This document shows, piece by piece, positions 1 through 64,000 of a stretch of DNA of 64,000 bases. Location: contig PDQK01000027.1 in the NCBI GenBank assembly GCA_002746685.1, positions 25,204 to 89,203 of the forward strand, in the 5' to 3' direction. How positions within the stretch are numbered: position 1 is the stretch's first letter; every line of letters starts with the position of its first letter. The notes under the pieces are model-generated. The model saw only the letters and a program-made list of their open reading frames with translations. It did no database searches and was not told the DNA's origin. The DNA comes from Desulfobulbus propionicus. Lineage in GTDB: Bacteria > Desulfobacterota > Desulfobulbia > Desulfobulbales > Desulfobulbaceae. Both the position numbers and the translations under genes were made by a program.

Positions 1-162
1 GTTGTTCACTGACATTTTATACTTTTAATAAGCTACGCTAGTTGTACATTTCATATGTATGCCATCTATCATATCAATTCAAATTCGATGAAATCAAGTT
101 TTCGGGAATAAATAATTTGTCAACGTTTTTTTTATTTCATTCTAGAGAACCGAAAAGCTCAG

Positions 163-176
163 GTCAAAAAAATGTC
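163..176. promoter_or_regulatory. Putative FleQ/FlrA-type enhancer box (GTCA-N6-TGTC)
   Basis: GTCAAAAAAATGTC, one mismatch from GTCA-N6-TGAC, about 105 bp upstream of a sigma54 -24 box; same geometry upstream of motA. Confidence 0.4.
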
Positions 177-275
177 ACACCCAACCAGCCAGATACCCAA
201 AGCTTGACCTGCAACCACTCCATCAAGATAAAAATAAAAATGCGCCTTACGCAATTACACCTCACCTCAGGCAAA

Positions 276-291
276 TGGAACAATTCTTGCT
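276..291 (+). promoter_or_regulatory. Sigma54 (-24/-12) promoter of the TPR-flgB...flgE operon
   Basis: TGGAACAATTCTTGCT = GG-N10-GC with TTGC, 38 bp before the first ATG. Confidence 0.7.
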
Positions 292-329
292 TAAAGAATA
301 AAAAGCATACTCCACCATACGAATAACCA

Positions 330-2774
330 ATGACAATGCCCTGTACCTCATTCATCTTTGCCTGTGCAACACTGCTTGCTTTTTTTGCTCAAGGATACCA
401 GTCTGCCCTGGCAGCAACGTTGCTCACCACGATGAACAGAACGGACGAAACCACCAGCCTCCAGCTCTACTTTCGTTTCTCTGCATTCCCGGAATATGAA
501 ATAACCCAAAATAAACGCCGTGTTGACCTGCTGATTAAAAATACCCTGCCAACAGACACACTTGTACTCCCATCCAGTGATGAGCGAATCATAAGAAGCT
601 TGAGTAAAAAACAGGATGGCAATACTCTGTTATCCTTCTTTTTCCGTTATCCGCCACAGAAAATAACTCAGCGCAGCCGCCAAAAACCAGCTACTCTGAT
701 GCTCGACTTTCTGCTCGGAAACCAGTTCACCACCATGTACCCTGACCTTTCCAATAAACTTGAAGGGTTAACCCTGCTGGACCGAGATACCATTGATTAC
801 ACAAACCCAGTCTATGTTTCTCCTTATGCTGAGAAATGGATATCCTTTTTTACTCAATATGAAACACCGGTGATCATTGATCCGCCAATCACCTACACCT
901 TACCCCCCTTCCCTCTGGCAAAACACCTCAATACAGAACTGGAACAAAGCACATGGCTCAATGAGGTTACACTCAAGGATGGGGAAGCAGGCAACTGGTC
1001 TGCGGTTGCTTTCCAGCTTAAAAAACACATTGAGTCAGAAACCAACGAAGAAATAAAGGATTTACAACTGTTCACTTATGGGGAAGCACTGGTTAGAGGT
1101 GATGAGTATCGTGAAGCATACCCGCTTCTACAACACATTATAGCCCGCTATGAGAATACCCAAACAGCGGCCCTGGCACAGTTTCTCTTTACCTTTTTAC
1201 GCTCCAAGCATGAGCCGGACTTTCTCACCTCCAAGGAACTTGCCAAGGCAGTCGACCAGATCGACAAAAGTCTGCGAATCCATGACTATCTCACCATCCT
1301 GCTTGCTGAAACACTTATCAAAGAGGGCAAATACGAAAAAGCACTGGAACAGCTCCAAAGAGATGACATTGGATTCAATCAATACCCTAACATGCTGCGC
1401 CAAATGCGGCTGGCAGATATCTTTTGTCTGCAAAATAAGCAAATCAAGGCACTGGTAACCTATCTGAACATTGAGGGATTAGAGCCAGTAATACAAGCGT
1501 ATCCAGAGTCATTGGCAAAATTCAGTAACCTTGTCTATGTGTACAAGCGTTACGCCCATGCTGGAAAACTCTACCAACTCCTGACCAACCAGCTCAATGG
1601 CAAGCGCTGGTACACGCTTTCTTTGTTTAGAACTGCAATGAGCGAGCTCCATAATGAGGCACCTGAGCAGCAGGTGGAGCAAAAGCTCTATCAAATTCAG
1701 GAGGCGTTCTCAAATACCGAGGGAGCATACCGAGCCATGCTTAAGCAGGCCGACCTGAAGTATCTTTCAGGTGTTTTTACACCCGCAGAAGCCCTTAAAG
1801 CGTACGAGAATATGGCCCTCAATGCCAATACCACGGATTTGCGTGAAGAGGCAATGCTCAAACAAGCCCTGGTGCACCATCTCAACGGTGATCAGGAGGC
1901 AGCGGTTCGACAGGCCATGCAGCTCTTACGAGAGTTCCAATCAGGCAAGCTGCGCACAGAAGCCAAGGCAATTATTATCCAGCAGCTTCCTGAGGTAACC
2001 AAACAGCTGGTTAAAGAGAGGAACTATTTGGATGCATTGATCCTTGCCCAGCAAAACCGTTCTCTGTTTACCCGCGGCTGGATATCCTCTACCATGTTGT
2101 ACGATTTGGCCACAGCCTACAGTGACCTGGGTTTTTTTGACCGCTCAGCAAGGACGTACCAGTACCTGTTTGCAACCTCTTCCGATCAGGAACAGGAACA
2201 GATCTATCTCCCACTGATTAAGTCACTTTTTCAGGATGGTCAGTACGCAGCCCTGGAAGATTATGCTGACCGTTTCAGCTTCCGCTATCCATACAGTCAA
2301 TATGGTCCGAAAATATTTTACTACCGCCTTAAATCACTTGTCCATAACAGACAACTGGAGCAAGCTGCAGCGTTGCTTGAAAACACCAAACGGCCAGTAT
2401 CAGCAGACATAGAACGGTTGGCAATGGGTATCTATTATGAATTAGAACAGTGGCAGGAGATTGTAAAACGGGCAGAGCTTGAGGCCTCCATTGCAAACGA
2501 CCCTGATACACAGAAGATGATGATTTTTGCTGAAGCCTATTTCCGGACTGGAACTTTTGAAAAGGCACAACCTCTTTATCAGGCCATTACCAAACATGAA
2601 AAAAAGGCGGACCAGGCCCTTTTCCGGCTGGCCCAGATCGCTTTCAAAAAAAACAATATAGAGCAGGCACTTAACAGGTTTGAAGAAATAGCCGAAAAAG
2701 GAGAAGACCCTTTGTGGAAAAAGCTTGCCCAAGAGGAAATAGCCATTATCAAACTGCAGCAAGGCTTACAATAA
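330..2774 (+). CDS. Exported TPR-repeat protein, first gene of the flagellar operon
   Basis: N-terminal signal-peptide-like segment, many TPR-like helical pairs (e.g. FAEAYFRTGTFEKAQPLYQAI, ALFRLAQIAFKKNNIEQA); 10 bp before flgB. Confidence 0.75.
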   Translation: MTMPCTSFIFACATLLAFFAQGYQSALAATLLTTMNRTDETTSLQLYFRFSAFPEYEITQNKRRVDLLIKNTLPTDTLVLPSSDERIIRSLSKKQDGNTLLSFFFRYPPQKITQRSRQKPATLMLDFLLGNQFTTMYPDLSNKLEGLTLLDRDTIDYTNPVYVSPYAEKWISFFTQYETPVIIDPPITYTLPPFPLAKHLNTELEQSTWLNEVTLKDGEAGNWSAVAFQLKKHIESETNEEIKDLQLFTYGEALVRGDEYREAYPLLQHIIARYENTQTAALAQFLFTFLRSKHEPDFLTSKELAKAVDQIDKSLRIHDYLTILLAETLIKEGKYEKALEQLQRDDIGFNQYPNMLRQMRLADIFCLQNKQIKALVTYLNIEGLEPVIQAYPESLAKFSNLVYVYKRYAHAGKLYQLLTNQLNGKRWYTLSLFRTAMSELHNEAPEQQVEQKLYQIQEAFSNTEGAYRAMLKQADLKYLSGVFTPAEALKAYENMALNANTTDLREEAMLKQALVHHLNGDQEAAVRQAMQLLREFQSGKLRTEAKAIIIQQLPEVTKQLVKERNYLDALILAQQNRSLFTRGWISSTMLYDLATAYSDLGFFDRSARTYQYLFATSSDQEQEQIYLPLIKSLFQDGQYAALEDYADRFSFRYPYSQYGPKIFYYRLKSLVHNRQLEQAAALLENTKRPVSADIERLAMGIYYELEQWQEIVKRAELEASIANDPDTQKMMIFAEAYFRTGTFEKAQPLYQAITKHEKKADQALFRLAQIAFKKNNIEQALNRFEEIAEKGEDPLWKKLAQEEIAIIKLQQGLQ

Positions 2775-2784
2775 GGAGACCATC

Positions 2785-3198
2785 ATGCCCCCTGTTTACC
2801 AACTCGACCAAACTGCACGAATGCTCCAAAAAGTGCTTGATCTTCGGGCACAAAACCAGCAGGTTATCGGCTCCAACCTGGCCAATGCTGAGACCCCTGG
2901 ATATGCGGCAAAAACCCTGGAATTTGAGGATGAACTGAGAAGTGCCATGTCCTGTCAACCCATGACACAGGCAACGACCCACCCCAATCATATTCCTCTT
3001 CAGCCGTCAACACTCTCACAGGTGCAGGGAACGATTTCTGAAACCAAAGATAACACAGGCATTGGTGATGAAAACTCTGTCAGCGTTGACCAGGAGATGG
3101 TCAAGCTCTCAGAAAACCAGATTTTGTACGAAACAGCTGTGACCATGCTGAATAAAAAGCTTTCCCTGCTCAAATACACCATCTCAGGTGGTCAGTAA
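2785..3198 (+). CDS. flgB: Flagellar basal-body rod protein FlgB
   Basis: IGSNLANAETPGY, DENSVSVDQEM motifs. Confidence 0.95.
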   Translation: MPPVYQLDQTARMLQKVLDLRAQNQQVIGSNLANAETPGYAAKTLEFEDELRSAMSCQPMTQATTHPNHIPLQPSTLSQVQGTISETKDNTGIGDENSVSVDQEMVKLSENQILYETAVTMLNKKLSLLKYTISGGQ

Positions 3199-3238
3199 AT
3201 TGCATGTATTTTTGTATTGAAGATTTAGGGAGAATTTT

Positions 3239-3670
3239 ATGAATATATTTACGACGTTTGACATAGCAGCTTCAGGGCTGAAAGCTCAGCGCACCAGGCT
3301 CAACACCATCAGCTCCAACCTGGCCAACGCAGAGACCACCAAAACTCCTGAAGGAGGCCCATACAAGAAAAAATCCGTGGTTTTCCAGTCCGAGCCGGTG
3401 TCGTTTAAAAACCAACTTAAGAACTCCATGAGCAGTTACGCCCAAGGGGTTAAGGTAGCTAAAATTATAGAAGATAACCAACCACCGCAGCAGATTTACA
3501 ATCCATCGCACCCTGATGCCGATGAGAACGGTTATGTTGCCATGCCTAATGTAAGCGTGCTCAAAGAAACGGTGGATATGATGTCTGCCACCAGGTCTTA
3601 TGAGGCAAACACCACGGTGATCAAGTCAGCAAAACGAATGGCGCTCAAAGCTCTTGAAATTGGGAGATAA
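3239..3670 (+). CDS. flgC: Flagellar basal-body rod protein FlgC
   Basis: SNLANAETT, YNPSHPDADENGYVAMPNV, RSYEAN. Confidence 0.97.
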   Translation: MNIFTTFDIAASGLKAQRTRLNTISSNLANAETTKTPEGGPYKKKSVVFQSEPVSFKNQLKNSMSSYAQGVKVAKIIEDNQPPQQIYNPSHPDADENGYVAMPNVSVLKETVDMMSATRSYEANTTVIKSAKRMALKALEIGR

Positions 3671-3674
3671 GTAG

Positions 3675-3974
3675 ATGATAGCGATTAACAGTTTACCTCC
3701 TCTGAATCTGCACCCTGCACAGCAAGAAAGTGGCAGTGACGTCTCCCAGGTGAGTGCATCATTTAGTGAAATGCTCACCAACATGACCAAAGATGTGCAC
3801 GCTCTTGAGCAGGAGGCCAACCGGGCCATGGAGCAGCTCCATACCGGTGGGGAGAAAAACCTCCATGAAGCCATGATTTCCATGGAACAGGCAGATATTG
3901 CTCTGCGCTACATGGTACAGGTACGGAATAAGGCACTGGAAGCGTATCAGGAAATTTCCCGACTGCAGGTTTAA
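3675..3974 (+). CDS. fliE: Hook-basal body complex protein FliE
   Basis: LHEAMI...VQVRNKALEAYQEISRLQV. Confidence 0.95.
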   Translation: MIAINSLPPLNLHPAQQESGSDVSQVSASFSEMLTNMTKDVHALEQEANRAMEQLHTGGEKNLHEAMISMEQADIALRYMVQVRNKALEAYQEISRLQV

Positions 3975-4028
3975 TTTTTTTCAACTATTTGATGATCTCG
4001 TAAAGACAGAGAAGCAAGGAAGCTCTAT

Positions 4029-5639
4029 ATGGCAGAAGAAACCACAACACCAGCCGAACAACCTACAAACGGCTGGCAAATACTTGTCGCTAGTATAAAG
4101 CAGTGGCCGCTTTCCAGAAAAATTGCTCTGGCAGCCGCAGCCGTTGTTTCGATTGCGCTGTTTGCAGTCATCATAATCCAGGCAAGGACAGCTGATTATC
4201 AATTGCTCTACGGCAACCTGGCCCAGGGTGACGCTGCAGCCATGGTTGAATGGCTCAACTCACAAAATGTGCCGTATCGGTTAACCAACAACGGTCAAAA
4301 CATTCTGATCCCTTCAACCAGTGTTCATGAGACCAGGCTTGGGCTTGCCTCTGCGGGTTTGCCTCAAGGTGGCGGAGTTGGTTTTGAGATCTTTGACAAG
4401 CAATCCTTTGCACTCACCGATTTTGTGCAAAAGGTCAACTATTCCAGAGCATTGCAAGGTGAATTGGCACGTACAATCTCTACCCTGGGCCCGGTTCAGG
4501 CCGCCAGAGTGCACCTGGTACTACCGGAAAAACGGCTATTTAAAAATCAACAAAAACCAGCCACTGCATCGGTTATCTTGACCCTTGCTCCAGGAAGAAG
4601 GCTTGGTGAATCCCAGGTTGAAGGCATCACTCATCTGGTCTCCAGTGCCATCGAAGGGCTGGCCCAGGAAAACGTCACAGTTATAGATCAAAACGGGAAT
4701 GTCTTGACCCAAAACGCCGATCACAACATGATCGGCAACCTGTCACCGGACATGCTCCAGTTCCAGCTCCAGGTTGAACAACACCTGGAAGAACGGGCTC
4801 AGGCATTGCTTGATAAAGCACTGGGTGCCAAAAACGGTATGGTTCGAGTCACGGCAACACTTGATTTTGCCCATACCGAGAAAACAGAAGAACTGTTTGA
4901 TCCGGAAGAGCCGGTTATCCGCAGTGAACAGACCAGCGAGGAAAAGTCAGGTTCTGAAATCGTTGGGGGGATCCCTGGAGTACAGTCCAATCTACAGGGC
5001 AATACCGCCCAGTCTGTTGGAGTAACACCACCTTCTTCAAGATCGCAAAAGACCACAAATTACGAAATTAGCAAGGTGGTTTCCAAAACCATCAATCCGG
5101 TTGGTACTGTCCAGAAAATCTCCGTATCAGTATTGGTTGCGGACAAGGTTATTCCGGCAACCGAGGAAAAACCGCAGGAAACGGTTCCTCGCACAGAAAA
5201 TGAATTACTGACCGTGGAAAAAATGATCTCCTCAGCCTTGGGACTGGATAAAGCCAGGGGAGATAAGATTGAAGTAACCTCCATGCCTTTTATTGATCCC
5301 CCCTCCCTGGAGAGTGAGCAGGGATTGGCTGCAACAGACATGTACCAGTTCATGCCCTTTGTTCGTTATGGGGTATTGCTGGCCGGCGGGCTCCTTGCCT
5401 ATTTTTTACTTGTTCGGCCTGTGATCAAAACCCTCAAGGGAGAAGTCACCCAACATTACAAGACGGTTGAGGAAATGGAAGCCGAAGCTGCCCAGCAACA
5501 GCAGCAGACAGAGGAGAAGGAACGCGAAGCATTGATCATGAAAGATCCCGTGCTCAGAATTCGTAAAAGCGTAGACGAAAACCCAATATTCAGTGCACAC
5601 GTGATTAAAAACTGGATTGAAGAAGCAAAAAATTCGTGA
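4029..5639 (+). CDS. fliF: MS-ring protein FliF
   Basis: Two TM segments, GFEIFD, RALQGELARTI, ARVHLVLP. Confidence 0.97.
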   Translation: MAEETTTPAEQPTNGWQILVASIKQWPLSRKIALAAAAVVSIALFAVIIIQARTADYQLLYGNLAQGDAAAMVEWLNSQNVPYRLTNNGQNILIPSTSVHETRLGLASAGLPQGGGVGFEIFDKQSFALTDFVQKVNYSRALQGELARTISTLGPVQAARVHLVLPEKRLFKNQQKPATASVILTLAPGRRLGESQVEGITHLVSSAIEGLAQENVTVIDQNGNVLTQNADHNMIGNLSPDMLQFQLQVEQHLEERAQALLDKALGAKNGMVRVTATLDFAHTEKTEELFDPEEPVIRSEQTSEEKSGSEIVGGIPGVQSNLQGNTAQSVGVTPPSSRSQKTTNYEISKVVSKTINPVGTVQKISVSVLVADKVIPATEEKPQETVPRTENELLTVEKMISSALGLDKARGDKIEVTSMPFIDPPSLESEQGLAATDMYQFMPFVRYGVLLAGGLLAYFLLVRPVIKTLKGEVTQHYKTVEEMEAEAAQQQQQTEEKEREALIMKDPVLRIRKSVDENPIFSAHVIKNWIEEAKNS

Positions 5640-5701
5640 AGCAACTGACCATAAAATCAGCCCTTTCACCTTCTAACCTTCAGCTATAATAACGAGTTTT
5701 C

Positions 5702-6712
5702 ATGGCAGCAGACAAGCAACTTGATGGAGTAAAAAAGTCGGCGATTCTTCTCATGTGCCTGGGGGAAGAAACGGCGACTAAAATAATGAAGGAGCTCAGT
5801 GACGAAGAAATATTCAAAATCTCCAGATACATGGCAACGGTTGAGCATATTCCGGCAAAGATAAAACAGCGGGTATTGGAGGATTTTGAGCTGGCCATTG
5901 AAAATCAGGCTGGATTGGTGGTGAAAGGCCAGGAATTTGCGAAAAAGGCCATCAAAGGTTCCGGTGACAAAGAACGGGTTTCCACCCTGATGCGTCAGTT
6001 TGTATCTGGTACCGAGGGACGCCCCCTGGAAACCATCTCTAAAATGCAGCCGCCCATGGTGGCCGGACTGCTTGAACGGGAGCACCCGCAAACCGTTGCA
6101 CTGGTTCTCTCCACCCAAACTGCGGAGCACTCCAGCGCTATCATTGCCAACCTGCCTGAAGAGAAACGAGCTGATGTGATCTACCGCATTGCCACCCTTG
6201 ATTCGGTTTCTCCAAAGGTACTCAATCAGATTGAAGAGGCCCTGAATAAAGAAATTGGCGTGGTCTCTGAAGAGCAGGATCAACGCCAGGTTGGCGGGCT
6301 CCAGCAGGTTGTTGAGATCCTGGATAATCTGACCAACAACATTGACGCCGACATCCTGGATAACCTGGAAGAGGTTGATCCTGATATGGTGGAAGACATC
6401 AGAAAGCTGATGTTCACCTTTGAAGATCTTAATGTGCTGGATGGCCGCTCCATGCAGATGATTCTGCGTGAGGTGAACAACGATTCCCTCACCCTTGCAC
6501 TTAAAACAGCTTCCGATGACATTAAGGACAAAATTTTCAGCAATATGTCTGCCCGTGCTGCAGATATGATCAAAGATGATCTGGATGCGCTGGGTCCGGT
6601 TCGCCTCTCCGAGGTTGAAGCCATGCAGCAGACAATCGTGAAAATTGCACTGAAGCTCGAAGAGGAAGGCAAGTTGGTGCTTGGTAGAGGAGGCGGTGAT
6701 GAGCTTGTCTAA
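5702..6712 (+). CDS. fliG: Motor switch protein FliG
   Basis: KSAILL, EHPQTVALVL, MFTFEDL, GPVRLSEVE. Confidence 0.97.
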   Translation: MAADKQLDGVKKSAILLMCLGEETATKIMKELSDEEIFKISRYMATVEHIPAKIKQRVLEDFELAIENQAGLVVKGQEFAKKAIKGSGDKERVSTLMRQFVSGTEGRPLETISKMQPPMVAGLLEREHPQTVALVLSTQTAEHSSAIIANLPEEKRADVIYRIATLDSVSPKVLNQIEEALNKEIGVVSEEQDQRQVGGLQQVVEILDNLTNNIDADILDNLEEVDPDMVEDIRKLMFTFEDLNVLDGRSMQMILREVNNDSLTLALKTASDDIKDKIFSNMSARAADMIKDDLDALGPVRLSEVEAMQQTIVKIALKLEEEGKLVLGRGGGDELV

Positions 6713-7457
6713 GGTGTATAAGCAGGATGCATCTTTTACACCAACTCCCCTTGTCCAGCGGGAGATTGAGGAGGTCGATCATCAAGAACTGCAACAGGAA
6801 CCTGTGGATGTTAATGAAGCAGCAAGTCAACCTGCACATGAAAAGCAGCCTCTTCCTGAGCCTGAGGGAGCTCCTCTGCCTCAGGAATCGCAGCCGGCAG
6901 AAGAGAAGATCGATATCCAGGCACTGCAAGAGGAGGCTTATAACCAGGGGGTTGCTGATACAACTGCCCAATATCAGCGCCAACTTGAAACTGTCATTAA
7001 AACCTTTGAAACCATCTGTCAGAAAATTGACGAGACCAGAAATTCCATCCTTGAACGGTATCGTGGCGACATTATCAATACGGTAATTGAGGTCAGTCAG
7101 AAAATTATCAACCAGGAGCTTGAAACCAGCCGCGACGTTGTTGCTCAAACCATTGAACGCTCCCTTGAACAGGCCATTCCCAGCGAAGAGTTCATCGTCA
7201 CGATCCACCCCGATGATCTCAACAGTGTGGAGCATATAAAAGCCGGTCTCATGGCTCGAATTCATGGTTTAAAGAATCTCATTATCCAAACCGATCACGC
7301 CATCACCCGGGGTGGCTGTATGGTGGAATCAAAGGCCTGTTTCGTCGACGCCACCATTGAGACCCAAATAGCAAGCACCAAAGAGTATGTAGAGGAGATC
7401 ACCCCGCCCCTGGAGGATGGGGAGATTTCCGGGCCACCGGAATCACTGGAGCCATAA
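6699..7457 (+). CDS. fliH: Flagellar assembly protein FliH
   Basis: EAYNQG, IHPDD, GGCMVES..VDATIE; between fliG and fliI; start set at ATG 6699 after GGAGG. Confidence 0.9.
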   Translation: MSLSKVYKQDASFTPTPLVQREIEEVDHQELQQEPVDVNEAASQPAHEKQPLPEPEGAPLPQESQPAEEKIDIQALQEEAYNQGVADTTAQYQRQLETVIKTFETICQKIDETRNSILERYRGDIINTVIEVSQKIINQELETSRDVVAQTIERSLEQAIPSEEFIVTIHPDDLNSVEHIKAGLMARIHGLKNLIIQTDHAITRGGCMVESKACFVDATIETQIASTKEYVEEITPPLEDGEISGPPESLEP

Positions 7458-7511
7458 GGCAAGTGGTCCCTTCCACTACCTCATTTTTCGCCAACGTTAA
7501 GTGGTAATGCC

Positions 7512-8885
7512 ATGTCCCTTCCCCAACTCACCCTGCTCAAAACATTTTCACCCATACGTGTCTATGGCAAGGTACAACGTATTGTTGGTCTGGTGGTTGA
7601 GGGATTCTGCCCACATGCTTTTATCGGCTCTTTGTGTGAAATTTACCCATCCAGAAATAAAGAGCCCGTTGCAGCTGAAGTTGTTGGTTTTAACAATAAC
7701 ATGGCCCAACTTATGCCCCTTGGGGAACTGCGAGGCTTGCGCCCTGGCTGCCTTATCCGGGTAAAAAAGGAACAAGCCACCATCAAGGTGGGCAACGATC
7801 TGCTTGGCCGGGTTATTGACGGGATGGGAAACCCGGTGGATGACGGCCCTTTACTCCACCTGCCTCATGAGCAACCCCTGTATGCCCTGCCTCCCAGTCC
7901 CATGCAGCGTGACACCATCAATGAACCACTGGACCTGGGAATCCGAGCTATCAATGCCATGCTCACCTGCGGCGTAGGACAGCGCATGGGCATCATGGCA
8001 GGTTCCGGCGTTGGTAAAAGTGTACTGCTTGGCATGATGGCCAAGTATGCCAAGGCAGACGTGAATGTTATTGCACTTATTGGTGAGCGGGGCCGTGAGG
8101 TACGCGAATTTATCGAACGTGATCTTGGGGCAGAAGGCTTGCGTCGCTCAGTGATCATTGCAGTCACCTCAGATAACTCGCCCCTGCTACGGATGCGGGG
8201 GGCTTACCTTGCCACAGCCGTTGCGGAATTTTTCTGTAAGCAGGGAAAAAATGTCCTTTTGATGATGGACTCGGTGACTCGTTTTGCCATGGCCATGCGT
8301 GAAATTGGCCTCTCCATTGGAGAACCTCCAACAACCAAAGGGTATACGCCATCGGTTTTTGCCACCTTACCTAAACTCCTTGAACGGGCAGGAAAATTTA
8401 CAGACCAGGGGTCCATTACGGGCCTCTACACCGTGCTGGTGGACGGAGACGATCTGACGGAGCCTGTGGCTGACGCGGTGCGCTCCATCCTGGATGGCCA
8501 TATTGTTCTTTCCCGCAGTATTGCTGCAAAAAATCACTACCCCGCTATTGACATCATGATGTCCACCAGCAGAGTTATGCGTGACATCGTGAGCGAGCGA
8601 CATATGGAGCTGGCCGGAAAAACCAAAAACGTCATGGCTGTATACCGTGAATCAGAAGACCTGATCAATATTGGCGCATACTCTGAGGGATCCAGTCAAA
8701 AAATCGATTACGCCATCTCGCGAATTGATGCAATTAACGATTTCCTCAAGCAAGGACTCACAGAGTCTTGCGACCTTGAAACCTCCATTGCAGGTATGGG
8801 TTCGTTGGTCAGCGACAGGGTCAAAAAAGACCGCCGAAGGTCTGGCAGGTGGGGCCATGATCGAAGAAAAAGATCTGCCTCATAA
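7512..8885 (+). CDS. fliI: Flagellar export ATPase FliI
   Basis: AGSGVGKS, GERGRE, LLMMDSVTR, LDGHIVLSR; unusual Arg-rich tail. Confidence 0.97.
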   Translation: MSLPQLTLLKTFSPIRVYGKVQRIVGLVVEGFCPHAFIGSLCEIYPSRNKEPVAAEVVGFNNNMAQLMPLGELRGLRPGCLIRVKKEQATIKVGNDLLGRVIDGMGNPVDDGPLLHLPHEQPLYALPPSPMQRDTINEPLDLGIRAINAMLTCGVGQRMGIMAGSGVGKSVLLGMMAKYAKADVNVIALIGERGREVREFIERDLGAEGLRRSVIIAVTSDNSPLLRMRGAYLATAVAEFFCKQGKNVLLMMDSVTRFAMAMREIGLSIGEPPTTKGYTPSVFATLPKLLERAGKFTDQGSITGLYTVLVDGDDLTEPVADAVRSILDGHIVLSRSIAAKNHYPAIDIMMSTSRVMRDIVSERHMELAGKTKNVMAVYRESEDLINIGAYSEGSSQKIDYAISRIDAINDFLKQGLTESCDLETSIAGMGSLVSDRVKKDRRRSGRWGHDRRKRSAS

Positions 8886-8896
8886 GGTGACCGCTT

Positions 8897-9328
8897 GTGC
8901 AACCATTTAAACTTCACGCTGTTATTAAATTTCGCCAGCAACTTGAAGACAATGCCAGACAAAATCTGTTTACTGCCCAGGAAGAAGAATATGCTGCCAG
9001 GGTAGTCTTTGAGGCTCGCCAGCAAGAACTCAAAGCCCTTTATGACACTTTACAGCAAGACAAGGAACAGGGAACCACGGCTGCCCGGCTCATCATGCTG
9101 GATAACAGGATTGCCCTGGTGCAAGAACACATCAAACACGACCAGGAAGTACTGAAAAAAGCACAGACAAACGTACAAAACAAGCACAAAGCCTTGCTCA
9201 AGGCCAGCCAGGATAAAAAAATCATCGAAAAGGTAAAAGAAAAACAGGATAGCTCATACAAGGAATACTTGAGCAAGAAAGAACGCACCATGCTCGATGA
9301 ACTGGCTGTCATCTTTCACAAAAAATAA
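8897..9328 (+). CDS. fliJ: Flagellar export protein FliJ
   Basis: Coiled coil, FKL..V at N-terminus, E..MLDELA at C-terminus, follows fliI. Confidence 0.9.
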   Translation: MQPFKLHAVIKFRQQLEDNARQNLFTAQEEEYAARVVFEARQQELKALYDTLQQDKEQGTTAARLIMLDNRIALVQEHIKHDQEVLKKAQTNVQNKHKALLKASQDKKIIEKVKEKQDSSYKEYLSKKERTMLDELAVIFHKK

Positions 9329-9345
9329 TCCATCACAGTGACCCC

Positions 9346-9864
9346 ATGAAGATATATAGCCTTTTATTTTTCGTTTTCTTCCTCTCTGCAACCATCTGCC
9401 TGGCTGCAAATGATCCCACTACTTCTGCTCCCAAAAAATCCAACAACCAGGAAAAAACGTACCGCTCAGTGGAAGAGCGACGACTGCTTGTAGCCTTGCA
9501 GGAGGAACGGATTAATCTGCAAAACGAACGTGAAGACCTTGCAGATCGAAAAAAGAGCCTAAAGAGATTACAGGATGAGGTCGATAAGAAGCTTGAAGAA
9601 CTGAAACAGCAACGTATTCAACTGGAAGAATTGCTCGCTGAGAAGGATACTCAGGAGCTGAAAAGGGTTAAGGATTTGAGCAAAATGTATGAAAAAATGA
9701 CAGCAGAAAAGGCCGCCCGAGTATTTGGCACCTTAGAACAAGACCTTGCTGTCTCTATCCTGGCCAACATGAAAGCTAAATCCGCAGCAAAAATCCTCAA
9801 TAACATGGATCGTGAACAGGCCGCTGCTTTGACTACCGCTTTTTCACATTTGGAGTCACAGTAA
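9346..9864 (+). CDS. MotE/YlxF/FlbB-like periplasmic flagellar protein (coiled coil + MgtE_N-like)
   Basis: Signal peptide, coiled coil, LSKMYEKM...KAA...ILANMK.KSAAKILNNMD; fliJ-fliK position. Confidence 0.75.
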   Translation: MKIYSLLFFVFFLSATICLAANDPTTSAPKKSNNQEKTYRSVEERRLLVALQEERINLQNEREDLADRKKSLKRLQDEVDKKLEELKQQRIQLEELLAEKDTQELKRVKDLSKMYEKMTAEKAARVFGTLEQDLAVSILANMKAKSAAKILNNMDREQAAALTTAFSHLESQ

Positions 9865-9867
9865 GGT

Positions 9868-11415
9868 ATGCAAACCACACCATCACCAGCAGCAGAGGTC
9901 TTAGCCATAGTACCACAGGCAAGTACCAGGAATACATCTCAAGGGACTGCACCTGAATCAGGCGAAAGTTTTTCTTCCCATCTTGCTGCAGAAGCTGCAA
10001 CACAACGTTCACAACAGCCAAGAGACACTGCTGACCCGGTTCATCCCAAAGGACAAATACAGGGTAACGCCTCGGCAGTGAAGCAAACGAAAGAATCCGT
10101 CGATGCTGACCACACCGAAGAGGCAACAGTTACGCCGTTTCTTCCAGCCCAAGTAATGACGCAGCAGATGACGCAACAGGTGACTCAGCAGGTTACTCAG
10201 CAGATAAGCATCCTCCCGCAACAACAGCCCCGGCAAGGGGAAATGCTGCTGGAAAATGTACTCCAGGGGACTTCCAATACGGTTTCAGTAGAGCAAAGCA
10301 CCTTCCAACTTGGAAAAGAGCGTCAGGGAGCTTTACAGCAGGCCATCCCTGGAAATGATGGCGTGACCAATCAACGCCCTCTCCAGGAAAGTGGCATGAG
10401 CCCACAAAGCACCACCCAGCAGGTACAGGGCATCACAGCTGGAGTTACTCCCACAGGAACTCACCCATTGCTCAACCAATTGCACGAAGCAAATGGTGAA
10501 ACACCTGTTGTGATCCAGCAATGGTCAGCAAAGTACAGTCCAACTCAGGCTGTGCAGACAACCATCACTGAAGAAGCTGGAGCACCCCAAACTCAGGGAC
10601 AGGTTATTGCTGTGTATCAAACAGAAGAGGCTGAAGAGTTTATTCAGCGAGCAGCTCCGATACATCAAAATGGCCCGCAGCAGCCAAGGCAGCAGTTCGA
10701 GACGAATGGAAACTTTATCCAATCCCATATGCCGAACAACGCTGTACAGACGGCTTCAGGCAGCCAGACCGAGCAATCCGCAGGTGAAGAAACTGGGCAA
10801 CCCAATCAAAATGCCATAACGACTTTGCAGACTGACCAACTCAAAGCCGGAGAGGTACAGGCAGGAAAGGAAGGCCCCCAGATTCTTTTTACAACAGAGC
10901 CAGGCCAAGCAGCGACCACTACTCAAACAGCGGCAACAGTATCTCCAGCAGGTTCATTCATTAAGCTGCCATCTGGTTTTACGGTGCCCGAGGGCGCTGT
11001 GATGGATCAGGTTATCAATCATTTTTCAGCTACCCTGAAGTTAGAATCAGGAACGGTTAGCCTTAAGCTCTATCCCAAGGAACTCGGTGAACTGCAGATG
11101 GAGATTCAGGTTAAAAATGATAACATCAAGGCGCATATAACAGCTCAAAACCTGCAAGCCCAAGAAGCGCTTGACAGGCACCTCCCCCGACTCAAAGCCA
11201 CACTTGCCGAGCAGGGATTTGAGTTACGTCAGGTGGAGATCACGGTTGCTGCCAGTGATCAGTACGACGGCCAGCCTTTCCAGGAAAATCTGGAACGCCA
11301 TCAGTTGGCCCAGAGTCATACCTCAGGATCAGACAATTCATACTACAGGAGTGCAGGTGAGGAAGCAGAAGAACCACAACCTGTAGAACTGCAGGGCTTA
11401 AGCGTCACCGCGTAA
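9868..11415 (+). CDS. fliK: Hook-length control protein FliK
   Basis: Q/T/P-rich disordered region plus C-terminal LKLYPKELG...LPRLKATLAEQGF domain; upstream of flgD. Confidence 0.9.
   Translation: MQTTPSPAAEVLAIVPQASTRNTSQGTAPESGESFSSHLAAEAATQRSQQPRDTADPVHPKGQIQGNASAVKQTKESVDADHTEEATVTPFLPAQVMTQQMTQQVTQQVTQQISILPQQQPRQGEMLLENVLQGTSNTVSVEQSTFQLGKERQGALQQAIPGNDGVTNQRPLQESGMSPQSTTQQVQGITAGVTPTGTHPLLNQLHEANGETPVVIQQWSAKYSPTQAVQTTITEEAGAPQTQGQVIAVYQTEEAEEFIQRAAPIHQNGPQQPRQQFETNGNFIQSHMPNNAVQTASGSQTEQSAGEETGQPNQNAITTLQTDQLKAGEVQAGKEGPQILFTTEPGQAATTTQTAATVSPAGSFIKLPSGFTVPEGAVMDQVINHFSATLKLESGTVSLKLYPKELGELQMEIQVKNDNIKAHITAQNLQAQEALDRHLPRLKATLAEQGFELRQVEITVAASDQYDGQPFQENLERHQLAQSHTSGSDNSYYRSAGEEAEEPQPVELQGLSVTA
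10156..10203 (+). repeat. 4 x 12-bp in-frame tandem repeat (MTQQ/VTQQ) in fliK
   Basis: atgacgcagcag atgacgcaacag gtgactcagcag gttactcagcag. Confidence 0.85.
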
Positions 11416-11429
11416 CCCGGAGAATACCC

Positions 11430-12140
11430 ATGGCAACCGTTGCTGAAATAGCTCAACAAAAAACTGCAGCAGCCGCACAAGCAGCTGCCGATTTATCAGG
11501 CAACACCCTGGGCCAGCAGGATTTCCTTACTTTGCTGGTTGCACAGATGCAAAACCAGGATCCACTCAATCCTGCGGATCCAACAGAATTCACCTCACAA
11601 CTCGCCCAGTATAGTGAACTTGAACAACTCTTTAATCTCAATGATGCCATGAAAGAAGTTGCCCTGGCGCAAAACAATTCCCAGCGCATCACGGCACTTT
11701 CACTGATGGGCAAAGAAATCCTGGTAGAGGGCAACAGTTTTGAATCTAACGGAGCACCCATGGAGCTTGGTTATCGAATTAATGGTACGGTCGTTGATGC
11801 CAGCCTGGAGATCCGGGACAGTACAGGCAAAACCGTTGCTGAGCTGGATGTTGATTCGTATGCAAGTGGTAACCATTCTCTCACCTGGGATGGAAAAGGC
11901 AGCGACGGCAGCGACCTTGAACCGGGTACCTACACTATCATTGCTCACGCAGTAAAAGGAGAAAATGATACGAGTTCTTATATTATCCCCCTGGTTCGTT
12001 CCGAAGTCACCGGAGTGAACCTGGAAGGGACCGCACCATTAATCGTAACAGACATCGGTGAATATAAAGTTGATACTATTTATGGTGCATTTGATCAGGA
12101 GCCGAAAGCGACTACAGCTCCTTCTGAAACCGGAACGTAA
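11430..12140 (+). CDS. flgD: Hook capping protein FlgD
   Basis: FLTLLVAQMQNQDPLNP, QLAQYS, WDGK...G.Y. Confidence 0.97.
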   Translation: MATVAEIAQQKTAAAAQAAADLSGNTLGQQDFLTLLVAQMQNQDPLNPADPTEFTSQLAQYSELEQLFNLNDAMKEVALAQNNSQRITALSLMGKEILVEGNSFESNGAPMELGYRINGTVVDASLEIRDSTGKTVAELDVDSYASGNHSLTWDGKGSDGSDLEPGTYTIIAHAVKGENDTSSYIIPLVRSEVTGVNLEGTAPLIVTDIGEYKVDTIYGAFDQEPKATTAPSETGT

Positions 12141-12360
12141 CCTGAAGCAGAGCATTCAGCGGATGATGCCGCTTCAGGAAGGTACAATCAGGTACAAAAG
12201 TATTTGTTAGAGCAGTACAGCAGTAAAAAATGATCTCTGCAGCAACGGACGGCGCGGGGATAATTGGCAGTGAAGCAGCGCAACACAACATAAACAATCG
12301 CTGTTTTTTCACCACCCTGTTATCAACTACCCACTTTTTTAACCCACGCAGGAGGTTGCA

Positions 12361-13734
12361 ATGGGCATTACAAGTGCAATGTTTAGTGGAGTCAGTGGAC
12401 TCAACACCAACTCCCAAGCCATGAGTGTTATCGGTAACAACCTGGCCAATACCAACACCCTAGGTTTTAAAGGGGCTAGATCCGTTTTTTCAGACCTCCT
12501 TTCCAGCAATGTTTTCAGTTCCGGCGGCGGCTCACAGGTTGGTCGTGGGGTTGGCCTCTCAATCATTGATAATGTTTTCAGTCAAGGTACCTTTGAAACC
12601 ACCACTTCAGACACTGATGTTGCCGTTGAGGGAGAGGGTTTTTTTGTTGTCAGTGCTCAGGGAGATGATACAAATTACTTCACCCGTGCTGGTGCCTTTC
12701 GCTTTAATCGAGATGGATACCTCGTTAACCCGCAAGGCTACATTGTCCAGGGGAAACAGTTTGATGACACTGGAGAATTGGAGGTTGGAGACCCATCTGA
12801 CATACAAGTTGCCAACCTGGGCTTAATTGCAGGTAATGCGAGTGAAAACATTACCTTTAACACTAACCTGGATGCCCAGACCAATCAAATCGACCTTACT
12901 GCAAATCCAAATATTGTCGTTGCTGATCGTGCAACCTATAATTATTCAGGTTCCAGTCAAATTTATGATTCTTTAGGAGAATCTCATCTGATTACAGTTT
13001 ACTGGCGGATGACAGATGCTACTGCTAACACGTGGCAGATTGGTTACACCATAGACGGGGTAGGAGAAGTTGACGGGGCTGGAAATCCAACAGGGAATGC
13101 CCTCTGGTTCAACGGAGGTGCCCTTGACACGCTCAGTTTTGATGAGAGAGGACAGATAGATACAAATAACGATAATAACTTTGCAGATAATAACGGCAAT
13201 GGTGTTTTTGATGAAGGCGTAGATGAATATCTTGGGGCTGACGCCCCTCTTGCACTGACAATTACTAATCTGAATTTTAATAATGGTTCGGAATTGCAGG
13301 ATATTACTATCAATTTTGACTGTACTCAATTTGATAGTGAATCTATAGTAATTGGCACCAATCAAGATGGTTACGGTGCAGGTGAACTCACTAATATTGC
13401 CATTGCTGAAGATGGTATTGTTGTCGCTTCCTATTCAAATGGAGAACAAAAAAATATAGCCCAGCTTGTGTTGGCAAAATTTCAGAATGCAGGCGGACTT
13501 GCTTTAGCAGGAAGCAATCTCTATAAAGAAACAAACACCTCCGGCACAGTACGTATTGGGCTTGCCGGTGCCGAGCTAGGCACCATATACACAAACTCCC
13601 TTGAGCAATCAAATGTTGACATGGGCCAGGAGTTTGTAAAAATGATCACTACCCAGCGTGGTTTTCAGGCCAACTCAAAAATTATCTCAACTGTTGACGA
13701 AATGCTCAGTGAATTGATTAACTTGAAGCGTTAA
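12361..13734 (+). CDS. flgE: Flagellar hook protein FlgE
   Basis: IGNNLANTNTLGFK, FTRAGAF, LEQSNVDMGQEFVKMITTQRGFQAN. Confidence 0.97.
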   Translation: MGITSAMFSGVSGLNTNSQAMSVIGNNLANTNTLGFKGARSVFSDLLSSNVFSSGGGSQVGRGVGLSIIDNVFSQGTFETTTSDTDVAVEGEGFFVVSAQGDDTNYFTRAGAFRFNRDGYLVNPQGYIVQGKQFDDTGELEVGDPSDIQVANLGLIAGNASENITFNTNLDAQTNQIDLTANPNIVVADRATYNYSGSSQIYDSLGESHLITVYWRMTDATANTWQIGYTIDGVGEVDGAGNPTGNALWFNGGALDTLSFDERGQIDTNNDNNFADNNGNGVFDEGVDEYLGADAPLALTITNLNFNNGSELQDITINFDCTQFDSESIVIGTNQDGYGAGELTNIAIAEDGIVVASYSNGEQKNIAQLVLAKFQNAGGLALAGSNLYKETNTSGTVRIGLAGAELGTIYTNSLEQSNVDMGQEFVKMITTQRGFQANSKIISTVDEMLSELINLKR

Positions 13735-13750
13735 CGGCCTTATCAACTGC

Positions 13751-13764
13751 GTCAACTTTATGAC
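13751..13764. promoter_or_regulatory. Putative FleQ/FlrA-type enhancer box
   Basis: GTCA-ACTTTA-TGAC with exactly inverted half-sites, about 110 bp upstream of the motA sigma54 box. Confidence 0.5.
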
Positions 13765-13769
13765 TTAGC

Positions 13770-13806
13770 ACCGCACTTTCCGCTCTGGAAGTGCGGTTTG
13801 TATTTT
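13770..13806 (+). terminator. Rho-independent terminator after flgE
   Basis: ACCGCACTT(T)CC-gctct-GGAAGTGCGGT followed by a T-rich tract. Confidence 0.7.
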
Positions 13807-13868
13807 CTTGCACCCGTTTTCCCTGCCTAACATCCTTTAGCAGCACCCTTTTAACGAACAATTCGCTT

Positions 13869-13884
13869 TGGCTTTCTTTTTGCA
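13869..13884 (+). promoter_or_regulatory. Sigma54 promoter upstream of motA
   Basis: TGGCTTTCTTTTTGCA = TGGC-N7-TTGCA. Confidence 0.6.
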
Positions 13885-13970
13885 TTCTTGTATTTATTGG
13901 GTGGATTAAGTACCATTCTATTATCATCTTTAATTTGAATTATTAACCCTCACGTATCAGGAAACTACGC

Positions 13971-14735
13971 GTGGATATCGCAACCATAATAGGTACAGTT
14001 GTAGCATTTGGTCTCATGCTGATGGCCATTCTCCAAGGTGGGGGAATTGGCATGTTCATCGATGTGCCGTCAATGCTCATCGTTTTTGGTGGAACAGCAG
14101 GCGTTGCACTTATTAATTTTCCCCTTGGGGATGTGATCAGTGCAATCAGTATTGCCCAAAAAACCGTCCTTATCAAAGAGGCAAACACCAATGAACTCAT
14201 TGCTCAACTCATGGAGTTTGCCAATAAAGCCAGAAAAGAGGGGATCCTTTCGTTACAGGGCTCCATAGATACTGTTGAAGATCAATTTCTGGTCAAGGCT
14301 CTTCAGATGGCCGTGGACGGGCAGGAGCCGGACGACCTGAAAGCAATGCTCAACACAGAAATTGATTATATCCAGGAAAGGCATAGCATGGGTGCGGAGA
14401 TTTTTGTTTCACTGGGTATGATATCCCCAGCCATGGGGATGGTTGGTACCCTGATCGGACTGGTACAAATGCTCCAGAACATGAGTGACCCTTCCTCCAT
14501 TGGACCTGCTATGGCGGTTGCACTGCTCACCACCTTCTATGGTGCAGTCCTTGCCAACATTCTCTTTAATCCCATGGCGGGAAAACTCAAAACAAGATCA
14601 AAAACTGAACTGCTCCAAAAAACAGTCATTGTTGAAGGCATGGAATCCATCCTTTCTGGAGAGAATCCAAGAGTAATGGAGCAAAAACTTCATGCGTATA
14701 TTGCTCCGAAACAAAGAGAATCTGTTTTTCAATAA
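13971..14735 (+). CDS. motA: Stator protein MotA/PomA
   Basis: ARKEGILSL, PAMGMVGTLIGLV, AVALLTTFYG, GENPR. Confidence 0.95.
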   Translation: MDIATIIGTVVAFGLMLMAILQGGGIGMFIDVPSMLIVFGGTAGVALINFPLGDVISAISIAQKTVLIKEANTNELIAQLMEFANKARKEGILSLQGSIDTVEDQFLVKALQMAVDGQEPDDLKAMLNTEIDYIQERHSMGAEIFVSLGMISPAMGMVGTLIGLVQMLQNMSDPSSIGPAMAVALLTTFYGAVLANILFNPMAGKLKTRSKTELLQKTVIVEGMESILSGENPRVMEQKLHAYIAPKQRESVFQ

Positions 14736-14754
14736 GCGATAGGACAGAGAATCC

Positions 14755-15501
14755 ATGGCAAAAAAACAAGAAGAATGTCCACCTGGTGCCCCCTTATGGA
14801 TGACCACCTTTAGTGACCTGGTAACGCTTCTACTCACCTTTTTTGTTTTGTTGCTCTCCATGGCCAGCATGGACCCGGTGAAGTTTGTCCAGGCAAAGAC
14901 CTCCATTAAAGATACCTTTGGCTGGCGCACTACGGCAGCACCAAAGAAATTCACCATACCTGTACTCCCCTCCCCGCCTGAGTCCAAATTTACCCCTATT
15001 CCAAGAGAAACGAAGATGACCTATTTCAAGCGGGTGAAAAATGACCTGGAGCTGACCAAGCTCATGGACCAGGTTCAGGCTGTACAGCGAGACGATGACT
15101 CTATTGTGCTCCGCATCAAAGACTCCATCCTCTTTGATAAGGGGAAAACCACCTTAATGCCATCGTCATATCCATTACTGAGAAAGATTGCAGACATTGT
15201 CCGACCTCTGCCCATGACCATGCGGATTGAAGGACACACCGATGATACCCCAACCAGCCTGCCTGCCACCACGAACTGGGACATCTCTGTTGCGCGTGCT
15301 GTTTCGGTGATGCGATTCTACAACCGGGGGCAGATTTTTTCCATTGATCGAATGGCAGCTGTCGGCTATGGCCCTTCCAGACCCCTGGTTGCGAACACCA
15401 GTGAGTCTAATCGCGCAAAAAACAGGAGGGTCGAGTTTATCCTCAAGAGCAATCGCAAGGTGGATCAGTTCAACCGCCCAACAAGCAAGGTACCTTTTTA
15501 G
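14755..15501 (+). CDS. motB: Stator protein MotB/PomB
   Basis: WMTTFSDLVTLLLTFFVLL TM with conserved Asp; OmpA-like IEGHTD, NWDISVARA, NRRVE. Confidence 0.95.
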   Translation: MAKKQEECPPGAPLWMTTFSDLVTLLLTFFVLLLSMASMDPVKFVQAKTSIKDTFGWRTTAAPKKFTIPVLPSPPESKFTPIPRETKMTYFKRVKNDLELTKLMDQVQAVQRDDDSIVLRIKDSILFDKGKTTLMPSSYPLLRKIADIVRPLPMTMRIEGHTDDTPTSLPATTNWDISVARAVSVMRFYNRGQIFSIDRMAAVGYGPSRPLVANTSESNRAKNRRVEFILKSNRKVDQFNRPTSKVPF

Positions 15502-15535
15502 ACGAGCATCAATCACAGCACAAAAGGAAAAAACC

Positions 15536-16048
15536 ATGGCAGAAAAAGACGCCAATGCTCCTCAGGAAGAGGAAGAAGGTAAAGGAAAAAAGAAACGTAT
15601 TATCATCATTATAGCGGCAGTACTTGTATTGCTTATCGGAGGAGGGGCTGCGGTCTATTTCCTGTTTCTGAAAAAGGATCCACCTCCTGTAGAAGAGCCT
15701 AATGAACAGGCAGCGTTAATCCAGCCAGTGGAGAACTCCGATGAATTTGGCCCAACAGTTACCATTGATGAGTTCATTGTTAATATCATTAGTGAGGATA
15801 CGGCCCATTATGTGAAGGCATCGCTCTCCCTTGAAATGAGTAATGAAGATGTTCTGGAAGAAGCCAAAAAGCGGATGCCGCAAATCCGTGATGCAGTGCT
15901 CCTGCTTATTGGCAATAAAACGTTTGAAGAACTGCAGGATTTACAGGGGAAAAAGCAGGTTAAGGCTGAGATAAAAAACAAGATCAATTCTTTTTTAAAA
16001 ACCGGGAAAGTTAAAAATATCTTTTTAACCGACTTTGTGGTCCAGTAA
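15536..16048 (+). CDS. fliL: Flagellar protein FliL
   Basis: Single TM, FIVNI, PQIRDAV, IFLTDFVVQ; start reassigned to ATG 15536. Confidence 0.93.
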   Translation: MAEKDANAPQEEEEGKGKKKRIIIIIAAVLVLLIGGGAAVYFLFLKKDPPPVEEPNEQAALIQPVENSDEFGPTVTIDEFIVNIISEDTAHYVKASLSLEMSNEDVLEEAKKRMPQIRDAVLLLIGNKTFEELQDLQGKKQVKAEIKNKINSFLKTGKVKNIFLTDFVVQ

Positions 16049-16050
16049 TT

Positions 16051-17079
16051 ATGGAACCGATTTTAAGTAAAGATGAAATAGCTGATCTGCTTTCAGCGAT
16101 TAAATCTGGTGACATTTCCACAGACCTTGATGAGGGCAAATTCTCTCAAGCACCTCGTTTTCTGCTGGCAAAAGACCTTGACCTTTTCCAGGTCTACCTG
16201 CGGGCCGGGAAAAGCGGAGAGGCGCGTATCCCCAACTTTGATATCATTGTGGATATGTTCTCGCGCAATTTCAGTTCCAGTCAAACCAATGCCTTGCAAC
16301 GCTCATTTAGCGTTGAACGAGTGGATATCACATCCACGACCTTTGAGCAATCCATTCTCAACCTTAACAATCAGGGTGCGGTTGGCATCTTCAATACTGA
16401 CCCACTCAGATATGGGTGCCTCTTTCACTTTGATATCGCCATGTCCTTTGCACTTTTGGAAATGATGCTTGGCTCCTCAACGGAAAGCGACTCGGTTACC
16501 CCAAACCGTACCCTCACCGCAATTGAGATCAGCATCCTGCAAAACACCATGCGGGGTATCGCAAAGGATATGCAAAAAGCATTTGTACCCATAACCGAAA
16601 TATCACCCAGTTTAACAAAAATTGAGAACAATTTCAGGTTGGTCAATATCGTTGAATCGGACACAGAGGTGCTGGTGACCACCTTCCGGGTTACCCTGGC
16701 AGGAGAACCTGCAGGTCAGATGCAATTTATCATTCCTTATCTAACCATTGAGCCATACCGGGAAGCGTTCAAAGATATGGTTACCGTCACCCAGGCAGCT
16801 TATGGCTGGCGCAAGACCTTTGCTACTGAGGCCAGTGAAATGGAATGTGCGGTTATAGCCCGCTCAGGGCTGTTAAATATGACCATCAGAAAAATCCTTA
16901 AGCTCCAGGCTGGCGACATCATTGAATTAGGCTACGACCCTGATCGACCGCTGCAGATAATGGTGGAAGACCAGCCAAAATTCTTTGCCATCCCTGGTGA
17001 ACGGAACGGGAAAAAAGCATTTCATATAACCAAAAAGTACAACAATAGCAGGCTTGGAGAGATGAATGGAACAAACTGA
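16051..17079 (+). CDS. fliM: Motor switch protein FliM
   Basis: ILSKDEIADLL CheY-binding peptide, MLG middle domain, C-terminal SpoA-like domain. Confidence 0.93.
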   Translation: MEPILSKDEIADLLSAIKSGDISTDLDEGKFSQAPRFLLAKDLDLFQVYLRAGKSGEARIPNFDIIVDMFSRNFSSSQTNALQRSFSVERVDITSTTFEQSILNLNNQGAVGIFNTDPLRYGCLFHFDIAMSFALLEMMLGSSTESDSVTPNRTLTAIEISILQNTMRGIAKDMQKAFVPITEISPSLTKIENNFRLVNIVESDTEVLVTTFRVTLAGEPAGQMQFIIPYLTIEPYREAFKDMVTVTQAAYGWRKTFATEASEMECAVIARSGLLNMTIRKILKLQAGDIIELGYDPDRPLQIMVEDQPKFFAIPGERNGKKAFHITKKYNNSRLGEMNGTN

Positions 17080-17446
17080 AAACACGGCTCCTCCAGTACC
17101 GGAAAGCACCTTAAACCCTGAAGAGACAGCTGATCTGCTTGAAGAGGCACCCAAAGCCAAGTCCAGTCCCAATCCAGCCCACACATCAAGGGATATGGAG
17201 TTTTTGTTTGATGTACCGCTGCAGGTCTCGGTGGAGGTGGGGCGAACGAAAATCCTGCTCAAAGACCTCCTGCAGATGGGTGAAGGCTATGTGGTGGAGC
17301 TGGATAAGCTGGCTGGTGACCCGCTTGACCTCTATGTCAATTCACGGCTCATAGCCCGTGGGGAAGCCGTTAAAGTTGGTGATAAATTTGGTATCAAACT
17401 CACAGAGGTGGTGAGCCAGTCTGACAGATTGGAGCAGTTGGGGTAA
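17066..17446 (+). CDS. fliN: Motor switch protein FliN
   Basis: DVPLQVSVEVG, VELDKLAGDPL, IARGEAV. Confidence 0.95.
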   Translation: MEQTENTAPPVPESTLNPEETADLLEEAPKAKSSPNPAHTSRDMEFLFDVPLQVSVEVGRTKILLKDLLQMGEGYVVELDKLAGDPLDLYVNSRLIARGEAVKVGDKFGIKLTEVVSQSDRLEQLG

Positions 17447-17450
17447 AACC

Positions 17451-17822
17451 GTGCGCCTTTTCTTGGTCATAGCAGTTGCTGGCATACTCTTCCCGACGCA
17501 CTCGTGGAGTAGTGAGGCGACCTCAATGGGTGGCATGGTTATGAAAATGACCTGGGCACTTGCTGTGGTGGCTGGTCTTATTCTTATCCTGTATGGACTT
17601 GCCAGGAAAAAGATGGGCTACACAAACTCGCCAACCAGCCGTATTAAGGTACTTGAGATGCGCCCGCTGATGCCTAAAAACACCCTTGCACTTGTTGAAG
17701 TGGAGAAGAAGCAGGTTTTACTTGGTATAAGCCCCAGTGGTATCCAGATGCTTGCAGAGCTGCCAACAGCAAACACGGCTCAGAAACCTTTCAAAGACGT
17801 TCTCCAGGAAAATGAAAGGTAA
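17451..17822 (+). CDS. fliO: Flagellar biogenesis protein FliO
   Basis: TM then IKVLE..PL.PK..LALVEV...VLLGIS; between fliN and fliP. Confidence 0.85.
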   Translation: MRLFLVIAVAGILFPTHSWSSEATSMGGMVMKMTWALAVVAGLILILYGLARKKMGYTNSPTSRIKVLEMRPLMPKNTLALVEVEKKQVLLGISPSGIQMLAELPTANTAQKPFKDVLQENER

Positions 17823-18555
17823 AATTGTACTCTTCTCACTCCTGTTACTGACGCTGGCCCAGACATGCGGCGCAGTCACTATGCCCTCGCTGAACATAGG
17901 GGTTACAGAGGCTTCCACGCCAGAAGAAGTCTCCACCGGGCTGCAGATTTTATTTCTGCTGACTGTTCTTTCCGTTGCTCCAGCCATCCTCCTCATGACC
18001 ACCGCTTTTACCCGGATTGTGATCGTGCTTGGCTTTATCCGCCAGGCCATGGGGACTCAAAATACCCCTCCAAACCAGATCATTATCGGGATGGCACTCT
18101 TTTTGACCTTTTTCATTATGGCTCCAGCCATCAACACAATCAACAACGATGCTTTGCAGCCTTTTATGAACAAACAGATCAACCAGCAGCAGGCACTTGA
18201 AAAGGCGGTTGATGTAATGCGCGACTTCATGTTTACCCAGGTGCGAGAAGAGGAGCTGCAACTTTTCATTGATATCACTGAAGAGGAACAACCAGAGGAT
18301 AAAAAAGATATCTCCACCATGATTCTTATCCCAGCCTTCATGCTCTCAGAGCTGAAAACCGCTTTCCAGATGGGATTTATGATCTATGTCCCCTTTCTGG
18401 TGATCGATATGCTGGTGGCTTCGGTACTGATGTCCATGGGGATGATGATGCTGCCGCCCATCGTTATTTCACTCCCCTTTAAACTGCTTTTATTTGTACT
18501 GGTGGACGGCTGGCAACTGGTGGTTGGGTCACTGATGAAAAGTTTTGGTGCATAA
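17812..18555 (+). CDS. fliP: Export gate protein FliP
   Basis: TAFTRIVIVL, PPNQI, PAFMLSEL, MGMMMLPP; start at ATG 17812. Confidence 0.97.
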   Translation: MKGKIVLFSLLLLTLAQTCGAVTMPSLNIGVTEASTPEEVSTGLQILFLLTVLSVAPAILLMTTAFTRIVIVLGFIRQAMGTQNTPPNQIIIGMALFLTFFIMAPAINTINNDALQPFMNKQINQQQALEKAVDVMRDFMFTQVREEELQLFIDITEEEQPEDKKDISTMILIPAFMLSELKTAFQMGFMIYVPFLVIDMLVASVLMSMGMMMLPPIVISLPFKLLLFVLVDGWQLVVGSLMKSFGA

Positions 18556-18573
18556 CACAGGGGAGCAAACAAG

Positions 18574-18843
18574 ATGAGTCCTGAAAACGTTGTCCATATT
18601 GGTAGAAAGGCTGTGGAAACCATTCTTTTAACCGCAGCACCAATGCTGATTGTTGCCATGGTCGTTGGTTTGGTGATCAGTATTTTCCAGGCTGCAACCC
18701 AGATTAATGAGCAGACCATGACCTTTATCCCCAAGATTGTAGCAGTTTTTGTCACCCTGCTGATCTTTGGCCCGTGGATCATGAACCTGCTGATTACCTT
18801 TACCACCGGTATCATGACTGATATTGCTACAGTGGGCAGGTAG
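18574..18843 (+). CDS. fliQ: Export gate protein FliQ
   Basis: FQAATQINEQTMTFIPK. Confidence 0.97.
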   Translation: MSPENVVHIGRKAVETILLTAAPMLIVAMVVGLVISIFQAATQINEQTMTFIPKIVAVFVTLLIFGPWIMNLLITFTTGIMTDIATVGR

Positions 18844-18890
18844 CATGAAAACGTCTGGTTGAGTCCAGGATTTCCATTCCAGAAAAGACA

Positions 18891-19673
18891 ATGGATATCC
18901 AGCTCATCCCCTTAGACCAGTTCCAGAATTTCCTGCTCTGCCTTTCCAGGGTACTTGCCCTGCTGATTGCAATACCAGTCTTTGCCGGTTCGCAGCTTGC
19001 CAACCGAATCAAAATCGGCCTGGCTGTGGCCACAGCGCTGCTCCTTTTTCCAGCCATGGCTCCCCATGCACCACAGCAGATCCAATCCATGCTTGAATTG
19101 GGTATTCTGCTGCTAAATGAAGTGATACTCGGCGCACTGATTGGCCTGACAGCACAGCTCATTTTTACCGGAGTGAGCTTTGGCGGTACCGTAATTGGCT
19201 ATCAGATGGGATTTGCTGCTGCCAATATCTTTGACCCGCAAACCACCCAGCAGCTGTCTTTGATGAGCCAGTTCATCAACATCTTTGCTCTGCTCATCTT
19301 CATAACTATTAATGGACACCACTTCTTTTTCCAGGCTATTCTGGAGTCATATGCAATCCTTCCTCCGGGATATCTTGATTTCTCAACTGGAGTGGTCCCT
19401 AAACTCATGGAGCTGGGTAATCATATGTTCATCCTCGGGGTGAAATTCAGTGCTCCAATCCTGGCTTTGCTGTTACTCTCCAACCTGGTGTTGGGAATTC
19501 TAGCCAGGGTCTTTCCCCAGCTCAATGTCTTCATGCTTTCCTTCCCCATGAACATCGGCATTGCATTTGTTGTCATTGGTTTGACACTTAACGCAGCTCT
19601 CATCATCCTGCGCCGTGAATTCGACACACTCAACTACAACATAATGGAATTCTTCACTCTTTTCAGAGGATAA
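18891..19673 (+). CDS. fliR: Export gate protein FliR
   Basis: QMGFAAANIFDP, ARVFPQLNVF. Confidence 0.95.
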   Translation: MDIQLIPLDQFQNFLLCLSRVLALLIAIPVFAGSQLANRIKIGLAVATALLLFPAMAPHAPQQIQSMLELGILLLNEVILGALIGLTAQLIFTGVSFGGTVIGYQMGFAAANIFDPQTTQQLSLMSQFINIFALLIFITINGHHFFFQAILESYAILPPGYLDFSTGVVPKLMELGNHMFILGVKFSAPILALLLLSNLVLGILARVFPQLNVFMLSFPMNIGIAFVVIGLTLNAALIILRREFDTLNYNIMEFFTLFRG

Positions 19674-19816
19674 TCGTCCTCAGTAATATTACTCCCCCCC
19701 TGTTGAACGTTACTACAGCGCCAATGACGCCTTGGTAGTATGCGCTTCAACGTTGTAAGTGGACTCAAACCATAGCTCTTTCCCGTAATTTTCATTTTCA
19801 GGATTTATCAACAAAC

Positions 19817-19832
19817 CGGTTCATGATTTGCA
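19817..19832 (+). promoter_or_regulatory. Sigma54 promoter upstream of flhB
   Basis: CGGTTCATGATTTGCA = GG-N10-GC with TTGCA, 48 bp before flhB. Confidence 0.55.
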
Positions 19833-19880
19833 TTACGTTTACTGAACCTCTTATCCCGTTAACACCACGCTCCACACATT

Positions 19881-20951
19881 ATGGCAGAAGATACTTCCAG
19901 CGAAGAACGCACAGAAGCGCCGTCGGCGAAACGAAGAGAAGACTTTCGTAAAAAGGGTCAGGTGGCTCAAAGCAAGGAAGTGCAGACCGCAGCCCTGTTC
20001 ACTGTCCTGTTGTTATTCTGGCTCTTCTACGCACCACGCTTTTTAGGGGGGATCGAAGAGGTGTTAATGGCCCTGTGGAACAAGAGCGGGGAATACCCCG
20101 TAACAGCTCCGTCGGTTATGCAGTTGTCTTACTTTCTTGGTAAACAGCTCGGCCTGCTGATGGCACCGCTGTTTGGTATAGCCCTGCTGGTGGGCTTCTT
20201 TTCCACCTATCTTCAAATTGGATGGCTCTTTACCGGTCAACCAATGATCCCGGACCTCAATAAACTTGATCCCATCAAAGGCATGGCCCGCTTTGTCTCC
20301 AAACGCTCCTTTGTGGAGTTGATCAAATCCATGAGCAAGGTCCTGCTGATCGGCTGGGTTGCCTATCAGACCGTCAAAGGGGAATTTGACAAGGCGTTAC
20401 TCCTGGGTGAAATGGAAGTGTACGCTACCATGCAATATCTGGGACACACTGCCATGCTGGTACTTGCCAAGGTGGTGGGCATCATGATCTTCCTGGCAGC
20501 CCTTGATTTTGGGTTTGTCAAATGGGAAATGGAAGAAAAGATGAAAATGACCAAGCAGGAAATAAAGGAGGAAATGAAGGAAACCGAGGGTGATCCGCAC
20601 ATAAAGTCAAAAATACGTTCCATCCAGCAACAGCTTGCCAGGAGCCGAATGATGGCCGCAGTACCGGAAGCAGACGTGGTTATCACCAACCCGACCCACT
20701 ATGCTGTGGCCTTGAAATATGATGCAAAAACCATGGATTCTCCGAAAGTTGTCGCTAAAGGGCAGCAGTTAGTGGCTGGAAAAATCCGGGAGCTGGCCAA
20801 AGAACATGATATTCCCATTGTGGAAAACCCACCAGTGGCAAGATTATTGCATTCGAAAGTGGATATAGGCCAGTCAATACCAGAAGATTTATTCAAAGCT
20901 GTGGCCGAAATACTTGCCTATGTATACTCACTCAAAACCACTAAAAAGTAA
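19881..20951 (+). CDS. flhB: Export switch protein FlhB
   Basis: RTEAPS.KR, EGDPHIK, NPTH autocleavage site. Confidence 0.97.
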   Translation: MAEDTSSEERTEAPSAKRREDFRKKGQVAQSKEVQTAALFTVLLLFWLFYAPRFLGGIEEVLMALWNKSGEYPVTAPSVMQLSYFLGKQLGLLMAPLFGIALLVGFFSTYLQIGWLFTGQPMIPDLNKLDPIKGMARFVSKRSFVELIKSMSKVLLIGWVAYQTVKGEFDKALLLGEMEVYATMQYLGHTAMLVLAKVVGIMIFLAALDFGFVKWEMEEKMKMTKQEIKEEMKETEGDPHIKSKIRSIQQQLARSRMMAAVPEADVVITNPTHYAVALKYDAKTMDSPKVVAKGQQLVAGKIRELAKEHDIPIVENPPVARLLHSKVDIGQSIPEDLFKAVAEILAYVYSLKTTKK

Positions 20952-20960
20952 CAGGAATTC

Positions 20961-23063
20961 ATGGAATCTGTTAGTCATCCATCACTGGTCAACCGACTGA
21001 GAATAGAAGACCTGCACAAGCGAAGCGATGTCTTTGCCGCCCTTGGTCTAGTCGGTATTCTGACCCTGATGATTATTCCATTACCACCGATTATTCTTGA
21101 CCTGTGTTTATCTTTTAACATTACCCTGGCACTGCTGATCCTGATCATCAGCTTATACACCCAGAAGGCCGTTGAATTTTCGATCTTTCCTTCGATTTTA
21201 CTCGCCACTACTCTGTTCAGGCTCTCACTTAATGTGGCTTCCACCCGTCTGATTCTGCTCCATGGGCACGAGGGTATGGGTGCAGCAGGCTCAGTCATCC
21301 AGTCCTTTGGTCAGTTTGTTGTTGGTGGTTCGTATGTGGTTGGTTTGGTGATTTTTGTTATTCTGGTCATCATTAACTTTATTGTTATCACCAAGGGTGC
21401 TGGCCGGATCGCCGAAGTTGCAGCCCGTTTTACCCTGGATGCCATGCCAGGTAAGCAGATGGCTATTGATGCGGACCTGAATGCCGGACTCATAGACGAG
21501 ACAACAGCACGCCAGAGACGGGAAGAGATCTCCAATGAGGCCAACTTCCACGGTGCCATGGACGGTGCATCCAAGTTTGTCCGTGGTGATGCCATTGCAG
21601 GTATAATCATCACGTTAATTAACATTGGTGCCGGCTTTATCATCGGCGTGCTTCAAAAAGGGATGCCCATGACCGATGCAGCCCAGAATTACACGATCCT
21701 CACCATTGGCGATGGTCTGGTTGGTCAGGTTCCGGCGCTCATTATATCCACTGCAGCCGGTATGCTGGTCACCAGATCAGCTGGCAAGGAAGACTTTGGC
21801 TCTGAACTCAAACTCCAATTCACCAGGTACTCCAAAGCATTGTGGGTGGTTTCGGCAATTCTCCTTGCGTTTGCCCTCATTCCTGGAATGCCCTTTCTCC
21901 CCTTCCTGGTTATCGCGGCAGGACTTGCTTTTGCAGCCTACTCCATTGACAAGGCTGAAAAAGAAGCAGAAAAGGCGAAACCGCTTATTGAAGAACCAGA
22001 ACCAATCATCAAGCCAGATGAAGATTATGAGCAGATGCTTAACGTAGACCTCATCGAACTTGAGGTGGGATACGGGTTGATCCCCTTTGTTGACGCTGCC
22101 CAGGATGGAGAGCTGTTACAACGTATCCAATCCATCCGTAAGCAATTTGCTCTTTCAAGCGGCTTTATTGTTCCGCCTGTCCACATCAAGGATAACCTCC
22201 AGCTCAGCCCTAACCAGTACACCATCAGCTTGAAAGGTGTTCAGGTAGCTACTGCTGAAATGATGCCAGGCTACAGCATGGCCATGGATCCAGGTATGGT
22301 CACGGAAACCATCACCGGTATTCCAACCCAGGAACCCGCCTTCCAGTTGCCTGCCACCTGGATCACCGAAGATAAACGTGAGCAGGCCCAGATTGCTGGC
22401 TACACGGTGGTGGATTGCACTACCGTCATGGCGACCCACATCTCTGAAATCATAAAACAACACGCCCATGAGCTGCTTGGTCGTCAGGAGACACAAAATC
22501 TCATTGACAACCTGGGCCAAACCTATCCCAAGCTCATTGAAGATCTGGTGCCCAATATCCTCAATCTTGGCTCAATCATGCGGGTGCTGCAAAACCTGCT
22601 GCGGGAAAATGTTTCCATCCGCGACCTGCGCTCTATCCTGGAAACCATGGCAGACTACACGCCCATGACCCAGGATACCGACACCTTGACCGAATATGTA
22701 CGGCATGCTCTTTCACGATCCATATCCTCTACCTTCACCATGGAAGATGGCACCATGTCCATCCTGACCATGGATCGTAGCGTTGAAGATACCATTCAGA
22801 CAGCTATCCAGCATCGAGAGCACGGTTCTTATCTGGCCCTGGACCCAACAGTTGCCCAAAAAATTCTTGATAGTCTCGGCAACCTGATTTCAAGCTACCC
22901 AGGTGGTCAGCAACCAGCCCTGCTGGTTACACCGCAGATCAGACCCCATGTGCGCAGGCTGACGGAACGGTATTTCCCGAACCTGGCGGTGCTCTCGCAT
23001 AACGAAATAACCACAAACGTAAACATTCAATCAGTTGGAACGGTAACCATCAATGCAAGTTAA
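20961..23063 (+). CDS. flhA: Export apparatus protein FlhA
   Basis: RIAEVAARFTLDAMPGKQMAIDADL, GAMDGASKFVRGDAIAG. Confidence 0.98.
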   Translation: MESVSHPSLVNRLRIEDLHKRSDVFAALGLVGILTLMIIPLPPIILDLCLSFNITLALLILIISLYTQKAVEFSIFPSILLATTLFRLSLNVASTRLILLHGHEGMGAAGSVIQSFGQFVVGGSYVVGLVIFVILVIINFIVITKGAGRIAEVAARFTLDAMPGKQMAIDADLNAGLIDETTARQRREEISNEANFHGAMDGASKFVRGDAIAGIIITLINIGAGFIIGVLQKGMPMTDAAQNYTILTIGDGLVGQVPALIISTAAGMLVTRSAGKEDFGSELKLQFTRYSKALWVVSAILLAFALIPGMPFLPFLVIAAGLAFAAYSIDKAEKEAEKAKPLIEEPEPIIKPDEDYEQMLNVDLIELEVGYGLIPFVDAAQDGELLQRIQSIRKQFALSSGFIVPPVHIKDNLQLSPNQYTISLKGVQVATAEMMPGYSMAMDPGMVTETITGIPTQEPAFQLPATWITEDKREQAQIAGYTVVDCTTVMATHISEIIKQHAHELLGRQETQNLIDNLGQTYPKLIEDLVPNILNLGSIMRVLQNLLRENVSIRDLRSILETMADYTPMTQDTDTLTEYVRHALSRSISSTFTMEDGTMSILTMDRSVEDTIQTAIQHREHGSYLALDPTVAQKILDSLGNLISSYPGGQQPALLVTPQIRPHVRRLTERYFPNLAVLSHNEITTNVNIQSVGTVTINAS

Positions 23064-24324
23064 GGTTTTTGAAGCTCCAGATATGTCCAGTGGGTTGAAA
23101 CTGGTAAAAGATACATTTGGCCCTGATGCGTTGATTCTCTCCACCCGCACGGTTAAACGTGGGGGTAAACTGGGGTTGATGGGCAAATCAATCCTGGAAA
23201 TTACGGCAGCCATTGATAACCAGTGGCAGGAAAAACCTGTTCCTCACCCAATTGAACCAGCAAAACGATCACTCCTGACTTCACCAGCCAGGGATCCGCT
23301 GCACGATGAGATCACCTATGACCAGATCTGGGACGCACCAGAACCTGAACCTGCTCCAGAAATCCCCCAAAGAAATACTGACGATTCAGCCCAATTAAAA
23401 AACGATATTGCTGATCTCAAAGCAACCATAGAAGGGCTGACGCAGAGGATTTCAGCCATCCAGGCGGCTAAGCAAAACCGCTCACCCGTAACAAGAAAAC
23501 CTTATATCGAGCCTGAATTTACCCAACCAGCGGCAACGGCAACGGACCAGTTATGCACAATCCTGTCAAGCCACGGTGTTGACCCTGCCACTGCCACCAT
23601 TGTGGCGGATTGTGCCAGGGAGCATATCCAGAGTGACACGGAAATTCGGATCGACCAGGAGTCAGCGCTGAAAGCGGCGATCACCAAAATGATCACCACC
23701 GAGAAATTGCTCCAGCAAAAGCTCCATCGACAGCAACGGATCAGTTTAATCGGGCCAACCGGGGTTGGCAAAACCACCACCATCGCAAAACTAGCTGCCA
23801 ACTACCTCAGTCAATTTGGCGGAAAAATTGCTTTATTCACCATAGACACCTATCGCATTGCCGCCATTGAACAGCTCAAGGTCTATGGAGAAATCATGCG
23901 GCTGCCAGTGGAGGTGATCATCAAGCCGGAAGAGGTGGGCCAGGCACTATGCAAGTACAGTGATTACGATTTGATTCTCATCGATACAGCGGGTAGAAGC
24001 CCGCACAACACCACTGACCTCCAGGAAATGGGAAGCTTTCTTGATCCATCCCATGGCATTGAAAATCACCTGCTGCTTGCCTCAACTACCCGTGAGCGGG
24101 AGCTTGCAGAAACCATTAACCGGTTTTCCATCCTCCCGGTCAGGTCCTTTATTTTCAGCAAAATTGACGAGTGTGACCAGCTCGGCACCATCGTAAACAT
24201 CCATAGCAAAAACAGTACCCCCATATCCTTTCTCACCAATGGTCAGCGGGTACCAGAAGACATCATTGCCCCTAACCCGGCAACGATTGCCAACCTCATC
24301 ATGAACGATCACAGGAACCTGTAG
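23053..24324 (+). CDS. flhF: SRP-like GTPase FlhF
   Basis: GPTGVGKTTTIAKLA, DTYRIAA.EQL, DTAGRS, NGQRVPED. Confidence 0.96.
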   Translation: MQVKVFEAPDMSSGLKLVKDTFGPDALILSTRTVKRGGKLGLMGKSILEITAAIDNQWQEKPVPHPIEPAKRSLLTSPARDPLHDEITYDQIWDAPEPEPAPEIPQRNTDDSAQLKNDIADLKATIEGLTQRISAIQAAKQNRSPVTRKPYIEPEFTQPAATATDQLCTILSSHGVDPATATIVADCAREHIQSDTEIRIDQESALKAAITKMITTEKLLQQKLHRQQRISLIGPTGVGKTTTIAKLAANYLSQFGGKIALFTIDTYRIAAIEQLKVYGEIMRLPVEVIIKPEEVGQALCKYSDYDLILIDTAGRSPHNTTDLQEMGSFLDPSHGIENHLLLASTTRERELAETINRFSILPVRSFIFSKIDECDQLGTIVNIHSKNSTPISFLTNGQRVPEDIIAPNPATIANLIMNDHRNL

Positions 24325-24325
24325 C

Positions 24326-25225
24326 ATGGCTGATCACCCAATACGCCCTTTAGACCAGGCAGACACGCTGAGGTCGATGAATTCAACAGAAAACGTGGGA
24401 CAAGATCCGCTCCATTCAACAACCAGGGTTTTTTCCATAACCAGCGGCAAAGGTGGAGTGGGCAAAACGGCAGTTGTGGCCAATGTGGCTGTTTTACTGG
24501 CCCAAATGGGTCAACGGGTCCTCATCTTAGACGCTGACCTGGGCCTTGCCAATATTGACGTTGTTTTCGGACTTGCCCCGGGCCACAACCTCAATCATTT
24601 TTTCTCAGGCGAACAGGAGCTTAAAGACATCCTGGTTGAAGGACCTGCAGAGATTAAAATATTACCAGCTGGCTCCGGGGTGCAGCGTTTCACCCGGCTC
24701 GAAACCGCCGAAAAATTGCGCCTTTTAGATGCACTTGATGCCATGCACAATGATTTTGATTTTGTGTTGATTGATACGGAAGCGGGCATCTCTGAAAATG
24801 TCACCTACTTTAACACAGCGGCCCACGAGATTCTGGTGGTGACCACCCCTGATCCAACAGCCATCACCGATGCTTATGCACTGATGAAACTGCTCTCCAC
24901 CCAGTACCATGAGAAACATTTTAATCTGATTGTCAACTTTATCAAAAACGAAGAAGAAGCCCTGGATGTATACCGTAAGCTCACCATGGTGGCCAATCGT
25001 TACCTGGATATTGCCATCGACTATATGGGCTCGGTCCCCAGGGATAAGATGATGATTGACGCCATCCGCAAACAACAGGTGATGGTGGATCTCTTTCCTG
25101 AATCAAAAACAAGTGCAGCCTTTGCAGCCCTGGCCCGCTCCCTCATGCAGGAGCCCCAATCTCTGGAACCCAAAGGTTCTATCCAGTTCTTCTGGAAACG
25201 GCTCCTTGATTTTGGCAATAAATAA
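24326..25225 (+). CDS. flhG: MinD-like ATPase FlhG/FleN
   Basis: DQAxxLR N-terminal motif, SGKGGVGKT, DADLGLAN, C-terminal amphipathic FFWKRLL. Confidence 0.95.
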   Translation: MADHPIRPLDQADTLRSMNSTENVGQDPLHSTTRVFSITSGKGGVGKTAVVANVAVLLAQMGQRVLILDADLGLANIDVVFGLAPGHNLNHFFSGEQELKDILVEGPAEIKILPAGSGVQRFTRLETAEKLRLLDALDAMHNDFDFVLIDTEAGISENVTYFNTAAHEILVVTTPDPTAITDAYALMKLLSTQYHEKHFNLIVNFIKNEEEALDVYRKLTMVANRYLDIAIDYMGSVPRDKMMIDAIRKQQVMVDLFPESKTSAAFAALARSLMQEPQSLEPKGSIQFFWKRLLDFGNK

Positions 25226-25237
25226 ACGCAAATACCA

Positions 25238-25975
25238 TTGACCATGTATCCACCTGTACCGCCCCTTGATAATCGTTCTGAAATGATTCGGGACAACATG
25301 CAACTGGTCGAGATAGTTGTACAACGCATGGTTCCCCAGGTCCCCTCATTCATGACCAGGGACGACATGACCAGTGCGGCCATGGTGGGGTTAACCGATG
25401 CTGCCAACCGATTTGACAGCTCCAAGGGAATTCAATTCAAGACCTTTGCTGAACATAGAATGCGTGGTGCCATATTAGACGAGATGCGCAAGATGGATTG
25501 GTTCTCACGCACCATGCGAGATAAACAAAACCAATTAACCCAAACCATGCTCCGTCTGGAAAGAAAACTTGGCCGTTCCCCCAGTGAACAGGAAATGGCT
25601 GATGAAATGCATATTCAACTGGAAGATTACCACACCATGCTCACTCAGGTAAGCCATCTTGGCTGTGTCAGTCTCCATGAAACATTGGACAACAGTGAAG
25701 AGGGCCGGAGTTTTCTTGATGCCCTTGAAGACGTTGGCGGACACACACCCATTGAAGTCATTGAACAGGAAGAAGTCACCTATCTGCTGGCAGATATTTT
25801 AGAAGAGCTGTCAGAAAAAGAACGGTTGGTTATCGCTTTATATTACTACGAAGAGTTGACCCAAAAGGAAATCGCAGAGGTTATCAGTGTTTCAGAGGGA
25901 AGGGTTTCCCAACTGCATAGCCAGGCCTTACTCAAGCTCAAGGTCAAACTGATGAATACTGATTATTGGGACTAG
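25238..25975 (+). CDS. fliA: Flagellar sigma factor FliA (sigma28)
   Basis: F.TFAEHR.RGAILDEMRKMDW, LYYYEELTQKEIAEV...RVSQLH. Confidence 0.96.
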   Translation: MTMYPPVPPLDNRSEMIRDNMQLVEIVVQRMVPQVPSFMTRDDMTSAAMVGLTDAANRFDSSKGIQFKTFAEHRMRGAILDEMRKMDWFSRTMRDKQNQLTQTMLRLERKLGRSPSEQEMADEMHIQLEDYHTMLTQVSHLGCVSLHETLDNSEEGRSFLDALEDVGGHTPIEVIEQEEVTYLLADILEELSEKERLVIALYYYEELTQKEIAEVISVSEGRVSQLHSQALLKLKVKLMNTDYWD

Positions 25976-25996
25976 CTCAAACCAGGGAGGTAATGC

Positions 25997-26434
25997 ATGA
26001 CCACAAACATCGCCATAGCTATCTGCAGCACCCTGCTTGGTTTTTGCTTGAGCCTGATTACTCTAAGCCTTGCCGCAAAAAAAAAGCCGCACAGGAATAT
26101 CCAGCAGGCAGCTCCCCGATTAGATGAAAAAAAACTCAAGCAATTAGAACATAAGCTGCAGACTGCGCTCTCAGAAGAACAACCGATGCGCATAAAACCT
26201 GTTGCCAGTTTTAAGCAGACACTGGATTCAGCTGCCCTTACCACGGAGTTTCAGATTCCACGGTTAATGACCCAAAACCGTGTTCATCAACCAGCACCAG
26301 AAAAATACACCATCCTCAGCAAGCTGGTCTCCAAAGGGCTGAATCCTGACGAGATTGCTTCTATCCTGGGTATTTCAACCAGAGAGGCCAACCAACTTAC
26401 CAAGCTTTGCGCTTTAGCTGAACCAGGCAAGTAA
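25997..26434 (+). CDS. Membrane-anchored protein with C-terminal HTH-like domain (FipA/DUF2802- or SwrB-like)
   Basis: N-terminal TM; C-terminal YTILSKLVSKGLNPDEIASILGISTREANQL; directly after fliA. Confidence 0.6.
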   Translation: MTTNIAIAICSTLLGFCLSLITLSLAAKKKPHRNIQQAAPRLDEKKLKQLEHKLQTALSEEQPMRIKPVASFKQTLDSAALTTEFQIPRLMTQNRVHQPAPEKYTILSKLVSKGLNPDEIASILGISTREANQLTKLCALAEPGK

Positions 26435-26447
26435 CGCCACCTTTGGC

Positions 26448-26475
26448 TTAAGAAAAGCAGCTGAACTGCCGAAAT
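26448..26475 (+). promoter_or_regulatory. Sigma28-like promoter upstream of flgF
   Basis: TTAA-N16-GCCGAAAT, 44 bp before flgF. Confidence 0.55.
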
Positions 26476-26519
26476 AACGAGAGAACACGTTCAACCACTT
26501 CTACCAGTTATAACACATA

Positions 26520-27254
26520 ATGGTTTCAGGAAAATACGCAGCCTTAAGTGGTGCCATAGCAAGGGAACAGGCCCTGGATAATGTGGCTTCCAACCTGGCA
26601 AATGTGAACACCACCGGGTTTAAAAAAAACAGGATCAGTTTTGAGTCCATTTTGCGTGAATCCAGGCAAATAACCCATGCAAAAGGGATAAACTATTCCC
26701 GTATCCGCCATATTGGCACAGACCATAGCCAGGGAAGTATGCAGGAAACGGGCAACCCGCTTGATCTGGCCATTGAAGGGGAAGGGTTTTTCAAGCTCGA
26801 CAAAGCCGGTGCAAGCTACTACACCAGATCTGGCCATTTCATGCTGGATCAAAACGGGATGGTTACAACAGCAGACGGCTACAATCTGGTCGGGCGAGGC
26901 AACGCGCCGCTTAAACTCCCTGATGCAGCTGGTCGCACTATTGTTATCAGCCAAAACGGTACCATTTCTGTCGATGGTATTGCTTCAGGAAAGCAGGTCC
27001 AGCTCTATACTGTTGAGGATCAACAGCAGCTCAAAAAAGTGGGGAACACCAGGTTTCAACTGGACCAGGGAAATGACTTGCCCATGCAGGAGTTCCAGGT
27101 GCTCCAGGGGCGCCTGGAGACCTCCAACGTGAATATGATGGAAGAAATGGCTGTGATGATCAATACCCAGCGGAAATTTGAGGCAGACATGAAGGTGTTG
27201 AACAACTATTCAACGCTCAGTGATAAGCAGGACGAACTGGGCTCAGTAGGATAA
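26520..27254 (+). CDS. flgF: Rod protein FlgF
   Basis: SNLANVNTTGFK, TGNPLDLAIEGEGFF, LETSNVN; precedes flgG. Confidence 0.9.
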   Translation: MVSGKYAALSGAIAREQALDNVASNLANVNTTGFKKNRISFESILRESRQITHAKGINYSRIRHIGTDHSQGSMQETGNPLDLAIEGEGFFKLDKAGASYYTRSGHFMLDQNGMVTTADGYNLVGRGNAPLKLPDAAGRTIVISQNGTISVDGIASGKQVQLYTVEDQQQLKKVGNTRFQLDQGNDLPMQEFQVLQGRLETSNVNMMEEMAVMINTQRKFEADMKVLNNYSTLSDKQDELGSVG

Positions 27255-27293
27255 CAGCGCCCAATAGCTATAAAAAAGTGTACGAGGAACCTT

Positions 27294-28073
27294 ATGCGAT
27301 CTCTCTGGACAGCAACAACCGGTATGTCAGCTCAAACACTGAATATCGATGTCATAGCCCACAATCTGGCAAACGTTTCCACCACAGGATTTAAACGCAG
27401 CCGGGCAGACTTCCAGGACCTTTTGTACCAAATTATGGAAGTTCCCGGCAGCCCCACGTCTGATGATACCCAATCCCCCACCGGAATCCAGGTTGGCCTG
27501 GGCGTCAAAGCCGCTGGAGTTACCAAAAATTTCACCACCGGTGACCTCATCAAGACAGAAAATGAGCTTGATCTGGCCATTGAAGGGACGGGGTTTTTCC
27601 AGGTGAATATGCCCGATGGCAACACCGGCTACACCAGAGCTGGTACCTTCAGGCTTGATGGGGATGGCCGCATGGTCACCTCCGATGGCTATCCGCTCCA
27701 ACCGGCAATCGTCATCCCAGAGGATGCCACAGAGGTCACCATCAGTGAGAGCGGGGTGGTCAGCGCCCTCCTTGGCGGTGACGCTGAGCCCACCCAGTTA
27801 GGCAACATTGACCTGGCAAATTTCGTGAACCCCGGTGGTCTGCTGGCGGTTGGTAAAAACCTGTTCAGGGAAACGCAATCTTCCGGTGTTGCAGCCATTG
27901 GTACTCCAGGTCAAGAAGGGTACGGCACTCTGCTCCAGGGCTTCTACGAGAACTCCAATGTCAACATGGTGGAAGAGCTGGCGCACCTGATCACCAGCCA
28001 ACGCGCCTATGAGATTAACTCACGTATTGTCTCCACCTCAGACCAAATGATGCAAACCGTAACCAACTTGTAA
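27294..28073 (+). CDS. flgG: Distal rod protein FlgG
   Basis: MRSLWTA.TGM, FQDLLYQ, PTGIQVGLG, QRAYEINS. Confidence 0.97.
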   Translation: MRSLWTATTGMSAQTLNIDVIAHNLANVSTTGFKRSRADFQDLLYQIMEVPGSPTSDDTQSPTGIQVGLGVKAAGVTKNFTTGDLIKTENELDLAIEGTGFFQVNMPDGNTGYTRAGTFRLDGDGRMVTSDGYPLQPAIVIPEDATEVTISESGVVSALLGGDAEPTQLGNIDLANFVNPGGLLAVGKNLFRETQSSGVAAIGTPGQEGYGTLLQGFYENSNVNMVEELAHLITSQRAYEINSRIVSTSDQMMQTVTNL

Positions 28074-28074
28074 C

Positions 28075-29031
28075 ATGATAAAACCGGCGCTACATACGCT
28101 GCTCTTGAGCACCCTTTTACTCTGCTTGGCGGTTTCCGTATATGCTGAAACTACCGTATCGTTCAGGAAACATGCAGCAGTAAATACCAGCAAAGTGCTC
28201 CTGGCCGACATCGCAGACATCTCGCCTGTTTCAGCAAGCAAAGATGTAGGGCAAATCAGTGTTGGAGCAGCACCTCAGCTAGGCAGGGTAAAAACCTTTG
28301 AGGTTGCAGTTCTGTTAGCCTCACTCCAGAATAATCCACTGGCACGAGGTGTGCACTGGCAGGGTAGCCCTCAAGTAGAGGTATTGCGCCAGACCACTCG
28401 TATCAAAAAAGCGCAACTGATTTCCATGGTAAATAACTACCTGGAAGACAATCGAGAAAGCCTGCCACCTGGCACGGTTCGCTTCACCCCGCGAAGGGTT
28501 CCTGAAGAAGTCCTGGTTCCACGGGGTAAACTGAGCTGGAAGATAAAACCATCACGCTCTGAACTCGTCAAAAGCTCAAATTTTTCCATTTATTTTCAGG
28601 TGGATGGCAAACCAGCTCAAAACTGTACGGTACGTGGTACACTACAAATTATGCACCCGGTTGCAGTAGCGCTGACCACTATTACAAGGGGCCAGCCCAT
28701 AGCTGGTAGTGTTATCAGCTTTGTTGAGAGGGATATAACCAAGCTCCGTAATCCGATATTTGCACGCCAGGAAGTTGTTGGAATGCTGGCAAAACGAACG
28801 CTGAGAAAAGGACGTGCCATTGAACACGACCACATTGCCTTTCCGCCAGTTATTGCAGAAGGCGAGCTGGTCAAAATTTTGGCTATCAAAGGCAATCTGA
28901 AAATAACCGCCAACGGTATTGCCAAAACATCAGGTAAAACAGGAGAGGTCATCCGGGTACAAAATATCACCTCCAATAAGCTTATTTACGCCAGGATTGA
29001 TGCACCTGGCATTGTTTCTGTGGAGTTTTAA
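28075..29031 (+). CDS. flgA: P-ring formation chaperone FlgA
   Basis: Signal peptide, SAF-like domain, G..G..IRVQN..S; flgG-flgH position. Confidence 0.88.
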   Translation: MIKPALHTLLLSTLLLCLAVSVYAETTVSFRKHAAVNTSKVLLADIADISPVSASKDVGQISVGAAPQLGRVKTFEVAVLLASLQNNPLARGVHWQGSPQVEVLRQTTRIKKAQLISMVNNYLEDNRESLPPGTVRFTPRRVPEEVLVPRGKLSWKIKPSRSELVKSSNFSIYFQVDGKPAQNCTVRGTLQIMHPVAVALTTITRGQPIAGSVISFVERDITKLRNPIFARQEVVGMLAKRTLRKGRAIEHDHIAFPPVIAEGELVKILAIKGNLKITANGIAKTSGKTGEVIRVQNITSNKLIYARIDAPGIVSVEF

Positions 29032-29032
29032 C

Positions 29033-29749
29033 ATGCATTACTCAAACCCAAAAAGCAGAGTATGTTCAGCACACCTGCTCATCCTTACCGCTGCCCTGTT
29101 ATGCATTGCAGGATGCAGCACAACAACGCAGGAAGTGGTGAATATCCCCGAACCTTTGGAAGCACCGATGATACAGGCTCCCAGGCCTCAATCACCCGGC
29201 TCTCTCTGGACCGGCAGCGAAGGGAACTGGCTGTCCGATGTAAAAGCCCGCAATATAGGTGATATTGTAACGGTTATTATTGCAGAAAAGGCCAGCGCAT
29301 CTAAACAGGCAACCACTGAAACTGACCGGACATCAAGTATGACAGCTGGTATTCCAAAGCTGTTTGGCTATGAAACAATGCTTAAGGATAAAAACCCTGA
29401 CCTGGATATGTCATCACTGGTCGAGGCCAATCTTTCCAACGCACATAAAGGAAATGGCAAAACCACTCGCACCGAGAACCTGGCAGCCACACTTACTACC
29501 CAGGTCATAGAAGTGTATCCAAACGGCAATTTGAAAATCCGCGGCGGGAAACAGGTCACGGTCAACAACGAAAGTCAGATTATCTACCTGACCGGCATTG
29601 TGCGCTCCTTTGATATATCAGCGGCCAACACCATTGACTCAGGCGACATCCTCAATGCGCAAATAGCCTACACCGGCAAAGGTGTTATCTCGGACAAACA
29701 ACGACCTGGCTGGCTCATGCGGGTACTGGATAATGCCTGGCCCTTTTAG
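29033..29749 (+). CDS. flgH: L-ring lipoprotein FlgH
   Basis: Lipobox IAGC, GDIVTV, PNGNLKIRG, PGWL..WPF; start at ATG 29033. Confidence 0.95.
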   Translation: MHYSNPKSRVCSAHLLILTAALLCIAGCSTTTQEVVNIPEPLEAPMIQAPRPQSPGSLWTGSEGNWLSDVKARNIGDIVTVIIAEKASASKQATTETDRTSSMTAGIPKLFGYETMLKDKNPDLDMSSLVEANLSNAHKGNGKTTRTENLAATLTTQVIEVYPNGNLKIRGGKQVTVNNESQIIYLTGIVRSFDISAANTIDSGDILNAQIAYTGKGVISDKQRPGWLMRVLDNAWPF

Positions 29750-29762
29750 CAGGATAAGAGAT

Positions 29763-30875
29763 ATGAGAAAAAATGTACTGCTTGCTCTTGCTGGACTTAC
29801 CTTACTCGTTTTAGCAAGCACCACCCATGCAGCCAGAATTAAAGATTTGGCTGATATCGAAGGTGTACGGCCCAACCAGCTCATGGGCTATGGCATTGTG
29901 ATTGGTCTAAATGGCACTGGCGACGATATCAAGAAATCGGTCTTTACCAGGCAAGCCATCATGAACATGATCAAGCGGATGGGTATGGGAATCACCGACA
30001 GCACCTTTAATTCGATGAAAACCGATAACGTGGCCGCAGTGATGGTTACGGCTGAGCTGCCTCCGTTCGTTCGTCCAGGTTCAAAAATCGATATCCATGT
30101 AGCCTCCATTGGCGATGCATCCAGCTTATCTGGGGGCAACCTCCTGATGACTCCACTTAAAGCAGCAAACGGGAAAACCTATGCCATAGCCCAGGGTCCC
30201 TTGGCAGTTGGTGGTATTTCCTATGGAGGCAAGGCAGCTGAGGTGCAGAAAAATTTTCCCACTGCAGCGCGTATAGCGGGGGGGGCTATTGTTGAGCGGA
30301 GTGTTGATTACAACCTGCCTAAATCAGGCAAGCTGCTCTTTCAACTCAAGGAAACCGACTTCACCACAGCCACCAGAATGACCGATGCTATCAATGATCG
30401 TTTTGGTGCTCACACAGCCACATCGCTGGATTCCACCTCCATTCGGGTGGTCAAGCCGCAAGAATATCCTGGCAATCTGGTCAGTTTCATTGCTGACGTG
30501 GAAAATATTGACATCCAACCAGACATTCCAGCACGTATTGTGGTCAATGAACGCACCGGAACCATTGTTATGGGCCAGGATGTTCGTATTGCAACAGTTG
30601 CGGTTTCCCATGGTAACCTGAACCTGGTCATCTCGGAAGCCACTGATGTTACTCAACCCAACCCGCTGGCTGAAGGGCAAACTGTAGCAGCACCACGAAC
30701 CACCATTGAAACGGTGGAAGAAGATGGTAACCTGGTTGTACTTGAGATGGGAGTAAACATTGGGGAAATAGCTAAAGCACTGAATGCCATTGGCGCTACT
30801 CCACGGGATCTCATCGCCATCTTCCAGGCCATCAAGGCTGCTGGAGCCCTCCAGGGTGAGCTGGTCATTTTATAA
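29763..30875 (+). CDS. flgI: P-ring protein FlgI
   Basis: RIKDL...GVRPNQL.GYG.V.GL.GTGD, NERTGTIV, AIKAAGAL; start at ATG 29763. Confidence 0.97.
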   Translation: MRKNVLLALAGLTLLVLASTTHAARIKDLADIEGVRPNQLMGYGIVIGLNGTGDDIKKSVFTRQAIMNMIKRMGMGITDSTFNSMKTDNVAAVMVTAELPPFVRPGSKIDIHVASIGDASSLSGGNLLMTPLKAANGKTYAIAQGPLAVGGISYGGKAAEVQKNFPTAARIAGGAIVERSVDYNLPKSGKLLFQLKETDFTTATRMTDAINDRFGAHTATSLDSTSIRVVKPQEYPGNLVSFIADVENIDIQPDIPARIVVNERTGTIVMGQDVRIATVAVSHGNLNLVISEATDVTQPNPLAEGQTVAAPRTTIETVEEDGNLVVLEMGVNIGEIAKALNAIGATPRDLIAIFQAIKAAGALQGELVIL

Positions 30876-30893
30876 CCAAAATCAGGCTCTATC

Positions 30894-31220
30894 ATGAATA
30901 CTCTCATCGACCCAATCACAGTTTCCCAAATTCAGCAACACGCTGACCCCACCCAGGCAAAGGGTATCAACCCCAAAGACCAACAGGCCATGCAAGAGGC
31001 CAGTAAGGACTTTGAGGCCGTATTTATCCAGTCGCTGCTCAAAGAGATGCGAAAATCAGTCCCGGAAAATACATTGTTTCCCAAATCCAATGCTCAAAAG
31101 ATGTACGAAGAGATGCAGGATGCTGAGCTTGCCCGGCACATGGCAAAGTATCAGAGCCTGGGACTGGCACAGCAGGTCTATCAACAGCTGGAAAAGTACC
31201 ATACGCCTTCTAAAAAATAA
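30894..31220 (+). CDS. flgJ: Rod-capping FlgJ (rod-binding domain only, no muramidase)
   Basis: FEAVFIQSLLKEMRKSVP, LGLAQQVYQQL. Confidence 0.9.
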   Translation: MNTLIDPITVSQIQQHADPTQAKGINPKDQQAMQEASKDFEAVFIQSLLKEMRKSVPENTLFPKSNAQKMYEEMQDAELARHMAKYQSLGLAQQVYQQLEKYHTPSKK

Positions 31221-31255
31221 TGTTTACTTTTTTTTAAAAAAAAGTGTTTTCTCTA

Positions 31256-31283
31256 TAAAGTTTTCCCCTCCTCCTGCCGAATA
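31256..31283 (+). promoter_or_regulatory. Sigma28 promoter
   Basis: TAAA-N16-GCCGAATA. Confidence 0.75.
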
Positions 31284-31359
31284 GAGCAGTAACAGAAAGA
31301 AATTTTTCTGTACAAATGGCCACGGAAAGCGCCGTAACTACTGCAGGGAGGCAGGAAAA

Positions 31360-31920
31360 ATGGTAAATAGCGTCAACCACAATCAGCTGTATTCTTCGAT
31401 TTACTCGCAGCAATCGTCTCGTCTGGAAGGTACGCTTTCCAGGACAAGCGAAGGCAACAACCAAAGCAGCACCAGGGACACGGTGGCTTTAAAGAGTACA
31501 TCCACCCATGCAGCTATCTATTCCAGCAATATGTCTATCACGGGTAATAGCTGGAAGTACGGCGCGCTACAAAGCCTGGTAGCCGACCTGCTGAAACAGC
31601 AAGGCATTGATACCAAAGTTCAGATTGGCGATACAGTAGTTGATATCGCCGGTGTAACCCCGGAAGAAGCGCAAGAACTGATCGCTGACGATGGGTACTT
31701 TGGCGTCGAAAAGACCTCAGAGCGCATTTTCCAGTTTGCAGTGGGAATTGCCGGTGGAGATCCATCTCGCATAGATGCCATTAAAGAAGGCATTGACAAA
31801 GGGTTTAATACAGCACTTGAAGCCTTTAACGGATGGTTACCGGATATTTCCTATGATACGTATGATGCAGTAATGGAAAAGCTTGATAACTGGGTGTCAG
31901 AGCCTGAAAGCGTGGTTTGA
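31360..31920 (+). CDS. Conserved hypothetical flagellar-regulon protein (DUF5610-like)
   Basis: S/T/Q-rich N-terminus; TPEEAQELIADDGYFGVEKTSERIFQFA...LPDISYDTYDAVM motif. Confidence 0.65.
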   Translation: MVNSVNHNQLYSSIYSQQSSRLEGTLSRTSEGNNQSSTRDTVALKSTSTHAAIYSSNMSITGNSWKYGALQSLVADLLKQQGIDTKVQIGDTVVDIAGVTPEEAQELIADDGYFGVEKTSERIFQFAVGIAGGDPSRIDAIKEGIDKGFNTALEAFNGWLPDISYDTYDAVMEKLDNWVSEPESVV

Positions 31921-31945
31921 TACATTGTAACTACAGGTGAACGTG

Positions 31946-32239
31946 ATGACTGTGGAATTTTTTGGAGTTAAAGGGATGGCTCAAATAGGCGGGGTCAAGG
32001 TCAACAAGACTACAGGTCCCGGAAGTGCTAACAAAGCTGGGAAGACAGAAGGTGCCCACGGTGCATCATTCTCTTCTACCCTTGAAGGTGCCGCCAAGGC
32101 ACAGGCAGGCAGCATGGAAAAGACAGAACGTGCCGCGCGGGTTGAAGAACTGAAAGCTCAGGTTGCCAATGGTACCTATGAACCGGATCTCAATAAAGTT
32201 GCTTCCAGTCTGCTTCAGTACTTGGTGGAAGGCAATTAA
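31946..32239 (+). CDS. flgM: Anti-sigma28 factor FlgM
   Basis: RAARVEELKAQVANGTYEPDLNKVA; start approximate. Confidence 0.9.
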   Translation: MTVEFFGVKGMAQIGGVKVNKTTGPGSANKAGKTEGAHGASFSSTLEGAAKAQAGSMEKTERAARVEELKAQVANGTYEPDLNKVASSLLQYLVEGN

Positions 32240-32251
32240 GGGAGCCCATCA

Positions 32252-32605
32252 ATGACCCGTAAAAATGTTCAGGAATTGCTTGCTCAGCTTCGCCAGGTAA
32301 TCATCAACGAGCGCGAGCACGCTAAGCAACTCAACATCAAGGCAATGCAAAATGATATGGCACAGAAGACCGCCATCATCAATGCACTTGATGCCATTGA
32401 GCAGCTGCATCCTGAAGATGAACAACTTGCACGGGAAATACGTGAAGAAAACCGGCGCAATGCTTACCTGTTTCGCGCCACATTACAATGGATTCGCGAA
32501 ACCATGGAGTTCTTTGGTAAAAAGACTGTACCGACCACCTACGGCCATACCGGAGCAACCAAAAACAGCACGATTAACGGCAGACTGCTTTCCGGTCGTA
32601 TTTAG
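32252..32605 (+). CDS. flgN: Export chaperone FlgN
   Basis: Helical, ENRRNAYL, C-terminal TYG; between flgM and flgK. Confidence 0.8.
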   Translation: MTRKNVQELLAQLRQVIINEREHAKQLNIKAMQNDMAQKTAIINALDAIEQLHPEDEQLAREIREENRRNAYLFRATLQWIRETMEFFGKKTVPTTYGHTGATKNSTINGRLLSGRI

Positions 32606-32701
32606 CTCCTCATCTTCAACGTGCTTGTTGCAGTTTTCTCTGACTGCATTTTTTCCTTTTCTCCCCTACTTTTCCTGTATTTCTTTTTGTCCCCCCTTTC
32701 C

Positions 32702-32729
32702 TAAACTTTTTTAAACCAACTTCCGATAG
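32702..32729 (+). promoter_or_regulatory. Sigma28 promoter upstream of flgK
   Basis: TAAA-N16-TCCGATAG. Confidence 0.65.
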
Positions 32730-32892
32730 AGAGAAAAGAACTATCTTCGACCTCCAGGGACGGTTTAGGTCATGAGGGTGTTTTACATAACGCTACTCTT
32801 CAATCTGACTCAATTAGCCTCAATTGTATCAGTCAGAGGGATGCATTATGTACAACAACTGCTACTTAAAACCATCACACGGACGATCCATC

Positions 32893-34296
32893 ATGGCAGG
32901 ACTGCTCGACGCACTCAACGCTGGTAAAACCAGCCTCAGCACCAATCAAAAATCCATAGAAATCATAGGGAACAACGTAGCCAACGTTAATACCGAAGGG
33001 TATTCGCGTCAACGAGCCGAGTTGATGCAGATCCCTGCAGTCAACTTTGGGGATTTCTTTATCGGCCAGGGGGTCAGCGTTTCAGATGTAAGCCGCGACT
33101 ACAGTTCTTTTATTACCCGCCAACTTCAGGAAGCATCCATCGAATATGGTGAAGAAGCCGGACGTTCCAACTCGCTTTCTGAACTGGAGCGTGTGTTCTC
33201 CGTTGCCGAGGATAACCTGGCAAAGGAGATCGATGGTTTTTTTGATGCCTGGCAAGAGTTGTCCACTAATCCAAGCGGAGCAGTAGAACGTGATATCGTT
33301 GTACAGCGTGGCAACCTTCTCGGGGACGCGTTCAAAAAGATCGGGGATGAGCTGAACACCATTATTGAAAACCTGAACACTGAGATTGTAGGTAAAGTTG
33401 AATTTTTAAATGAACAGATTACTGAGATTGCGAACTTGAACGAACGTATCCACCAGGTGGAAATCTCTGGGCAGACCGCTAATTCCGCCAGGGATCAGCG
33501 GGATGTAATTGTTCAGGATTTATCGAAAGCCCTGGGGATACAAACCTATACGGATAACAACGGGATGCTGGCAGTACAGTTACCTGGCGGCCTGCCGCTT
33601 GTACAGGGTAACGTGGCCATGCAACTTAACGCTGTTACCGTTGGCACCAACGTGGAACTCCAGCTCGAAATCGCTGGTATCACTACAGAAATCAACCGCA
33701 CCCAGCTTGGTGGAGAGATGCGTGGTCTTTATGAAATGCGGGATGTGTTCATTGGTGACCTTTACACAAACCTGGACACCCTGGCCATTGAACTGACCGA
33801 CTCCGTCAACCAACTGCACCAAACCGGTTTTTATACAGATCCAGCAACCGGATTGCAAGCAACCGGCCAGCTTTTCTTTAACGACATCACTGCGTTGCCG
33901 GTAGACCAGCGAGCCAGCCGGGCTATTGCTGTTGCCTTTACCAACTCCAGCTATGTTGCAGCAGGAGGAAGTTCCAACGCACCCGGTGACAACCAGATAG
34001 CGTTGAATATTGCTGCTCTGGAAACCCAGGAAGTAGTGAACAGCATAGATACGTACGACTCTTTTTTCAGTAAAATGGTCGCCACCGTTGGTATTGAGTC
34101 AAGCCGTAACGACCTTGCTCTTAAAGGCGCTGAGGATACAAAAATCCAGCTCCAGAACCTGCGTGACGGCTATTCAGGTGTTTCCCTGGAAGAAGAGATG
34201 ATCGATCTGATCCAGTACCAGCGCGGCTTTGAATCCTCGGCCAAATTCCTTTCCACCATCGATGAAATGATGAACGCCCTCCTCCAGATGAGGTAA
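32893..34296 (+). CDS. flgK: Hook-associated protein FlgK
   Basis: NNVANVNTEGYSRQ, RDQRD, SGVSLEEEM; start set at MAGLL. Confidence 0.95.
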   Translation: MAGLLDALNAGKTSLSTNQKSIEIIGNNVANVNTEGYSRQRAELMQIPAVNFGDFFIGQGVSVSDVSRDYSSFITRQLQEASIEYGEEAGRSNSLSELERVFSVAEDNLAKEIDGFFDAWQELSTNPSGAVERDIVVQRGNLLGDAFKKIGDELNTIIENLNTEIVGKVEFLNEQITEIANLNERIHQVEISGQTANSARDQRDVIVQDLSKALGIQTYTDNNGMLAVQLPGGLPLVQGNVAMQLNAVTVGTNVELQLEIAGITTEINRTQLGGEMRGLYEMRDVFIGDLYTNLDTLAIELTDSVNQLHQTGFYTDPATGLQATGQLFFNDITALPVDQRASRAIAVAFTNSSYVAAGGSSNAPGDNQIALNIAALETQEVVNSIDTYDSFFSKMVATVGIESSRNDLALKGAEDTKIQLQNLRDGYSGVSLEEEMIDLIQYQRGFESSAKFLSTIDEMMNALLQMR

Positions 34297-34301
34297 CAGA
34301 G

Positions 34302-35303
34302 ATGAAAGCAACCCAAGGCACCACCTATAATATGCTGGGCAGCAGACTGAACTCTGTTGCACTGGAACTGGAAAATCTGCGCTCCATAGGGGCCACCGGG
34401 AAAAAACTCCAGGTCGCCTCCGATGATCCGGCCGCTGTCCGCCCTGTGCTGAACACCCGCAAGCAGATCAGCAACATTGATCGTTACGTGGAAACAATGG
34501 GTAACGCTTCTGATATCATGGGTGCCACCGATGGTAATCTGGAGCACGTGGAAAACATCATGCAGCGCGCAGAAGAGATCATGGTCAACGCCATTAACGG
34601 TTCACTCAACGATGAAGATCGTGAGACCCTGGCCAATGAGCTGGATCAACTCACCGATGAGCTTCTTGACGCAGCGAATGCAAACATCGATGGAAAGTAT
34701 ATTTTTGCTGGCTACCAGGAAGACACCAAACCCTTTGTATACAATACCGCCTATGATCCAGCCTTGTATGATCCCAATGACCATCGGACCTGGCCGGTGT
34801 TGTACAATGGCGATGATAATGCCACAGAACTGGAAATAGCTACCAATGAGCGCCTGGAGGTCAATCTGACCGGTAACCGACTGTTTCTAGGAACTTCTGT
34901 ATGGCGACAAGGGCCTTACGACGCGACCGACCCTGATCCCAACAACGACCCCAACGCCATTGAGTCAGGCATGTACAACCTTTTTACCGAACTCACCCAG
35001 GCTGCAGAAGCAATCCGGGCAGATAATGATACGGAAATGCAAACGGCTCTTGATGATCTTCAAGGTGCTGCAGAACAAAGCCGTCGGCTTCGATCCCAGT
35101 TAGGTAACCGTGCTGCCAGGGTGGAGAGCGCCATGGTCTATCAGGAAAACGTAAAGGTCGACCTGCAACAGATCCTCTCCCGCTACGAAGATGCCGATGC
35201 CATAGAAGTTTTCAATGACATTGTGCAACAGGAAACAGCTTTTCAGGCAGCGCTTTCGATAACCGGAAAAGTTTCAGCCCTTTCTATTCTGGATTACATC
35301 TAA
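34302..35303 (+). CDS. flgL: Hook-associated protein FlgL
   Basis: TGKKLQVASDDPAA, GKYIFAG, LSILDYI. Confidence 0.95.
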   Translation: MKATQGTTYNMLGSRLNSVALELENLRSIGATGKKLQVASDDPAAVRPVLNTRKQISNIDRYVETMGNASDIMGATDGNLEHVENIMQRAEEIMVNAINGSLNDEDRETLANELDQLTDELLDAANANIDGKYIFAGYQEDTKPFVYNTAYDPALYDPNDHRTWPVLYNGDDNATELEIATNERLEVNLTGNRLFLGTSVWRQGPYDATDPDPNNDPNAIESGMYNLFTELTQAAEAIRADNDTEMQTALDDLQGAAEQSRRLRSQLGNRAARVESAMVYQENVKVDLQQILSRYEDADAIEVFNDIVQQETAFQAALSITGKVSALSILDYI

Positions 35304-35523
35304 GCTCAATCCCCCATGACTTTTTCAAAAAAGTATGAGCGGCTAGAGCATAGTCGTAGAACCAATTAAAAATACTTGATTTTTCACCCTCCATCTATGA
35401 TACTCATCATATGGGCTCAATTATCTTCAGGGTATGCTGGAGAAAGCACAGCCTTGGAGCATGGCTTTTTTCACGTAACAGTTAATTCACGGTTGTCAAC
35501 CGTATAAAATTCCAGGTGGCTAA

Positions 35524-35766
35524 ATGCTGGTACTGACCAGAAAAGCTGGTGAAGGCATTGTCGTTGGCGACAACATCACCATCAAAATCATCGAGTTAAA
35601 AAGCGGCGGTGTTCGGATTGGGATAGATGCCCCCCGAGAGACCAAAATCTATCGCCAGGAAGTGTACGATCGTATTCGTCAAGAAAATATAGAAGCAGCG
35701 AAATGGGATATTGCTGATCTGGATATCCTCAGTGATCAGCTCGAAAACAGGAAAATGAAAAAATGA
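35524..35766 (+). CDS. csrA: Translational repressor CsrA (FliW-regulated type)
   Basis: MLVLTRK.GE.I..GD, VRIGIDAP..IYRQE; C-terminal extension with EN. Confidence 0.97.
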   Translation: MLVLTRKAGEGIVVGDNITIKIIELKSGGVRIGIDAPRETKIYRQEVYDRIRQENIEAAKWDIADLDILSDQLENRKMKK

Positions 35767-36191
35767 AAACAATACAGACTCGGTTTGGTGAGATAGAATT
35801 TGACCCCGCAAATGTCATCCATTTTCCAGAGGGGTTAATTGGACTTGAGCAGCTGCATGATTTCCTGGTTATCCCTAACGAAAAAAAAGGGCCGCTTTTC
35901 TGGATTCAATCTGTGGATGATCCCGACTTTGCCTTTCCTGTGACTGACCCGACAAACTTTTTTCTTGATTATGCTCTTGCTCCTGATGCTGATGAACGGG
36001 AAAAACTCCAGATCGGCGAGAACGACCCGTGTTTCGTTTTAACCATTGTCAGTGTAGGCGAAGACAAAAAGATTACCCTTAACCTTTCTGGCCCTATTTT
36101 ATATTCAGCAGAGACGCATCGCGCCCTCCAGGTCATTTTGGAAGATCCACGATTGAGTACCAAAACACCACTTCCCGAAATCGAAAAATAA
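35763..36191 (+). CDS. fliW: Flagellar assembly factor FliW
   Basis: TRFG, FPEGLIG, WIQSVDDP..F.VTDP, TLNL.GPI. Confidence 0.95.
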   Translation: MKTIQTRFGEIEFDPANVIHFPEGLIGLEQLHDFLVIPNEKKGPLFWIQSVDDPDFAFPVTDPTNFFLDYALAPDADEREKLQIGENDPCFVLTIVSVGEDKKITLNLSGPILYSAETHRALQVILEDPRLSTKTPLPEIEK

Positions 36192-36214
36192 TTTCTGTAA
36201 TTCCACTTTTCTGC

Positions 36215-36250
36215 AAGCCATTGTTTTTCTACGAGACAATGGCTTTTTTT
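36215..36250 (+). terminator. Rho-independent terminator after fliW
   Basis: AAGCCATTGTTT-loop-AGACAATGGCTT followed by a T run. Confidence 0.85.
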
Positions 36251-36271
36251 ATTTTTCCCTTGCTTTTTTGT

Positions 36272-36298
36272 TAAAGATTTCAACTTACATTCCGAAGA
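36272..36298 (+). promoter_or_regulatory. Sigma28 promoter of flagellin 1
   Basis: TAAA-N15-TCCGAAGA. Confidence 0.6.
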
Positions 36299-36407
36299 GT
36301 GTAGTGAGAGACAGTTAGACGCATTGAGAGAGCAGTTACGTTTGTATCGTTAGCCGAAGGATCAGTCAGTGGACGACCGATGGCTATACACATTCATGGA
36401 GGAAACC

Positions 36408-37898
36408 ATGGCTTTAACGATCAATACGAACGTAGCATCCCTTAATGCTCAACGTAACCTATCTTCTTCCCAAAACGACCTGAACACCTCTATGCAGAGA
36501 CTCTCTTCAGGTCTCCGTATCAACTCTGCAAAGGATGACGCTGCTGGTCTGGCTATTTCAGACCGTATGACATCCCAAATCAGAGGTCTCAACCAGGCCG
36601 CGCGTAATGCCAACGATGGAATCTCTTTAGCTCAAACAGCTGAAGGAGCCATGCAGGAGTCCACCAATATCCTGCAGCGTATCCGTGAACTGGCAGTGCA
36701 GGCAGCCAACGCAACCAACTCTGCAGCAGACCGTGCAGCACTTCAGGCAGAGGTTAACCAACTCAAAACCGAAATGAACCGGATAGCCCAGGCTACATCG
36801 TTTAACGGTTTAAATATTCTGGACGGTACCTTTGTTTCCCAGCAGTTCCAGGTTGGGGCCAATGCAAACGAAACCATTGGTTTTTCTATCCAGTCCATGG
36901 CAGCAGACGACCTGGGGCGATATTATGTCGATTCTATTAACCAGACCGCCAACCAAGGTACAGGCTCAACCACTGCTGCTGGGACTGCTGCTCCCACTGC
37001 AAATACCGTTGCCGGGCAAGACCTCACGGTCACAGGCTCCACCGGAAGCACTACAATCACCATTGGTGCAGGGGCAACAGCATGGGATATAGCCAGCCAG
37101 GTGACAAACGCTGCTGACAAAACAGGGGTAACAGCTACCGCGCGAACAGAAGTCTCCCTGTCAGGGCTTAGTGCCGATGGTGTTGTCACTTTAACTGTTG
37201 GTTCAGGTGGCAATACCGCTACAATCAATGCCTCCGTAACAACAACAGATCTCAGTGAATTAGCCACTGTTATAAATGACCAAAGTGGGACCACAGGTGT
37301 TACGGCAACTGTTGATGGTGGTACTATTAATCTGGTACAAGCTGACGGCAAAGACATCGTTTTAGCAAACTTTACCCACTCCGCCGCTACTACAACCATT
37401 GATGTCAAGAGTGCGGATAATCAAACCACAACTCTTACAACAGGTGGCAACGATTCCACCCGAGCCGCTGGGGTTGTCGAGTTCTCCTCAGAAGATTCGT
37501 ACACTCTTGCATCAAGTGTTGCAGCAGGTGCTGGAAGTATTCTGAATGTTGGGGCTGGCACATCTGTTATCTCACAATTCGAAGAGGTCACAGCTATAGA
37601 TATCAGCAATGTCCTGGGCGCAACGGATGCCTTAAAAATTGTTGATGCGGCCTTGAATAAAATTGACAGCCAAAGAGCTGATCTTGGTGCAATCCAAAAC
37701 CGGTTTGAATCCACCATCTCCAACCTGCAGAACGTATCGGAAAACCTCTCTGCGGCCCGCTCACGGATTCGTGATGCAGACATTGCCCAGGAAACCTCTG
37801 CAATGACTTCAGCGAATATCCTGCAACAGGCCGGGGTTTCTATCCTTACCCAGGCCAACCAGACTCCGCAGCTCGTGCTGCAGTTGCTCCAGGGATAA
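36408..37898 (+). CDS. fliC: Flagellin 1
   Basis: [39 protein letters not shown]; ATG 36408 after GGAGG. Confidence 0.97.
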   Translation: MALTINTNVASLNAQRNLSSSQNDLNTSMQRLSSGLRINSAKDDAAGLAISDRMTSQIRGLNQAARNANDGISLAQTAEGAMQESTNILQRIRELAVQAANATNSAADRAALQAEVNQLKTEMNRIAQATSFNGLNILDGTFVSQQFQVGANANETIGFSIQSMAADDLGRYYVDSINQTANQGTGSTTAAGTAAPTANTVAGQDLTVTGSTGSTTITIGAGATAWDIASQVTNAADKTGVTATARTEVSLSGLSADGVVTLTVGSGGNTATINASVTTTDLSELATVINDQSGTTGVTATVDGGTINLVQADGKDIVLANFTHSAATTTIDVKSADNQTTTLTTGGNDSTRAAGVVEFSSEDSYTLASSVAAGAGSILNVGAGTSVISQFEEVTAIDISNVLGATDALKIVDAALNKIDSQRADLGAIQNRFESTISNLQNVSENLSAARSRIRDADIAQETSAMTSANILQQAGVSILTQANQTPQLVLQLLQG

Positions 37899-37927
37899 TC
37901 AGCCTGTTCAGTCACGTACTTTCCATC

Positions 37928-37963
37928 ACCACACTCTGGGGAGTTTTCTTCCCGGAGTGTGGT
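37928..37963. other. 16-bp stem hairpin after flagellin 1 (no U tract)
   Basis: ACCACACTCTGGGGAG-TTTT-CTTCCCGGAGTGTGGT. Confidence 0.7.
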
Positions 37964-38207
37964 AAACGACGAGGTTTCAAGCAATGCAGATACTCTACTT
38001 CCGTCATCAACAATTCAATTCAGCTATCCGCGAGCCCAAAAATCAGGGTGGTGAACAGCTTCCGCTTCACCCAATGGCAAAACTGCAACAAAAAAAAGAT
38101 GTAGTAAGAGATGAATGTAACCAGCAAAATATTCAACGATTCCATGAGATTAGCAAAAGAGCATTTACTATTCTCAGCTCATGGCAATAAAAAAACAGAA
38201 AAAGAGC

Positions 38208-38235
38208 TAAAGAACGCCTCAATCAGTACCGATTA
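38208..38235 (+). promoter_or_regulatory. Sigma28 promoter of flagellin 2
   Basis: TAAA-N16-ACCGATTA. Confidence 0.7.
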
Positions 38236-38245
38236 AACGTACATG

Positions 38246-38431
38246 GGAAAAGGATTTTCCTGAAAAATAACCAAACGTGAAAATCATACAACTATACTCA
38301 ATCAGGAGGCGCTAATCAGCGAAAACAACAATTCAAAAAAATGTAAACAGTAAAACGCAGTACCAAAGTAATTAACCGGCAAGGATGCCACCTAGTACTT
38401 ATTTAGCCTAAACATATTCAAGGAGGAATAT
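38246..38431 (+). promoter_or_regulatory. CsrA-binding GGA hairpins in the flagellin 2 leader
   Basis: GGAAA-AGGAT-TTTCC (38246), GGCA-AGGA-TGCC (38378), ATATTC-AAGGAG-GAATAT over the SD (38414). Confidence 0.7.
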
Positions 38432-38432
38432 C

Positions 38433-39965
38433 ATGGCAATTACAATTAACACAAACGTAGCTTCTCTCAACGCACAACGTAACTTAGGCACAAGCCAAAG
38501 TAACCTTAACACGTCCATGCAGCGTCTCTCTTCCGGTCTTCGGATCAACTCTGCCAAGGACGATGCAGCAGGTCTTGCAATTTCTGACCGCATGACCTCT
38601 CAAATCCGTGGTCTGAACCAGGCTGTTCGGAACGCAAACGATGGTATTTCGCTGGCCCAAACCGCTGAAGGTGCCATGCAGGAAAGCACCAACATCCTGC
38701 AGCGCATGCGTGAATTGGCGGTCCAATCAGCAAACGACTCCAACACCGCATCCGATAGAGCCTCACTGCAGAAGGAAGTCAATCAGTTGCAGCAAGAGCT
38801 TGATCGTATTGCCAACACCACTTCATTTAACGGAAAGAAAGTTCTTGATGGTTCTTTCGCATCCCAAAGCTTCCAGGTCGGTGCCAACAAAGGTGAAACC
38901 ATCAGTTTTTCTGTTGGCGATGCACGCTCTTCCCAGATGGGGTCAAATCAGGTTCAACTCTCAGGCCGCCTCAATGAGTCCTGGGGTACAGATGCGAGTA
39001 CAGCTGCTGACAACTTCGCTGGTGTTACCAGTTCCGTGGTTGCAGGTGAGGACCTAACCATCACCGGTTCACTCGGGACAGAGACCGTAGATGTTGGCGC
39101 AGGTACTTCTGCATACACCATCGCAGACCAGATCAACAAGGTTTCTTCATCCACCGGTGTCTCCGCCTCTGCTGTTACCCAGGTAAAACTGGATAACCTG
39201 GGAGGAAGTGGTATCTTTACCTTTAATCTTAACGGTGCCAATACAGCGGGTGCTGACGCAGAAAGTTTTTCCGTTAACATCGCTAACCAGAATGACCTCT
39301 CTGCCCTGCGTGATGCCATTAATAACAAGGCCTCTGTCACAGGAATCACTGCAAAGCTTGACAACGACGGTGCGGTTATCCTGACCAATACAGAAGGACA
39401 TGATATCGTCATTTCCGACTGGACGGAATCCGGTGGTGCAGATGCCAACATTGAGGTCACAGGTCTTGACGCAAGTGGGGCAGAAAAAGGGAGTGCCATT
39501 GCCTTGGACAGTGATGATGCCGGTGCTGACTCTGTTAGAGTTGGCGGCTCATTAACCTTTGATTCGGCTAAATCCTTTACTGTAAACTCAGCGCAGGCAG
39601 CAGGTGCAAATAACGGACTGTTTACTGCTCAAGTAAACGGTTCAGCCCTCAAAAACGTTGCCAGCGTGGATATCGGGACACAAGCAGGGGCAGAAAATGC
39701 TCTTGCGGTTATTGATGGTGCTATCAGCTTCATCGATGATGAACGTGCAAACCTTGGTGCGATTCAAAATCGATTTGAATCAACCATTGCAAACCTGCAA
39801 AACATATCCGAAAATGTTTCCGCAGCTCGTTCACGAATTCTTGACGCAGATATTGCAGCTGAAACCTCCAACATGACCAAGCAGAATATCCTGCAGCAGG
39901 CTGGTGTTTCCATCCTTGCTCAGGCAAATCAGGCACCCCAGTTGGCCCTGAGCCTGCTCGGTTAA
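38433..39965 (+). CDS. fliC: Flagellin 2
   Basis: Same conserved flagellin termini, divergent central domain. Confidence 0.97.
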
Positions 39966-39977
39966 TTTTGATCTTTG

Positions 39978-40014
39978 CTGAAGGAGCCCCAGGGCTCCTT
40001 CAGATTTTTATTTT
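39978..40014 (+). terminator. Terminator after flagellin 2
   Basis: CTGAAGGAGCCC / GGGCTCCTTCAG inverted repeat then ATTTTTATTTT. Confidence 0.8.
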
Positions 40015-40029
40015 ATAGAGGTACATATC

Positions 40030-40374
40030 ATGATGATCGAAGCAGTGGGTATCAACACCGCATCGCCCCCTAAAGCTCATGAGCCTGTTCAAAAAGTGGA
40101 GCAGGAGCAAAAAGCCGTCAAAGAACAGCCTCAGGTCGAGGCTAACGATTCCAAGGTACAGCAGGAAGAACTCATCAGTCAAATTAAATCGCTTACTGAA
40201 GACGGGCTTTATTCGATCCGTTTTGAGCGGGACGATACAGTTAATGAACTGGTAGTAAAGATTGTTGACCATGAAACCGATGAGATAATCAGACAAATAC
40301 CATCAGAAGACCTTATCAATCTCAGCAAACATTTACAGGAACTCAGCGGCAACCTGGTTAACACCGTAAGCTAG
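40030..40374 (+). CDS. flaG: FlaG family protein
   Basis: LVVKIVD.ETDEIIRQIPSE. Confidence 0.92.
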   Translation: MMIEAVGINTASPPKAHEPVQKVEQEQKAVKEQPQVEANDSKVQQEELISQIKSLTEDGLYSIRFERDDTVNELVVKIVDHETDEIIRQIPSEDLINLSKHLQELSGNLVNTVS

Positions 40375-40396
40375 AGAGCCTGTAAGGAGCATTACC

Positions 40397-41785
40397 ATGG
40401 CTATTCAATTCAGCGGTTTAGCATCAGGGATGGACACCGGTACCATCATCGAACAGTTGATGAATATAGAACGTCTTCCTGTAGCAGGTCTGGCAGCAGA
40501 CAAAACGTGGATGAATAACCGCTTGTCTGCATTTACCGAGTTGGATTCTCGCCTGAAATCCTTTTTGGGCTCCATTGAGAAATTAGGTGATGCTGATACA
40601 CTCCAGCAAAGGAGTGTCAAATTAAGCTCAGATGATTTTTTAACCGCATCTGTTTCCAGCGAAGCGCTGGCTGGAACAAGTTATCAGGTTGAAGTCGTTA
40701 GTCTTGCTCAGGTACAAAAATCCGTTTCTGCAGGCGGGTTTGCGAGTAAAGAGAGTTCTTCGTTTGGTACGGGTACTCTGGATTTTATGGTCAATGGCAC
40801 CAGCCACTCAATAGAAATCACCAGTGAGAACAATTCACTGGAAGGCATCATGAACGCCATAAATGATGCTGATATGGGTTTGTCTGCTGCTATTATCAAT
40901 GATGGCAGCAACTCCCCCTATCGACTGACATTGACGGGTGAAAATGTAGCCCAATCTTTTTCCATGAATGATAGTGGGTTAACTGGGGGGACAGATACCA
41001 TTGGTGTCATTGAAGATGAAACTGGTACAACTAATCCACCAGTCAGCCAGGCTACTCAGGCCCATATAAGGGTCGATACCATTGACATTTACAGTGATTC
41101 AAACACACTGAGCGAAGCAATTCCTGGCGTAACCCTAGACCTGCTTCAGGCAGAGGTGGGGGAGACAACGCAGTTAAGTATTTCCCTCGACAAGACTGCG
41201 ATTATATCAAAAATTTCTGCCTTTGCCACTGGTTACAATGAGGTGATGAGCTTTATCACAAGCCAGTCAGTAATCAACGGGGAAGGAGGCGGCCTGCTTG
41301 GCGGTGACTCTGGGATAAATTCCATAAAAAGGCACCTCCAATCCATGCTCACAGATACATTTGAAAACTCTGGAAATTTCATAGCACTTTCAGAACTTGG
41401 CTTTGAAACCCAAAAAGATGGGACACTGACGGTAAATGATGAAACATTATCAACAGCTGTTAATGAAAATCTGGAGAGCGTAGTCAGCCTTCTTTCAGGT
41501 GACGGAGAGAAAGGTGGACTGGCAGCTCAATTTACACAATACCTTGAATCCATGACAAATTCTACCACCGGTATGCTCGCTGGCAGAAAAGAATCGATCA
41601 ACTCAGGTATTGATCGAATAGATGACCGTATAGAAATGATGGAAATGCGGCTGGCAAAACGACAAGCAACACTTGAGTCACAATTTGCAGCCATGGAACA
41701 GCTTGTGAGCAGTATGAATTCAACGTCATCGTACCTCACACAACAGATGACAAGTATTTCCAATATGATGAATAAGGACAGATAA
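40397..41785 (+). CDS. fliD: Filament cap protein FliD
   Basis: SGLASGMDT..IIEQLM..ER, SNTLSEAIPGVTL, QFAAMEQ. Confidence 0.96.
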   Translation: MAIQFSGLASGMDTGTIIEQLMNIERLPVAGLAADKTWMNNRLSAFTELDSRLKSFLGSIEKLGDADTLQQRSVKLSSDDFLTASVSSEALAGTSYQVEVVSLAQVQKSVSAGGFASKESSSFGTGTLDFMVNGTSHSIEITSENNSLEGIMNAINDADMGLSAAIINDGSNSPYRLTLTGENVAQSFSMNDSGLTGGTDTIGVIEDETGTTNPPVSQATQAHIRVDTIDIYSDSNTLSEAIPGVTLDLLQAEVGETTQLSISLDKTAIISKISAFATGYNEVMSFITSQSVINGEGGGLLGGDSGINSIKRHLQSMLTDTFENSGNFIALSELGFETQKDGTLTVNDETLSTAVNENLESVVSLLSGDGEKGGLAAQFTQYLESMTNSTTGMLAGRKESINSGIDRIDDRIEMMEMRLAKRQATLESQFAAMEQLVSSMNSTSSYLTQQMTSISNMMNKDR

Positions 41786-41793
41786 GGGAAATT

Positions 41794-42258
41794 ATGAGCG
41801 CCTACACCAACCAATATCTGGTCAATACTGTTAATTCGGCCTCACCAGAACAACTCATGCTGATGCTTTATGATGGAGCGATTCGTTTTCTGAGCCAGGG
41901 TATCATTTCCATTGAAAACGGGATGCTTGACAAGCGAGCTTATTTCATCAACAAAGCTTCAGCTATCATTTCCGAATTTTCCGCCACCTTGGACCGCAGT
42001 CAGGACGCAGAGCTTGCTGACAACCTTGATGCACTCTACGGATACATGTTGAACCGTCTCCTGGACGGGAATAAAAATAATGATACCGAGGCACTGATAG
42101 AAGTAAAAAATATGCTCAGTGATTTGCGATCAACCTGGGGACAGGCAATAGAGAGAAACAAACTGGAAAAGAGTGGACGGGCGGCAACAGCTTACCCTGG
42201 CACCACAACGGATACCCCCTCGCCTGAAGAACATAAATCAATAGCCACAGCAATGTAA
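41794..42258 (+). CDS. fliS: Flagellin chaperone FliS
   Basis: ASPEQLMLMLYDGAI, NL.ALY.YM. Confidence 0.96.
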   Translation: MSAYTNQYLVNTVNSASPEQLMLMLYDGAIRFLSQGIISIENGMLDKRAYFINKASAIISEFSATLDRSQDAELADNLDALYGYMLNRLLDGNKNNDTEALIEVKNMLSDLRSTWGQAIERNKLEKSGRAATAYPGTTTDTPSPEEHKSIATAM

Positions 42259-42259
42259 A

Positions 42260-42655
42260 ATGAGCGTTATTGAAAAAACAGTAGACACCTACCGGATTAT
42301 TCTGTCCCAGTTACACGACATTGAACAGTTACTCCATGGTGGGCACAACATCGACCTGCTCATGGAGAAGTACCGTGAGATGGTAAGCAATCAAAATGAA
42401 GCAAAAAAACTGGACCAGGAAGTACTCAGGATATTGAGTATTGCTCATGATCAACAAAATGATTCCAAGATCAAAGACATGCTTGATCTGATGCAGGACA
42501 TCCAGCATAAAAACCGACAATTAGCCCCTAAATTGCAGAGTATCATGGCGATAACACGCGAAGAATTAAAAAAAATAAGTACCGGCAACACCATGATGCG
42601 GCGCTATCACTCCAATACCGATAGAACAGGCGGCCATATATCCACTGCAGGGTAA
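42260..42655 (+). CDS. Helical hypothetical protein, FliT/FlgN-like chaperone by position
   Basis: All-helical 131 aa immediately after fliS. Confidence 0.55.
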   Translation: MSVIEKTVDTYRIILSQLHDIEQLLHGGHNIDLLMEKYREMVSNQNEAKKLDQEVLRILSIAHDQQNDSKIKDMLDLMQDIQHKNRQLAPKLQSIMAITREELKKISTGNTMMRRYHSNTDRTGGHISTAG

Positions 42656-42793
42656 TCCTCCTGCTGTGTTTTTACTCGACAACCACCCGCTTTTCCTTAT
42701 CTTTTTTCGCTTTTCCTTGAAAAAGTTCTTTGCTATTTGCCTATCCTGTGGCACTCTAAAAATAAAGTTCATCTTTTCCATTTGAGGTTCCCA

Positions 42794-43483
42794 TTGCAGG
42801 CGTTACAGGATTTTTTCTCCAAGGTAGAAGATAAAAAAGCTGTTCGGGTTACGCTTCCCGTCACAGGCGGGAAGCAGTATGAACGACTCCAATGCGTATA
42901 TGGGAAAGATACTCCGCCCTGCTTTTTGCTTTACTTTCCAGATACCTGCCTGACCGCGCTGTCTTTGCAGCCTGAAGAAAACGCTGTTGTAACAGTTGAT
43001 ATTGCTGGTCAGGCTATTTCAGTTACTGTCACCATCAGTGCAATTATTGATGACAGCACTCTCAAAGTGGAAGCACAGTCTGTCACCAGCCACGAACAGG
43101 AGCGTAATTATTTCCGGGTTGATGCCAGCGCACCCATTGTTGCGGCTCCAATCGTAAGTGGCCTGCAGGTTGAAGACAAAGAGAGCTGGGTACTGGAAGG
43201 GGAAACCATGGATTTGAGCGGCAGCGGTGCCTTATGCTCCTTTCCCAAGCCCCTTGAGCGTGGGAAAAAAATCCGTATTGCCCTTATTCTGCCCACAGGA
43301 ATCATGGAAGAAATCCAGATTATTGGCAGCGTGGTTCGGTGTAAAAAGATTCATGATGAGCTGTATCATATTGGGCTTAGCTTTGATGGACTCACCAGTG
43401 AGAGCAGGGACAAAATTATGGGCAGCTGTTTTGAACTGCAGCGCAAGCACTTACGCCTAAAAGTACACGTTAAGGATACTTAA
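42794..43483 (+). CDS. PilZ-domain c-di-GMP receptor (flagellar brake-like)
   Basis: ERNYFRV (RxxxR) and DLSGSG (DxSxxG); TTG start after GAGG assumed, ORF open from 42737. Confidence 0.85.
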   Translation: MQALQDFFSKVEDKKAVRVTLPVTGGKQYERLQCVYGKDTPPCFLLYFPDTCLTALSLQPEENAVVTVDIAGQAISVTVTISAIIDDSTLKVEAQSVTSHEQERNYFRVDASAPIVAAPIVSGLQVEDKESWVLEGETMDLSGSGALCSFPKPLERGKKIRIALILPTGIMEEIQIIGSVVRCKKIHDELYHIGLSFDGLTSESRDKIMGSCFELQRKHLRLKVHVKDT

Positions 43484-43508
43484 TAAACCTCAAACACATA
43501 GTGTAAAC

Positions 43509-44183
43509 GTGGGAAAAATAGAGGAATTAGTCGAAAAATTAAGGGATGGTTCTGAAGCCGTTCTTGATCTGACCGATAAGAATGGTAATACACACCGCCT
43601 GAATGCATTGTATGCGCAAGGCGACACACCTCGTTTTGAGCTTTTTTTCCCACCTAATGCCTGGAAATCAAGTGACTTGGCCCTTGGGGTGAACTGTCAG
43701 GTAATGGTGAGACACAAGGGGGTGGGGGTAAACCTGGTTGCCGAACTTGACCAGATATTAAACAAGCGTCGGTTACAATTTATTGCCCGTGAACCCATTA
43801 AACCAGAAGCATTGCGCGAGTATTTCAGGGTCCTGATCAACACCACTGTTGAAATTGGGTATATTCCAGGCCCCAAAGAAGTAAAAACCAAAAAATGGCA
43901 AATGGTGGGCACCACGGTTGATTTAAGTGCCAGCGGAGTTTTGGGCTTGTTTGCAGAGAAACCCCCTAGCAACAATCGACTCCAGATACGCATTATTGAT
44001 CCGTCAACCTTAACTCCGATTGCCTGTATTGGGCATGTGGTCCGTACCTACAGAATGCGCAAGAAACGATATCAGGTAGCGCTCCACTTTGACAATGTGG
44101 AACAATCTCTACGTGACAAGTTAATAGCCTGTTGCCTTGCTGAGCAGCGTAAGCAGCTTCGGGAGAATGTTGAAGCTGGGTAG
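43509..44183 (+). CDS. Second PilZ-domain protein
   Basis: LREYFRV and DLSASG; same layout as upstream gene. Confidence 0.85.
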   Translation: MGKIEELVEKLRDGSEAVLDLTDKNGNTHRLNALYAQGDTPRFELFFPPNAWKSSDLALGVNCQVMVRHKGVGVNLVAELDQILNKRRLQFIAREPIKPEALREYFRVLINTTVEIGYIPGPKEVKTKKWQMVGTTVDLSASGVLGLFAEKPPSNNRLQIRIIDPSTLTPIACIGHVVRTYRMRKKRYQVALHFDNVEQSLRDKLIACCLAEQRKQLRENVEAG

Positions 44184-44343
44184 TTCAGTTATCATAGGTT
44201 GGATAAAAAAAAGCAGTCTAACAACACAATAACCGCTTAGGTTTCGCAAGCTCAGCGCCAACCTGCCAGCTCTTTGCTTTCTTCATTGTGCTTACCTGGC
44301 TCGGCTCTTGTTTTTCTCAAATCATTTTCTGCCTGAGGCTCTT

Positions 44344-45798
44344 ATGGATTTCCCTCTGCCTCCCGCCTCATTTGTAAACATCCAGCAGCATGACAACCAG
44401 TTGCAAACTCCTGGCGCACAAAAACACCAACCACTCGCTCCAGGTCAGGTGCTCCTGGGAGTTGTCAGGGCTAAAGGTGAGAATACTACCTATCAGCTTG
44501 ATATTGGAGGCAAACAGGTTCTGGCGCAATCTAATCTTCCTCTTCACGTTGGGCAAAAGCTCAATCTGCAGATAACGAAACTTGCCCCTCAGATTGCATT
44601 ACAGGTAATCAGCACTCCACAGACGACCAGACAACTCACCGGTTCCATTCACCTGTTGAGCAAGCAAAGCAGTTTCCTTACCAACCTGACCGAGCTTGCA
44701 TCTCAGGCAAACCAGGCAAACATCAGTCAACCATCACAGCAGACCCTGAAAACTGTAGCGCAACAGGCAAACACCCTCTTTTCTTTGACTGGGCGAGAGA
44801 AAACAGAGGCCGTCACCAACCTGTTCCAACATATCCTCCAGGCGCTCCAACCAGGCAAACCAGCTGTATTGCCACAATCGCCAGCATTGCAAACGACCTT
44901 GCACAATATACTTGGCAGGAGTAATGGGCAAGCCAATGCCGCTCCCCCTGCAGTGAGGCAAATTCTGCAAACTCTTTCTCCAGGCAGTATTATTCCGCTT
45001 ACTGCTCCGTTCAGTCCATTGTCCACCTCTGGAGACCTTGCACAGCTCATCAATTCCAACACCCAGGCTGCACCTCAGGTGCTTACCCTTGCTCAGCAGA
45101 TCTTACGTTTTTTCACCGCACAAACAACGGTTGCGCCATCGTCTGAATTGCACGCATTAATCAGCCTTGGACTGCAGCAGAGTAGTGATACCCGGGAGCC
45201 AACCGGCCAGGCCCTCCACCAGCTTGTTGATCGACTTGGCCTCAACATGGAGCAACTCCTAGCCCAAGGTAAGCGGGAAGAAGCAGTACAAACCTTGAAA
45301 TTTGCGCTGCTTGAGCTGGGCCAACAGCTCACTGGCACCACCACATCTGGTGAGCAGGCAAACCAGATGCTCCAGACTGTAGAATTGTACCAGATGCTGC
45401 AGGTGAAATTAGCAAGCGAAGCCATCTTTTTTATGCCGCTGCCCCTTCCTTTTCTTGATCAAGGGTATTTGATCATCGATCAACAGCCAGAACAAGAGAA
45501 TCAGGGGCAAAACGAGGGAGAAACAACAACACAGTACACCCTCCATCTCCAGCTTGAAGGTCTCGGTAATCTGCGTATTGAAATCAAACAGCGGGAAACC
45601 AGCGCAGATATCAATTTTTACGGGGAAGATCAGCAAAAAATGGCCTTCATGAGAGAACATAAGGAAGAGTTGGCGAGGTGGCTGACTGCCATAGAGCTTT
45701 CTTCAGCCCAATTTTTTACAGGAGCAGAAAATCCTGCTCAAGCGTTACTCAAAAACATAGCAAATGCTCCAGCAGGAATGATAAACACCCAGGCATAA
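44344..45798 (+). CDS. FliK-like protein (second T3S4-type domain)
   Basis: Q/P-rich; C-terminal LHLQLEGLGNLRIEI...ELARWL; paired with FlhB C-terminal-like gene. Confidence 0.6.
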   Translation: MDFPLPPASFVNIQQHDNQLQTPGAQKHQPLAPGQVLLGVVRAKGENTTYQLDIGGKQVLAQSNLPLHVGQKLNLQITKLAPQIALQVISTPQTTRQLTGSIHLLSKQSSFLTNLTELASQANQANISQPSQQTLKTVAQQANTLFSLTGREKTEAVTNLFQHILQALQPGKPAVLPQSPALQTTLHNILGRSNGQANAAPPAVRQILQTLSPGSIIPLTAPFSPLSTSGDLAQLINSNTQAAPQVLTLAQQILRFFTAQTTVAPSSELHALISLGLQQSSDTREPTGQALHQLVDRLGLNMEQLLAQGKREEAVQTLKFALLELGQQLTGTTTSGEQANQMLQTVELYQMLQVKLASEAIFFMPLPLPFLDQGYLIIDQQPEQENQGQNEGETTTQYTLHLQLEGLGNLRIEIKQRETSADINFYGEDQQKMAFMREHKEELARWLTAIELSSAQFFTGAENPAQALLKNIANAPAGMINTQA

Positions 45799-45804
45799 AT
45801 ACCT

Positions 45805-46119
45805 ATGAACCAGGCAGATAAGCGTGAAAAAGCAGTCGCCCTACTCTATGACGAATCAAAGGGCACAGCCCCCGAAGTGGTTGCCAGTGGCAAAGGTGTT
45901 GTCGCGCGTAACATTATTGCAGCTGCCAAGGAAGCCGGGGTATACCTCAAAAAAGATCCTGATCTGGTGGAACTGCTTGCTCAAGTACCCATAGGACAGG
46001 AGTTACCAGCCGAACTGTACCAAACCGTGGCAGAGGTGTTAGCCTTTGTCTATTCCGTAAATGACAAGTTTAAACAAAAAGTTACCCTGCCTGCTGAACG
46101 CAAAAAAACACGTAATTAA
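45805..46119 (+). CDS. FlhB C-terminal-like protein (EscU/YscU family; FlhX/YlqH-like)
   Basis: KAVALLYD..APEVVASGKG.VA..I, PAELYQTVAEVLAFVY. Confidence 0.9.
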   Translation: MNQADKREKAVALLYDESKGTAPEVVASGKGVVARNIIAAAKEAGVYLKKDPDLVELLAQVPIGQELPAELYQTVAEVLAFVYSVNDKFKQKVTLPAERKKTRN

Positions 46120-46294
46120 TACCGACAATTTTCAATACACACCAAAACCACCAGACAAAAAAGGGAAAAAGAAAAAATCACTAAAAACCCCTTCATATAT
46201 CTTTTTTTCTGGCGTATACTCGTTATAACGGAATTAAGTATTAATTTGGGCCTTTTATTTTCATAAACAGCTTTGACGTGCACGAGGTAGCAAT

Positions 46295-46693
46295 ATGAAT
46301 TATGGAGTTGTTAGCCAGGAGCAGCTTGAAAAGATTGACGTAATCCTGAACGAAAAACTCATAAAAATTGGAGTGGACTGCGTTATCATCATCGACATGG
46401 CAGGGAACATTATCACAGCCAAAGATAATGGTACCTCAAAATACGATGTGTACTCCTTTGCTGCCCTTGCTGCAGGTAACTTTGCTACAGTTGATGCCAT
46501 GGCAAAGCTGGTTGGCGAACAGGAATTTTCACTGCTCTTTCACAAGGGAACCGATTGTAACATCCACTTCTCTAAAATTGATGACGAATTGCTGCTCATC
46601 ACCATGTTCGGCAAGAACATTTCCCTTGGCTTTCTCCGCTTAAATGTTGTGGAAACCATTGAGCGAATTAAAAAACTCTGGACCAACCAGTGA
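46295..46693 (+). CDS. mglB: Roadblock/LC7 protein MglB (GAP for MglA)
   Basis: ALAAGNFAT...AKLVGEQEFSLLFHKG...SLGFLRL; adjacent to mglA. Confidence 0.9.
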   Translation: MNYGVVSQEQLEKIDVILNEKLIKIGVDCVIIIDMAGNIITAKDNGTSKYDVYSFAALAAGNFATVDAMAKLVGEQEFSLLFHKGTDCNIHFSKIDDELLLITMFGKNISLGFLRLNVVETIERIKKLWTNQ

Positions 46694-46771
46694 TTTTTAA
46701 GCTGAACACCCCCTCGATTCCATGTATCGCCTTTTCCTCAAGTACGATTCAACCGGCAGTAGGAGAGAGTT

Positions 46772-47377
46772 TTGAGTTTCATAAATCTCAAGGATAAAAT
46801 CGTTCAGGTTAAGATTGTTTATTACGGTCCTGGTCGTGGCGGAAAAACAACCAACCTGGAATATATTAATCGCAAATTCTCCAAGCAAATCATGTCTGAA
46901 ATGGTCAGCCTGAAAACCCATGGCGACCGGACCTTATTTTTCGATTTTCTTCCCTTTAATATGGGACAGATTAAAGGTTATGAATTGAAAATTCAGCTTT
47001 ACACTGTTCCCGGACAGGTAAAATACAACGCTACCAGAAAACTTGTTTTAAAGGGTGTTGACGGCATTGTATTTGTTGCCGATGCTCAGGAACAGATGCG
47101 AGAGAAAAACATCCGTTCGCTCAACCAACTCCACGAAAACCTGAGCGACTATAATGAATCCATTTTCCGTATTCCTTTGGTATTGCAGTACAACAAGGTG
47201 GATTTGCGGAATCAGGGGATCCCCATTTTGCCCATCTCCATTCTGGAAAAGGATCTCAACTCCAAGTTAAAGGTTCCAGCCTATGAAGGCAGTGCACTAA
47301 CAGGGTACAACGTTGCTGAAACATTGAAAAAAATCATTTCATCCACAGTAATCTCAATCCAGAAAAAGCTTCAGTAA
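46772..47377 (+). CDS. mglA: Ras-like small GTPase MglA
   Basis: KIVYYGPGRGGKTTNL, DRTLFFDF, LYTVPGQV, NKVD; TTG start. Confidence 0.95.
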   Translation: MSFINLKDKIVQVKIVYYGPGRGGKTTNLEYINRKFSKQIMSEMVSLKTHGDRTLFFDFLPFNMGQIKGYELKIQLYTVPGQVKYNATRKLVLKGVDGIVFVADAQEQMREKNIRSLNQLHENLSDYNESIFRIPLVLQYNKVDLRNQGIPILPISILEKDLNSKLKVPAYEGSALTGYNVAETLKKIISSTVISIQKKLQ

Positions 47378-47414
47378 AACGTAGGAATCGTACTACTCAA
47401 ATATCGGTCAGGTT

Positions 47415-49928
47415 ATGAAAAATTCCGCAAATGAACACAACAGCAATTTCGACGATTATGAGGATCTGACACTTTTTGCAGATGAATCCTTTGATACCGA
47501 GGATGTAGACCTTTTTGAATTCTCCAGTGAAGATGACTCGATTCTGACGCGTTTGAAATCCATCATTCTTTCTTTGGATTGGGAAATCAATGACGAAATT
47601 CTTGAAGAGCTCGCTGACGAAGTTACGGTACTGCAGAACGAATGGCAGGATGATAAGGTTGCCACCGTGTACCTGCAGGGACTTGATAAGATAGGTCGTT
47701 ATATCAAGAGCAAGGGTGCGTATGCACACCCAAACGCTATAAAGCTGCTGCTTACCTTCTATTATAATTTTGAAAAAATTACTTCCTCTGAATCTATCAA
47801 GGGAGATGAAATCGCTCTTTTGCTCAAAGGGGACATCAGAAAATTTCGCATCCTCCAATATCAGATTAACCAGGAAGAAGGTGGAGCTACTCCAGCTGTA
47901 GTCTCAGAAGCACCAATACTTTTACAATCGGATGCAGAAGAGACTGCGGTTACACCTGAAGAGAAAGATCACCTCAAGCTGCTCAAGGCCAGCATCTTGA
48001 GCCTGGACTGGGAAGTAACCGATGCCAGCCTGAAGCAATTCAATAAACAGCTCAACCGCTTTCAGGAAACTGCGGCGGATGACAAGCCTGTCATGGTGTT
48101 TATTCAAGGGCTCCGTGCACTGGGAGACTATATTGAAGAATCTGCGGCAAATGCTCACCCCGAGGCGTTTACCCTGCTTCATACCTTTTCAGAAGGACTT
48201 GAGCAAGTGCTTCATGTGGAGCCGGAGCAGCGTGATCAGGAGCAGTTACAAGAATTACTGACTGACCGAATTGCCAGACTCAATGCGCTCAAGGCGCTCA
48301 TTGTCAAAGAAACACATATTCCTCCCCAAGAAATCGTAGACGAAATTGTTGGTGAAATACTCCCTGAAGAGGAAATGGGGCCACCTGCTGAAGAGTTTCC
48401 CGCACCCACTGATGAACTTTCGATTCCTTTAGAGGAAGCGCTTGCGGGTTCAATGGAGACTAGCGAAAATGGTGATGGTGATATTGATATATTCATAGAA
48501 CTTGACGAATTGTTTCCAGATGAAGTTATGCCAGCAATGGAGACCTCAGACGAAAAATATCCTGACCAGGTTCTTCCTCCGGAAGCCATCACCCCTATTG
48601 ATGACGAGGTGTCTGACGAGTACATCACTTCCGAGTTACGGAATAAACGTGAGATTGCACCAGCACTCTCTGATGCCGACGAGGCGTTTGGCTTTACTGA
48701 AGATGCAGAGCCCCTTGATCTTCCAGCTCAAAGCGATCTTAACCAGCAGCTTGACAAACTCTTTGAAGATGGCTTACTCGATGATGTAGAAGAAAGCGAA
48801 TCCACACCAGAGGAGTCAGCTGATAAAGGAGATCTGGAAGCTGCGCTTGCCAATGTTGCTCTGCCCACCCAGGAAGATGAACAGCCTGCTGGGTTAGCTG
48901 AAGACGAAAGCGACAGCCTTGATATAGAAAGCAAACTGGACAGCTTTTTTGCTGACGATGATGAAGAAACTCCTGCTGTTGAGCCAGCTATTTCCTTTGA
49001 TGCTGAGCCAGAGGAAGAAGATGATGGCATGACCCCAGCCCTTGCTGGAGAAAATGAAGAGCAGGGTTTCTCCCTTGAAGATTCGGCTGAAGCACTTGAT
49101 GAGTCACCTCTTGATGATATAGAAGAAAAACTTGACTCCTTCTTTGATGAAAATGCTTTTGCACCTTCATTGGCAGACGAGGAGGCTCCTGTAGAGGGAG
49201 CTGGGGAATCTTCAGCTTCTTTTGATAATGCTGACTCACCTGTAACAGCAGCCCTTGATGCGGCCCTGGCAGGTGAAGAGGTGCCCGAAAAAATTGCTCA
49301 GGGTAATGAACAAGAGGAACAGGAGCTCGAAGAGCAGCTTGATGACTTTTTCGGTACCGACCCAGAAGAAGCGCCTGCCATTGCACTTGAAGATACTCTC
49401 CCCTCAGCTCTTGAAGAAGCTGCCAAGCAGGAAGCGGTGGTGGATGGTCATGATGCTGCACTGGTACGTCTTGCTGCACTTGGGGCCGTATTGCCAGAAG
49501 TAGTGCGAGCGCCCAAGGATGAGCAGATAACTGAGGCAGCTCAGCTGGTTGATGAATTGAAAGCCTCAGTAACCAGTCCCGAGCATATCGTTCTGACCGG
49601 ATTCATGGGAGCTGTTGTTGATCAGCTGGTTCATAGCAGATTTATTGATCTGGCTGCCACTGAAAAACTGATTAACGGTCTGTACGAGAAGCTCCAGCAA
49701 GAAACGCTCTCCACAGCAGATCTGGCCAGCGGAATGGATCAATTCTTTAGCTGGCAAAAAGAGGTTGTCAATGCTGCTGCCAGAGAAAATGCTGGTGGAT
49801 TCCTGCCCTCTGCCGGGCAAACACCTGCACCTGAGACTACAACGGCTACCTCTGAACTTGATGTCATCCAGATCAGAAGTATTATCAGAGAAGAATTCAA
49901 TCAGCTGAAAGATGAGTTAAAAGGTTAA
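47415..49928 (+). CDS. Acidic repeat-containing hypothetical protein, candidate polar scaffold
   Basis: Duplicated LKxxILSLDWE...AHP helical domain, long D/E/P linker with LDx(F/L)F repeats, C-terminal IIREE helix. Confidence 0.75.
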   Translation: MKNSANEHNSNFDDYEDLTLFADESFDTEDVDLFEFSSEDDSILTRLKSIILSLDWEINDEILEELADEVTVLQNEWQDDKVATVYLQGLDKIGRYIKSKGAYAHPNAIKLLLTFYYNFEKITSSESIKGDEIALLLKGDIRKFRILQYQINQEEGGATPAVVSEAPILLQSDAEETAVTPEEKDHLKLLKASILSLDWEVTDASLKQFNKQLNRFQETAADDKPVMVFIQGLRALGDYIEESAANAHPEAFTLLHTFSEGLEQVLHVEPEQRDQEQLQELLTDRIARLNALKALIVKETHIPPQEIVDEIVGEILPEEEMGPPAEEFPAPTDELSIPLEEALAGSMETSENGDGDIDIFIELDELFPDEVMPAMETSDEKYPDQVLPPEAITPIDDEVSDEYITSELRNKREIAPALSDADEAFGFTEDAEPLDLPAQSDLNQQLDKLFEDGLLDDVEESESTPEESADKGDLEAALANVALPTQEDEQPAGLAEDESDSLDIESKLDSFFADDDEETPAVEPAISFDAEPEEEDDGMTPALAGENEEQGFSLEDSAEALDESPLDDIEEKLDSFFDENAFAPSLADEEAPVEGAGESSASFDNADSPVTAALDAALAGEEVPEKIAQGNEQEEQELEEQLDDFFGTDPEEAPAIALEDTLPSALEEAAKQEAVVDGHDAALVRLAALGAVLPEVVRAPKDEQITEAAQLVDELKASVTSPEHIVLTGFMGAVVDQLVHSRFIDLAATEKLINGLYEKLQQETLSTADLASGMDQFFSWQKEVVNAAARENAGGFLPSAGQTPAPETTTATSELDVIQIRSIIREEFNQLKDELKG

Positions 49929-49958
49929 TCAAGCACTTTAATCCTACAACACACGGGG

Positions 49959-49986
49959 AGGGGGAGTTACCGTCTCCCCTTTTTTA
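49959..49986 (+). terminator. Terminator between convergent gene sets
   Basis: GGGGAG-ttaccgt-CTCCCC followed by TTTTTT. Confidence 0.7.
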
Positions 49987-51021
49987 TTGCTTCCTGGGAT
50001 CAAAGGCTTCTCTAAGTGCTTCTCCAATAAAAATAAGGAGAATGAGGGTCCCCACCAGCACCACAAAGGTGGAAAGGGAAAGCCACCATGCATCAATATT
50101 AGCCTTCCCTTGCGCAAGAAGTTCGCCAAGACTTGGAGTAGATGGTGGTACTCCAAGGCCAAGAAAATCCAGGCTGGTGAGAGCCAGTATTGCTCCAGAC
50201 ATACGAAAGGGCAAAAAGGTAATCACCGGAGTCATGCCATTGGGCAGCAGGTGCCGATACATGATGGTGATATTGTCTACTCCCAACGCACGGGCTGCTT
50301 TCACGTACTCCATATTGCGTCCTTTGAGAAACTCGGCTCTAACGTAATCCGAGAGTCCCATCCAACCAAACAGAGAGAGCAAAATGAGCAACAGCGCGAC
50401 ACTTGGTTTAAATATGGAGGCAAAAATAATCAGCAGATACAGCTCAGGCATGGAACCCCATATTTCGATAAACCTTTGAAAAAACAGGTCAATCTTACCC
50501 CCAAAGTACCCCTGCACAGCGCCAGCCAAAATACCAAGCAGGGTTCCGATACTGGTCAGGGCCAATCCAAACACCACACTGAGCCGAAAGCCGTAAAGAA
50601 GCCTTGCTAAAACATCCCGCCCTCGATCATCGGTCCCCAGTAGATTATCTCTGGTCGGTGGTGACGGCACTGGTCCATCAATCTCCAGGTTTATGGAGTT
50701 GTAACTGTGCGGGTTAAAGGGAAAGATCACCGTGTTTCCCTCAGTAGTGAGTTTCTCTATAATATACGGGTCACGGTAATCGGTCGCTGTTTCAAAATCG
50801 CCGCCAAAGACTGTTTCCGGGTAACTGTTCCAGAGTGGAAAATACCACTGGTTCTGATAGTTGACGAGCACGGGTTTATCATTACTCAGCACCTCTGCAA
50901 ACAGGCTGAGGACAAACACAATGGTGAACAGGATCAGGGAATAAAAGCCGCGCTTGTTTTGGCGAAACAACCGCCATCTACGGCGTCCAGGAGTATTCTT
51001 TTTTAGCAGTTCTTTCTCCAT
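49984..51021 (-). CDS. yejE: Peptide ABC transporter permease YejE-like
   Basis: YPETVFGGDFETATDYRDP, LLGTDDRGRDVLARL.YGFR, GEA.R.AFDPRK. Confidence 0.9.
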   Translation of the reverse strand: MEKELLKKNTPGRRRWRLFRQNKRGFYSLILFTIVFVLSLFAEVLSNDKPVLVNYQNQWYFPLWNSYPETVFGGDFETATDYRDPYIIEKLTTEGNTVIFPFNPHSYNSINLEIDGPVPSPPTRDNLLGTDDRGRDVLARLLYGFRLSVVFGLALTSIGTLLGILAGAVQGYFGGKIDLFFQRFIEIWGSMPELYLLIIFASIFKPSVALLLILLSLFGWMGLSDYVRAEFLKGRNMEYVKAARALGVDNITIMYRHLLPNGMTPVITFLPFRMSGAILALTSLDFLGLGVPPSTPSLGELLAQGKANIDAWWLSLSTFVVLVGTLILLIFIGEALREAFDPRKQ

Positions 51022-52067
51022 CAGGCCACTCCATCAAAACTGATGCGTGGATCAACAAACACGTAACTCAAATCAGAAAGCAACCTGGAGATCAGGCCAA
51101 TGATGGTGAAAAAGTAGAGCGTACCCAAGACTACAGGGTAATCGCGGTTGAGCACCGATTCATAGGCTAACAGTCCCATACCATCAAGGGAAAAAATGGT
51201 TTCAATCAGCAGGCTGCCGGTAAAAAAAGCGGTAATAAAAGAGCCAGGGAAACCGGTAATAATAGGGATAATGGCGTTACGGAAAACATGCTTATATAAC
51301 ACCTGGTTTTCACTGAGCCCCTTGGCCCGGGCAGTCATAACGTACTGTTTACGGATTTCCTCCAGAAACGAGTTCTTGGTCAGCAGCGTCATCACCGCCA
51401 GGCTCCCCACTGTAGAGGCGATAATGGGCAGCACCATGTGCCATAGGTAGTCAAGTATTTTGGAGATAAGCGAAAGCTCCTGCCAGTTATCTGACACCAG
51501 ACCACGGAGTGGAAAGATGGACCAAAAACTCCCGCCACCAAATAATACGATCAGCACAATCCCCAGCACAAAACCTGGAATGGCATAACCAATTAAAATT
51601 ATGGAAGAGGTTGCTACATCAAAGGGAGTGCCATCATGGACGGCTTTTTTTATCCCAAGCGGGATGCAAATGGAATAGACCAGCAGAAAGCTCCATAGCC
51701 CAAGCGACATGGAGACTGGCAGTTTGGAAATCACCAGCCCGGCCACGCTTTTATGGTGATAGTAGGAGTTGCCAAAGTCAAACACCAGGTAGTTCTTCAT
51801 CATTTCAAGGAATCGCTCTACCGGTGGCTTGTCAAATCCGTACAATTTTTTAAGCTGCTCCACCCGTTCATGGTCCAACCCCTGGTCGCCCTGATAAAGA
51901 GTGTTGCCGCCTTTGGCCTCTCCGACGTTACTCTGCCCTTCGAGTTCGGCCATCATCCGTTCCACAGGGCCACCTGGAACAAACTGGGTCACGGTAAAGG
52001 TGATCAGCATGACCCCGATCAGAGTGGGGATCATAAGCAATAAGCGTTTTACAATATACCAACTCAT
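51021..52067 (-). CDS. yejB: Peptide ABC transporter permease YejB-like
   Basis: QFVPGGPVE, YGFDKP, KNSFLEEIRKQYV.TARAKG, VDPRI.F. Confidence 0.9.
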   Translation of the reverse strand: MSWYIVKRLLLMIPTLIGVMLITFTVTQFVPGGPVERMMAELEGQSNVGEAKGGNTLYQGDQGLDHERVEQLKKLYGFDKPPVERFLEMMKNYLVFDFGNSYYHHKSVAGLVISKLPVSMSLGLWSFLLVYSICIPLGIKKAVHDGTPFDVATSSIILIGYAIPGFVLGIVLIVLFGGGSFWSIFPLRGLVSDNWQELSLISKILDYLWHMVLPIIASTVGSLAVMTLLTKNSFLEEIRKQYVMTARAKGLSENQVLYKHVFRNAIIPIITGFPGSFITAFFTGSLLIETIFSLDGMGLLAYESVLNRDYPVVLGTLYFFTIIGLISRLLSDLSYVFVDPRISFDGVA

Positions 52068-53599
52068 CCTTCCACCACAATGGCCTTCCCTCCCCGGCGG
52101 GGGTCGCCGGCTCCGTCCTCACCGGGAATAACCGTATGCACGCCGCCAAAATAGACCGACTGTTCCTCCCAACAATTCACAGGTACCTTGTTCTTGATCG
52201 CTGCAACAACCTCATCACTCACCCCAGGCTCTATCTGGAGAACCTCACCATCCCAATGGAGACGGGGCGCATCCACAGCCTCTTGAATGCTCTGGTTATG
52301 ATCGATAATCCGGGTTAATACCTGAATGATGGCGGTTCTGATCCGCTTGGAGCCTCCGCTGCCGATGACCAGCTTCACCTGTCCGGTTTTATCCACCAGC
52401 ATTGAAGGTGACATCATGGAGCCCACCCGTTGTCCTGGCGGAGAGGAGTGGAACCCTTTGGGATGCAGGTCGTCTTCTCCCATCATGTTATTGAGCATAA
52501 TCCCGGTTTCAGGAGCAAAATAGCCTGAGCCTTCTCCATTGGAGCAGGTCATGGATGCCACATTACCGTGTCTATCTGCCACGCTCACATGGGTGGTCCC
52601 GCGAGAAAATAACCGTACAGTGTTAACGGCCTGGTGCAGTTGTTCAGAGGTCATGAAAGTGGTGAGCACTTCTGGCTGCTCCCACTCCTGCTCACGCAAC
52701 TGTTCAACTTCCTGCATAATAGCGGTGGACTGGAGAAAGTAACCGGGAGTGCCCAAGGTGTGTTCTCCCCGGAGTTGATTATTAAGACCAAGCGATAGCC
52801 CTATCAGCAAGCCACCAAAGGACGGGGGGGGACTGGTGAAGAAGGTATGTTTGCCGTATGCAACCTTGAGCGGTTTACGCTCAATGACCTGGTAACCTGC
52901 TAAATCCTCAGCCGTAATCAACCCGTTTCCTTCCTCCATGTCTCGGACAATCGCTTCCGCTATATGCCCTGAATAAAAGCATGCTCCACCATCACCTGCA
53001 AGAGACTCCAAAAACGCTGCCATCTGTGGATTTACAAGAATATCTCCTGCTGTGAGATACTTTCCTCCTGGTTCATACAAGGCTCGACCGGTCTCTGTCA
53101 GCGTCATGATGGGGTACAGCAACTGCATAAATACCCCTTGGAAATCGGAGACCACATGCCCTTTGGCAAGCTTCATGGCAGGGTGCAATACATCCTTTAA
53201 ATCCATATAGCCCAGGCGCTGGTGCACATGGAGTAATCCTTTCAGGGTGCCGGGTACGGCCACCGAGCCAAGTCCGATGTTAAAATCCTGGTCAGAACCG
53301 CCAAATTTCACCGTTACCGGGAAAAAATGCGGTTTCGGCTGCCGCGCCAGCCCCTTGCCTGGAGTATCAACAAAAAAATCAAAAAAAACCTCCTGGCCAG
53401 ACTGCCTGGCACCAGCGGTTCTCGCCAGCAGAAACCCTCCGCCACCCAAACTGGTTAAGCAAGGTTCAGCAACAGCTCCGGCAAAACCGGCTGCCACGGC
53501 AGCATCAAAGGCATTGCCACCACCTCGCAGCACTTCTGCTGCGGCCTCACTGACCAGTTGATGGCCGGACGCCACTATGGAGCGGGAAAAACAACTCAT
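52064..53599 (-). CDS. ggt: Gamma-glutamyltransferase
   Basis: GGNAFDAAVA, VAVPG, Ntn nucleophile TTHVSV, SMMSP, GSGGS.RI; ATGA overlap with upstream gene. Confidence 0.9.
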   Translation of the reverse strand: MSCFSRSIVASGHQLVSEAAAEVLRGGGNAFDAAVAAGFAGAVAEPCLTSLGGGGFLLARTAGARQSGQEVFFDFFVDTPGKGLARQPKPHFFPVTVKFGGSDQDFNIGLGSVAVPGTLKGLLHVHQRLGYMDLKDVLHPAMKLAKGHVVSDFQGVFMQLLYPIMTLTETGRALYEPGGKYLTAGDILVNPQMAAFLESLAGDGGACFYSGHIAEAIVRDMEEGNGLITAEDLAGYQVIERKPLKVAYGKHTFFTSPPPSFGGLLIGLSLGLNNQLRGEHTLGTPGYFLQSTAIMQEVEQLREQEWEQPEVLTTFMTSEQLHQAVNTVRLFSRGTTHVSVADRHGNVASMTCSNGEGSGYFAPETGIMLNNMMGEDDLHPKGFHSSPPGQRVGSMMSPSMLVDKTGQVKLVIGSGGSKRIRTAIIQVLTRIIDHNQSIQEAVDAPRLHWDGEVLQIEPGVSDEVVAAIKNKVPVNCWEEQSVYFGGVHTVIPGEDGAGDPRRGGKAIVVEG

Positions 53600-54711
53600 A
53601 ACCAATACTCATCGTGGAGTTGCTGAAGCATTGCGTGAAAATCAAGTCCCTGATCCACCAGTTCCCGTTTCCTGTCCGCACCATTTTTTTCAAAAAACAT
53701 TGCTTCCATCGCCGTTATATACTCCTTACTCTGAAAATCGATACAAATGGGATGCAGCACGCAAATAAGCTGCTGCAGGGCCGCAACAACAGGCAAGCTC
53801 CCCTCCCCCAGCAAGCCCAAAGGGTCAACAAAGGTGCCTTTCAAACCGTGCCGGGAAGCCTGCCACTTGTTGCGGCTGAGTACCTGATGACTCACGGGCT
53901 TATGCTCAGCCATATTGCGCACCAGTCCAATGGTCATGGCCTGAATCAATGCCACCAGCCCCAACATCTGGGAAAACCTGAGGGGCAGATCGCAGATACG
54001 CACTTCCATGGTGCCAAACTCCGGGCTTGGCCGTACATCCCACCAAAGATCACGAAAATCACTGATGATGTGATATTTTTTCAGCATCTGCACTTCCTGT
54101 TCAAACCCCTTCCAGCTACCGTGAAAGCCGGTTACCCCTGCCATGGGGAGGGCTTCAAAAAGCTTGGTGCGATACGAACTGAACCCGGTATCATCCCCCC
54201 TGAAAAAAGGCGATGAACCGCTGGGAGCGAGCAGCAACGGCAGGTATGCCTGGATGGTATCGCACACCTTGATGGCAGTTTCTCCTTCTGGCATGCCCAC
54301 ATGGACATGCAGCCCCTGGCAGATGAACTGCCGCCCCACATACTGGAGTTCCTTCATGATCCTCCAGTAGCGTTCTCCAAAACTCAACACCTGTTCTTCA
54401 GGACAGGCAAAGGGGTGGAGGCTCCCTGCATACAACATGCAATCCTGCTTCCGGGCTTCTTGCTCTACGGCCCTGATGGTTGCCTGAAGGTCTGCAGCCA
54501 CCTGATCAACCGAGTTACAGATGCCGGTGCGCACCTCGATAATGGACTGGAGGAATTCTGGTACCACCCTGGATTGGTACGCTTCGGGTACCTGCTCAAT
54601 CACTGATGGAGCACAAGGGGTGAGGTTATAACTGGCCCTGTCTAGAAGCTGAAACTCCAGCTCCACCCCTAAGGTGAAGGGATCACTAGGGGCAAACTCA
54701 ATGTGTTCCAT
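53596..54711 (-). CDS. ybdK: YbdK-family carboxylate-amine ligase (glutamate-cysteine ligase family 2)
   Basis: TLGVELEFQL, GLHVHVG, WWDVRP...GTMEVRICD. Confidence 0.9.
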   Translation of the reverse strand: MEHIEFAPSDPFTLGVELEFQLLDRASYNLTPCAPSVIEQVPEAYQSRVVPEFLQSIIEVRTGICNSVDQVAADLQATIRAVEQEARKQDCMLYAGSLHPFACPEEQVLSFGERYWRIMKELQYVGRQFICQGLHVHVGMPEGETAIKVCDTIQAYLPLLLAPSGSSPFFRGDDTGFSSYRTKLFEALPMAGVTGFHGSWKGFEQEVQMLKKYHIISDFRDLWWDVRPSPEFGTMEVRICDLPLRFSQMLGLVALIQAMTIGLVRNMAEHKPVSHQVLSRNKWQASRHGLKGTFVDPLGLLGEGSLPVVAALQQLICVLHPICIDFQSKEYITAMEAMFFEKNGADRKRELVDQGLDFHAMLQQLHDEYWL

Positions 54712-55894
54712 GGCCGCCTCCTTGGCCTCTCAGGTGAAGTAATCCCTTACAAGCCGCTGTGGCCAGCCATCTAGCACCAAGTTCCAGGACATCTTCATCA
54801 AAATCGAAGCGACCGGAGTGGGCCGGGCCTGCCTGATCACCTGGAATCTGGGCACCGAAGCGAATCATACAGCCTGGTATCTGCTCCTGGTAAAAGGCAA
54901 AATCTTCCCCTCCCAGACTGGGAAAGCCCTGGCTGATCACCTGCTCTTTACCGACCACTTCGGTGGCAGCAGCTCGCGCTATGCTTGTTATAAGCGGATC
55001 ATTGATCACCGCAGGCAACCCTTCCAAAAACTCCAGCTCTATCTCAGCGTTGCTCATATCCTGTATCCCCAGGATCAACTTTCCCAGGGCAGCATGAAGC
55101 TGGGTTCTGGTTTCAGGGTGAGCACTGCGGATGGTTCCTTCCAAAACGGCCTCTTCAGCAATAGCATTGAGCACCGTACCCGCCTGCATGCGTCCCACAG
55201 TCACCACTGCAGCATGGGAAGGGTTTATCTGGCGTGAGACCAGCGTTTGCATATGCATCACCAGGGTCGAGGCAAGGACCACCGAATCGATAGTCTCATG
55301 GGGTCGGGCAGCGTGACCGCCACGCCCATGAATACGAATGATAAACGGATCAGCATATGAGCAGATCAACCCCTCATCAACGGTGAGTGTACCGGTGACG
55401 AAATGGGTATCGATATGCCCGCCAAAAATCATATCCACCTCTTCAAGTCCACCTTCACGCACCACCAGATCTGCACCATTACCGGCCTCTTCAGCAGGTT
55501 GAAAAAGAAGCACAACCTTACCACAAAACTCACTCTGCTTAAGCAATCTGGCCGCGCCCAGAAGCATGGCCACATGACCATCATGGCCGCAGGCGTGCAT
55601 CACCCCTTTGGCTCGGGAAGCAAAAGGGAGCCCGGTTTTTTCCTCTATGGGGAGCGCATCCATGTCTGCACGAAGCGCTACGACAGGCTGCTTTTTTCCT
55701 CCTCCACACTGTTTTCCTTCAACTATTGCCCGGATTCCAGTGCGCGCTATCTGCCCATGGGGAATTTCAAGCGCATCAAGCTCCTGTGTAATCAGCTCAC
55801 CAGTTAAATACTCCTGGTAACTGAGCTCCGGCTGCTGGTGAATGGCCCGACGAAGCTGTTTAAGATGCTGGAGAAATGAACGCTCAGGCTGCAC
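54698..55894 (-). CDS. M20D amidohydrolase
   Basis: RADMDALP, MHACGHDGH, FQPAEE, GGHAA, GEDF. Confidence 0.92.
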   Translation of the reverse strand: MQPERSFLQHLKQLRRAIHQQPELSYQEYLTGELITQELDALEIPHGQIARTGIRAIVEGKQCGGGKKQPVVALRADMDALPIEEKTGLPFASRAKGVMHACGHDGHVAMLLGAARLLKQSEFCGKVVLLFQPAEEAGNGADLVVREGGLEEVDMIFGGHIDTHFVTGTLTVDEGLICSYADPFIIRIHGRGGHAARPHETIDSVVLASTLVMHMQTLVSRQINPSHAAVVTVGRMQAGTVLNAIAEEAVLEGTIRSAHPETRTQLHAALGKLILGIQDMSNAEIELEFLEGLPAVINDPLITSIARAAATEVVGKEQVISQGFPSLGGEDFAFYQEQIPGCMIRFGAQIPGDQAGPAHSGRFDFDEDVLELGARWLATAACKGLLHLRGQGGGHGTH

Positions 55895-55920
55895 GATATT
55901 GATACCTGCTGGAAAAATTT

Positions 55921-56295
55921 TTAAGAAATCTTGATATCACCAACATGGTGAGTTGGTGTTTTTTGCGGCGCAGATCGAGGTTGTTTTTCTTTACCAAGCG
56001 CAGCCAAATGCTCACGTTCCCGGCTTCGGATGCCTTGTTCTGAAACTTCAGGCTGCCTGCCTGCATGCGCTGAGCGCCCCCCAACACTTGAGCCTGGCTG
56101 CTGTTCCCCGCTGTTGACGGGCCTCTTGAGCACTGTGAGAATGCCCTCCTGTACCGGAACTGCGCTGACCATTTCCCAGCCCATCAAGCCTTGTTCATTG
56201 AGGGTGTTTTCCATATCCTCATCATTAATGTACTTTTCCCCCAGTAAACCGTCCTTGGCGAATTCAAAAATGATTGTTCGATATTGCCACAACAT
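55921..56295 (-). CDS. DUF4177-like small protein
   Basis: WQYRT...LNEQGLMGWEMVS...LKRP plus disordered tail. Confidence 0.7.
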   Translation of the reverse strand: MLWQYRTIIFEFAKDGLLGEKYINDEDMENTLNEQGLMGWEMVSAVPVQEGILTVLKRPVNSGEQQPGSSVGGRSAHAGRQPEVSEQGIRSREREHLAALGKEKQPRSAPQKTPTHHVGDIKIS

Positions 56296-56378
56296 GCTGA
56301 GCTCCTGTTTATTTTTCTCCCCAGGTCATCTTATAAATGGGGTACCGAGAAGGTTCCTTGTCCACGGGGAGCTTCTTG

Positions 56379-57629
56379 CTACAGCTCTCGGTATACTGCT
56401 TTTACCTCATCAGCTATGAGCCGGATTCCCTCATGCACAGCAGCTTCATCCTGAGAGTAATTAACCCGAATGCATTCATTGATATGCGGCCAATCCTCTT
56501 TCAGTCCGGGAAAGAAATAATCACCGGAAACCACCAGCACCTTACGTTGTTTCAATCGCTGATACAGTTCCCGTGAGGTTATGGGCAAATCAGGAAACCA
56601 GAACCATAAAAACATGGAACCTTCCGGGACATGCACCTTGTATTTGCACCCTTGAAAGGCCTCTTGAACAACCTCCATAACCTTTTCCATCTTGTGCTGG
56701 TAAAAGGGCCTGATAACCTCCTGACTTAAGCGAAGCATTTGACCTGTTTCAATGAGGTTGGTGGTCAGCATTGCACCAAAGCTGCCAGGTGCGAGATTCA
56801 CCACAGCGTTGATTCCGGCCAGCGCCTGTATATATTGTGCATCAGCAATAATGATTCCGGTGCGTACCGCAGGCAGGCCAAACTTGGAGAGGCTCATGGA
56901 AACGATTATATTCTTTCCCCAGATGGGTGTGGCCTCGGTATAAATCATACCTGGAAAGGGAACCCCGTAAGCAGAGTCGATGAGCAAGGGGATATCGTGT
57001 TCCCGGGCGAGCTGTGCAAGCCTTGTTATCTCATCATCGGTCAGCACATTGCCTGTGGGATTGGTTGGTCTGGAAACGCAGATAGCACCAATATCTTCAG
57101 TGAGAGCAATGCTGGAGAAATCGACCCGATACTTAAACAGGTTTTCCCCAACACATTCAATTTTTGGCTTCACTGAAACAAAAAAATCATCACTGAGCCC
57201 CAGGTCTGCGTAGCCGATATACTCAGGAGCCATGGGAAGCAAAATTTTCTTTGCTCCTTCCCTGCTCGGCCCTGCAAACATATTAAACAACATGAAAAAT
57301 GCTGACTGGGAACCATTGGTCAAACACATATTCTCGACGCCGATCTCCCATCCATATTCCCGGCGCAATAGATCAGCCAGGGCCTGGATAAATCCTTTTT
57401 CACCCTGCGGAGGGTCGTAGATGCCGACAAGTTTTCTGAGTTGCTCGTCATCATCAATGATGGTCTGCAGCTGGGTACGAATGATCTCTTGTATTTGCTG
57501 GATATAACCGGGGTTGCCGCCCCCCATCATAATCATGCCATCTTCTGTCGCGGCAATGCCAAGGTCAGACATCAAGGAGAGAATACCTGCACCGTAGGCA
57601 AATTTTTCACCAAAACTTGAAAGTTTCAT
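56379..57629 (-). CDS. avtA: Valine-pyruvate transaminase
   Basis: MGGGNP, TNGSQSAFF, SRPTNPTGN, SLSKFGLP (PLP Lys); start MKLSSFG after GAGGAG. Confidence 0.92.
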   Translation of the reverse strand: MKLSSFGEKFAYGAGILSLMSDLGIAATEDGMIMMGGGNPGYIQQIQEIIRTQLQTIIDDDEQLRKLVGIYDPPQGEKGFIQALADLLRREYGWEIGVENMCLTNGSQSAFFMLFNMFAGPSREGAKKILLPMAPEYIGYADLGLSDDFFVSVKPKIECVGENLFKYRVDFSSIALTEDIGAICVSRPTNPTGNVLTDDEITRLAQLAREHDIPLLIDSAYGVPFPGMIYTEATPIWGKNIIVSMSLSKFGLPAVRTGIIIADAQYIQALAGINAVVNLAPGSFGAMLTTNLIETGQMLRLSQEVIRPFYQHKMEKVMEVVQEAFQGCKYKVHVPEGSMFLWFWFPDLPITSRELYQRLKQRKVLVVSGDYFFPGLKEDWPHINECIRVNYSQDEAAVHEGIRLIADEVKAVYREL

Positions 57630-57643
57630 CTTGTCTCCTCTTG

Positions 57644-57844
57644 TTATGGAGTACATTTTTTGGGACGTTCACAAAACATCTGGCAATGCGCCCCGGAACT
57701 GCTCAAGACAACCGCAGATGGAACACCTTGACATTTAAACCCATAGGCCCTGCACCCTCTGGGATGACGCGGCTCATAGGTAACATAAAAATACCTGCAT
57801 TGCATACAGTTGGGTGGTTTGGACGAGGATCTGGCAGAATCCAT
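57644..57844 (-). CDS. Small Cys-rich putative metal-binding protein
   Basis: NCMQCRYFYVTYEPRHPRGCRAYGFK...SSGAHCQMF; fills the gap in the operon. Confidence 0.7.
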   Translation of the reverse strand: MDSARSSSKPPNCMQCRYFYVTYEPRHPRGCRAYGFKCQGVPSAVVLSSSGAHCQMFCERPKKCTP

Positions 57845-57852
57845 TTTCTCAT

Positions 57853-59922
57853 CTACCCTTTGGTAAATTGCGCTTTAGCCAGCTCCACAGCCTCTTTACG
57901 TGCAAAGAGGGTGACAATATCCCCCCTTCTAAAACGGCTGTTTCCTTTAGGAATATGCAGGGAGCCGTGTCGCTCGATGGAAACCACATTCACCGTATCC
58001 GCAAGGCCCAGATCTTTTAATTGCACCCCCACGGCCTTGTCATCCTTATGAAGCCGCACCTCAACAAAAACATTTTTCTCTTCACGACGCAGCCTGGTGC
58101 TCTCGCCCAACAGCTGTTCCCGCTGCTTGCGCACGATGCCCACATCATAGGCACGGAGAATATTGGAACGGCTGATTAACCCAATCAGGGTTGTATCGCT
58201 GCTTCTGCTGACCACCGGCAGTCTGGCTAAATCCCGGGGAGCCATCTTCTGGATAGCAGTCCAGATAGGTTCATCAGGGTATACGGTCACCGGATCAACC
58301 ACAGCCACATCACCAACTTTGAGTTCACGCAGAGGTTCATCACCTGTGGTAAGTGCTCTCTCCAGATCCTGCAGGGTAACAATCCCGTACAGCAGGCCCT
58401 GTTCATCCACCACTGGAAATCCCAGGAAGTTGGTTTCCTGAAAGAGCTGATACAACCTTGCCAGGGGAGCAGTTTTTTCGACCACCACCGGCTCTGCGTT
58501 CATTACCTCACGCACCATCACGCCCTGCATGATATCCATATCCCGCCCCTGGACAAATCGGATACCACGGCGGGTAAGCTTGGTGGTGTACATGGACTCA
58601 CTGAACAACGCCTGGGAAAGATATGATGCCGACACAGCGGCAATCATAAGGGGTAAGATAAGCCCATAATCGTTACTCATCTCGAACACAATCAGAATAG
58701 CGGTCAATGGAGCATGGGCACAGGCAGCAAAAACTGCAGCCATCCCCACCAGGGCGTATGCTCCTGTGGGGCCAGAAAAGTCCGGCAACAAGGCCGCAAA
58801 CAGGGCTCCCAGCGCTCCACCCAGCATGGCACCAGTAAAAAGAGAGGGTGCAAACACCCCACCGGAATTCCCGGATCCCAGAGTACAGGAGGTTGCAATG
58901 GGTTTGAGCAAAACCAGCAGCAAGCAGGGCCATAAGGCCGTATCCCCCTGCAGTGCCCGCTCTATAAACTCAAAACCAGAGCCGTACATATGAGGCTTGT
59001 GTTCAGCAAGCTCACCAGGGAGCATGTCAAGCAGCGCTGCAGGGGAAGTACCGCTAAAATACACATACCCCATCCCCATCAGCCCGAGCAAGACCGCTCC
59101 AACCGCTGGTTTCAGGGCCAAGGGAAACATCCAGCCATCGAAAAGCCGTTCAAACAGATCCAGTATCCGAATAAAAAAAATCCCCACAAAGGCAGCCACC
59201 ACCCCCAGCACCAGATACAAAACAATCTCCCAGGATGAGGACATGGAATACGCAGGCACCAGAAAGGCGGCCTTATCCCCTAAAAATATCTGGCTGACAA
59301 TGGAAGAGGACACCGCTGCGATGACCACGTTACCAAACATCTTGACCTGCAGCTCGCTCATGAGCACTTCAATGGCAAAGGCAACACCAGCAATGGGCGC
59401 GTTAAAAGTGGCAGCAATGCCTGCTGCAGCTCCGCAGGCTACCAGATTTTTAATCCTCTCATCGGAGAGGTGGAGCACCTGCCCGGTGGCCGAACCAAAG
59501 GCTGAACCCACTTGAACAATGGGCCCTTCCCGCCCGGCCGATCCACCGGAACCAATACAGAGTGCCGAGGCCATAATCTTTGCCAATGCCACCCGTCCAC
59601 GTATCCTCCCGCCCCGCAGGATAAGCGCCTGCATAACCTCAGGGACTCCATGCCCCTTGGCTTCCCGGGCAAACCAGGCTATCAATGGCCCAGCCAGCAA
59701 TGCGCCTGTAACCGGGACTACCAGATAACTCCAGATACCTATAAACGGGATAAGAGTGCAAAAAACCGTATAAAGGATACCTTGGGTGAAGGCAATGAGC
59801 TTGATGAACAATACAGCGCCAAGACCAGTGATCCCTCCAACCAGAATTGCCAGCAAAATGAGCAGCAGTCCCTGGGGCGGGGAAAACCTGTCAAGCAGCA
59901 GACCAAGGGGATTTCTATTCAA
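57853..59922 (-). CDS. ClC-family chloride channel/transporter with CBS pair and TrkA-C-like domain
   Basis: GHGVPE, GREGP, FNAPIAG, GGVFAP, CBS repeats, IPKGNSRFRRGDIV. Confidence 0.92.
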   Translation of the reverse strand: MNRNPLGLLLDRFSPPQGLLLILLAILVGGITGLGAVLFIKLIAFTQGILYTVFCTLIPFIGIWSYLVVPVTGALLAGPLIAWFAREAKGHGVPEVMQALILRGGRIRGRVALAKIMASALCIGSGGSAGREGPIVQVGSAFGSATGQVLHLSDERIKNLVACGAAAGIAATFNAPIAGVAFAIEVLMSELQVKMFGNVVIAAVSSSIVSQIFLGDKAAFLVPAYSMSSSWEIVLYLVLGVVAAFVGIFFIRILDLFERLFDGWMFPLALKPAVGAVLLGLMGMGYVYFSGTSPAALLDMLPGELAEHKPHMYGSGFEFIERALQGDTALWPCLLLVLLKPIATSCTLGSGNSGGVFAPSLFTGAMLGGALGALFAALLPDFSGPTGAYALVGMAAVFAACAHAPLTAILIVFEMSNDYGLILPLMIAAVSASYLSQALFSESMYTTKLTRRGIRFVQGRDMDIMQGVMVREVMNAEPVVVEKTAPLARLYQLFQETNFLGFPVVDEQGLLYGIVTLQDLERALTTGDEPLRELKVGDVAVVDPVTVYPDEPIWTAIQKMAPRDLARLPVVSRSSDTTLIGLISRSNILRAYDVGIVRKQREQLLGESTRLRREEKNVFVEVRLHKDDKAVGVQLKDLGLADTVNVVSIERHGSLHIPKGNSRFRRGDIVTLFARKEAVELAKAQFTKG

Positions 59923-60437
59923 GCACTCCCCCTATGAACCATTTGATTGACGTTTTTGGGAAAATCAAAACAGGCGAGCTTGCCTGTACCTGGGCCAAGC
60001 TCTTTCCACTCTCTGATGTCAACATCCAGCGTAACAATCCCGCAGGTGGGTACGTTATCTATCGCCAAATCACCCAGTGTATTGGCAAGCATGGTAAAAA
60101 CCGGGTTATGGCCAAAAATCAGAACCGTCTCCATGGAACCATCAAGGACACGGAGCAGTGCAATTACCTGGAAAACAGAACCACCGTAAAGCGGTTCTAC
60201 CACCTGGATATGGCTGGTGGGAAAACCAATCTCACCAGCGATGATTGTAGCCGTTGTTCTCGCCCGTTGAGCTGGTGAGGTGAGAATCGTATCTGCCTTA
60301 ATACCTTGTGCGTGGAGCCGTTTCCCCATCTCCGGGGCATCGCGCTTGCCCCGTTTGTTGAGCGGGCGATCCTTGTCAGAGAGCCCCTGGTCGTTCCAGC
60401 TGGACTTTGCATGCCTGCAGATTACAAGCCGCTTCAT
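59919..60437 (-). CDS. SixA-like histidine phosphatase
   Basis: RHAKS, DRPLN.RG, SPAQRA, FGHNP. Confidence 0.9.
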   Translation of the reverse strand: MKRLVICRHAKSSWNDQGLSDKDRPLNKRGKRDAPEMGKRLHAQGIKADTILTSPAQRARTTATIIAGEIGFPTSHIQVVEPLYGGSVFQVIALLRVLDGSMETVLIFGHNPVFTMLANTLGDLAIDNVPTCGIVTLDVDIREWKELGPGTGKLACFDFPKNVNQMVHRGSA

Positions 60438-61180
60438 GGTCTATCCACCTCCTGACAGATCTCTTGCCACAGCTCACTGTAGGCCTGGGCAGCACGGGAT
60501 CGGGGTAAGGCTGCGGTAACGGGTTGACGGTAAAGCCCCATACGCTCAATATCAGCAAGATAGGGGATAGGGGTTTTCAGCACGCTCTTTTTCTTGCCCA
60601 TTGCTCTCATAAGCTCCAGGTGCATCTTCTTCCGTTGCTCTACCATGGAAAACAACACCAGCGCCTTCCGGCGCTTCTCACCTATCTTTTCCATAAACCT
60701 AAACAACTGTTTCAGCGACATTAAAGAGAGCGTAGTGGGGATAATGGGCACCAAAATGCGATCGGCTGCGTAAAAAATATTTTCTGCAAGCAAGGTCACA
60801 TTGGGAGGGCAATCCAGAATTATCCGGTCATATTCCCCCAGCAGTGGCCTGAGTACATTGTCCAGCCGGACAGTGGATTGTTTCAACTCATCCAGGGCAA
60901 TATCGATGTTGCGGTAGGAGAAATCAGCTGGGAGCAGGTCCAGGTCAGGAAAATCCGTCCCCCTGATATTTTTCTCCACATGCTCCCCACCTTTGAGCAA
61001 TTTTTTCGTGTTGAATTTTTTAGGCGACCGAATACGGAAATAGTAGGATGCTGAACCTTGAGGGTCCAGATCACAGAGGAGCGTTTTTGCCCCCTGACTT
61101 GCTGAGAGGTAGGCTAAATTCACTGCGGTGGCGGTTTTTCCGACCCCACCCTTAATGTTATATACGGCTAGAATACTCAT
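60434..61180 (-). CDS. Orphan ParA/Soj-family ATPase
   Basis: KGGVGKT, DLDPQG, ILDCPP; no parB nearby; alternative GTG start at 61186. Confidence 0.92.
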   Translation of the reverse strand: MSILAVYNIKGGVGKTATAVNLAYLSASQGAKTLLCDLDPQGSASYYFRIRSPKKFNTKKLLKGGEHVEKNIRGTDFPDLDLLPADFSYRNIDIALDELKQSTVRLDNVLRPLLGEYDRIILDCPPNVTLLAENIFYAADRILVPIIPTTLSLMSLKQLFRFMEKIGEKRRKALVLFSMVEQRKKMHLELMRAMGKKKSVLKTPIPYLADIERMGLYRQPVTAALPRSRAAQAYSELWQEICQEVDRP

Positions 61181-61191
61181 TCCCACTCTCC

Positions 61192-62730
61192 TTACGAGGC
61201 AAAAAGCTGTTCAAACAGCTCAGTATGAGCAGCGCCACTGAACTTACTGAAAATAGCTTCAAAGTCGTCACGGGCCTTGACCTGCTGCTGATGCAGGTTG
61301 CCCATCAGTCCACCAAGGGCAGCGGTAAGCTCAAGGTTTTTCCTCGAGCCTGGCCGGGTTTCACCGATATATTTTTTGAGCATTTCCTGCTGCACTGAGA
61401 GGTCATTAAAATCACCCAAATAGTTTTGCAGTCGCTTGAGTCGTTTAATGGCGGTCTCAATGTCCTGTTGTGGAAACAGGGAGCTGAAGAATTCAATGGC
61501 ATAACGCAACTTCTTCCCCTGAATGCGAAGGCGATGAATTTCCTTGTCAGATGTGTGCTTAGTGATGGCAAGGCCGTCATTGAGCACTCTTGTATACCGT
61601 TTAAAAATAATTTTTTGCGCAATATCGATCACAGGCAGCTCTGCAAACTTGCCACGGGGTTCACCCGGCTCTTTAAGATACGCACCCCAAGAGGATAAAA
61701 TTTCTTCCACCCTGGCCCCTTTGAGTTCCCGCACCAAAGCTTTTTGTTCCTGAATCCGGGTTGCAGCAAGATTTTCAAAAAAGGTATGCAGTCCCGCCTG
61801 CAGCGATGGGGGCAAGCGCTTCTTATACTCATCCTCATAGAGCAGGTAGACATCCATATCTCTGGCTGGGCCGGTGATTTTGCCCAGGTAGGCAAAATCA
61901 GCCTTGTATTTCTCCACCACGTCTTCAGGCAGGACATTTTTTATCAAAGACAGTCCGGAACGGGTCCGTCTGATGGCTACCCGCAGATCGTGGAGGAACT
62001 CAGAGTCCAGATCCGCGATGGTACCGGGAATATTGGTGTATATGGTATCCAGCAGTTGTTTATAAATGGTCTGTATTGCTGAAAAGGTGGTCTGATCGGG
62101 ATCCAGCTCAAGGATGAACCTGGAAGTATACGCACCCGGAACCCTTCCACTGGTCAGGCTCCCTTGCTCAAGCACAAATCTGCCGGGGGTAACAGCAGCC
62201 GGGGTACATTTTTTAAACACCTTCCTGGCCTGGTTAAGCTCCTCAACATAACCGCGAACAGGTTCAAGCCGGGCAATCCGAAGGAGCTGGTCGTTTTCTT
62301 TGACTGCAAACTGCTCAACAACCAGTCGAACCACGGTTTTTTCATCCCTGTTGAGTAAGCGAAAGGTCTGGGATGCCACTGTGGCTTGAGCAACAGCAGA
62401 AAGACTGCGAATGGCTAAAAGAGGAGCAAGGGTATCTTGGAGCACACCTGCCCCAAAGTCTTTGGCAAACAGGCCTTGGGTGGGCTTTGGTCCGTGGTCT
62501 GCACAAAGGGTTTTTCCTGACTCGATTGCAGATACAATCCAGCGCGTCCCACTACAGGTCAAGACAAGTCCTGCTTTAAACAGTCGCCAATCAAATGAAT
62601 CACAGTATGTCAACTGTTTGGTAACAGGGGCATCAGCGGCCAGGGTAAACTTCTTCTCCAGCCTCAGCACCAGCTCATCAAGTGCCACCTCTGCCGGAAG
62701 CAGCCAGCAATCCCTCCATTCCTGTGCCAT
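61192..62730 (-). CDS. CHAD-domain (polyphosphate-binding) protein with degenerate CYTH-like N-terminus
   Basis: FLHDLRVAIRRTRS, IHRLRIQGKKLRY, LQNYLGDFND; N-terminal YCDSFDWRL. Confidence 0.88.
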   Translation of the reverse strand: MAQEWRDCWLLPAEVALDELVLRLEKKFTLAADAPVTKQLTYCDSFDWRLFKAGLVLTCSGTRWIVSAIESGKTLCADHGPKPTQGLFAKDFGAGVLQDTLAPLLAIRSLSAVAQATVASQTFRLLNRDEKTVVRLVVEQFAVKENDQLLRIARLEPVRGYVEELNQARKVFKKCTPAAVTPGRFVLEQGSLTSGRVPGAYTSRFILELDPDQTTFSAIQTIYKQLLDTIYTNIPGTIADLDSEFLHDLRVAIRRTRSGLSLIKNVLPEDVVEKYKADFAYLGKITGPARDMDVYLLYEDEYKKRLPPSLQAGLHTFFENLAATRIQEQKALVRELKGARVEEILSSWGAYLKEPGEPRGKFAELPVIDIAQKIIFKRYTRVLNDGLAITKHTSDKEIHRLRIQGKKLRYAIEFFSSLFPQQDIETAIKRLKRLQNYLGDFNDLSVQQEMLKKYIGETRPGSRKNLELTAALGGLMGNLHQQQVKARDDFEAIFSKFSGAAHTELFEQLFAS

Positions 62731-62741
62731 AAAATGTGCTC

Positions 62742-63926
62742 CTAACTTCGATAATCTGCGTTTATTTTTACATAGTCGTAAGAAAAATCGCAGGTATACA
62801 CCTCTGTGGACTCCATCCCTTCATGCAGATCAACAATCACTGTAAATGTCTTTTGCTGCAGTACCTTGCTGGCCCGTTGCTCGGCATCGCCGCCCACCAC
62901 CTGTCCTTTTTCAACCAGCACCGCATCATCAAAGGCAATGGAGACCTTTTCAGGGTCAAACACACAATCAGAGCGGCCAAGTGCAGCGATAATTCTCCCC
63001 CAGTTGGCATCTTCTCCGAAAAAAGCAGTCTTAACCAGGGCTGAATTGGCAATGGTCTGAGCAGCACTCATGGCACCATCCTGATCCCGGGCACCATCAA
63101 TGCGCACAGTGACCACCTTGGTGGCACCTTCCCCGTCTTCCACAATCTTCAGCGCCAGCTCATGGAGCACCTTGTGCAATGCTTCCTCAAACGCCTGGGC
63201 TGCTTCTGGGTTGTCCTCGTCAATCCAAGGGTTTCCGGCAGCTCCGTTGGCCATTACCAGCACCATGTCATTGGTTGAGGTATCGCCATCCACGGTGATG
63301 CGGTTAAAACTCTTGTCCACCCCGCTGCGAACCATTTCGTTAAGCACCGGGAAAACAATCTGGGCATCGGTCATCACAAAACACAGCATGGTCGCCATGT
63401 CTGGCATAATCATCCCGGAACCTTTGGCCAGCCCAAGAATTGAGACGGTTTGACCGTCCAGCTCAACCGTTGCCTGGGCTGTTTTGGGAAAGGTATCAGT
63501 GGTCATCATGGCCTGGGCCACATCATCAAAACCTTCCTCGTCAAGCCCCTCCACCAGCTGATCCATAACCTTTTCAAAGGGTGCAATATCCATGGGCAGG
63601 CCAATAACCCCGGTGGAGGCGATCTGTACCAGATCTTCTTCGATACCAAGGTGCTGTGCAACCAGAGAACTACATGCCAGCGCTGTTTCCATACCAGGTT
63701 CACCGGTACAGGCGTTGGCATTACCGCTGTTCACCAGCACCGCCTGCACCTGCCCGCCGCGCAATCGTTCCATATCAATAAGCACTGGCGCTGCTTTCAC
63801 CTTATTGGTGGTGAATACCCCGGCCGTGACCGCTGGTACCTGGGAATAGATAAGTCCGAGATCCAACCGCCCTCGGTACTTTATGCCTGCTTCGACAGCT
63901 GCTGCTGTAAACCCTTTAACGTGCAT
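62742..63926 (-). CDS. argJ: Ornithine acetyltransferase / N-acetylglutamate synthase ArgJ
   Basis: VFTTN...AAP, NSGNANA, KGSGMI.P.MATML, DGDTSTND, DGEGATK, NADYRS. Confidence 0.97.
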   Translation of the reverse strand: MHVKGFTAAAVEAGIKYRGRLDLGLIYSQVPAVTAGVFTTNKVKAAPVLIDMERLRGGQVQAVLVNSGNANACTGEPGMETALACSSLVAQHLGIEEDLVQIASTGVIGLPMDIAPFEKVMDQLVEGLDEEGFDDVAQAMMTTDTFPKTAQATVELDGQTVSILGLAKGSGMIMPDMATMLCFVMTDAQIVFPVLNEMVRSGVDKSFNRITVDGDTSTNDMVLVMANGAAGNPWIDEDNPEAAQAFEEALHKVLHELALKIVEDGEGATKVVTVRIDGARDQDGAMSAAQTIANSALVKTAFFGEDANWGRIIAALGRSDCVFDPEKVSIAFDDAVLVEKGQVVGGDAEQRASKVLQQKTFTVIVDLHEGMESTEVYTCDFSYDYVKINADYRS

Positions 63927-64000
63927 GGGAAGCCTATATCAAATAATAGTTTATCAGAATAATAATACGGTGTAATCTACCAGATACCCTGTAAAAAAAA

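Follow-up and report, generated by a model that had tools for sequence, protein, structure and literature searches.

The MglA/MglB pair is the model Ras-like polarity switch of bacteria, and its regulators RomR, RomX, RomY, and MglC have, to our knowledge, been described from hardly any organism but Myxococcus. In Desulfobulbus propionicus (GCA_002746685.1, a genome 69% complete), mglB and mglA are followed by a third gene, and the three lie directly downstream, on the same strand, of a near-complete FlhF/FlhG-type flagellar cluster. This arrangement raises the questions of what the third gene contributes to the switch and whether the flagellar neighborhood has a functional meaning. Here, X is the name given to the 837-aa product of the third gene, and the trio is mglB-mglA-X. 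All coordinates are positions in the window, the 64,000-nt stretch of contig PDQK01000027.1 that was analyzed. The phylum sample comprised 401 Desulfobacterota genomes from 254 genera, searched with a profile of the 119-aa X module; because the sampled genomes are mutually related, the counts given below overstate independence.

Organization of the trio

The features that define the locus are as follows.

44308..46119, + strand: second fliK-like gene and FlhB-C-terminal-domain gene (flhB'), which end the run of flagellar genes ahead of the trio (Pfam Flg_hook, Bac_export_2)
46192..46220, + strand: candidate promoter of the sigma-70 type, TTCATA-17-TATACT, some 75-100 nt 5' of mglB (consensus scan)
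46295..46693, + strand: mglB, tail-less Roadblock/LC7 protein of 132 aa (Pfam Robl_LC7; PDB MglB)
46772..47377, + strand: mglA, Ras-like GTPase of 201 aa with a TTG start (PDB M. xanthus MglA; catalytic residues)
47415..49928, + strand: X, acidic multi-domain protein of 837 aa, family unnamed (linkage to mglBA; homologue clusters)
49960..49978, + strand: terminator-like hairpin followed by a T-run, between convergent genes (consensus scan)

The three genes are co-oriented, with intergenic gaps of 78 nt (mglB-mglA) and 37 nt (mglA-X), and the terminator-like hairpin starts 32 nt past the X stop, ahead of a convergent permease gene. The first-pass annotation had described such a co-oriented, terminator-ended unit directly after the flagellar genes, and the open reading frames lie where it placed them. 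The promoter-like block before mglB is invariant in six aligned relatives, and CTTCATATA-N10-16-CGTATA occurs 5' of mglB in 65 loci, some of them without flagellar genes upstream. The 175-nt flhB'-mglB gap, inspected by eye, contains no convincing sigma-28 or sigma-54 promoter match. As no terminator was detected in this gap by the consensus scan, read-through from flhB' into mglB may occur. Judged from the promoter-like block, which is conserved whatever lies upstream, and from the terminator-like hairpin, the trio is a predicted autonomous unit.

MglA matches M. xanthus MglA over its full length and from residue 1 (PDB search, E 6e-53), with residues 1-194 aligned to residues 1-189 of 6HJH/5YMX. 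Its motifs comprise the P-loop GPGRGGKT, GDRT with the switch I Arg, TVPGQ with the catalytic Gln, and NKVD, in agreement with the earlier observation that the DRT Arg and the PGQ Gln are retained in the translation. In TVPGQ (TxxGQ), Thr stands in place of Asp. The P-loop, DRT, TVPGQ, and NKVD show little or no variation among 30 relatives, and mglA is single-copy in the incomplete host genome. Compared with the MglA/MglB systems of M. xanthus (PDB 6IZW, 6H5B) and Thermus thermophilus (3T12), the local MglA is about 55% identical over the full length and keeps all catalytic residues, and the Roadblock MglB is likewise encoded directly upstream. In contrast to both systems, a third gene is fixed to mglBA here.

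MglB scores 25.7 bits with the Pfam Roadblock/LC7 model (cut-off 23), and its residues 5-129 match M. xanthus MglB in the PDB search (E 2.4e-15). The NCBIfam MglB equivalog, a model of the Thermus type, gave 54.6 bits (E 1.3e-14), under its cut-off of 200. The alignment covers residues 7-130 of the 160 residues of M. xanthus MglB, and thus the C-terminal helix region is absent from the local protein. In other words, the local MglB of 132 aa stops about 3 residues past the Roadblock fold, without the acidic C-terminal MglA-docking helix of the M. xanthus type (residues 147-157 of that protein).

Distribution of the trio and its flagellar neighborhood

The X module was found in 96 of the 401 genomes and 72 of the 254 genera, and MglA is present in 89 of the 96 X-positive genomes. 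At 82 of 97 X loci, mglA lies on the same strand within 1.5 kb upstream, mglB adjoins in 82 of 86, and a median of 284 nt separates the mglA end from the X module. Of 80 species loci in Desulfobulbales, about 78 have the trio intact, and its synteny holds across many Desulfobacterota families; with a narrower module alignment, the best 80 related loci were all from Desulfobulbales. Variable gene neighborhoods have been described for this MglA group by Wuichet and Sogaard-Andersen. Eight orphan X genes have no mglA nearby. Moreover, the complete genomes G095 and G250 keep X and have lost mglAB, which indicates that X does something even when the GTPase is absent. The trio is an old unit that is widely distributed in Desulfobacterota. 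The fixed association of a third gene with mglBA in roughly one quarter of the sampled genomes points to another mode of regulating the switch, in organisms that include sulfate reducers and gliding cable bacteria and from which RomR-type proteins are unreported.

The upstream cluster contains fliF, fliG, fliI, fliK, flgE, motA, fliM, fliP, fliR, flhB, and flhA; flhF, flhG, fliA, rod and ring genes, flgK, flgL, two flagellin genes, fliD, and fliS; and two PilZ genes, the second fliK-like gene, and the gene encoding only the C-terminal part of FlhB. The first-pass annotation had read the trio as a three-gene Ras-like polarity system marking the pole for FlhF-dependent flagellation, chemosensory arrays, or pili; on the flagellar reading, it would be functionally part of the flagellar cluster. 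The conserved three-gene unit stood, and the flagellar tie did not. Both systems are polar, the flhB'-mglB gap allows read-through, and fliK/flhB' precede the trio in 37 of 69 informative Desulfobulbales loci, yet they are missing from this position in the other 32. The adjacency is confined to part of the Desulfobulbaceae (this genome, Desulfogranum species, and D. oligotrophicus among them), and no flagellar gene was found near the trio in 91 loci (1.1 Mb) of other families. Loss of adjacency elsewhere had been named in advance as evidence against the proposal, and these counts show adjacency to be largely unconserved, whereas conservation of the trio extends to many families.

Similarly, the presence of X does not track that of the flagellar export gate: FlhA is present in 63 of 96 X-positive and 180 of 305 X-negative genomes (odds ratio 1.3, p 0.28), and G016, G190, and the cable bacterium Ca. 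Electronema halotolerans keep the trio without FlhA. The promoter-like element that the trio carries of its own also speaks against a flagellar role. Furthermore, where the adjacency exists, the unrelated permease genes downstream of the trio are conserved to the same extent, and synteny among such close kin is therefore hardly informative. The adjacency is a local accident of one family rather than a functional tie. We consider a role of the trio in flagellar assembly decidedly unlikely, and a tempting link between MglA and flagellar placement is removed as unsupported.

Architecture of protein X

Neither Pfam nor NCBIfam returned a match for X, whole or in parts, even at E<=10, and a PDB sequence-profile search with its N-terminal 310 residues gave chance matches only. 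The family is nevertheless large, with 814 representative clusters matching at E<=1e-3. The unknown scaffold proposed earlier corresponds to this third gene, whose product is indeed undescribed and scaffold-like; no description of it was found in the literature on MglA with flagella, cable bacteria, or Desulfobacterota. The parts of X are as follows.

47496..47522, + strand: N-terminal acidic-aromatic motif, D-V-D-L-F-E-F region, residues 28-36 (conserved in alignment)
47532..47888, + strand: helical module copy 1, five-helix bundle, residues 40-158 (HMM 1.8e-42; AF2 pLDDT >90)
47964..48314, + strand: helical module copy 2, residues 184-300 (HMM 5.6e-38; CheA P1 fold matches)
48315..49397, + strand: disordered acidic linker, 32% D+E (composition and motif scan)
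49398..49796, + strand: third five-helix bundle, a divergent module copy, about residues 662-794 (AF2 pLDDT 83.6)
49848..49922, + strand: terminal amphipathic helix, residues 812-836 (predicted helix; conserved motif)

The best fold matches of module copy 2 are CheA P1 domains (3kyj_A, Z 11.7, 124/129 residues), and the third bundle matches the CheA P1 domain 1i5n_A (Z 13.5, rmsd 2.3, 116/128 residues), although helical-bundle Z-scores of 10-13 can be generic. Module copy 2 gave a TM of 0.64 against an Atlas HPt cluster, and the Foldseek comparison of the third bundle with CheA P1 gave a probability of 1.0 and a TM of 0.75; Foldseek returned no match at E<=0.001 for either X model. The resemblance to CheA P1 is thus read only from the TM and probability values and the VIA Z-scores. 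The third copy is visible only by its fold and a weak hhalign match to the module (30% probability, E 5.6e-4), as the HMM does not find it by sequence. X shares the five-helix up-down bundle with CheA P1 and HPt domains (1I5N, 3KYJ, 2LP4). In contrast to these domains (PF01627), it has no phospho-accepting His, no detectable sequence relation (hhalign probability 0.9%), and no kinase context. The three-helix bundle of RomX (PDB 8ZNA), which differs from the five-helix, CheA P1-like bundles of X, is not among the listed fold matches of X, and these lists are crowded by other helical bundles.

The acidic helix motif [LIVM]-D-x-[LF]-F occurs in one to eight copies per X protein. In the local linker, five LDxFF motifs lie at residues 363, 446, 508, 573, and 642; the motif scan counted 6 against 0.2 expected, with a maximum of 2 in 1000 shuffles. 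The motif at residues 28-36 corresponds to the family motif I[DE]xA[IV]DxLF, which precedes the module in 60 of the 94 ORFs of the X family, although the local version (VDLFEF) deviates from the strict pattern. A motif scan of the X ORFs (n=94) gave a density of 2.34 versus 0.22 per 1000 aa. Additionally, I-R-x-E-F-x-x-L-[KR]-x-E at the C-terminus is conserved in long and short family members. When MglA (30-row alignment), GTP, and residues 1-160 of X were modeled as a complex, the score was 0.00, and this result, obtained without controls, counts neither for nor against binding.

In RomR, a disordered region links the folded N-terminal domain to a C-terminal helix, and this helix docks on MglC, a Roadblock dimer (PMC12719032). 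X has the same layout, its disordered region being long. In contrast to RomR, X has no receiver domain (no Response_reg match), and its N-terminus is all-helical. Moreover, the X gene keeps its place beside mglBA, in contrast to the dispersed romR, romX, and romY, and the published table of these proteins lists no Desulfobulbales (PMC9481161 S1).

The MglB tail and the role of X

In M. xanthus, the C-terminal helix of MglB docks in an allosteric pocket of MglA and drives nucleotide exchange (PMC6785124, Baranwal et al. 2019). The acidic motifs of X (...A-I-D-x-L-F and L-D-S-F-F) resemble this helix by sequence. They differ from it in lying on a separate protein, in up to eight copies and inside a long acidic linker, and their docking on MglA is putative. 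Among MglBs that adjoin X (n=80), the median tail is 5 aa and the acidic motif occurs in none. Among MglBs without X, of which only 8 could be scored, 5 have tails of 30-33 aa ending in EI[ST]D[DE]DI[DE][NK]LF and 3 are also short-tailed; the tail ending of the phylum's MglBs without X (...DDDIDNLF) resembles the X motifs. Across these 80 and 8 proteins, the MglB acidic tail and X are mutually exclusive. X probably provides the putative MglA-docking helix in trans. If so, an MglB tail that is delivered in trans and multiplied would be a regulatory design unlike that of Myxococcus.

We therefore favor, with moderate confidence, an autonomous polarity GTPase trio in which X is a dedicated third component docking MglA and the flagellar adjacency is incidental. 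This reading draws on the linkage, the autonomy, the tail exchange, the fold, the lack of a flagellar tie, and the precedent of RomR. An acidic [LIVM]-D-x-[LF]-F helix like the one that the local MglB has lost is carried by X in 1-8 copies, through which X might dock MglA, and perhaps the MglB dimer too, in a multivalent manner. Such docking may set where MglA is active, a task that falls in Myxococcus to RomR/RomX and the MglB tail. The three CheA-P1-like bundles, which are non-phosphorylatable, and the terminal helix complete the architecture.

HPt-type bundles are a classic receiver-binding fold, and the acidic motifs could instead be secondary to them. X would then be an adaptor like RomX or RomR whose pseudo-HPt bundle binds MglA-GTP and/or a REC-PATAN receiver and recruits them to a pole. 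The helical bundle of RomX, which connects the receiver domain of RomR with MglA-GTP (bioRxiv 10.1101/2024.02.20.581209), is a precedent. The top fold matches of the X bundles and the lack of Desulfobulbales in the RomR/RomX/RomY table are consistent with such an adaptor, as are REC-DUF4388 (PATAN), Zn-ribbon-HAMP, and PAS genes that follow the trio in other families and a PATAN protein encoded in the host genome. However, REC-PATAN genes are not beside the trio in the host's own family, the bundles show no HPt relation by sequence in hhalign or in Pfam at E<=10, and their Z-scores fall under the caveat given above; we regard the adaptor as doubtful. A step further would make the bundles true histidine phosphotransfer domains of a phosphorelay, in line with the CheA-P1-like fold and a frequent His in an A-H-P motif. 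This His, however, is placed at the helix start rather than in the second helix, often gives way to N, I, K, S, R, or P within the family, and has no conserved counterpart in the C-terminal copy. With no second-helix His in any of the three copies and no HPt profile match, a true HPt function was rejected, and a phosphorelay is highly improbable.

The long acidic disordered region and the conserved terminal helix would also suit a polar hub of general function, comparable to HubP/FimV or PopZ, self-assembling through these two parts and serving mglBA as one client of many. X resembles HubP and FimV in being large, very acidic, repeat-bearing, and likely polar; it is auto-named FimV in some sources, and its retention without mglAB in G095 and G250 and the eight orphan copies fit this idea. 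In contrast to these hubs, X is cytoplasmic and mglBA-linked, and it has no LysM domain, membrane segment or anchor, FimV motifs, or match to the FimV core or C-terminal models. The tight, near-universal linkage to mglA and the mutual exclusion with the MglB tail further argue against a general hub, which we consider quite unlikely.

Returning to the dedicated MglA-docking component, a broader version can be offered tentatively. In much of Desulfobacterota, the MglA exchange helix might have moved from MglB to a separate, multivalent pseudo-HPt scaffold, where the number of docking sites (1 to 8) and the length of the acidic spacer could adjust a cluster or condensate of MglA at the pole; such a hub could also assign the flagellum to one pole and the pili to the other in those Desulfobulbaceae that are flagellated. 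As for the output of the trio, pili or general cell polarity are more likely than flagellar placement, and pili are possible. In other lineages, the neighbors of the trio include T2SSE ATPases and TPR proteins, and PilT was present in 5/5 genomes tested.

The mglB-mglA-X locus and the anatomy of X

A near-complete flagellar regulon lies on the + strand of the window, comprising fliF, fliG, fliI, fliK, flgE, motA, fliM, fliP, fliR, flhB, flhA, SRP-type FlhF and MinD-type FlhG genes, fliA, rod and ring genes, flgK, flgL, two flagellins, fliD and fliS. A gap of 175 nt separates its end (flhB′, listed below) from mglB, mglA and the gene of an acidic protein, here X (together, the trio). The first-pass annotation was correct in placing these ORFs (46295-49928) 3′ of the flagellar cluster, and a terminator-like hairpin does lie at their end.

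Features at the locus (window positions)
42737-46119, + strand, end of the flagellar regulon after fliS/fliT: two PilZ genes, a second fliK-like gene and flhB′ (FlhB C-terminal domain alone)
46295-46693, + strand, mglB, 132 aa
46772-47377, + strand, mglA, 201 aa, TTG start
47415-49928, + strand, X, 837-aa ORF
49960-49978, terminator-like hairpin, ahead of convergent peptide-permease genes

The gene order at 42737-46119 recurs in Desulfogranum and Desulfobulbus relatives, and the second FliK-like protein and FlhB′ may form an accessory export-switch pair. G+C dips to 0.41 at 46001-48000 (mglB, mglA and the 5′ part of X) versus about 0.48 around it.

MglA aligns along its full length with the M. 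xanthus protein (E 6e-53) and retains the P-loop, NKVD and, as previously annotated, the catalytic arginine of DRT and glutamine of TVPGQ. MglB is a Roadblock protein that aligns to residues 7-130 of 160 in M. xanthus MglB and thus stops just past the Roadblock fold. X matched no family in Pfam or NCBIfam searches. A 119-aa helical module occurs twice in X (residues 40-158 and 184-300), and AlphaFold models (pLDDT 83-84) predict a pair of N-terminal five-helix bundles, a third at about residues 662-794 and a terminal helix at 812-836. CheA P1 phosphotransfer domains were the top structural matches for both models (C-terminal bundle, Z 13.5, rmsd 2.3 over 116/128 residues, Foldseek probability 1.0, TM 0.75; module 2, Z 11.7), although helical-bundle scores of this size call for care. 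Profile searches and hhalign revealed no similarity of the bundles to HPt, and there is no conserved His on their second helix; the modelled bundles are HPt-like by fold only. The module is weakly linked by hhalign to the C-terminal domain (30% probability, E 5.6e-4). The N-terminal pair and the third bundle are separated by an acidic, proline-containing linker of 380 residues (32% D+E) with five [LIVM]-D-x-[LF]-F motifs, versus 0.2 expected from shuffles. Short relatives of X (220-450 aa) keep the same layout of N-terminal acidic motif, one module, linker and terminal helix.

Conservation of the trio and its flagellar neighbourhood

An exhaustive search matched X to 814 representative clusters. 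Full-length homologues are numerous in Desulfobulbaceae, and outside this family conservation is restricted to the module, whose profile matches 96/401 sampled Desulfobacterota genomes (72/254 genera); 89 of these 96 also encode MglA. Of 97 loci with the module that represent other genera and families, 82 have mglA within 1.5 kb 5′ of the module gene on the same strand and four have it at 5-7.4 kb (family f42: L071, L072, L194 and L195, where the module gene does not adjoin mglBA). The remaining 11 have no mglA, three being contig edges and eight true orphans. Where mglA is present, mglB accompanies it in 82/86 loci. Across the best 80 Desulfobulbales species loci listed, the trio is intact wherever sequence permits, and Desulfogranum species are the nearest relatives among the matches listed. 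Conservation across Desulfobacterota is thus borne out. In several genomes (L230, L231, L232, L245, L248), mglA is present as two paralogues, both followed by a module gene of their own, which suggests joint duplication of the pair. At L040 (9188-10258), a 356-aa X ORF apparently continues into a membrane segment and HAMP-like stretch, through either gene fusion or faulty ORF calling.

The earlier proposal that the trio marks the pole for flagellation fares differently. The adjacency is shared by 37 Desulfobulbales loci with fliK/flhB′ 5′ of the trio, several with about 2 kb of other DNA between flhB′ and mglB, but it is missing in 32 others whose upstream sequence reaches at least 2.5 kb (11 are uninformative). 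Moreover, none of 91 loci outside Desulfobulbaceae (1.12 Mb) contains a homologue of the window's flagellins, FlgK, FlgL, FliD, FliS, FliK, FlhB′ or PilZ genes. Wherever the adjacency occurs, the unrelated permease genes 3′ of the trio are equally conserved, so synteny at that depth carries no functional signal. Co-occurrence with flagella did not emerge either: FlhA is present in 63/96 X-positive versus 180/305 X-negative genomes (odds ratio 1.3, p 0.28). FlhA was not detected in four Desulfobulbaceae genomes, each at least 99% complete, or in Ca. Electronema halotolerans, with control genomes scored correctly; three of these five retain the whole trio and two X alone. Finally, a block with TTCATA-17-TATACT 5′ of mglB is invariant in six aligned relatives, and the core of this promoter-like pattern recurs in 65 loci, many without upstream flagellar genes. 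Since the block is conserved whatever lies upstream, the trio looks, on sequence grounds, like a self-contained unit, and read-through from flhB′ may also occur. A functional tie to flagellation therefore fails five tests (distant synteny, order synteny, FlhA co-occurrence, FlhA-less genomes and the promoter-like block), and membership of the trio in the flagellar system was rejected. PilT exceeded its curated cut-off in 5/5 genomes tested (the source genome, G160, the FlhA-less G016 and G095, and Ca. Electronema halotolerans).

MglB tails, X and a putative mode of MglA binding

In M. xanthus, the C-terminal helix of MglB (residues 147-157) occupies an MglA pocket of alpha5 and beta2, driving nucleotide exchange, and acidic MglB tails reportedly co-evolve with basic alpha5 residues (PMC6785124). 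X-adjacent MglBs (n=80) extend a median of 5 and at most 19 residues beyond the Roadblock fold, and none of the 80 has the acidic motif in its tail. Conversely, among MglBs beside mglA without a neighbouring X, 5/8 have 30-33-residue tails ending EI[ST]D[DE]DI[DE][NK]LF, the other three of this small sample also being short-tailed. I[DE]xA[IV]DxLF occurs at most 130 residues before the first module in 60/94 X ORFs, and motif density in X ORFs is ten times that of neighbouring ORFs. Tail-less MglBs beside a motif-rich X form the pattern predicted by transfer of the tail onto X, with only eight X-less MglBs for comparison. Five X-less MglBs of the phylum (L264-L268) share a nearly invariant terminal tail, ...AEITDDDIDNLF, of the same motif kind as in X.

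We propose a binding model, putative at every step, in which X would be a dedicated partner that offers MglA, in trans, helices resembling the MglB tail. Additional contacts might come from the bundles and the terminal helix of X, and the long Desulfobulbaceae forms could make the interaction multivalent. Parallels in M. xanthus are RomR, whose terminal helix docks on a Roadblock dimer (PMC12719032), and RomX, whose bundle binds MglA-GTP (bioRxiv 10.1101/2024.02.20.581209). In G095 and G250 (L056 and L057), genomes of the source family, each at least 99% complete and without FlhA, an X of about 617 aa adjoins the permease genes and mglB and mglA are lost. Orphan X genes and the retention of X without mglAB show that X also has some GTPase-independent function.

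A phylogenomic table of RomR/RomX/RomY (PMC9481161 S1) includes Geobacter, Pelobacter, Myxococcales and others; it has no Desulfobulbales, Desulfobacterales or Desulfovibrionales entries, orders possibly outside its 1611-genome set. A survey of prokaryotic Ras-like GTPases reports variable neighbourhoods for the group containing the source MglA (PMC4316618). We found no description of X in literature on MglA with flagella, cable bacteria or Desulfobacterota. The present analysis adds a phylum-wide profile survey, a formal adjacency count, the comparison of MglB tails with X and the refutation of the flagellar link.

In other families, signalling genes follow the trio. Close relatives carry Zn-ribbon-Cache-HAMP, PAS and REC-PATAN genes, and more distant ones histidine kinases, sigma-54 activators, TPR proteins, Ser/Thr kinases and type II/IV secretion ATPases. 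Since MglA partners in other organisms include TPR proteins, pili and the Zn-ribbon of GltJ, these neighbours fit, by analogy, partners known elsewhere. Two loci of other families (L042, 4469-9415; L047, 10328-14708) share a conserved set 3′ of the trio, which encodes a ~160-aa protein with a weak winged-helix match, a Zn-ribbon-Cache-HAMP protein, a ~327-aa unknown, one PAS protein and a regulator of the REC-DUF4388 (PATAN) type. No DUF4388/PATAN protein was detected in G095, one of the two X-only genomes. The sole one detected in the source genome, encoded outside the window on a different contig (G000:C16:53869-54171), is a candidate receiver-type partner of the trio.

Follow-up and report, generated by a model that had tools for sequence, protein, structure and literature searches.

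The 64,000-nucleotide stretch of Desulfobulbus propionicus DNA analysed here (the window) encodes an orphan ParA-type ATPase paired with a TTM-like/CHAD protein, and this pair is a strong candidate for machinery that organises polyphosphate (polyP) storage granules. We give a probability of about one half to the reading in which both proteins form a polyP-granule module, with a phosphatase as an optional member, and in which the ParA spaces, anchors or partitions the granules. No description of such a ParA-CHAD system has been published. The original prediction knew of no characterised ParA system for polyP granules, and the literature searched to November 2026 likewise describes none; reviews state that neither the machinery which positions polyP nor its dependence on ATP is known.

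All genes of the locus are encoded on the minus strand. The gene of the TTM(CYTH)-like/CHAD protein, the candidate polyP-binding partner (61192..62730; 512 aa), is followed by the ParA gene (60434..61180; 248 aa from the ATG at 61180) and by a gene for a SixA-like histidine phosphatase of the His_Phos_1 family (59919..60437; 172 aa), a facultative polyP-cluster gene. A GTG at 61186 is likewise open as a start of ParA (60434-61186), the ATG being the likelier one because homologues begin with M-S/K-I-L. With the ATG start, the CHAD and ParA genes are separated by 11 nt containing a GGAG Shine-Dalgarno sequence, while ParA and the SixA-like gene overlap by ATGA, which confirms the predicted tight coupling of the three genes. 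The extent proposed for the module (59919-62730) agrees with the open reading frames, but the tight packing runs past both of its ends. Upstream, argJ (62742..63926; Pfam ArgJ, 497.9 bits) ends 11 nt before the CHAD gene. At the other end, the stop of the SixA-like gene is overlapped (TTGA) by a co-oriented CLC-CBS-TrkA_C chloride channel/exchanger gene (57853..59922; Pfam Voltage_CLC, CBS and TrkA_C), which is probably co-transcribed with it. Both are lineage-specific neighbours. A CLC gene follows SixA in just two cases, the window and a genome of the same genus (G160), and does not count among the conserved genes of the module. Nor does argJ belong to the module; its synteny with CHAD is confined to Desulfobulbales relatives (family f1 genomes, including the ParA-less G016), and the eight loci (of 80) with argJ all group as Desulfobulbales-like in the ParA tree.

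The ParA protein matched Pfam AAA_31 (137 bits) and CbiA (63.9 bits). As predicted, it carries a deviant Walker A motif with the signature lysine (KGGVGKT; K10, K15), together with DLDPQ (D37, D39) and ILDCPP (D123); these motifs, which provide the Walker A, A' Asp and B Asp of the ParA/MinD deviant Walker-A superfamily, are invariant across 11 clade members. The assignment as an intact deviant-Walker-A ATPase is well supported. The absence of an N-terminal HTH and of a MinD membrane helix could also be verified, since the protein opens directly at the Walker A motif and ends with ...WQEICQEVDRP after the last core helix, with no amphipathic tail. Across the clade the C-terminal tails are variable. 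An identity as MinD was rejected (minD_bact 36.5 bits, cut-off 212.9; no C-terminal amphipathic helix), as was one as the partition ParA of a ParABS system (NF041546, ParA_partition, 90.3 bits, cut-off 180; no ParB in the locus). The protein scored under every NCBIfam equivalog cut-off.

The earlier claim that parB is missing holds for the locus, which contains neither parB nor a parS-type partner nor genes of mobile elements, but not for the genome. Contig 43 carries a canonical Soj-ParB pair, and there the sole strong ParB_N match of the genome adjoins a Soj-like ParA, and the window ParA is therefore an extra, orphan ParA. Since ParA genes are abundant and mobile and the public annotation of this one is only generic, an ordinary partition ParA of a chromosome, plasmid or mobile element could have come to lie beside CHAD by chance or in a single lineage. 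This explanation is very improbable and is already contradicted by the comparative sequence data: besides the Soj-ParB pair elsewhere and the gene content of the locus, the branching of the ParA tree near the window matches family taxonomy, and adjacency and co-occurrence of the two genes are conserved in about 14 phyla, where translational coupling and fusions occur as well. A circular definition of the clade is argued against by the bimodal profile scores, with 329-428 bits for members (428 for the window ParA) and at most 135 for Soj-type and other ParAs. In the tree, the clade is set apart by a long branch (SH-aLRT 96-98). The window ParA shares 50-59% identity with clade members from other phyla, compared with 33-37% for non-clade ParAs of its own phylum.

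The linkage of this clade to CHAD was followed in 301 Desulfobacterota genomes, 12 of which encode a clade ParA, and, across about 14 phyla, in a sample of 80 loci. A CHAD gene adjoins the clade ParA in all 12 Desulfobacterota genomes (directly upstream in 11), and in 72 of the 80 loci the same TTM-like/CHAD gene immediately precedes ParA in the same orientation. The pairing was found in about 90 genomes. Of 82 CHAD-ParA junctions, 40 are overlaps, and the overlap measures 4 nt in 34 cases. In five genomes the pair is split, and each retains one TTM-CHAD gene elsewhere with all motifs intact. In-frame single-chain TTM-CHAD-ParA fusions are present in P0140, P0150 and P0156, the reverse order ParA-TTM-CHAD in P0138, and ParA-linker-CYTH fusions with an ExExK motif in P0143, P0147 and P0198; an AF2 model of one natural fusion reached a pTM of 0.73. 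In Chlorobiaceae (L099, L121, L124), orthologues of the Chlorobium protein CtCHAD (253 bits to 3E0S/6QV7) are followed by a clade ParA. The expected co-occurrence with CHAD was thus observed as adjacency, as retention of both genes in split pairs and as fusion, and the ParA-type ATPase is, as in systems of the McdA/McdB type, encoded beside and co-inherited with its putative partner. It is well supported that the clade occurs only together with this CHAD subfamily and that the two genes are usually translationally coupled. CHAD proteins of the same subfamily are found without ParA in G016 and G167, and G016 has lost ParA while PPK1 and CHAD are retained. One clade-like ParA without CHAD, on a long branch, was found in G040, which also lacks PPK1 and PPK2.

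The partner protein showed a CHAD domain (PF05235) with 189.6 bits over residues 224-451 (cut-off 25.6). In the AF2 model (pLDDT 92.8, pTM 0.88) it consists of an N-terminal domain (residues 1-198) with a degenerate triphosphate-tunnel fold and a CHAD domain from about 199 to 510. The latter matched PDB 6QV7/6QVA/3E0S (Chlorobium CHAD, polyP complex) with an E-value of 1e-54, and Foldseek superimposed it on the polyP complex 6QVA with a TM-score of 0.94. Residues H247, R250, R254, R290, H399, R402, K406 and R409 are invariant among 46 partner sequences. The first four correspond to His253, Arg256, Arg260 and Arg296 of CtCHAD, and the invariant residues match CtCHAD mutants with lost binding (PMC6537752). 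Score, fold and conserved His/Arg residues are therefore those of a PF05235 polyP module. Binding of polyP by the CHAD domain of the window protein is well supported by homology, as a close relative was shown to bind it and the residues responsible are retained.

For the N-terminal domain, the prediction of a CYTH-like character holds only for the predicted fold. It is beta-rich with a pLDDT mostly above 90, and Foldseek found ThTPase (3BHD/3TVL), YgiF (5A60), AtTTM3 and SaTTM (E 5e-8 to 6e-3, TM about 0.5). No Pfam CYTH (PF01928) match and, in the 46 aligned partners, no conserved N-terminal ExExK motif could be detected, while ExExK is retained in stand-alone CYTH neighbours and in the ParA-CYTH fusions. 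The domain has a conserved set of its own (DTFDWRL, R108, K131, G160-Y161, Y201) and is probably non-catalytic. The same 46 partners share no conserved disordered, basic ParA-stimulating peptide at either terminus. Their N-terminus is variable and folded, and a short Lys/Arg tail occurs in 21 of them but is absent from the window protein.

The genes within 6 kb of the pair also point to polyP. In the 80 loci, these included SixA (16-20), CYTH (13), PPK2 (10), PPK1 (9), PPX (7) and Metallophos_2 (7), so that the anticipated co-occurrence with ppk and ppx was recovered together with recurrent CYTH genes. PPK1-CHAD-ParA clusters are present in G201 and G099, and a PPK2 gene is located about 4-5 kb from CHAD on the window's own contig, where it reads as frameshifted, and in G160. 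PPK1 and PPX were not found in the source MAG, which is 68.7% complete. The link of the ParA-CHAD pair to polyP is well supported.

The SixA-like protein was identified by Pfam His_Phos_1 (56.5 bits), by the catalytic motifs RHA (R8, H9) and GHNP (H110), and by the putative SixA structures 2RFL and 4HBZ as nearest solved relatives (E 1e-8); with 63.2 bits it stays under the NCBIfam cut-off of TIGR00249 (74.5). The original prediction regarded it as a regulator of the ParA system. This could not be upheld, as its orthologues adjoin ParA-CHAD in about 27 of 92 loci only (a quarter to a third) and weaker SixA-like genes flank ParA-less CHAD genes. The literature already lists SixA among the usual neighbours of PPK, PPX and CHAD genes (PMC12995831; PMC10892726). 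Occurring beside CHAD with or without ParA, it is therefore a general polyP-cluster gene, and in the proposed module it would act as such, not as a ParA-specific regulator.

In the favoured reading, ATP-bound ParA dimers would attach to a polyanionic matrix, for which nucleoid DNA is the likeliest candidate, because the DNA-binding Arg column of Soj is kept and ten extra basic residues are conserved. ParA would engage the CHAD protein at the granule surface, and ATP turnover could then space, anchor or partition the granules by analogy with McdA/McdB and carboxysomes. ParA would be an accessory component: since CHAD, and in one case also PPK1, persists in related genomes that lack ParA, it should affect the organisation of granules and not polyP synthesis. 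By the same analogy, the original prediction of positioning or segregation over the nucleoid, with CHAD as an McdB-like adaptor, may apply. The ParA-CHAD fusions, however, are easier to reconcile with a stable complex than with a classical diffusion ratchet and count against positioning of the ratchet type; together with the missing ParA-stimulating peptide they also allow for a tether or regulator gated by ATP. Granules are spaced without a dedicated ParA in S. elongatus (PMC13556221), and ParA is therefore not a general mechanism of granule spacing.

A possible though less favoured explanation is that the ParA is an ATP-gated regulator or clamp instead of a positioning motor. Stably bound to the TTM-like/CHAD protein on polyP, it would use ATP-dependent dimerisation to control granule nucleation, size, coalescence or enzyme access, or static tethering to the nucleoid, and its basic surface may bind polyP itself. 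Single-chain fusions in both orders, ParA-CYTH fusions with a catalytic ExExK and the lack of a conserved stimulating peptide are in favour of this, as is the unusually basic clade (median pI 9.4), with ten clade-specific conserved Lys/Arg positions, some of them in a low-confidence basic loop (ParA about 51-71). The recurrent neighbours are also enzymes (PPK1, PPK2, PPX, CYTH, SixA, metallophosphoesterase), not structural or DNA-binding proteins, and many ParA/MinD relatives (NifH, Mrp/ApbC, BcsQ, FlhG) work as switches instead of moving cargo. On the other hand, the nearest sequence relatives are the Soj/ParA partition ATPases, and R183 aligns with an Arg conserved in 8RAY and six Soj-like outgroup sequences; this is the column of Soj Arg189, which serves non-specific DNA binding, although the same surface could bind polyP. 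ParA and CHAD are separate proteins in most genomes, and the persistence of PPK1 and CHAD in G016 indicates that ParA is dispensable for persistence of the synthesis genes. In some loci, such as the G283 operon, an HhH protein whose Lys-rich tail resembles histone H1 suggests a connection to the nucleoid; no H1-like protein is encoded in the window.

PolyP could also be the signal and not the cargo, CHAD sensing polyP and modulating a ParA that acts on the chromosome or another complex under starvation. No cargo gene besides CHAD is conserved beside the pair, CHAD binds polyP with nanomolar affinity and without enzymatic activity (PMC6537752), and recent work connects polyP with nucleoid structure (PMC11894788, PMC13556221). 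We consider this unlikely, as the literature describes granules decorated by CHAD proteins in vivo, and the long branch of the CHAD-less ParA of G040, in a genome without PPK1 and PPK2, suggests that constraint on ParA is lost without polyP genes. Orphan ParAs are, moreover, normally encoded beside their cargo or adaptor.

Among known systems, the proposed granule module resembles McdA/McdB of carboxysomes (S. elongatus, H. neapolitanus) in that an orphan ParA-type ATPase is encoded beside a protein binding a non-DNA inclusion, with no parB partner in the locus and a predicted role in spacing or partition of a metabolic body. The window ParA is, however, no McdA orthologue, matching McdA 6NOO with an E-value of 5e-11, weaker than Soj (1e-20 to 1e-25). 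McdB is disordered whereas the CHAD partner is folded, the putative cargo here is an inorganic polymer granule, and natural ParA-partner fusions exist. By sequence, the closest solved relatives are Soj/ParA of ParABS systems (T. thermophilus 1WCV, H. pylori 6IUB, ParA 8RAY). They share the deviant Walker A with its signature lysine, the length, the fold class and the Arg column; the window ParA differs by an identity of about 33-37%, a distinct clade, the absence of an adjacent ParB and the ten clade-specific basic residues.

The CHAD protein belongs with CtCHAD of Chlorobium tepidum (6QV7/6QVA; Lorenzo-Orts et al. 2019), with which its CHAD domain shares 37% identity across about 310 residues (TM 0.94), and with CHAD "phosins" such as R. 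eutropha PptA; the polyP-coordinating His/Arg residues of CtCHAD are invariant in its family. The CtCHAD work used the isolated CHAD domain and is not known to address the N-terminal TTM-like domain or the downstream ParA. The E. coli tripolyphosphatase YgiF (5A60) likewise consists of an N-terminal TTM tunnel and a CHAD domain after it (Foldseek E 5e-8), but the N-terminal domain of the window protein lacks ExExK and a Pfam CYTH match, and YgiF has no ParA partner. Finally, AlgP of P. aeruginosa and PhaM/PhaF/PhaH, which tether polyP and PHB granules to the nucleoid, match the outcome proposed for the module, namely that the nucleoid serves to space storage granules evenly or to pass them on (PMC9239181, PMC13052382). 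These are single DNA- and granule-binding proteins with no known ATP requirement, whereas an ATPase is involved here.

Five tightly packed genes on the minus strand of the window were resolved by the ORF and Pfam check, starting with argJ (62742-63926) and continuing with the genes for a 512-aa CHAD protein (61192-62730), a ParA-type ATPase (60434-61186 when read from a GTG), a 172-aa His_Phos_1 (SixA-like) protein (59919-60437, starting at an ATG that overlaps the stop codon of ParA in ATGA), and a CLC-CBS-TrkA_C channel (57853-59922, starting at a TTG that overlaps the stop codon of SixA). The CHAD, ParA and SixA genes and their tight coupling had been described correctly in the original prediction. 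Since all homologues of the ParA open with M-S/K-I-L, the ATG at 61180 is the likelier start, giving a protein of 248 aa and a CHAD-ParA gap of 11 nt that contains a GGAG ribosome site. Promoter and terminator consensus scans of positions 56000-64000 returned counts close to the shuffle level and were uninformative on the operon limits. The source genome is a Desulfobulbaceae MAG of 1.6 Mb (68.7% complete), in which a canonical Soj-ParB pair is situated on a different contig. Because this pair and a MinD-type gene lie elsewhere, the ParA beside CHAD is an extra, orphan one. The MinD-type gene, the second ParA/MinD-family gene of the window (24326-25225, plus strand), scored 146.7 bits to the archaeal MinD model of NCBIfam, under its cut-off; it is probably FlhG and unrelated to the ParA-CHAD pair.

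A ParA at least 43% identical to that of the window was found in 13 of the 301 genomes of the Desulfobacterota sample, after which the score fell from 206 to 114 bits, and in 12 of these 13 a CHAD gene adjoins it. The exception is genome G040, where a 43% identical ParA on a long branch (L043:7572-8321) lies beside a PAS/coiled-coil protein, and where CHAD, PPK1 and PPK2 were all missing in a search of the whole genome. On these grounds it was ruled out as a functional member of the clade, and this divergent ParA may have been re-used for another role. The clade ParA is present at 12 of the 37 CHAD matches of the sample, while no ParA of any kind adjoins the remaining CHAD loci there. Taken together, these counts indicate that the ParA depends on CHAD and that CHAD does not depend on the ParA.

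A cross-phylum scan with one genome per species of bacteria and archaea yielded 80 loci at 49-70% identity, in about 14 groups of phylum rank, among them Chlorobiota, Chloroflexota, Actinomycetota, Latescibacterota, Gemmatimonadota, Calditrichota, Spirochaetota, Lentisphaerota, Acidobacteriota, KSB1, Poribacteria and Pseudomonadota, the last represented by Nitrosomonas, Sedimenticola and Methylococcales among others. At 72 of the 80 loci a CHAD ORF, of about 510-530 aa when complete, is located directly upstream on the same strand; among the other eight, two are ended by contig ends, one carries a CHAD remnant and five have no adjacent CHAD. The last five belong to a single Methylococcales subclade and one Acidobacterium, and exactly one TTM-CHAD elsewhere, with all N-domain motifs intact, was reported for all five split-pair genomes (the Methylococcales searched being L104, L123 and L137). 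In the Methylococcales subclade (L104, L118, L123 and L137) the ParA gene has been relocated between prfB and dtd (D-Tyr-tRNA deacylase). A complete CHAD-ParA pair with 56% identity was also observed in L070 (WSZT01000154.1), from a MAG labelled as a Methanophagales (ANME-1) archaeon; the pair was either acquired horizontally or comes from a syntrophic sulfate reducer whose DNA contaminated the bin. Forty of 82 CHAD-to-ParA junctions overlap, 34 of them by 4 nt, and a further 26 have gaps of 0-30 nt. The clade is sharply delimited: its profile scored members at 329-428 bits and every other ParA tested, own Soj included, at no more than 135 bits, and in a quick tree search a long branch set it apart with SH-aLRT values of 96-98.

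Genes within 6 kb of the pair were counted for the 80 loci. SixA-like genes were the most frequent (16-20 loci), followed by stand-alone CYTH (13), PPK2 (10), PPK1 (9), argJ (8), and Metallophos_2, PepN and PPX with seven loci each. The gene order is PPK1-CHAD-ParA-x-CYTH-SixA, with PPK2 close by, in G201 and PPK2-PPK1-CHAD-ParA in G099; a 1150-aa 'CHAD' ORF in the latter genome was rejected as an over-extension overlapping ppk1 in a different frame. Both PPK1 and PPK2 are encoded in nine of the 11 other clade genomes of the phylum sample. Linkage of this ParA clade to CHAD and polyP genes, which the original prediction had set as its check, was thus found within the phylum (12/13) and across phyla (72/80), with PPK1, PPK2 and PPX as recurrent neighbours. 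On the window's own contig, PPK2 lies outside the window, approximately 4.3 kb past the CHAD gene (L022:10230-11010; G000:C7:~92230-93010). It reads as frameshifted: a shift close to a C-run divides it over two frames, and a stop codon falls soon after the start. The copy of the same-genus genome G160 is intact in the same relative place; the defect reflects either misassembly of the MAG or pseudogenisation. A Metallophos_2 gene (L022:8785-9501, plus strand), about 3 kb from CHAD and after a cardiolipin-synthase-like PLD gene, may encode an additional polyP-related hydrolase. No PPK1 or PPX was found in the 68.7% complete MAG of the window, but G160 does have PPK1. In G283, a related genome of the Desulfobacterota, the CHAD-ParA-CYTH operon ends with a HhH (HHH_5) protein carrying a long Lys-rich, histone H1/AlgP-like tail (L053:7414-7926, minus strand). 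Such a protein, also present at L082:11319-11738 and absent from the window, may be a nucleoid link.

The SixA-like protein of the window has the catalytic motifs RHA and GHNP and scores under the SixA equivalog cut-off. Its orthologues (at least 38% identity) adjoin about 27 of 92 ParA-CHAD loci, and more distant SixA-like genes flank around half of the ParA-less CHAD loci. SixA is listed among the typical companions of PPK, PPX and CHAD, and a Sulfolobus ppx-sixA-PPK3-CHAD operon is co-transcribed (PMC12995831; PMC10892726). Given these lists and the presence of SixA-like genes beside CHAD with or without ParA, SixA is best seen as a general gene of polyP neighbourhoods, and the proposal that it regulates the ParA system finds no ParA-specific tie. 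In G099 and G282, apparent 'X-SixA fusions' (355-376 aa) proved to be over-extended ORFs in high-GC DNA, with Arg/Gly/Pro junk in the N-terminal part and the true start at MKRL. Neither flanking gene was retained as part of the module: the CLC gene follows SixA in the own genus only, and the synteny of argJ is limited to Desulfobulbales and persists in G016, which has no ParA.

CHAD is the sole Pfam domain of the partner protein (residues 224-451, 189.6 bits). In a PDB search, residues 199-510 matched the CHAD domain of Chlorobium tepidum (6QV7, 3E0S and the polyP complex 6QVA) with an E value of 1e-54. An AlphaFold2 model built with 46 partner sequences as input reached a pLDDT of 92.8 and a pTM of 0.88, and its C-terminal half could be superimposed on 6QVA with a TM score of 0.94 and an rmsd of 1.6 A. 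According to PMC6537752, polyP binding by this C. tepidum domain was weakened by mutating His253, Arg256, Arg260 and Arg296. The equivalent residues of the window protein are H247, R250, R254 and R290, and all four are kept in 46 of 46 partners. The N-terminal 198 residues of the model matched the triphosphate-tunnel (TTM) enzymes thiamine triphosphatase, YgiF, AtTTM3 and SaTTM (E values of 5e-8 to 6e-3), so that the earlier label 'CYTH-like' holds for the predicted TTM/CYTH fold but not for the sequence, as the 46 partners have no conserved ExExK motif and no Pfam CYTH match was obtained. The partners conserve a set of their own instead (DTFDWRL at 44-50, R108, K131, G160-Y161 and Y201), and the N-domain is probably non-catalytic.

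Two genomes document natural absence of the ParA. The complete genome G016, from the same family, kept argJ-CHAD and PPK1 and lost both ParA and SixA, while G167 has an intact CHAD of the same subfamily with SixA upstream and no ParA. Such genomes keep polyP-linked genes, so the ParA is dispensable for having them, which is more in keeping with a role in organisation than in biosynthesis. The CHAD protein of G016 (L024:5876-7444) carries K131D and Y161H at N-domain positions that are invariant in the 46 ParA-linked partners; this single case is a hint that the TTM-like domain could be the part working with ParA.

Longer relatives of the clade profile were retrieved, followed by domain mapping and junction inspection of their protein sequences. 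Those counted as credible were the in-frame TTM-CHAD-ParA chains P0140, P0150, P0156, P0242 and P0126, one chain in the reverse order, ParA-TTM-CHAD (P0138), and about 13 clusters in which the ParA is joined by a long Pro/Ala/Glu-rich linker to a canonical CYTH domain with ExExK. Several other 'CHAD-ParA fusions' (e.g. P0141 and P0155), in which a truncated CHAD end leads into some 80 junk residues rich in Arg and Ala, look like frameshift artefacts. Clade-like ParAs were also seen joined to a HAD domain of the sucrose-6-phosphate-phosphatase type (P0124-P0134, about 561 aa, 53% identical to the window ParA) and to a periplasmic-type SBP_bac_3 domain (P0157-P0181, about 500-540 aa, 45-49% identical). 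The credible fusions argue strongly that the clade ParA would cooperate physically with polyP/triphosphate-binding modules. When a natural TTM-CHAD-ParA fusion was folded, the domains were good (pLDDT 91.6), but the overall pTM was 0.73. The fusions fit the classical ratchet awkwardly, because a ratchet needs ParA and its partner to part. The main rival to granule positioning on the nucleoid is that the ParA would be an ATP-gated clamp or regulator, a less probable role. Somewhat less likely still, the pair could use ATP to organise a condensate of inorganic polymer, in a manner unlike the classical nucleoid diffusion ratchet. A ParA dimer would then sit on polyP, or bridge polyP and DNA, stably bound and sometimes fused to the TTM-like/CHAD protein, and ATP turnover would set granule number, size or fission in addition to position.

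Sequence inspection confirmed that the ParA has the signature-Lys KGGVGKT, begins at its Walker A motif and lacks both an HTH and a tail of the MinD type; the ATPase motifs are invariant across the clade members aligned. Clade ParAs are basic (median pI 9.4, net charge +9) and share ten conserved Lys/Arg residues that are missing from Soj-type relatives: R49, R51, K55, K59, R90, K100, K172, K184, R213 and R218. R183 aligns with an Arg conserved among Soj proteins; in B. subtilis Soj this Arg is required for non-specific DNA binding. The basic patches noticed earlier, EKRRK and EQRKK, contain K172 and R183/K184, and in the fusion model the loop 51-71 (with K55 and K59) is the only part of the ParA predicted with low confidence. 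These features fit binding of a polyanion, which may be DNA or polyP alike. Terminal basic peptides of partner proteins stimulate other ParAs; no conserved disordered basic peptide was found at either terminus of the 46 CHAD partners, 21 of which have a short Lys/Arg C-terminal tail that the window protein does not have.

Functional coupling of the clade ParA to a TTM-like/CHAD protein that binds polyP is supported about as firmly as comparative genomics permits, and polyP or its granules are very probably what the module acts on. The best single reading, by analogy with McdAB, is that it would position or segregate the granules on the nucleoid (probability of roughly 0.5), as the original prediction proposed with CHAD as the adaptor.

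Full-text literature searches up to November 2026 turned up no description of a ParA system for polyP granules. A 2025 review gives the DNA-binding protein AlgP as its sole polyP-granule entry and marks its ATP dependence as 'Unknown' (PMC13052382). A 2026 mBio paper found polyP spacing in S. elongatus to be independent of McdA, its only ParA, and describes the mechanism in E. coli and Caulobacter as undefined (PMC13556221); according to both sources, granule-placing proteins are unidentified in most species. The order folD-ppk-parA-CHAD was mentioned in passing in 2024 as conserved in Acidithiobacillus, without interpretation (PMC10892726). The placing, spacing and inheritance of polyP granules in bacteria is thus an acknowledged open question, for which a ParA clade travelling with one polyP-binding protein over about 14 phyla offers a two-gene handle. 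Cultured or tractable carriers include Chlorobium, Nitrosomonas, Methylomonas and Sedimenticola, and relatives of cable bacteria are also among them; some carriers of the pair are known for conspicuous polyP granules. The large TTM-like/CHAD group would also gain a likely role beyond polyP binding. If the module does act in this way, an inorganic polymer would join DNA, protein shells and protein arrays as cargo of the ParA/MinD family, and compared with the known cargo systems both the type of partner and the cargo would be new.
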